Assembly (NCBI GenBank): GCA_051047955.1
Contig: JBPGPT010000066.1
Coordinates: forward strand, 1 to 32,267
From: Cystobasidiomycetes sp. EMM_F5
Taxonomy: Eukaryota
Direction: 5' to 3'
Length of the DNA: 32,267 nucleotides
Both the position numbers and the translations under genes were made by a program. Within the stretch, counting starts at the first letter, position 1, and each line of letters starts with the position of its first letter. Of the stretch, positions 1 to 32,267 are shown in pieces. A model generated the notes under the pieces. It searched no databases. It was not told the DNA's origin and worked only from the letters and a program-made list of their open reading frames with translations.

Positions 1-63
1 GGAGCTGGAGCTGGAGCTGGAGCTGGAGCTGGAGCTGGAGCTGGAGCTGGAGCTGCTGCTGCT
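1..63. repeat. (GGAGCT)9 + (GCT)3 microsatellite, continuing past the window edge; encodes at least 21 Ser on the minus strand
   Basis: Nine perfect hexamers at 1-54, then GCT x3; read as AGC TCC codons in the open minus frame. Confidence 0.95.
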
Positions 64-1531
64 CTGAGGCGACTGACGTGCTTGAGGGGAGAAAAGCTGA
101 GTGATACGGTTGTACATCGAGCGGAAAGGGCGGCCGGATGTGCTGACAGGGTTTGCTGGTACACGTGGAGCAGCAAATGTACTTCCCAAACGTCCGCCAT
201 GAGTAATGCCGTCGCCATTTGGGCCAGGAAGTGGTTGTCTCCTACTCTGAGTCTGTGTGGATCTCGGAGATATGCTCGTGGAGGACCTCTGAGACGGAGG
301 AGTGACGGATGATATCGAAGGAGATGTATCATTGTGTATAGATCCAGCTTGCGGCGATACGGTCGAAGCATGAGCATTAGAAAGTGGAAGCCGGTGTGCA
401 TTTGTGTTCTGGTAGGGTCCTACTCCACCTGCCGGGTTGGGCAGCTCCGTCGCGATCTGCGGAGCAGGCGCTGTGGCGGTATCGTATCTGTCAATACCGA
501 TGGTAGCTCGAGCCCCACCTGCAGCACTTGCGTTGACGGCTGATGGAGCGGGCACAGGTGTTTCTGTAGGTCGCCTTCTCGCTACGTTGTTGCGGGCTCT
601 TGCACCCCTCCTTGACGCAGTAGTGTGTGGATCTACGGGTCGCGGGTCCGAAATATTGACTTGCGGTGTCACGTTGGTGGGTGCCGCAGGCTGCTGAAGC
701 GTCGAAATCCCAGTCTGCGAGGGCTCAATTGGTAATACATCACTATTCCTGCGTAACGCAGCGGGATTGACTTGAACGTAGTTACGGACAAGAACCTCAT
801 ACAGAGTCTGTCCGGCGATCTGTATTTGCTGTAGTTGCTCGTATTGCATGTTGGATATATGATTTGTGATGTCGACATACAGGCTGGACAATGCCAGGCT
901 CAAGTTCGAGTTCCTCGAGTCGTCTAATGCTGCGGGCCTAACAACGTGCCGGTATCGGATTGTCGACCAGTCGAGAACGCCGGTATTGTTCAGGGCTGCA
1001 GTGAAAGCTGCAACCTGCTGAGAGACTTCGGCGGGTCTGATATGACGTTCAGGTTGGCGTGCTGCTCGGAGAAAAATTTCATCCACATCGTTGATTGAGG
1101 GTTCAGGCCTTGCGCCAGAAAGAGCAATATCTAGGGCCTGCTCGTTGTTAACGAAACTCATTGCGGCGTTCTGTGGGAGGAGAGGCACTGACCATTGTCA
1201 GTACGCAGTTCCGTTCGGAACCTAATTCTGTCAAATTTCGGATTGATACAGGACATCTTCTCCTTTGCAAGGTCGGTAAGAGCGATGGAATCATTGTATT
1301 CGCAGCGGTGGTAGTCTGCAATGTTTGCTGCGGCTGCACGTCACGGACAGTACTAGCCATAGTCGTCGAAGTTTGCCGCCGGTTGCGAGCACTCCATACC
1401 ACTTGACCCTGAGCATCCTGTGTCGAAGGTGAGCCATGTAACGGTGAACTCCAGAGCCTAAGGTTACGTACTCTTCGCAAGGCTACGGTATTGGCCGCCG
1501 GAGAGTTCCTCAAAGACCCCGAATCAGACAT
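1..1531 (-). CDS. Orphan protein, 3'-partial (runs off the left edge): one copy of the novel helical domain followed by an S/T/P/R-rich disordered tail ending in poly-Ser. Exons 1531-1193 and 1137-<1
   Basis: ORF 1148..1531 joins through intron 1192-1138 (GTCAGT...GTTAAC...CAG, 55 nt, phase 0) to a frame I translated without a stop from 1137 to 1 (ALDIALSGARPEPSINDVDEIF...QSSSSS). This frame is missing from the ORF track because it has no stop inside the window. Confidence 0.8.
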
Positions 1532-1942
1532 TATGTGGAGTAAAGCTTAATCTCGTTATGTAGCAGTGGAGGGGTACCAGCACGGACTTTAGTGTGTCTG
1601 CACGATGACAAGTTACTTTCGCTTTGTCAGACACTGGCATCGCTTTTACACACAGCTTCTGTACTGCGTGTCGACTGTACAGCCTTCCTCACATCGCCTA
1701 GCGATGCGTGAAATTTCACACTTCACAGCCTGGGAGATCGAGAGTCCCATGCTCTGGGATTGACACGATAGTCAGAGATACATCTGACAGCGGGTTTGCA
1801 CCCATGACAATGTCTGAAGGTTAGTAAGTAGGCCCTGTAGCTCAGCACATGGTTGTGATTGATAGAGTGAATAAATTGTTCTCTAGCTAAACGCATCGCA
1901 AATGGTATCGTTACTCAAACGTTACTCAATGTAGTTGAGTGA

Positions 1943-4900
1943 TCACCCATTCCGCCTGTGCGTATTCCTGTTGGCACTACTGTGACCGATAGACCGCATA
2001 GTCGCTGGGTAGTAGCCTTCGTCTGCTGCTGCGCGCGTCGAAAGTCGATTGCGGCTATGATTCTGATGGTACTGAGCACTGCCGCGACGTGGCTGCTGGC
2101 TTGGGGTACGTCTCTGACGAATGGGCTCCACTTGTGCTGCAGTCTCGCGTCGTTGGCCAGGTGCGTACGGATACTCATCTTCATCTAAAAAACGTATCTG
2201 AGTAGCGTTAGTATCTGTGGAGTAGTAGACTGCGTTCGAGCGTCCTGGCGGACCAGAGATGCTTCTTGCATTGCGTGGAGTAACGTCATTCTGAGTGACT
2301 TGGCGGCTTCGCAGTCTGCCGTTGACGATGGCGGGCCGCCATGTAGTATTCGGCGCATCCAAGGTGACCGTACCACCCAGAAGGCCATAATTCTCGGCAC
2401 CGCGGGCCCTGCCTAGATTCGGTATTGTACGTGTTAGTCCCGGTCTTCCGCTGTCAGGAGTGTACGAGGGACGTCGTGAGGCGCTTTGTGATGGTGATGC
2501 AGTTTGCGTACGCTGTATTGACAGATCCGACGGATAAGTGTACGAATAGATAGTTGACCTGGACGCTAGCCGCTCTAGCCTTCGGCGTTCTTCGCGTCGT
2601 CGCAGCCAAGCGTACAACGGACGTCTTACACTCCATCTACCAGTCGTGCGACGCGCAACCGGGCCATACGGGGTTACTGTACTGGAATTGCGCCTAGCAC
2701 CCCTGCGCGAATGAGTTGACGTGCTTTCGGACGTGGCAAGACTTGTCCTTCTCTCTGTTGATGGTGGCGTGGCTGATACTCTGATAAGCCTTCTGAACCA
2801 ATTCCGAAGCCTCATCCAGCGCGGGCTTTCTGGAGCCGTCCTTGAGCCGATCGAAAAGCGAGAATTGTCGTGATATGGAGTCTGTAACAAGCCTGCCTGA
2901 TGCTGAGTATCGTCACGGTGAAGTGACGTGTATTGAGAAGGGCTGACATCCCTTGACACCTGCTCTCGATTCATCGCGGTCGGTCGAGCCTGAGTAACAG
3001 CTGTCGTTTGCGTACGTTGGGATACGTCGGCATTTGGGTTGACAGTCAGGGTTTCGCGACTCTGTGAGACGACGTTGCGTGTTTGTACGCGCCTCCGCGC
3101 CACCCCTGTCTGCAAAGTAGATGGTTGAATAGACACCGAATTTCGCGCTGGCGGAGGCAATGGCGTCGCAGTGATTGGTGGCCGTTGAGGACGATTGATG
3201 TCAGCTGTGCGCAACAATTGCGCCGGCTGTGACGCTGTACCTGCCTGGCCAGCAGCTGCCTGACCACCAGCATCTACAAGATTTGTGGAGGTGCGTCGAG
3301 TGGTCGCTGGCAGGGTAGTAGTTCGTATTTCAGATGCTACTGTTGTTTGGGGATTGCGGGCAACTCTGACTGTATCGCCTCGAGTCGGAGCGCCTCGCAC
3401 ATTGATGTTCGTCCGCTGGGTATGCATCGTTGACTGCGTTGACTCAGACTGTATTCTTGCAATTGGTGCAGTGTTTGCGTTCGCAGGTGTAGCAGTACTG
3501 TTTTGTCTCAAAATGTTCAGCAGCGCCACCGCGCTGGCGGCTAGGGTAGACCGATCTTGCAATTGGTTGATGGCGCGCTCGGAGACAGCGTAAAACTGAC
3601 GTCTTGCGTTGGTGTAAAATGCTACAGAATCTTCAACGCTTGTTGTGAGTGTGTTGTGACCCCACAGTACTCTATATTGCTCTTCAAGACGATTGAGGAG
3701 GTTGAGATTACGCAATTCTTGCATGAAAACACCGGCCGCCGCTCGTACATCGTCACGCAATGGCATCGTGGCCCCCTGGCCGCCCAATGTTGCGTTGAAG
3801 GCCGCGTGTAACACGGCGTCAAGGTCGCGTATCCGATCGGGTATCAGCGTGATGTGGAGGGCCTAGACAAGCAAATTATCAACAATCAGCGCTGTGTCGA
3901 ATAGCTTCGAATGCAAATGTCACTTACATATGTTGTGATCAGGTCAAGCTCATACGATACTCCCGTCAAAGGATGGATGGCATAAGGTAGCCTGTTGGTA
4001 GATCTGCGAGTTGAGATCTCCTCAGACGCATTGACAGGTGGAACGTACGCCTGCTCTCTGACTGATGCAGCCGTCTGTCCCAGAGCAGAAGCTGTGGTTG
4101 TCGCTTGTCGAAAGCTTGTGGAACCTTGGTCGACTGTCGAGCGCCTGCTATTGCGATGAGCGGCGCCGCGTGTTTGTGCGTTGCTCTGCATCGGGTCTGT
4201 CTGCGACCGAGGAGGTTGACGTGATGCAGTAAGATGTGCTGGCGGTGGCACAGGCGTCACAGGGTTCGCTGACTGACGAAGGACAGAGCTTGCTCTCGGT
4301 CGTCCAGGTGCTGCGGTCGAAACGGTGCCTGATTGACCGCCGCTAGCGGCAGACCCCAAAACAGGTCGAGCATTTGCAGGTTCGATGTCTGCACCAGTGC
4401 TCCCTGCTGGTGTTTGTCGGCTACTGCGAGGAATGCTGTTTGCACTGGCGCGGCGGACAGTCTGAAGTGTGGATATGACTAGCTGCGTAGACACTGTTCT
4501 CGAAATTGGGACAACATTCGATGTTGCGTCTAAAGCCGCTGGTGGATACGTGCGTTCCAGAGCGGCAAGCAGCTCGCGTGCATGGGCATCGATAGCTGAC
4601 CGGTCCCGCAGTCTCCGAATAGCTCTGTCGCAGGCTGCGTAGACGGCCGAGAGTGCTTCAGGACCGTAGCCCGCATTGCGCTGTGCTAGCAAGCCGTCAT
4701 AAAGATTGGCAGCTCGCAATTCTTGGACGAGTCGCTCAGCTGCCATTCTTACTGCATGCTCCGGCAGCGGCCGGTTGTCGTTCGAAGTGCGACCAGCCAC
4801 GTTATTCAAGACAGCAACCAGATTGCGTGTGGCCTCGTGTTCCAGCAGTATGTGGAGAACCTAATTCGGTACTTGGTCAATAGGACCGAGCAACTTATCG

Positions 4901-5280
4901 CTGGCGTGATTGTCACGTACATATGTCACGATAGTATCGTTATTGTAGTCTTCGGTCAATCCGTGAATGACTAAAGGAGTGTCCCTAAGGCTCAACACTG
5001 TGGAGTCTGTGGAGGGCTGGCGCTGCGCACTGATCAGCGGGTTGTGAGTTTGCTGCTCGACTGCCGCAATTGCTTGACGCCGTACGGTTGCGGTGTTCGC
5101 GGCCAGTTGTGGGTTTGCGGTGTTATGAGTAGCAGCAGCCCGGGGGCGCTCATCTCCGCCAGTGTGGCTGGTGAAAGACATGGTCGGGCTGTAACGCGAA
5201 GTTGCATTTATATTGCGGCTACGGCGCTGGCCACCATTACTAGACATAGATGAGACTGATCCATCCGGGTTTGCCGCCAT
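1943..5280 (-). CDS. Orphan protein of about 1070 aa with two copies of the novel helical domain separated by disordered R/S/T-rich linkers. Exons 5280-4921, 4860-3928, 3862-1943
   Basis: Three ORF-track ORFs join through introns 4920-4861 (GTACGT...TTGAC...TAG, 60 nt) and 3927-3863 (GTAAGT...CTGAT...TAG, 65 nt). Both are phase 0 and frame-preserving. Confidence 0.85.
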
Positions 5281-6460
5281 GGCAGTTTCAGAGGCTTAGA
5301 CGTGCAGGTGGGTGTAGTGGTACGCGGCAGAAATAGCCTCGATGACGGGTTGGCGTGCTTTCAAGTGTAGTGCCGACTATCATAAGTCGCCCAGTCAAGT
5401 TGGGTGGGGCATAGCCTGTTGCGCGGCCTGCGCTCCACCGCCACGGGACATTTGGGTGCTATGACCATGCGTAGCATGCGAATTACGTACCAGAAGAAAT
5501 TCAAGAGGTGTCCAGACTCGTATACTCACGATGACGATGCTGAATACTGGCAGTCCGCTGCGTATAAGTGTCACGTCAAAATTGCCCAACCGGACCAGTA
5601 TAGCTGCTCGGCGTTTGCGGCTATGCTGGGACCGGCATGTCTGCAGAATGGAACGTCGCGCCATATAGACGGTGTTGAATGGCCAAGCGAGGGTTGTCTT
5701 GGGTGACCACGCGCCTTCCGCAGCATTTGCGAGTGCATGCGTATCTGAAGAACGGACATTGAGTATACATGGGGCAGCAAGAAGCACTGTAATATTTAGT
5801 AACCAGAGCAGTAGCTCTTCTCTCCGTGAGCCGACTGTCATTAGCTGCATTTCCGGGAGATAATGTGATATTATCAGAGACTGCGGTTGTATCAGAGAGG
5901 TGGGCATTAGTCTGCAGCCATTCGCTCAAGTCATCCTTCAGGTCACTGTTGAAGTTGCTGCTGCTGGTGGATGGCTTTCCCCGTCTCTAGCTTTGAGCAT
6001 TATACGCTAGTGGATGTCCCAAAATCTCGCAGGCCTTGGCCTAACGCCCTCTGCAGAATATCCTGCAGCATTTGAGTCGCTCATGGTCGCTCATGATGGC
6101 ATGCAACAGGGCACAGTGTGCATTCAGACGTGCATTTATTGACGTTCCCATAGTCAAAGTATGGTGTCGAGCCAACACCTAGTCCGCGAAAAGTCCTGAA
6201 TCGGTACCTTTCTCAAGTATAGCGATATAATCATCCAGACTCGCAGGACAGACTTGGATACCGTTCATCTCAGCTCAGTACGCTGTTCGAAGCCCTTATC
6301 ACCGCTGACGGCCAATTCCCACTCGGAGCCGGGCAATCGTGACAGATGTCAACTTTCCCGAAGATATCGGAAATCCAGTCATAAACCTCGTTGCGGGAAT
6401 GGAGCTTTTGCTTTCTTTCTCTGGTGATCTAATCTTATAACACAGTTAAGAAACGCAACA

Positions 6461-8118
6461 ATGACCTCGTCGCTAATATTTCAGAAGGATGGACCGTACG
6501 AGCTGGCAGAGCTGCAGGATGTCCACCTCAAGTCTGCTTATAGCGGAACAACATCGTTCTCTTCTAGCTATCAGACTCGAAGACCATCAAGCACTGCTCT
6601 TCCGGAGACTGACGAATCGGCAACGATACTCGACATCGTCCCGTCTGGGGCGCCAGTCGCAACGAAGTCTGGCAACATACAATGGTGAGCTAGGCTGATT
6701 GTAAAGTCAATTACCTCACTTTTATTCAAACATATGATCTGCAGGCGTGAAATCACAGTCTGCCTAATGGCTTTCATTGTCATTTTTGTGACTTGCGGCA
6801 CAACCTTCGCGTATGGTACGTTTCGGGAAACTGCTTACGACTATTCTGTGATATTCTGGGTTATCTAACTGCCAGCACAGGAGTATTTCAAGACTTGTAT
6901 CAGCAGATGGCCGAGCAGCCTGACACGCCCTTTACTGGAGCGACTCAAGCTTCCATAGGCATGATAGGCACACTATCGGTTGCTTTCATGCAGATTGCTG
7001 CACCTCTGGCAAGTGCATGGCTCAAGCGCTTTTCCCCGCGAGCTGTCCTCCTCTCGAGCGGGGCTGTCTATTTTACAGCTTGCATGACTGCCAGCTACAG
7101 TACGCAACTCTGGCAATTCTTGCTCACTCAAGGTTTCTTGTTGGGTCTTGCTACTTGTCTAGCGTTTACGACAGCCGTTACTGTCTCCCCGACATGGTTC
7201 ACTGCCCGAAGAGGTTTGGCAATGGGCATCATCCTCAGCGGAACAGGCGTTGGCGGTCTGGCGATGGCTCCGCTAATTCAGGCATTGAACGCCGCCCTAG
7301 GTTTTCGCATGGTATTGCGCATCACCGGAGCGATAGCTACTTCGGTCATATGGGGTGCCAGCTTTGTTCTAGACTGGGATGATGTCAGCAAGGCTCGCCT
7401 GAAGCAGGAGAATGCCGCAAGTACGCAAGGTTTAGGTGCCCGCCTCTTCCGAATTCCGCTCGTCAATTGGCGAGTAGCAAGAACCAAGTCGTTCTTTGCA
7501 CAAGCTTGCGGCACAACCTTTCATGGCGCTTCCTACTACATTCCCCTATTCTATTTCTCATCCTACGCTAGAACGCTACACTACAGCAGTGCGGAAGGTG
7601 CAAACTTCATCGCCATCAATAATGCATGCAACGCAATTGGCAAGATCGTCATCGGCTACATCGCAGATAGATGGGTCGGGCGAATCAACATGCTCGTATG
7701 CGTCATGGTCATCAGTACACTGGGGACGTCAGGATGCTGGATTCCCTCTACTTTGCTGAACGGAGGTGAAGGCAGTCGAGGGCTTTTCATTGCGTTCTCA
7801 ATACTCTTCGGCACGTTTTCTAGTGCATACGTCTCCTTGTTCCCTACTGCTCTAGTAGAGATCTTTGGTCCAGCACAGTATGCATCGGTGAACGGTCTCC
7901 TGTACATGCTGCGAGGACTAGGCGGTCTGGCTGGTACACCAATTAGCGGCGTGCTCATCCGTAGCAGTGGTGTCTCCTACCTCCCGAAAGGCTACTGGTC
8001 ATCCGCTGTACTCGTCAGCGCCTTCTTGGCGGCGTGCACACTATCTCTGGCTTGGTCCTGGTACGAAGTCAGGCGAAGTCATATTGGTGGTACACGTAGG
8101 CCATCCTGGAAAATGTGA
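6461..8118 (+). CDS. MFS transporter, monocarboxylate-transporter-like (fungal MCH family). Exons 6461-6684, 6745-6815, 6881-8118
   Basis: Introns 6685-6744 (GTGAGC..CAG) and 6816-6880 (GTACGT..CAG) give TM1 CLMAFIVIFVTCGTTFAYGVFQDLY. MCT-family motifs WFTARRGLAMGIILSGTGVGG and GYIADRWVGR; about 12 hydrophobic segments. Confidence 0.92.
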
Positions 8119-8664
8119 GAACGTCATGGTCCCTTCGATGACAAAAGCGAGCATGACCAGTCAGCTCTACCTGAAGAAGGGCGCCCCACACTCCGGCGGG
8201 TCTAGATCTCAGAAGATGTCCTTGACCAAACGATGCCTCTAGGCGAATACAGGCAGCCATTCACTCGCCTAAGTCACATATCGTCCGACATCAAGACCGG
8301 AACATTTCAGCATTGTTCACGGGTCCTACAGCTCACGCGATCAGACTGCTCTTTTACCGCTCTCGCTCAGGCAATGCCTGCCTAAAAGTGTGGCAGCAGC
8401 CTCAAGTGCAATGCCGATGGCAGAGCAGCGGATGTAAGCAATTTATGCAAGTCAAGCGGCAAATAGCACAAAATATACCCAGTAATCACCCAACAGCCTG
8501 CTAGTCTAAGCGTGCCGGGGCACCACAATCCGCCCTACTCGCCTTATGAGCGAGCTGATATCAGGGTCGCCTAATCGACCCATATGTATATATATTTCCC
8601 CTATCCCCTCTGCGCAACCCGAGTTTAAAATGCCGTGTCAAAGTCAGAGACCATGTTACCGCCA

Positions 8665-9746
8665 TTAAGCCTTGTATTGGGAGTATTCGTAGCCTGCAGG
8701 ATCACGGCATGTCACTCGTGCAAGCATACTAGCAGTAGAGCAGTATACATACCATAATACTCGTCATTCTCTTCACCTGAACCATGACCGAGTCTGCCTG
8801 CCGATGTACGATGTTTGCCAGTCGAAGCATCAACGATGGGAGATATCCAGCGTTTCCTGTTTGCTACTTTGGCGTCTTTGTTGTCATTGGCAATACTTGC
8901 GTCTTCCTGGCTGTTATCCGGTACTGAAAACTTTGTTGCGGCAAGGCCGGTTGGTGCGACGTTGACGTAGATGGCCTCCCAATTGCCTGCAGGAGCTTCA
9001 TACATCTCGTGCGTGCTACACGGTGTGAACTCAGCATGTCACCCTGCAATTTCGTCGTCATGTCGTGCTCACATTCCGAGATGACGAAGAGAATCGCCTC
9101 GCTTGTTCCACCAGTCCCATCCTTCTCTATGCAGCTTGTCGCGGGCAAAGTTGAGCAGACCAGCCTTGTTTCGAAAGTAGTAGACTCCGCATATCTCGTT
9201 TCTGTCGGTAAAGTCTTTGCCTAGGTAAGATCGCGCACCGAGATAGTCGAATTCGTCTGCGCGATCGTGTAGAGACTTGCTCATGCGAAGTGCGTATTGA
9301 GCAATGACTCCCGCGTCTTTTTGGAGAAAACCTAGTGGACTGACGATAGGCCGAAGGTGAGTCGGAAATAGCGGAGAAAGATATCAACAGAATCGCAAAA
9401 CTCACTGCCTGCAAGTAAACGTGAGGAGGAATATACACACTGACCCATCCGACTTTGGGTCTCTGTCAAAGCTGGCCGTTACTTTCGACATGATTTCCCC
9501 CTCTCGTCCGGGGGTATAGGTCGACACGGCCACAATTCTCTGGAGGATATAGATTGCTCCCATAGCCAGAGCGGGCAGGTATGCCATATAGACGCGAGAG
9601 GTGAACAGGTTGGCCGTCAGTGCTAAAAGTCCCTGGAGGATTGCCCCGAAGCCCATCCAAGCTGAAATCGAGAGCTGATCCCGGAATATTGGGCTGACAA
9701 CCTTGCGAGCCATCTGGTCCCGCGGACGAGTATACTGCGGTGCCAT
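8665..9746 (-). CDS. Monooxygenase af470-like / DUF4188 family protein with an N-terminal membrane segment, 4 exons
   Basis: Introns 9405-9340, 9072-9016 and a third near 8752-8694 (GTATGT..CTGCAG) give RDQLSISAW...CRHPLGF...DYLG...YYFRNKAGLLNFARDKLHREGWDWWN...HLGITHEMYEAPAGNWEAIYVNVAPTGLAAT, the motif series of this family. Ends EYYGYEYSQYKA*. Confidence 0.82.
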
Positions 9747-9859
9747 GACTGCGATGGAACAGCTGGAGCTGCGATAAGACGGCAGCCTTGGATTAATAGG
9801 GCGGGTCATGTGATATCCGTAACACCGCTAAGGTCCATACTGACTGGGTCACCGCCAGC

Positions 9860-11983
9860 ATGGCAGCCCTGCATCATCGTCAGCAGTATCAGCAACATCA
9901 GCAATATCAGCATCAGCACCCGCAGCATCGCAGCTCGTCAGGCAGGCATCGCGACAGTCAAGAGACGGGCAGCGACGATAGCACGGCAGTCGTTATTCGG
10001 GGCAAGTCGAGCAGCGTAGCCAGAGACTCGTGGTATGCTTTGATTATGGTTCATCATGACTGCTCACAGCTGATTACATTTGCCAGGATCCTCTTTCCGC
10101 ACAATCATAATGGCGATCCAGCTTCCAGGTTGAGTGCGCCGATAAGGCAATCTGCCATAGACTCTGGAGAAGCTTCAACAAGAACGCGCCAACATCGCAC
10201 TACTAATACACACAGCGATCCATCTGAACCTATCCTCCTCAATCCCTTTGTGCTGGATGTCGCTTCCAATCCAGCTGGTGAATCCGCCACCCAAGCAGGA
10301 TCATCTAGCTGGACTATTGTCCAGGATGGAGACGAGACGCGTCTGAGCAAGTCGCTGAATGAAAGTGCACAATTCCAATCCGTCGGGAACACCGGGGGCG
10401 TCACACGACCTGAAACGGCTAGCGAAGCCGAAGGTGTTGAGCAGCAGTGGTCCTCTTTGCCCCGTCAGGCAGGAGATGGATCCTACTTCTTCTTTGACGA
10501 TGAAGATCAGGAGCCATCTCCTGACGTCCAGAAGAGTCCGGCACTTGATGTAACGGACAATATCAAGCTTCAAGCATCTGTATACCCCGTCGAAACGTCT
10601 GTCCAGCCTAGAAGTACTCTCGCGGCAGCTACGTCGACTGCAGGTAATAGCGATATACTGTCCTTACCATCTTCGTTATCCGCTCCATCCGTTTCTGAAG
10701 CGTCTCGGGGCCTATTGTCTCAAGACGGGGGCAGTCTACTCTCTTCTCCAGTGATGGGCAAGCCAGGCAATTTACCCCATGAAACCGATGATACACCTAA
10801 AGAAGGAGGTCTGACTGAGGCTGCGCTCAAGGCGATTGACGAAAAGTCATATTCCACGATAGAATGGTCAGACACCGCCGTCCAACAAGAAGCGACAGTA
10901 TTTGCAGACGCTGACGAGGAGCTGCTGTCGAGAGCGCCTGATGCAATCAGTGCCGGCATCCGCCCGGTTCGTGTTTCGAAATATCAGCCTCTTCCTCTGA
11001 TAGCTGCGGATATACTGGCGCCGCGAGCTCCGTCGCTCACAAGCAGTAATGGCAACTGCGGCATTCAAAGTACTGGCATCAGTAGCAGAGCAAGTAACGG
11101 GTTCAAGCGAAGGCATCGTAACGCGGGGTTGAGCGATAAAGGTTCCAAGCGTTCGCACACTAGCAAACAATCAGCCGAAGTGCCGGTACTTCGAAAGAGA
11201 GACGATAAAGGAAAGCGTGGTGCATCGACCGGTCGTAAGCTCCTGCCTGCTCAAGTAACTGTGGCCGCAAACGCAGCGACATCGCTCAAGAGTGCTGTAA
11301 GCTCTTTGCTGGAAGTTGACGATGAGCTGCTGGCGATGATGTCGGCTCAACCTGCCAGTGTTCTCGAGTGAGTATTGAACAGGAAAGAAAGGCTGTCGAT
11401 TCACAATTAACGATATTCGTTGACGTAATCCAGGCAAGCCCGACCGAGTGGACAAGCAGAGGAGACGACATGGACCCATTCTCACCGCTCAAAACGCGGC
11501 AATCACCGTCGACACGACTCTGGTAGCGTCACTAGCGCATTCTCTGCACATGTCGCTGCCGAGCTGGGTGACAGCCCAGGTATCCGGCAAATGTTCACCA
11601 GTGCTCATAACGAGTACTATACGAGCGATGAAGACACGGAAACGGAAGAATATCCGAAGAGCGGGACCTCCATCCGGCAGCCCAGCCGAGACCGCTCCCG
11701 TGCACTTACCAGTGATGAGGCGCACTACAGCAGGCACAGTGCGACTCAGCGACACTATGTTCGGAGTAGCTTGTCAGCTTGGGATGCAGCCGCAGCCACG
11801 ATGGATGAGGCGACTCGGCTTGAATTAGAGACCTTTCTTCAGACACACGAACCAGAATTCTTTGAGCGTTATCGTAACAGTCTCAGGGAGGCGGACGACC
11901 TGCATGCCGCTAGTCTCGGCCTCCATGAGCCCTTCTCCCTCCACTCTCTGCGGTACCTCATTCGCAAGTCAATCTCCAGCTAA
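9860..11983 (+). CDS. Uncharacterised, largely disordered protein with a Q/H-rich N-terminus. Probable introns 10033-10086 and 11368-11433
   Basis: The 503-aa ORF links through GTGAGT...TTGAC...CAG (11368-11433) into a frame continuous with ORF 11591..11983. A second, in-frame 54-nt GTATGC...CTGAT...CAG intron is likely near the start. Confidence 0.75.
9881..9928 (+). repeat. Degenerate CAG/CAT-rich coding repeat (QQYQQHQQYQHQHPQH)
   Basis: cagcagtatcagcaacatcagcaatatcagcatcagcacccgcagcat. Confidence 0.7.
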
Positions 11984-12421
11984 ATCAACTCGATGATCCG
12001 GCAATATAATATCGTTTATCAAGCAAATCCTCGCAAATCAGTGCAACTTGCACCTGCACGACTATGTCGCATATTGGCAGCTCGCACACCCCGTTCGCTA
12101 TCGTACAAGGCCCTTTGGCCATTCCTTCCCCGCAAACACGTTGCCGCATTTTGCAAGGAGTGGCACTAGCATTTGATGTAGCTTTGCAGTCAGGCAACCT
12201 TCTGTAGCATCTTCATTTCCCGTTTCCGTCGCCGACTAACGTCGTCGATGATACAGGCTGTACTGTGTGAAACTTGCGCCTAGTCAAGTCAATTCAGCAG
12301 TGAACCTGGTACTGTACTGCTGCCTGAAATGCGCGCCCGGGCCTAGCAAAGCATTCTTGGTAAGGAGAAAGGCTAAAGGGGTCGAAACATCCTGGAGTAG
12401 GACGAATGTGCTTCACAAAAG

Positions 12422-13243
12422 CTAATATCCGGTTACCGAGGGATTAGTTGCGCTGCTGACGCTCTGTCGTAGTGTGACTTTTGTTGGCTGTTCAGAGATG
12501 CCCCTTTTCTTCGCCTCTTCGATAATAGAAACAGTGCTGGATGTCCCGACTCGGTCGATGCCTAAAGCCATCATGACCAACAACTCGTCCAGCGTTCTGA
12601 CACCACCGGACGCTTTGATCTTTACGTTTTCGCCTGAACTCTTTCGCATAAGCGCAAGGTGGGGAATTGTAGCACCGTTATAATTGTACAAGCCCGAGTC
12701 GCTCTGCTTTACGAAGCCGAAGCCTGTGGAGGTCTTGATGAAGGCAACGCCGACTTTTGTACATATTTCGCAGAGCTTGACAATGTGCTCGTCCTTCAGA
12801 TAGTCCGTTTCGAAGATTACTTTGAGAATAGCGCCGCGAGACACCACGGCGTCATTGACAGTCTTGAGCTCTGCTTCTACGTATTCCCAATCGTATGAGA
12901 GAACCTTGCCAACGTTGACGACGACATCAATCTCTTTGCCGCCCTGGTCGGCTGCCAATGCTGCTTCGTACGCCTTGACTGCTGTGGAGCTGTTGCCTGC
13001 CGGAAAACCTACGACCGGGCAGACCAGAACTCCAGAGCCTTCGAGCGCTCTGACAGCTTGTGAAACGCTGTATGGTTTCACACAGGCTGTCGCAACACCA
13101 TATTGAGCGCATAATTTTAAACCCTTGTTGATTTCATCGTCCGTCATGGTTGGGTGTAGGAGGGCATGGTCAATCATTTTAGCAATTGAGGAGAGCGTGA
13201 CAGACACCGTTGAGGGCATCGTGGAAACTTGCGAATCAGCCAT
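12422..13243 (-). CDS. deoC: Deoxyribose-phosphate aldolase (DERA/DeoC), intronless; alternative start ATG at 13219
   Basis: Motifs MIDHALLHP, VCPVVGFPAG, EIDVVVNVG, LKVIFETDYL, FIKTSTGFG (Schiff-base Lys), IKASGGVRT, RVGTSS; uninterrupted ORF. Confidence 0.95.
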   Translation of the reverse strand: MADSQVSTMPSTVSVTLSSIAKMIDHALLHPTMTDDEINKGLKLCAQYGVATACVKPYSVSQAVRALEGSGVLVCPVVGFPAGNSSTAVKAYEAALAADQGGKEIDVVVNVGKVLSYDWEYVEAELKTVNDAVVSRGAILKVIFETDYLKDEHIVKLCEICTKVGVAFIKTSTGFGFVKQSDSGLYNYNGATIPHLALMRKSSGENVKIKASGGVRTLDELLVMMALGIDRVGTSSTVSIIEEAKKRGISEQPTKVTLRQSVSSATNPSVTGY

Positions 13244-13430
13244 GTTGTCCAGTCGGACATCAAACAAGCAGCCCCTTAAAAGTTGGGCAGACGCGTTACA
13301 GGTACTCTAAAAGGCGATGACATGGAAGCGGGGCTTCGGCTTCAAGCACAACAACAACGTCGCGTTGGACGAATGCACGATACCAACTTCTGCAGATCCG
13401 AGAACCGAAAGAACAGAGACGACCACCATA

Positions 13431-14670
13431 TCAGGTCTCCTTCAAGATTGTCTCGTTGAGTTCGGCAAGGGGAGCTAGCTCTTTGCTGTCCACCAGATCA
13501 AACTGAGAACGATGTATCCACCGTCAGGTGGAAGTGACGTTGTCTGGCGACGCGCCTTGACATACCTCGGTTACGAAAAGCAAAAAATGCCGGTAAGAAG
13601 TGTTGATGTGGGCTGGATGATAATGCACACGGAGAGATACATTCAAGTGAGTAAGGAAGGTCTCGCTGCCTTGCGCGATTGCATTTACCTTCGATGCTCA
13701 AAGCACATAATTGGGCAAAGTGATGCGCATACAGGTGCGCATACACGCGGAAGAGCCGCCGTACGATACTCTTGATCGTCGCCATGAAGTTGCGTGGAAA
13801 TGGCACCCCAATCTTGCTGGGAAAGATGGCTTCGTCGTCCAGCATGCCCTGTACCCAATTCATGAGGGCATCGACATATTCTGCAGCGACGCGTTGTGGA
13901 GTACTCAGTCACAAAAATAGATGAATAATGTACTACGTGACTCGCGTACCGGGTGCAGACAGCTTTGTTGGCTTCTTGTAATTTACACCGTCTTGCCAGT
14001 GGTATTCGTAGCTACAGACACGACGCTGTCAACCAAAGTCGCCCGGCCGATCTGTCCGCCCTGAGTAGACTGACCGGGACCCAGCTGTCATTACAGGACA
14101 TTCCTCTTTGCTGCAAAATTCAGTAATTGTCCCGTATAGCATGTTTATTTGGTTGAAGAAGTCGACCGCTAGAAAGGTGAGAGACAACCCGACGAGCGTC
14201 AGCAGTCTACCATAGTTGTCAACGCGCAACAGCATTCGAATGCGGGTCGTGTCGTGATTGAGACTGACTATTCACGGATAGCCACTCGTTCAGATCCTCG
14301 CCCTCTGGCAGGACGACTGCCAGCCGTAGGTTTCCAGAACCCAGCGTAGCTTCAGCATACCTATCCGATAGTCCACATCAGTCTCATGCTCCGCCTTGCA
14401 ATGTGTCCAGCGTATCTCCAATTGCTTGCACAATAGACAACAAACGCGTCGACCTACTTCTTGAGCTGGTAGTTCTTGGTTCCCTCAGCCGCGTTCTGTC
14501 CACAGCATCAGTACACGAGCTCGAATTGACGCTCTCCGCTCGTCTTGGCCCACCTTGCGCGGTCGGACCATCGTCTGTTGCCGCTTGCCGCTACATTGCA
14601 GCGTAACATCAGAAGTCTGGCCTGCGCTCGTTGGGCAACGTGTACGGCCTTACAGCTGAAAGAAACTCAT
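13431..14670 (-). CDS. MOB1: MOB kinase activator 1 (MEN/SIN NDR-kinase co-activator), 9 exons
   Basis: Eight GT-AG introns splice to [80 protein letters not shown]...[17 protein letters not shown]...[15 protein letters not shown]...HINTSYRHF...ELAPLAEL, canonical Mob1. Confidence 0.96.
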
Positions 14671-14878
14671 GATTGGGCAGGCTGTGTTGAATTGAGCATA
14701 AAGGTGCGAGCAAGTAGCGGGCAGCAGGCTGTTTTGGAAACGCTCGATCACGCGTAAATGGTGACATCTATGCTACATTGCGGAGAGCTGCTTCTTTCCA
14801 TTGATTTGTGTCGCATTCATCGAGTTTATGCTGTCCTTACGCAGCGCATCATCGCGCTTTTGAAGCAGTAACAATGCT

Positions 14879-17875
14879 CTACGCCGCAAGGCTCTTGAGC
14901 ACCTTTTCAGTCAATACGCCTGGCGGACACGACTGTGTAATCTGCATAGAGCCGCGTCAGTCGTGTTTCACATCATTGCAAACCGGGAAAACTGACTTGT
15001 TGCGCGATTTGCCGACCACCAGTCTCCCAACCAGCCCGAATGACTGGAAGGCACAGACTTCCCACCAGTATATCAGAGATGAAGCTGTCCCAATTACTTC
15101 CACTACCAGGCCCACTCCCGGCCGGCAGCAGAATACCCTTCCCGTACTTCCTCCACCTCAGCGCCGATACTACCAGCTTTAGGATACGTCGAGCGAACCG
15201 GTTCCTGGCCTCAATTGCGTCTGTATCAAGTAAAGTAGGCGGATTGCGTATGTCTGACAGGAAAGGTTGTACTATCTCAGTATATCTGGCTGCATAATAC
15301 TGAAAGCGACCGAGAAAGGCAGTGATGAGGTGAATGAAGCGAGCATGACTGGTCTCGATGACGTAGGTGAGCTGTTCTACCATGTTGAGTGCACTTGTTG
15401 TTGCCTTCGAAGATAGAGGGTCAAATGCCTCGAGGGTAAGCCGCCGTAGCTTGGGTATGACGACGGTCGTAATAAGCGCGACAACGACATTGTCATCCGC
15501 TGGTTGCGGCCCGGCAGCTTCCTCGATAGTATGCTGATAGTCTGCTAGTGAATGCTGCCACCGGCAATCGTCCAACTTTGTCGGCGGCGGGAGTTCCTGA
15601 ATCTACAGATGAATTTACAGAGAATTTCAGCGTGCAAGTCCCAAAACTGGACGCAACCGCAGCAACGCACATTGAATGGATTCCAGGATGCCATTTCACA
15701 TCGCGCCCAGAACTCCCACACTTCCACCATGCCAAGACCACCGAAAGCATTGGCATAGTCCTCCGGATACTGCTTGAGCCACTCATCAAAACGTGGTCGA
15801 ACACCCATCTCAGGGTCTTTAAACTCCTCCGCTTTCACATCTGAAAAGATGGCTTGAGAGTCGGCGATGAGTGCCTCGCTTGCAGTTCTTAAATCGGTAG
15901 AGTCGGAAGTATGTAGATCGTCCTCTGTCTCCATGCCATCTTCGACGGTCCCAATTGAGCGCCGCTGCCTTCTGCGGACCCGTTCCTCCCGCCTTGTGCG
16001 CCGGACCAGTGAGCGAGGAGACAGTTCGCTTGCTTCCGACCTGGATCTCCCAAATTCATCCATATCGCGTTGAGTTTGCTGTCCATCCACGTCCATAACA
16101 TCGGTATCTGAATTTGCCGCTTTCCCTGTGACAGTCCACTCGCACGGGATCTGGGCTCCAGTAAAGCTGGCCACATCGTCGCTGTCGTCCTTGTACCGTC
16201 TTATTTCAATGAGCGACATACGCTCCTTTTGTATACTCAGATTATCTGCTTCCACCTTCTCCAGCAGGGGGTATTTGGCATCAAGAAAAGACGCCATATC
16301 GTCCGCCCACGACCGGAATGCGGTATACCATTCATACTTGGTCGAAACCCGATCAATTTCTGCGCGAAGTTCTGTCGTCTGTACTTGTAGAGCAGTCTGC
16401 TCTCGCTCGAGCGAGCTGAGTAGGGTGTCAGACTCCACTTTAGATGTCTGTATCGCTTGCAATGAAGCTGTGAGGCGTGCTTGCACGTTTTTCAGAGTCG
16501 GCATCGGAGCCAAGTCAGGAACTGCAGTTACAGAAGGTATCAATCACGTTCCCCGAATCGTTTTGAAAATGAGCTCACTTTGCGCAGGTCGATAAATCGC
16601 TTGCCCAGCATCCTCTTCTTTGTACGTAGGTCTTGCGGCACCACGTCTGATGAGCTCCTCCTGCCATCTCTGTTCGTCCTCATCTTCCTCCTCGAGTATA
16701 CCAGGAACATTGTCATCGGCAGTCCCTTCTATCAATTCTCGCATCTCGTCACGTCTACCCCTAGCCGCTGCCTTGCGTGCTTTCTTGCCAAGAGGGACTC
16801 GTTCACCGCCTTCTGTGTATGCTGCATGCTCGTCGTCACCTGAAGCAACCTCTTCGTCGTCCGATTCGCGGGGTAACCGCGAAGTACCCGATTTGACTGG
16901 ATATGCTAGTGCCGTAGAGGATGCTCTTCCTCCGAGAGAGATGAAGTCTTCGCTCGTAGACATAGAAGCATCTCCGTTCTGTATACCTAACCGTCGAGCA
17001 GTCTCCCGTTTCGCTTTCGCCGCAGCTATAGTTGCAGAACTTGGCAGAAATGCAGACATGTCGTCTGTGAATCGTTTAAGCTCAGCTTGAGGCGAAGGCA
17101 AACGAGCATGGATGACTCACCTTGGTCGAGGCCTACTTGGTCGTCATTATCATAAGAGCCGATAATCAGGCCCCCGTTACTGCCAGACAAGTCGCCAGTA
17201 TCCTGCTCGATACCTTGGCGAGGCGGTGCCGACATCGTACTAGCTTTTAATGAAGCCAGATAGTCGGTGGAATAGCTTGGCCCAACATTTGATGATACTC
17301 CTGCGCTTGACCGAGTTATATTTGCTTGCGACATCGAATTCGACAATGCTCTGCAACAAGACGTTAATATGTGCTTAGATCGCAATGAGGCCATGAATGT
17401 TGTTGCGAACGTACCTTGCGACCGCTTGGTTGGCTCCGTTGTCCTTGCCTGACCCGCCTATGGAATTGGATGAAACTGCTATTGGCCGTTTGAGCTTCCG
17501 TATGCGATCTTCTGGCCTTCGCACGGAACTCGGCGGATTTTCAAGATCACCCTCTTTGTTATGTACGCTCGTCTCGCTGTCATTCGCTTCGTCATCGAAA
17601 CTCAGAGCCAGTCTGGAGCTCGACTGCCTAGATAGCGACGCCTTTCCAGACGAACTGCCGCCAAGAGCAGATACATTTCTGTCTTTCCCCTTGCTTCGGA
17701 ATATGACGGTGGGTGCAGAAGTGTCGCCGGCGTCGTCCACTCTGCTTGCTGCCTTTTCATTGCCGTCATCAACTATCGCAGCTCTGGCTTTGCCCTTTTT
17801 CGAGCCACGCTGCTTGAAGGACGGTGTGATGTTGAGAGGCCCACTGCCATCGTCGTCGTCTCCATACGAGGCCAT
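14879..17875 (-). CDS. NTR2: NTR2 / GCFC (GC-rich sequence DNA-binding factor-like) spliceosome disassembly factor, 6 exons
   Basis: Five GT-AG introns join ORFs 17375.., 17026.., 16544.., 15545.. and 14973... Motifs YSTDYLASLKAST and SATIAAAKAKRETARR..EDFISL (NTR2 region), a coiled coil, and IFSDVKAEEF..F..W...YP..Y..AFGGLG..WEFWAR (GCFC domain). Ends ..KSLAA*. Confidence 0.85.
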
Positions 17876-18000
17876 GTATGCCAAGCCAGCGTGTTGGCGT
17901 CGTTCCAATCATGAAATATCGTTGATCGGTCAAGGATGCCGCTTTGATGAAAAGAAGCAGCTGCCTTTACTCCCAACACACCAGTTGTAAATGCTGAATC

Positions 18001-19366
18001 ATGGCTGCCGCAGTCGCCAATCCAGCTCCGCCAATCCACCCAGCTGTCCGGTCAATACGGCGTTTGCGACGTGGTGCAACGACCGAGGTGCGTAAGAATT
18101 GGTCTGCAAAATATCGGTGTGATTGATGTGAAAGGTGTATACTGTGATTGCAGGAATGGCACGCCCTGTGCTTGGAGCCGTCCACCTCGTCGAGCAAGTC
18201 TGGGAGTAGTTCAGCTGGATCATTATCGTCGGCAAACGGGCAGCAGTACCAAGACCCGATAGCCCTGCTCGATAATATCGACTCGCCGTTTCAAGTGCAA
18301 GAATACCTCTCCGCACTGATTGCACAGGACCCTCATGACGTCGAAAAGATTGTATGGTGGCCGCGACGACCTCGGAGTGTACGCAGCGAAGACAAGGGCA
18401 AGGAAAGGGCTGCAGAGGACAGCGAAAACGACCAACAGCCAGAAGTGAATGGCGATATATCTTCGCCCGAAGGCAGCGAAGACGCGTATATTGACCGCGA
18501 TGTGTGGTTGTATGAGCATTTACGGTATGTTTGGAACGACACCGCGTTGTGCATACTCTGAGTTTGTGTTTTTGCGTTCTACTTGTGAAGCCACCTCGCC
18601 ATGGACCTCACTCACCCTCTCGTGACTGAACTTCAGGATGTGTGTACGCGCGAAACATGTCCGGAAATGAAGGCAGGGGAATGGTTGTATCTGTGCGCGG
18701 CACACGCGACAGCGAATGAGGTTTGTGCTTGACGGCGTCTACTTAGTCTTGAGATTAAGTAGGCTTACCCATTGAATACAGACTGAGTGTTGCGCTATCG
18801 ATTACATTACCCACACTCTGGACGGAGCTACCGCACTCCTCAACACCTCTAGATACTTCCCAAGCAGGTAAGCGTACAATGGCTCATTAGCACTCCTATT
18901 CAGGCAATTCTCATTGTGACCACACAGGCTCTCCGTCCCACAAACTTCGCTAAAACATTTCGCAAGCATAGCTAGGCGGCTGTACCGGATATTTGCACAC
19001 GCATGGTTCCACCATCGCGAAACATTCGCAAGCTGCGAAGTGAGCATGGCGAGCTGTATATCCCCTAGCAAGTTGTACTGATGAAGAGCATTGTATTGCC
19101 CGCGTTGATGGCTCAAGGGCGAAACGTCACTGTACGAGCGATTCCTTCTCCTCTCCAAAGAGTATGATCTGGTACCGGCTGATTTGCTGGTCATTCCGAG
19201 TTCAAAGGCCGTCGACCCTGATTCAAGAGATGCAGAAGTCACAGGTGCAGAGGCACAGCATGGTCTGTTACAGCATCCCCGAGGTGAAAGACATGGTAGC
19301 GTGGAGCGCCAGGGACCAGCGGCTGCTCCTGACGTCGCGACGGGCGGAAGGGCAAGCGATGTTTAG
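18001..19366 (+). CDS. MOB4: MOB4 / phocein (STRIPAK subunit, fungal Mob3), 6 exons
   Basis: Spliced product: [114 protein letters not shown], the phocein signature. Confidence 0.93.
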
Positions 19367-20681
19367 GGTCTACCCTACGACTTTGTATTCTGCGGTGTGC
19401 GAATCTCGAAACCTGCCGTGCTCTGGTGTGGTTCAGCTCGGAGATACTGCTCTTACACCCATGTCACCGCTGTATCTGCCTAGCATGAGTCTGTAGAAGC
19501 AATCCCGAGGGTTCATAGCGACACTGCATAACATATTCTGTTTCGGTACTTCACGGACTACTCAGACTGATTTTGAATACAATGCAAGCAGACCTGTTGG
19601 GTATGGAGAAATGAAAGCTCGGTGCACGACGAAATGTGACGTTCCTTGCGTCACACAACTACTGGAAGCTGCGGATTCACACGGGAAATACCGGTGCTCA
19701 GGACAACAGTACGGCCCATTAATCCTACAATTAACAAGACGATAGGTCTGGTTGTCCGGATGATTGAGCGCGTTAATAGGTCGCAGTCTGTAATGGGGAT
19801 AAAACGCGAGTCAGAACTGGTTTGTATTGATGTCGATGATGATCTTATTACTCACATGCTAAGAATCTGTATGACAACGGCCACCTTTTACTCTCGTGAG
19901 AGACGTAGAGACTTGGCCATCGAAATCGCAATTTAAATACCATGCATTCCCATGTAATGAGTACGGACTTGTGCAGCCATGGTAGCGGGAGCTCATCGTA
20001 AGTGTCACTACAAAAGGTTGAGTTGTTCTGCTGCGATTGCGTGTTCGGATTCCATCGTCCTTGCCATTTCATTCGGCACCTTTACGGGACATGAAGGGAT
20101 GAGATCAAAGCTGCGAGTGCATCGGGCATGCTTTGACAAGCAAGGATTGCACTACTTGCTTCACTTTGCATAGTCGGAGCAGTAGAAGCCCGTCATATAA
20201 ATCTGGCCTGGCCTGCGATCGATGGCCAGGCTGTCTCGATGGCGGTCGCAAGGCTATGCTTCTGGAAATCGTAGCGCTGGTTTGCGGTTAAAGGGTGGAG
20301 GTTTGAAATCGTAAATAGCAAGTGCGCGATGTAAAGGAAATTCACTTGACGCATTAGAATCCTCGTCAGATTCGCAAAGACTTGTGAGAATTTTATATCC
20401 ATCGCTGAAGTATCGAACGCCAATCTGAACCTGAAATCGGCAAAGACGACGATATTGCTGCTTTCGAGGCGGTGACCACTGCAGGCTCGCACAAGGACGA
20501 CCAGTGGATTATAAACAAGACTCTTGAGCTGGACGCCGTCTATTCGCCTAGCTCCATGGAGCCGGAGACCTCTGAAGCGGCAGTCATCGTCACTGGCCGA
20601 TATTGAGCTCATCGCATCGATATCATTTCAGCCAGCAGGATACATTACAAGCTCCCGCTGTGCAGGTCTGGCGTATTGACA

Positions 20682-23600
20682 ATGTCGGGACTGGATCAGT
20701 CTCAAGTGGCGCCGTCTTCTCACGATGCAGCTGCAAATTGGAACTCTTCTGGGCATTTCGACAACGAACGGAGCAATAGCCTTCATAAAGATGCACAACG
20801 AGCACCCATACACCTGGCCAATATATCATCACATTCAGCAGAAAGCAGCACTCGCATGTCGCTTCTAGATGACCACGATCGAGGTATCGAACAGCAAGAA
20901 TCTCCAGCAATCTCGCCCACAGCAATGGCTTCTGACTCTGCAGACGACAGGCCGCTGACTATATCAGACGTATCGGCGTCCTCCCCTTCAGTCTCGCCGA
21001 CTCTGCAGCCTCTAAACACCCAATCTCTGCAACCGCCACCACTTTCATCTGTGGACCTTGCAGCCGCCACTGTCGCCCCAGTCGCAGCTTCCGAGAACGC
21101 TATCGCAGCCAGTGAACAACATGCTGGCTTGGAGCGTGTTCAGTCGTCACTCCCGCGGCCACCGCTGAATCGGGCTGGGACCGATCCGTACCCACACACA
21201 AACGCCTCTCAATCTGGTACTTCTTCCTTTCGCATGTCGTCCCAACAAGCAAACATGTTTGGTAGTCATCAACCTCCAGTAGCTGGGCCGTCTCGACCGC
21301 CTCGCTATGCCGATCCTGACACGCACTGGCTGTCTGAAGACGAAGGGGAGCAACATACACGAGATGTGACATCGCGCAGGCGCATACCTCGCTCACATAG
21401 GAGACACGATGGGCACGACCACGATGATTTTCAAGACGGTCACGGCAGCGATAAATCTGGCGACGCTTCCAGCAAGGCCTCGGCACTGTACAATCTGTTG
21501 GCTGGTGCGCACGACGTCGCTCAATCACATCGGGGCCCACGTGTCTCACACAAACCGGCAACGGTACATGCTCAGCCGGAAGGACTGCTCGCTTCGTATG
21601 CTCGCGACTATCGCGCAAATATACAAGATGCATCCCAAGTACCGCGAAAGTTGCTAGCGAGCTTGCGCTGTCCTGCATGCAGACACATCTATCAAGACCC
21701 CGTCACTCTTCGGTGTGGCCATTCTCTATGTCTGGCATGCTGTGCTGCGCCTGTCCGACGGCGCAAGAATTCCAACAAAGACGAGTCTTTAGTGGCGCAA
21801 ACCGCCACCGATTCAACAGAACAACGTCTATCTCGCGCCACTGGCAGTAGACTGGGACTTGAACGAATCAAAGACGACCGTAATACAGCTGCAGATACAT
21901 CGCATGAGATTGCGAATGAGCACTCGGACGCAACGGCAGACACCGCCGAGGAGGCAAGAAATTCCATCGGGCAACCGCAGCCGACTGCACCGAAAGCACA
22001 CAAAGTACTCCTCGAAGATACATTGTGCAAAGTCTCAGGCTGCGACACCTTGACTCGTGCCAAAGGACCGCATCGGGATGGGTACTCGATCGATTATGTG
22101 CTACATAAATTGACCGATATCGTTCGAACGTATTATACCGACGATGAGCTGATTATCAACTACCATGCCATTGATGAGATAGATGCGGCTACACTTCGAT
22201 ATCGACACGATGTTTCTTCCATCCCGGTAGGCGGAGGTGCCAGCCGGCATTCCTGGGATGGCGGCGATGTAAGATCATTTACCGATGCGTCTTTGATGGT
22301 ATCGGGAGAAGGAGATTCCCCGTCGCCCCAGTCGTCAGTCAGCAGCATCGAGGATACCCCAAAATCCGATTCTGACCTCTTGAAGCGCTCGATGGGCCGA
22401 CGAAAAGGTCAACCAAAGATGAGCAAGCGAGCCAAGGCGGAGAAGGATACTCCACGACAGTTCGCTGGCGCTTTGACGTCTAAGTCGAAACCATTCTCGA
22501 TCAATGAAGACAGGAAGATGCACATGCGCGAATTGCCGATGGAGGCAAAGCCCTCAGACTTGCCGGCAGAGCCGTACTTACCCACTCTAGTACTAGATAC
22601 CCTGTCGGAACTCGAGTGTCAAGTATGTGTTACCCTCATCTACGAGCCACTAACCACGACATGCGGGCATACGTTCTGTAAAAGGTGTCTATTCCGATCG
22701 CTGGACCATTCGTCAAATTGCCCGCTATGTCGCAGTCAATTGCAGGGCTTCAACTACTTCCTGTCGTCACCATTTAATCAAACATTGGTCAAGTTGGTGA
22801 CGTCGTGTTTTCCGGCCCTTTACGCAGAGCGAAAGATGCTCATCAAGCAGGAGGAAGATGCTGTCGGGCTAGATACTCCTCTCTTCATCTGCATGGTCTC
22901 ATTCCCAACATTGGCGACTAATCTACACATCTACGAACCTAGGTATCGTCTGATGATGCGGCGGGCAATGGACAACAATCGTCGCTTCGGCATGCTTCTT
23001 CCGTCTAGGGCAAACGGAGGTGTTGCTCAGTACGGCACTATGCTAGAGATACAAAATCTGCACTTGTTTGAGGATGGTCGATCTATAGTGGAGTCTGTCG
23101 GCGTTCATCGCTTCAAGGTGCTGGAGTCTGGCACGCTGGATGGGTATACCGTTGGACGGATTGAACGCATCGAGGACATCGATGATGAGCAGGAAGATGA
23201 GCTGGAACGTCTTGCCATGATCCGCAACGAAGCACGGCGAGCGGCTCGCGCTACAGCAGAATCCGTAGAGTCCGTTAAAAGCTCTTCGAGCCAAGCAAAC
23301 GCTGCTAGCGGCACTGCTGCAGTGCCATCCAGTCCGCTGCCGGCGGCCCATGGTGCACCAATGGCAAGGACAGATTCTTCGCAGAACGCTGCTTTTGACA
23401 ACGAGGCATCTGGCGCTGAGTTTGAGCTGAGCAATAAGGAGCTGGTGAATCAGTGTCGAGGATTTGTGGAGGCTTTGCGCACCGGCTCAACACCTTGGCT
23501 GATTCAACGGCTCAATGACACGCTCCCACCCATGCCTGAAGATCCTCGTGACCTGACTTGGTGGATGGCTACGTTGATGCCGGTAGATGATCACGAGAAG

Positions 23601-23766
23601 GCACGTCTGCTGCAGGTGTGTGAAATACTGTTGCATTTGACGTGATAAAGCTGACGATTGCGCTTCGTAGATCACGAGCTATCGCCTCCGACTACGGTTG
23701 ATAGTGCACTGGATACAGCAGATGCAAAACTCGTGGTGGTTTACACGCGGTTGTACCATCTGTTAA
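20682..23766 (+). CDS. LON peptidase N-terminal domain and RING finger protein (LONRF-type E3 ligase). Exons 20682-23615 and 23671-23766
   Basis: Two RING-like motifs (CPAC..CGHSLC..C and CQVC..PLTTTCGHTFCKRC..CPLCR) and a LON substrate-binding domain (LHIYEPRYRLMMRRAM..FGM..YGTMLEI..DGRS..GVHRFKV). Intron 23616-23670 (GTGTGT..GCTGAC..TAG) adds ITSYRLRLRLIVHWI..GCTIC*. Confidence 0.92.
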
Positions 23767-24248
23767 ACTTCGTCATCACGGCATTACACATTCGCTCAGC
23801 ATAATTTGGCACGGATCTGACAAGCACGCACGAATGCACGCACTGCGTCAAATCTCGCCGCCTACACATTTAATGTATCATCAACATTGCCACCGGCATC
23901 GCAAGAGCTCTCATTGTTATCGTCTCGTTCACACAGTACAGCATAGTATCAGCAGTTTCCGCTGTGGAACTGTCTGATTGTACCCATAACCCGCATTTAG
24001 CTTTTGGGATTTACTGTATCGTATACCATCAAGCCATCTCGGACTGGAAGTCAATGACTACACACATTGACTGATGCTTAAGCGACTATCCTCGTATGTC
24101 TGACGCTTGGTTGTGTACCTTGGATTTATGAAGCTTTCGGGCCCAAGATGATACATCACTATGTATGTCTAAGTTCGGGCTGCTAGGACAACAACTAATG
24201 CGAAGCTCATCTATTTGCACTGATTCTGCGATTCTGCGTTATTTTCAA

Positions 24249-25401
24249 TCAATATCGCAGCTCATCTAATTCTACCCAGACGCTTCTGTCATTGCCGTGA
24301 AGCTTGTCGATAAGCTCAAGCGCTTTACGATTCCTATCATCTGCGCCCAGAATCCAGGTCCCGTTGTCTGAATTGTCTTCTGTCCGCAGCCACTCAACAA
24401 CCGAGCGATTCCGACGCATGGCTTTCGCTGCGTGCCAGTTCCGTCCCGCGGTGCTGTCTTGGGCGAAGTCAGGGTCTTGGCGTCCGATCCAGCCCGCCAG
24501 AGCAAACACTCTTTCCGGGGAGACATTGGTGCGGCCTCGCTTGAAGCAAAGGCGAGAAAGAAGATATGCGCAGACTGTAACATCTTGACCTGTGGAGAAT
24601 GACTTGGACGGGGGCCGTCTGCTAGAAGGGTTGTACGGAATGACGAAGCGGGCTAGGAAGTAACACCATTTGCTGTCCCAGGCTACGACTGTGGCGGATG
24701 TCAGTAGGTGGGGCAACTTCGGCAATGGCTTTAGGCCTACTGCGCGTTTCGGTAGTATAAGTCGTGAAGATTGGAATCTCCCGTAAATAAACGAAGGAAG
24801 TGCCTGTGATTAATGTTGATTTAGCTTAGCATCACAGCCGGAGCTGAGCCGACATACTGCCCAGAAGCGTTATGATTTTGTCTTGACTGAATGGCGCGCC
24901 GACAAAGTCGGATGCGAATGCCATTCGCGCAAAGTCGCCCTGTTGAGCGTACACGCTGTTGCTCATGTGCCTTTCCATCGAAGCTTTAGGCGGCATACCA
25001 CGAGTACAAATTGTGCCAAATGCAACTCACATATTGTAATCTGCCTCTGCAAATCCCACTTTTTGGCTTCGAACGGTGACGATTTCGAACGGATCGCATC
25101 CTATGCCTCCGAGAGCCAATTCTCCTTTCTGTAGAGCCATTCCTTTCTGCCGCAGTGTCGGCTTTCGCAAGCCCCATTGTGCCAGATCAAACCTCAGACG
25201 TGCTCTGAGAGCTATGCCCAGGAGCTGAAGATGCCATCTGAGTGGAAGGGCACCGCGATTGATGAAGAGAAGCCATGCGAAGAAGATGATTTTGTAGGAC
25301 AGCCGTGAGATGTACCCTTGGCGGATGGAGAGGGCTGTAGCCAAGAGGAGTAATGCTCCATTGCGTGTTGGCTTGAACGCTCTTAGCCAGAAGTTGGTCA
25401 T
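24249..25401 (-). CDS. HotDog-fold thioesterase-like protein (THEM6/YBR096W-like) with an N-terminal membrane anchor, 4 exons
   Basis: Three GT-AG introns give INRGALPLRWH..EADYNMHMSNSVYAQQGDFAR..LGSTSFVYLREIP..YTTETRIVAWDSKWCYFLARF, matching the DxNxHxxNxxY HotDog motif. Confidence 0.85.
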
Positions 25402-25848
25402 TTCTTCCTTCTCGTCGCCTAGGGGAGAAGATGTTGTAACAACCGTGAAATAAGGAGTCGAGGATTTCACCTTTGAGCACTTCACCGTGCGAGCACACTA
25501 ACTGAGTGCCTGCATTTGTGTGCTTGCTCGCACCGAGAGGAAAATCTGGCTGCCGCTAGGCGGGTATGGCGACGACATTTGCCGGTCTTTTAGCATTATC
25601 GACTTATGAAGATCTGAAATGCAAGTATATAATGGCAACAGGCCGACCTAGGCTGTATCGGGTCATCTTTCGCGGATTGTCCCAAGGAGGCCTTTGTCAT
25701 ATAGTTGGTTAGTATATCGGTCTCATATCTCGTCATATGACAAGCAGTCGCTTGGTTATCCGGACACCGGAGTTCGAATCTCCGCGAAGGCAGTCCAAAG
25801 GACTTTTTTATTGCTTTCGATCTGCATATTTGTGAACAGATCCGAAAA

Positions 25849-25884
25849 ACTTTGGCTGGCAACCACTTTGGCTGGCAACCACTT
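25849..25884. repeat. Perfect 16-bp tandem duplication (ACTTTGGCTGGCAACC x2 + ACTT)
   Basis: Read directly from the sequence. Confidence 0.85.
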
Positions 25885-26604
25885 GCTTTCTACTCTTGAA
25901 GGGCGAGAGAATGTTGCACGCAAACCACAGATGTGAAGTTCTCCATGTATTCATCTACTCTGATGTTCATTTCAGGATTTAAGAACCAATTTTCTTCAGA
26001 TCTTGAAGCGTCCCCGCAATGCGCACCTTTGTGAATTTGGCACGCCTTCTGCAAATTCGACCATTGTCGCATCTTCATGAGAGGGCTGGGGCTGCCATCA
26101 CTCATGATGCATGCAGGCTTGCCTTACTTGAACTTCAAACCGCATATCATTTGGCAATGTATCGTTCAGGTTTTATAAGTTAAAGCTTACCCGAACGCTG
26201 CAAACACTATCATCATACATGGTCAACAAAGGAGCTGGATCTAATGTTATTATTCGTACAGGAGACCTTTTAAACTCTTTATCCGAATTTCTCTTTCAAC
26301 TTGACACATATCCGTTTGCTTCACCTCCCTGTTACTGTCGCTGCCACAAAGGGCCTCGATAGCCGCCGTATAAGGTTTCAACAGCATCTAACAGTGTCTG
26401 TATGCTCTATTCAGAGTGTTGCAGCAGACTGCCAGTGATGCGAATAGCTACAGTAGTTACGCGCTTTGACCACCCCTGATGGTAGCGGTTGCATCCTCTA
26501 GATCTGATTCTACTACACGCGCGCTCACAGAACCTATTCGTTGGTTGCCATTACCCTCTACGACCTTCCTCAAAAGCTGCTCCGCGCGTCTGTAGCTGAT
26601 TACG

Positions 26605-27962
26605 ATGCAGCCCGCAGCCAAAGTTGGGACAGGCTCTGCAGAGTCGGCGGCACGGCAAAGCAACGAGGTGAACGCCCTGCAGGATGGTAATACTGGCAAG
26701 GAAAAGGCAGCAAACGCAACTGACAATGCCGTAGTGCTACACACATGCGCAACGATGCAGTCACCGGCCCGCTGTACTCTCTTGGACCTCCCCCGCAAAG
26801 TACTTCTCAATATTTTCGCTCAGTGCGACGGCAATGTGCGTTTGAGTGAGTGCTCCACGTCAACAGCAAATCGAAATGCATCTGACCTAATCAATGGACC
26901 AGCGTACGCGACCAATTGCTCGACAATATGCGACATTGTCACAGAAATTGGCGTGCCTGATGTGGGGCTGGAACTGGAAATCACCAGCAGGCGTCTTCAA
27001 CGATATGCAACCTCACCGAGCACGACTCCAAGGCTACGAAAACTCCTCATGAGCCGTCAGACAATTTTCGTTCGATCTAAGCACTCTGATCTGGAAAAGT
27101 ATGCTGCTGAAGCTGTGCCAAAGGAGCTCTACGTCCCCATTATCAGACCGAGGGCTCTACATGTAGACGTATCACATGCACCACATGTTGAATACTGGCG
27201 TTGCCTCGACAGCAGTAGAATACGCGACTTGTCCCTCTCTATGATTCTTATAGAAGAGGGCGGTATCGTACCCGACGGTGCCCTTCAAGCAGCAGGGAGA
27301 CTGACGATTGAAAGCGCGACTACCGTCAGGGAACTTACGCTGGAGGACATACCGGACTTCGACATAGACGAAAAGTACCAAGATGTGCAGTTCACACGCC
27401 TTGCAAGTTTCAAAACGAACGAATGCCGCCCTCCGTTAACAGAACGAGGGCTCTATGCGTCAATTTTGTCAAGAAGCCCACGTTTGACCTGTCTATCTAT
27501 CGCCTATTACCCGGAGGACAGACATGCGTTATTGAGTTTGCTTCGTCTTTGTGGGCGCACACTCACCTCACTGGCCCTTGAAGCATACGGGGTAGGTGAC
27601 CACATACAACAATGGTCTCAAGACGATAGCCGAGACTGCATGGCTTCACTCCCTTCACTTGAGACACTCAATTTGGCAAGTTTTGATATACCGTTGAATG
27701 CCCTGGGTAAATTACCTGTGTTATCACGACTCACTCTTCAGGAATATCGCTTTCCTCGCTTCTCAAAAGTAATAATTGGCTACCTACCTTGAAGCGTATC
27801 GATATTACCTCACCTCCTGATCAGGAGGCAATGGCTCAGCGAATGGAGCTAGACGACTTAGAGCGTCTGCAAAACTCCCCGGATGAGCAAGACATCCACG
27901 CGGACGAGATAGAGCGGCTCTGCCAGATCAGAGGCATAGACATTTCTGTAGACTACTCCTAG
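26605..27962 (+). CDS. F-box / LRR-like protein; probable in-frame intron 26846-26902; frame discontinuity near 27707-27760 (possible pseudogene)
   Basis: F-box-like TLLDLPRKVLLNIFAQC; LRR-like LxxLxL repeats (IRDLSL, VRELTL, LTCLSI, LTSLAL, LETLNL, LSRLTL). The main frame stops at 27792, but a protein-like tail (WLPTLKRIDI..IERLCQIRGIDISVDYS*) continues in another frame to 27962. Confidence 0.72.
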
Positions 27963-28163
27963 GTACTCAGGTAGGCGGTATACGTCCCGCTGAAACAAAC
28001 AGCTGAATTTGACGTCATATTAGCAAGGATAGACGGATATCCGATTGATTGCATTCTGGTCGGCTACCTCAGTAGCAGGCAATAATAGATGCGTTTATAC
28101 ATGATCAACCGGCTCTGCTGCCGGATCTTGACGCCAAAATGTTCGGTGCTGCAAGTGACACAG

Positions 28164-29071
28164 CTAGATTTCACTCTGCTCATCATCCTCATCTTCCCAT
28201 CGTCTCCTTGAGCGCGGCGTCGTAGGAATCTCCTTGTAGCCGTCGGGCGAGCCGTTTCTCGCATGTATGACGCCGGCGGCAAGAAGACAGCCGAATAGGA
28301 TTATATCGGTACCCGTCGATATTTGCGATAGTATGAATGCCTTGGACAGTCGCGCACCTGGAGTAAAGCGGTCTGTTGTGCGTAAGAGGTGAACCATGAA
28401 GCTAGTCGTTATTAGTTGACAAACAGCTACAGAAACAATCATAAGCACGCCCAGCGGCCTAACAGAATCATCCATGTACGCACCGTTGGCGAGAATGAAG
28501 CCGGATAGCACTTTCCAGCCATGGTTGCGAAAGTGCCGACCTCGGGCTACCTACAAAGAGCAACGATGAGTGGCTAGTCATGCACTCTCGCATTAATTGG
28601 GATCCGCACGATGATTATATGCGCGATGAGCGCGGCCACGCCAAAGACTGCAGCAAGCTGTGCCGTATACTGGGGGAGCGGGTTTTAAGTGTGGAAGCCG
28701 CAGTGAAGGAGCCCTACTTACGCCCGCCGTTCGATAATAGTCACAAAAAGTAAACGGCTTGTGCCAGCTTGCCCCGCCTGGCAGATCTTGTGGTCGACTA
28801 CAGTCGGTTCCCTCAATTGGAAACGGTCGGCATTGCCTCTTTCCGTCAACACCATAGTTGCACGTTGTAAACAATCCCCACAACGTCCTCAGAACGATTC
28901 CGACATGCGGCGGGGCTTTATAGACTATCCTGTAAGGGCGATCTAGATTAGAGCGGACCGTCACTTTCGACATTCTCCGGCTCACCAGTCCAACCTGTTA
29001 AGACTCGCAAGGTTGAGACAAGTGGAGAAGAGGGTGAATGCGAAGCTTCCAGCGTATATGCTGACCCGCAT
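28164..29071 (-). CDS. Claudin/PMP22-like tetraspan membrane protein, 4 exons
   Basis: Three introns (GTGAGC..CAG, GTAAGT..CAG, GTGCGG..TAG) give MRVSIYAGSFAFTLFSTCLNLASLNRLDW..LWGLFTTC..QCRPFP..FCDYYRTAGYTAQLAAVFG..GWKVLSG..Q..: a W-GLF-C-C signature and four hydrophobic helices. Confidence 0.8.
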
Positions 29072-29411
29072 GACGAATTATCTCGCCAGAACTGGAGACT
29101 TTGGCGAATGGATAAGCCTGCCTCAACCGGGAGAGCAAGTCAGACCGGTCAGTAGTAATCGTCAGGCAGCGCAGTTCGCCAGAAGCTGAAAGATGAAGCC
29201 AGGTCTCTTCGTTGCCGGCGCCAAAATCGATCATGGCCGCCACTGAGCATGACGGCCGACTCAAGACAGCAACGCTGTCCACTTGTCTGCAATTCTAATA
29301 CAAATAATAATGATTATGAAAATCTGAGTCTGAGTCTGCATACGATATCTGCCATAAACCTGTTCCGGTCTACCTTGCAAAATACATGCTGTGCCAAGTA
29401 GCGCGGATGGA

Positions 29412-32015
29412 ATGGCGAACGAGAATGTCTTTGCAGAGTACATTATAAGCACGCCGGCCCAGTTCTGGCAGGGTAAGGAGGACTCAAGAGCAGAGATGAG
29501 CGGTAACCTGATGCCAGATCTCGCGCATTGCAGAACTGGATGAAACGCTCAGTGTTCCGTCAAAGGCCACCCTCGAGCAGATAGACCTGGCGCTACGCAC
29601 AGTCATCTATTTCTGTGCAAGATACTATCGTGCGATGCATTTGCGACTGTCTCTATTTCATCGACGCTAATTGTGTCGGCTGTAGATGAGTTTCTGTCAG
29701 GCGAGCGCGAGCTCGATTTGGCCGTCCGAATGCTACTGTCGAGCAGATTCTACACGTCACACTCAGACAGGATGGTCAGTCTGCTGATGGATCTTGTGGA
29801 AACGGTAAGTCGCGTATTGCGGGCGCACTCGCATAGAACTTACAGTGCGATCCAACAATGCAATGTCGTTTGACAACCATTTGGCTGCCCTGCAGCGTCA
29901 GAGTCAAGACCCAACAGATTCAGTCCCTCGTCTATATGTGCTTCTGCATGCACTGCGCTTACACGGGCATGAGAAACCCCATGTGTTCAAGCTGCTTCGG
30001 CAGCCCCGGCAAAGCGCATACACCAGTACATCGAGACCCTTCATACAGCTGCTCACAGAAATATTGTCTAGGACGGAAGAGGAAGCCCACGCTAGCGGCT
30101 CTGCTAGCAGTGTGGAAGGGCGGATCGGCTTCGAGGCAACAGACTTGGTCTACGAGATATTGCGGGTCAAACGGCTAACACCGGAGGAAATACGTACGTA
30201 GATTTACTGTCGCTCTCGCCTTTCAATATACGCCAGCTCACGATCCTCCCATTCTAGCTTTATTCTCCGAGGCTTTTATTACGCATCTATTCGAGATTGT
30301 TGAGTCGACCAGAGACGGTGACGAAGCATACAATTATGCAGTCGTCAGACTCATAGTCAGTGCTGACACCTTTACGAATTGCGAGATGCATACTGATTAC
30401 TTTCCTGCTAGATCGCGCTAAACGAACAATTTATGGTTGCGAGCTTGGAGTTGTATCTACCGACCTCTAGCTCACATTCGCAATCGCCTGGTGCGCTGTC
30501 ACATCCCAAACCGCCAAGTGAGGCCGGAAGGAACACGCCAAAGAAGCAGCAATCTCTATCTACGGAGGCATCAAATCTGGTGTTGAAGATTCTGCGGCAG
30601 AAGCTCGGAGAAAGTAAGACATTTGGAGAGAATCTCATATTTATCCTGAATCGTCTTAGTAAGCACATGACTCACGCAGCTGTAATCTGAATTGCCAATT
30701 GATGACGTCTGTGTTACTCTGATCAGACAGCAACAGTAACGGGTCGACCCCAGAAGATCTGTGTGTTTCTTTGCTTATACTCAAGATACTCTACCTTCTG
30801 TTCAGCACCGCTTCCACATCGGAGTACTTCTACACCAATGACCTCCGTGTCTTGGTTGATGTATTTATTCGGGAATTGTTGGATTTACCGGAAGAAAGCG
30901 AAGGCGTAGGTCGTAAAATCTGCGTTTTGACGATACGAGCTGAATCGCGGCAATAGTTACGCCATACATATCTCCGCGTCCTGCATCCGCTCATGACCAA
31001 TACGCAACTACGCACATATCCCTACAAACACCAAGCAGTGCGAGCTTGCCTCCTCTCTCTACTCTCAGATGAGCACCTCCGTACAGTCAGTCCCACTACG
31101 CGACGTTTGGTTGAGCGAAATCTTCGAGCCGATTGGTGCTCAGCCCTCTCACCACCACCAGCAAGCAAGAGCGAAATTGATGCAGAGGCAAAGATTGCGC
31201 AGCGACTGAGCACTATTGCACTTAAAGGTCCAGCTACCCACATGCGAAGGGAAGGTGAAGAAGTCTCGCCGATCTCGCCAGCCGGTGTAATGGAAAACGG
31301 CTTGCTCGGCTCAGCTATGCCACCGGGGCTTACACAGAGTACCTTGAGCGTGAATGAGGTGGCGGACGCTGCACATCCTCGCCAATTTGGCTTTTTCCGA
31401 AAAAATCGTAGGTTGAGCGAGAAGAAGGAAAAGCCAAAGAAGGTACCCCCTCCAGTAGATCGCAGCCTTCGGAAACATCGCTCGCACGCCAATCTGTGCC
31501 CATCCGATCACATCGTGCACCATGGCAACGCCAGCACGCCGCAACTACCCTTGTCTATCATGCAAGGATCAAGCAGACTAACCGCGTCGGCTTCGGCAGA
31601 TGCACTGCACGCACACAATGGTGTGGCGGAAAACACCAAGAAAAACCGTATACCGCCCCCTCGTCCCCCGAAAAATCGTACTAGCGACGTGGACCGCGCT
31701 TCATCCGATAGCCGACCCGTCACTCCCCCTCCGCAACCTGATAACGCCAGTCATCTCTCGCTGCCAGTCGGGACTGACACGTTGGCTCCACCATCTCCTA
31801 GATCTGTTGGGACAGATGGGAGCTCTGAGCGCTTGGATCATCATGCCGAAGCTCCATTGGCACCGGCATCAGCAGGCTTACGCGCCAAATTCAGAAGAGC
31901 GCCGCCTCCGACACCTTCGCGCAAGCGCGCTGGTACCAATGCCAGCGCACTATCAGGCCTGTCAACGACATCCACCGAGCCGCCGCCTATTCCCGATCAC
32001 CCACTGCCAGCGTGA
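29412..32015 (+). CDS. LDB17: LDB17 / Dip1 (WISH/DIP/SPIN90 family Arp2/3 activator) with a proline-rich C-tail, 8 exons
   Basis: Seven GT-AG introns; motifs [77 protein letters not shown]; PxxP-rich tail ([15 protein letters not shown]). Confidence 0.92.
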
Positions 32016-32024
32016 GTGGTTATG

Positions 32025-32267
32025 TTATATCGTAGCAATCAAAATGGAAGCATGCATCGATAATTGCAGAAGTACTAAGCGAAGAAGATCATTCTGTAGG
32101 CAGGTTGTGAGATGTATCTTGGCGAATGAAGGGCTGTTGCTTACGTGCCTTTCCGTCGAAGCTTTAGGCGGCATACCACGGAGTACAAATTGTGCCAAAT
32201 GCAACTCACATGTTGTAATCTGCCTCTGCAAATCCCACTTTTTGGCTTCGAACGGTGACGATTTCGA
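32025..32267 (-). pseudogene. Truncated near-identical duplicate of the thioesterase-like gene (end of exon 1, intron 1 and the first codons of exon 2); continues past the right edge
   Basis: 32133-32267 matches 24955-25088 with 4 substitutions and 1 indel, intron included. After H(V/M)SNS the homology stops and the frame ends at TAA 32027-32025. Confidence 0.75.

Follow-up and report, generated by a model that had tools for sequence, protein, structure and literature searches.

Two tandem genes, here called A and B, lie on the minus strand of a 32,267-nucleotide window (the whole stretch of DNA that was analysed) from a basidiomycete yeast of leaf surfaces. Their products contain no lysine and carry between them three copies of one probably helical module, each split by an intron in the same aligned column. 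We propose that the module spread together with its intron by old duplications, that lysine was selected against in both proteins, and that escape from ubiquitin or SUMO tagging may be the reason. As a whole we give this explanation a probability of roughly 0.55, a figure that blends two parts of different standing: the anatomy and history of A and B, as tandem paralogues whose old module copies are held by protein-level selection, seem to us very probable, and the tagging mechanism is tentative, with the odds against it.

The gene structures were obtained by joining open reading frames of 639, 324 and 399 amino acids through GT..AG introns, which restored the frame, and are as follows:

5280-1943, minus strand: gene A, exons 5280-4921, 4860-3928 and 3862-1943 including the TGA stop; 1070 aa
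4920-4861, minus strand: gene A intron 1, 60 nt, GTACGT..TAG, phase 0; splits copy A1 between TY and VLHILL
3927-3863, minus strand: gene A intron 2, 65 nt, GTAAGT..TAG, phase 0; splits copy A2 between TY and ALHITL
1..1531, minus strand: gene B, exons 1531-1193 and 1137-1; at least 492 aa, cut by the contig end
1192-1138, minus strand: gene B intron, 55 nt, GTCAGT..CAG, phase 0; splits copy B between TM and ALDIAL

Left unspliced, each of the three frames runs into a stop or a frameshift. When intron 1 of gene A is read through in frame, it yields the sole in-frame lysine codon of the open reading frame at 5295-4864, followed by a TAG. We infer splicing at all three junctions, and the introns and frames proposed in the initial annotation of this DNA were borne out, with three phase-0 GT..AG introns at the same aligned column. 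Forced into global alignment, pairs of the introns agree at no more than 31-37 of 60-65 bases, a count that carries no shuffle control. The open end of gene B is a poly-Ser repeat at the contig end, which interrupts the assembly there, and the two genes lie next to an MFS transporter and housekeeping genes. According to the genome note, the public annotation of the assembly is ab initio and no sister taxon of the isolate has been sequenced.

The module is about 160-170 amino acids long, and its three copies are placed as follows:

4456..4989 including the intron, minus strand: module copy A1, aa 98-255 of A
3416..3996 including the intron, minus strand: module copy A2, aa 409-580 of A
688..1264 including the intron, minus strand: module copy B, aa 90-263 of B; the most diverged copy

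Copy A1 opens with a short N-terminal piece, which is followed by predicted helices and by a conserved tail, PAAL..SNVVPI..ISTLQ. We aligned the spliced modules by Smith-Waterman, with 1000 shuffles per pair. A1 and A2 scored 144 against 32.5 ± 5.5 for shuffled sequences (z 20, 0/1000 shuffles as high) in an alignment spanning the whole module, pre-intron piece included, and BLASTP with exon-only pieces gave only a 52-aa match (E 1e-6). Judged by these alignments, A1 and A2 are clearly homologous.

Copy B required closer weighing, and it is very improbable that its likeness to the others is due to chance and shared composition, with true internal duplication confined to gene A. The pairwise evidence taken from exon-only pieces leans that way: BLASTP found no match between A2 and B and only a 13-aa match between A1 and B (E 0.029), and hhalign of A1+A2 against B gave E 0.022 at a probability of 2.2%, results that, taken alone, would not make a convincing case for homology. 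The A1-B Smith-Waterman score (45, z 2.3) was likewise equalled by 35 of the 1000 shuffles. Against this, A2-B reached 63 (z 5.9), a score that none of the 1000 shuffles attained, and a HMMER profile of A1+A2 scored B at 17.1 bits, where the best of 5000 composition-matched shuffles reached 8.9 bits. The profile match is collinear over positions 8-194, the intron agrees in phase and column, the copies including B share the tail motif PAAL..S.V.PI..ISTLQ, and the two genes are adjacent and both devoid of lysine. We regard B as a weak but real relative of A1 and A2. These comparisons confirm the earlier claim that the module is present three times, through Smith-Waterman and the A1+A2 profile. 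In a MAFFT three-way alignment the first half of B falls in another register (VRPAA against VRxAA) than in HMMER and hhalign. We adopted the HMMER/hhalign register, in which the second helices of the two predicted models fall at about equal positions; for helices 2-3 of B it is tentative. A six-frame profile scan of the window found no further copies, the next best of its 684 ORFs having an E of 1.5.

The copies are old. A1 and A2 share 37% of their residues, and their codon identity at positions 1, 2 and 3 is 53%, 53% and 33%, with pS at 0.75 (saturated) and pN at 0.47. Saturated synonymous sites beside conserved first and second codon positions argue that the duplication is old and the protein under selection. 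The intron occupies a single phase-0 position across the three copies, evidence that module and intron were copied together at the DNA level, once within gene A and once by duplication of the whole gene. The earlier proposals of spread by internal and whole-gene duplication and of strong divergence are both supported by these data. Through its common intron position the locus is a clean case of a module duplicated as DNA.

The most unusual feature of A and B, which the initial annotation had missed, is the absence of lysine. The two proteins have 0 lysines in 1562 residues, where about 57 would be expected (P ~1e-25, based on 156 lysines in 4307 aa, or 3.6%, in 12 neighbouring ORFs). Their 1562 codons include no in-frame AAA or AAG; read in the two alternative frames, this DNA holds 40 and 45 such triplets, a distribution that supports the gene models. 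Among the 78 six-frame ORFs that reach 100 aa, only the 4 large A/B ORFs are free of lysine. The absence extends to the near-neutral modules, with 0 lysines in 445 aa (P ~1e-7). Arginine was kept in abundance, and AGA and AGG make up 58 of the 182 arginine codons of A and B, so that in about a third of them a single transition would produce a lysine codon. From this we strongly infer that lysine itself is under negative selection in A and B. Its total lack in two large paralogues is a strong sign of selection that can be read from the sequence alone.

We then considered the remaining properties of the proteins. The gene A product has a pI of 11.4 with 135 Arg, 0 Lys and 1 Cys, and the known part of the gene B product (at least 492 aa) a pI of 11.3 with 47 Arg, 0 Lys and 2 Cys. 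Neither has a hydrophobic N-terminus, and neither has a membrane segment, as hydropathy over 19 residues stays below 1.0 throughout; among 9-residue windows that start at residues 1-25, and so lie in the first 33 residues, the highest mean hydropathy is -0.01 in A and 0.76 in B, a measure that is not a signal-peptide predictor. A and B thus appear to be intracellular, very basic proteins, mostly disordered by composition. Classically secreted effectors were considered and set aside, as the hydropathy of A and B gave no indication of an N-terminal signal peptide. The module, in which a short N-terminal piece precedes about five helices and the conserved tail, is likely to be the only folding part. 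AlphaFold2 models of the A2 and B modules reached pLDDT values of 48.9 and 47.5, and the low-confidence A2 model has five predicted helices after the intron. Foldseek with these models (pLDDT <50) gave 0 matches in the PDB at E <= 0.001, a result that means little because the models are so poor. A complex prediction for A1 with A2 scored 0.00, a value that speaks neither for nor against binding, as it was run without controls and the partner's own fold is uncertain.

Searches for relatives returned only the locus itself. Pfam gave no family at E <= 1 for any of the five exon translations, the best match in a PDB profile search had a non-significant E of 0.42, and the ESM Atlas gave no usable match for A2 or A1. 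Queries and profiles for relatives covered the post-intron part of the module, and a profile of the three copies run against 1.84 billion protein representatives had two matches, both the window's own (P0001 and P0002). Word-indexed searches with residues 1-150 of exon 3, among proteins of 351-1119 aa, and with exon 2, among a longer-protein set, found only the window's own ORF fragments. In metagenome contigs, none of 597 pattern matches to the A2 module was confirmed, and none of 358 to the neighbouring MFS protein, used as a synteny test. These empty searches mean less than they seem because the isolate lacks a sequenced sister taxon. The view that the module belongs to no known family agrees with the Pfam and PDB results; its description as lineage-specific fits the lack of any relative in these searches, which carries little weight for an isolate without a sequenced sister. 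A described family might include the module as a very diverged member that sequence methods miss when given three sequences, but we think this unlikely. Helical domains are quick to diverge, and the small profile and the isolated position of the yeast leave room for this reading, which is opposed by the lack of any Pfam match, the PDB E value and the two fruitless Atlas feature searches. If relatives with normal lysine content emerge once the lineage is sampled, A and B would be an ordinary orphan family.

Some lineage-restricted (orphan) fungal gene families have expanded through tandem and internal duplication. A and B resemble them in lacking detectable relatives, in their tandem arrangement and in the strong divergence of their copies, and differ in that the duplicates are old and under protein-level selection and that the orphan status may reflect an unsampled lineage. 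Among lysine-free proteins, p14ARF is small in size; A and B are far larger, contain a helical module in repeated copies and showed no homology to p14ARF. PMC13696103 names human p14ARF as a naturally lysine-free regulator, which like A and B has no lysine whatever.

Szulc et al. 2023 (PMC10665810) define a lysine desert as a continuous run of residues without lysine that is 150 aa or longer or makes up 50% or more of the sequence. A has no lysine in its 1070 aa and B none in its known 492 aa, so that both proteins fall under that definition over 100% of their known length; like such deserts, they are mostly disordered by composition and enriched in arginine. The desert is a sequence pattern and not a family: A and B have no domain in common with described desert proteins, and in them the desert covers folded modules as well as disordered parts. 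These features place A and B among extreme lysine-desert disordered proteins. According to PMC13696103 and PMC10665810, disordered proteins of the ubiquitin system are enriched in lysine deserts, and San1 is destabilised by a single lysine added at each of 17 positions. As described in PMC13696103, S. cerevisiae Slx5 has a 398-residue lysine desert, and the disordered substrate-binding arms of San1 are lysine-free, one added lysine leading to rapid degradation. Such sensitivity to one residue would explain a total, not a partial, loss of lysine. A and B share with Slx5 and San1, as described there, the long lysine-free disordered regions; Slx5 and San1, however, are RING ligases, and A (1 Cys) and B (2 Cys) have no RING and no sequence similarity to them was found.

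By analogy with these proteins, A and B may act where one exposed lysine would be tagged with ubiquitin or SUMO and the protein then destroyed. The helical modules would dock a partner, and the tails, rich in Arg, Ser and Thr, would be flexible regions for binding, perhaps under the control of phosphorylation. The ubiquitin link is an analogy only, because the Pfam searches of the five exon translations found no RING, UBL, UBA, STI1 or other ubiquitin-system domain and the motif scan of A and B no clear SIM cluster. We rejected a ubiquitin-proteasome component of the Slx5, San1, RAD23 or UBQLN type, no Pfam family having been found at E <= 1. A more far-reaching version is doubtful: A and B would found a new family in which more than 1500 residues, those of the folded modules among them, have been cleared of every lysine because the proteins work near a ubiquitin or SUMO ligase, and might be adaptors, decoys or inhibitors built on an unseen helical docking module.

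Selection may instead have favoured arginine without lysine being dangerous. Nucleic-acid-binding and condensate-forming proteins also show an arginine-for-lysine bias, and A and B might be nuclear or nucleolar proteins of this kind whose guanidinium contacts lysine cannot replace. Their pI of 11.3-11.4, an arginine content of 11.7% against 7.7% in the neighbours, and a composition in which S, T, P, R, Q, G, N, A or E account for about 72-73% of residues suit this account, and Arg-rich and Lys-rich systems are reported to differ in phase behaviour (PMC13696103). An arginine requirement predicts a bias, however, and not the total absence of lysine over 1562 residues; the near-neutral folded modules are equally lysine-free, and neither protein has an RGG motif. 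We consider this reading doubtful too.

Two other accounts of the lysine loss have far less in their favour. The initial annotation suggested a role in nonself recognition or host interaction, for which we found no support: Pfam detected no HET, NACHT, HeLo or repeat sensor domain in the five exon translations. In one form of that idea, A and B would be exported unconventionally into plant or competitor cells, lysine loss shielding them from the recipient's ubiquitin system. The yeast does live on leaf surfaces, and the activity of toxin catalytic subunits falls in a proteasome-sensitive way when lysines are restored to them (PMC13696103); yet there is no signal-peptide-like hydrophobic N-terminus, nothing suggests secretion, the proteins are large (1070 aa for A) and disordered, and the genome note describes a leaf-surface isolate with no pathogenicity, all of which makes export highly improbable. 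It is harder still to credit that the proteins are made under lysine starvation and that selection removed a limiting amino acid. Amino-acid sparing usually reduces and seldom abolishes the amino acid, the total absence of lysine is all that speaks for it, and the setting, beside an MFS transporter and housekeeping genes, offers no regulatory or metabolic context.

If ubiquitin evasion by A and B is true, it would extend the lysine-desert idea to whole proteins with a docking domain of unknown kind, in poorly studied leaf yeasts. Should a family purged of lysine be the right reading, A and B would be among the most extreme natural lysine deserts and provide a handle on a component of fungal proteostasis without a counterpart in model yeasts.

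The motif scan of A and B gave 0 PPxY and 0 LPxY motifs and two D-box-like motifs in A, and offered no lead. Three DNA runs contributed six 151-nt contig pieces, across which no variants were found; five were identical to the window and one had one other letter.

Removal of three short predicted GT..AG introns joined five minus-strand frames of the ORF listing (5295-4864, 4860-3889, 3862-1946, 1546-1151, and 1197-1) into two tandem genes, A and B. Without intron removal, every frame of A or B hits a stop codon or shifts. The genes carry three copies of a predicted helical module, two in A (A1 and A2) and one in B (copy B):

5280-4921, 4860-3928, and 3862-1943, minus strand: exons of gene A, 1070 aa
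4920-4861, minus strand: gene A intron, 60 nt, GTACGT..TAG, phase 0
3927-3863, minus strand: gene A intron, 65 nt, GTAAGT..TAG, phase 0
1531 to past base 1 of the window, minus strand: gene B, at least 492 aa known
1192-1138, minus strand: gene B intron, 55 nt, GTCAGT..CAG, phase 0
4989-4456, minus strand: copy A1, residues 98-255 of A
3996-3416, minus strand: copy A2, residues 409-580 of A
1264-688, minus strand: copy B, residues 90-263 of B

Gene B is cut off by a simple repeat at the contig start (1-67), whose translation is poly-Ser on the minus strand and Gly-Ala repeats on the plus strand. The public annotation of the isolate is ab initio and made without RNA data, according to PMC12697161.

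The Smith-Waterman alignment of copies A1 and A2 spans both in full and scores 144, against 32.5 ± 5.5 for shuffled sequences (z 20; 0 of 1000 shuffles as high); the two copies share 37% of their residues. The resemblance of copy B was much weaker, with scores of 63 against A2 (z 5.9; 0 of 1000 shuffles as high) and 45 against A1 (z 2.3; 35 of 1000). BLASTP of the exon-only parts gave a 13-residue match between A1 and B and none between A2 and B, and hhalign of the same parts placed copy B at E 0.022 with a probability of 2.2%. Against a profile of spliced A1 and A2, copy B scored 17.1 bits in a collinear alignment covering profile positions 8-194, while the best of 5000 shuffled versions reached 8.9 bits. 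All three phase-0 introns fell in one column of the profile alignment (TY/VL, TY/AL, and TM/AL in A1, A2, and B, the slash marking the intron), bearing out the initial annotation, which had seen the copies split at the same aligned position. A C-terminal tail, PAAL..S-x-V-x-PI..ISTLQ, is also common to all three. Given the profile score, intron column, tail, adjacency, and shared composition, we accepted copy B as a diverged copy of the module; MAFFT and HMMER disagree on the register of its helices 2 and 3. A six-frame scan of the window found no fourth copy. For the identical phase-0 position, the best explanation is that a unit already containing the intron was duplicated at the DNA level, as had been proposed.

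Between A1 and A2, identity at codon positions 1, 2, and 3 was 53%, 53%, and 33%, with saturated synonymous differences (pS 0.75) and a pN of 0.47. When the introns were forced into global alignments, without a shuffle control, 31-37 of 60-65 bases were identical. The module duplications are therefore old, and selection has kept the protein sequence.

A feature that the initial annotation overlooked is the total lack of lysine. Protein A contains 0 lysines and 135 arginines, and the known part of protein B 0 and 47. In frame, AAA or AAG occurs in 0 of the 1562 codons of A and B, compared with 40 and 45 occurrences when this DNA is read in its other two frames. Twelve neighbouring ORFs have 156 lysines in 4307 residues (3.6%), a frequency at which the probability of zero lysines would be ~1e-25 for A and B together and ~1e-7 for the 445 module residues alone. 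The window has 78 six-frame ORFs of 100 aa or more, and of these only the four large ones of A and B lack lysine; the sole lysine of ORF 5295-4864 falls in intron 1 read-through. AGA or AGG, each one transition from a lysine codon, accounts for 58 of 182 arginine codons, and asparagine (AAY) is enriched in A and B (5.9% vs 3.4%). These counts strongly indicate selection against lysine itself rather than an effect of base composition. The absence of lysine also supports, independently, the reading frames and exon limits.

A (pI 11.4) and B (pI 11.3) are strongly basic proteins, whereas their modules lie close to neutrality (pI 5.7-7.0). In the whole proteins, S, T, P, R, Q, G, N, A, and E make up ~72-73% of the residues, and a hydropathy scan detected no hydrophobic N-terminus or membrane segment in either. 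RRx[ST] sites number 10 in A (tail residues 256-1026, window about 4515-2200, minus strand), where a hand estimate from composition gives an expectation of ~3.5, and 3 in B; these sites may be targets of basophilic kinases.

Together, these data establish two paralogous genes, a module copied three times with a common intron, selection on the protein, and complete absence of lysine. We describe A and B as lysine-desert disordered proteins with an unclassified, internally duplicated module. PMC10665810 and PMC13696103 define a lysine desert as a lysine-free stretch that spans at least 150 aa or makes up at least 50% of the protein, and report that such deserts are enriched among disordered ubiquitin-system proteins and that, in the lysine-free arms of San1, inserting one lysine caused rapid degradation at every one of 17 positions. 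So complete a loss, as opposed to a simple bias, fits circumstances in which every exposed lysine does harm. We tentatively propose (probability about 0.3) that A and B act near a ligase for ubiquitin or SUMO, or have to escape lysine tagging for some other reason. The modules would then be docking units and the Arg/Ser/Thr-rich tails flexible regions, perhaps regulated by phosphorylation. The main rival, that arginine is specifically needed for nucleic-acid or condensate binding, would be a slightly less probable reading of the same composition. What the initial annotation saw holds up, and its reading stands in part, for the orphan module and the DNA-level copying with the intron; the nonself-recognition or host-interaction role that it raised found no support. 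The complete absence of lysine in A and B is striking and readily testable.

The module matches no known family, as previously surmised: the five exon translations gave no Pfam family at E <= 1, and the best match in a PDB sequence search had an E of only 0.42. Atlas yielded no usable match, and no relative appeared in JGI metagenome contigs or, with the part of the module after the intron as query, in a word search of 5.8 billion clusters; with the same part, an HMMER search through all 1.84 billion representatives returned two matches, both the window's own fragments. AlphaFold2 models were poor (pLDDT 48.9 for A2 with a three-row alignment; 47.5 for B alone); these low-confidence models were all-helical with similarly placed helices, and Foldseek found no PDB match to them at E <= 0.001. 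As a calibration, once the window's own entry (89%) is set aside, the best matches of its conserved LON/RING protein were only 59-64% identical across most of the protein, and a pair of shorter local matches reached 69% across about half of it; the nearest named species, Cystobasidium minutum, was 49% identical. With identities this low, a fast-changing helical module could be out of search reach. The isolate has no sister taxon among 27 sequenced Cystobasidiomycetes according to PMC12697161, and orphan status may just reflect an unsampled lineage.

The other genes of the window are ordinary fungal ones, namely an MFS transporter, a DeoC-type aldolase, NTR2 (nineteen-complex-related protein 2), and the LON/RING ligase. 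The NTR2 match is split over two adjoining ORFs (15545-17116, minus strand), which suggests an intron or frame change between them. ORFs of 523 aa (9800-11371, plus strand) and 398 aa (26596-27792, plus strand) had no Pfam match at E <= 0.001. The isolate is a yeast from a magnolia leaf surface, as described in PMC12697161. Six 151-nt contig pieces from phyllosphere metagenome runs X1 and X2 match window 1156-2820, five identically and one with a single differing letter, in a comparison that skipped the simple repeat at 1-67. These leaf-surface samples therefore contain, at low depth, either this strain or one very close to it.
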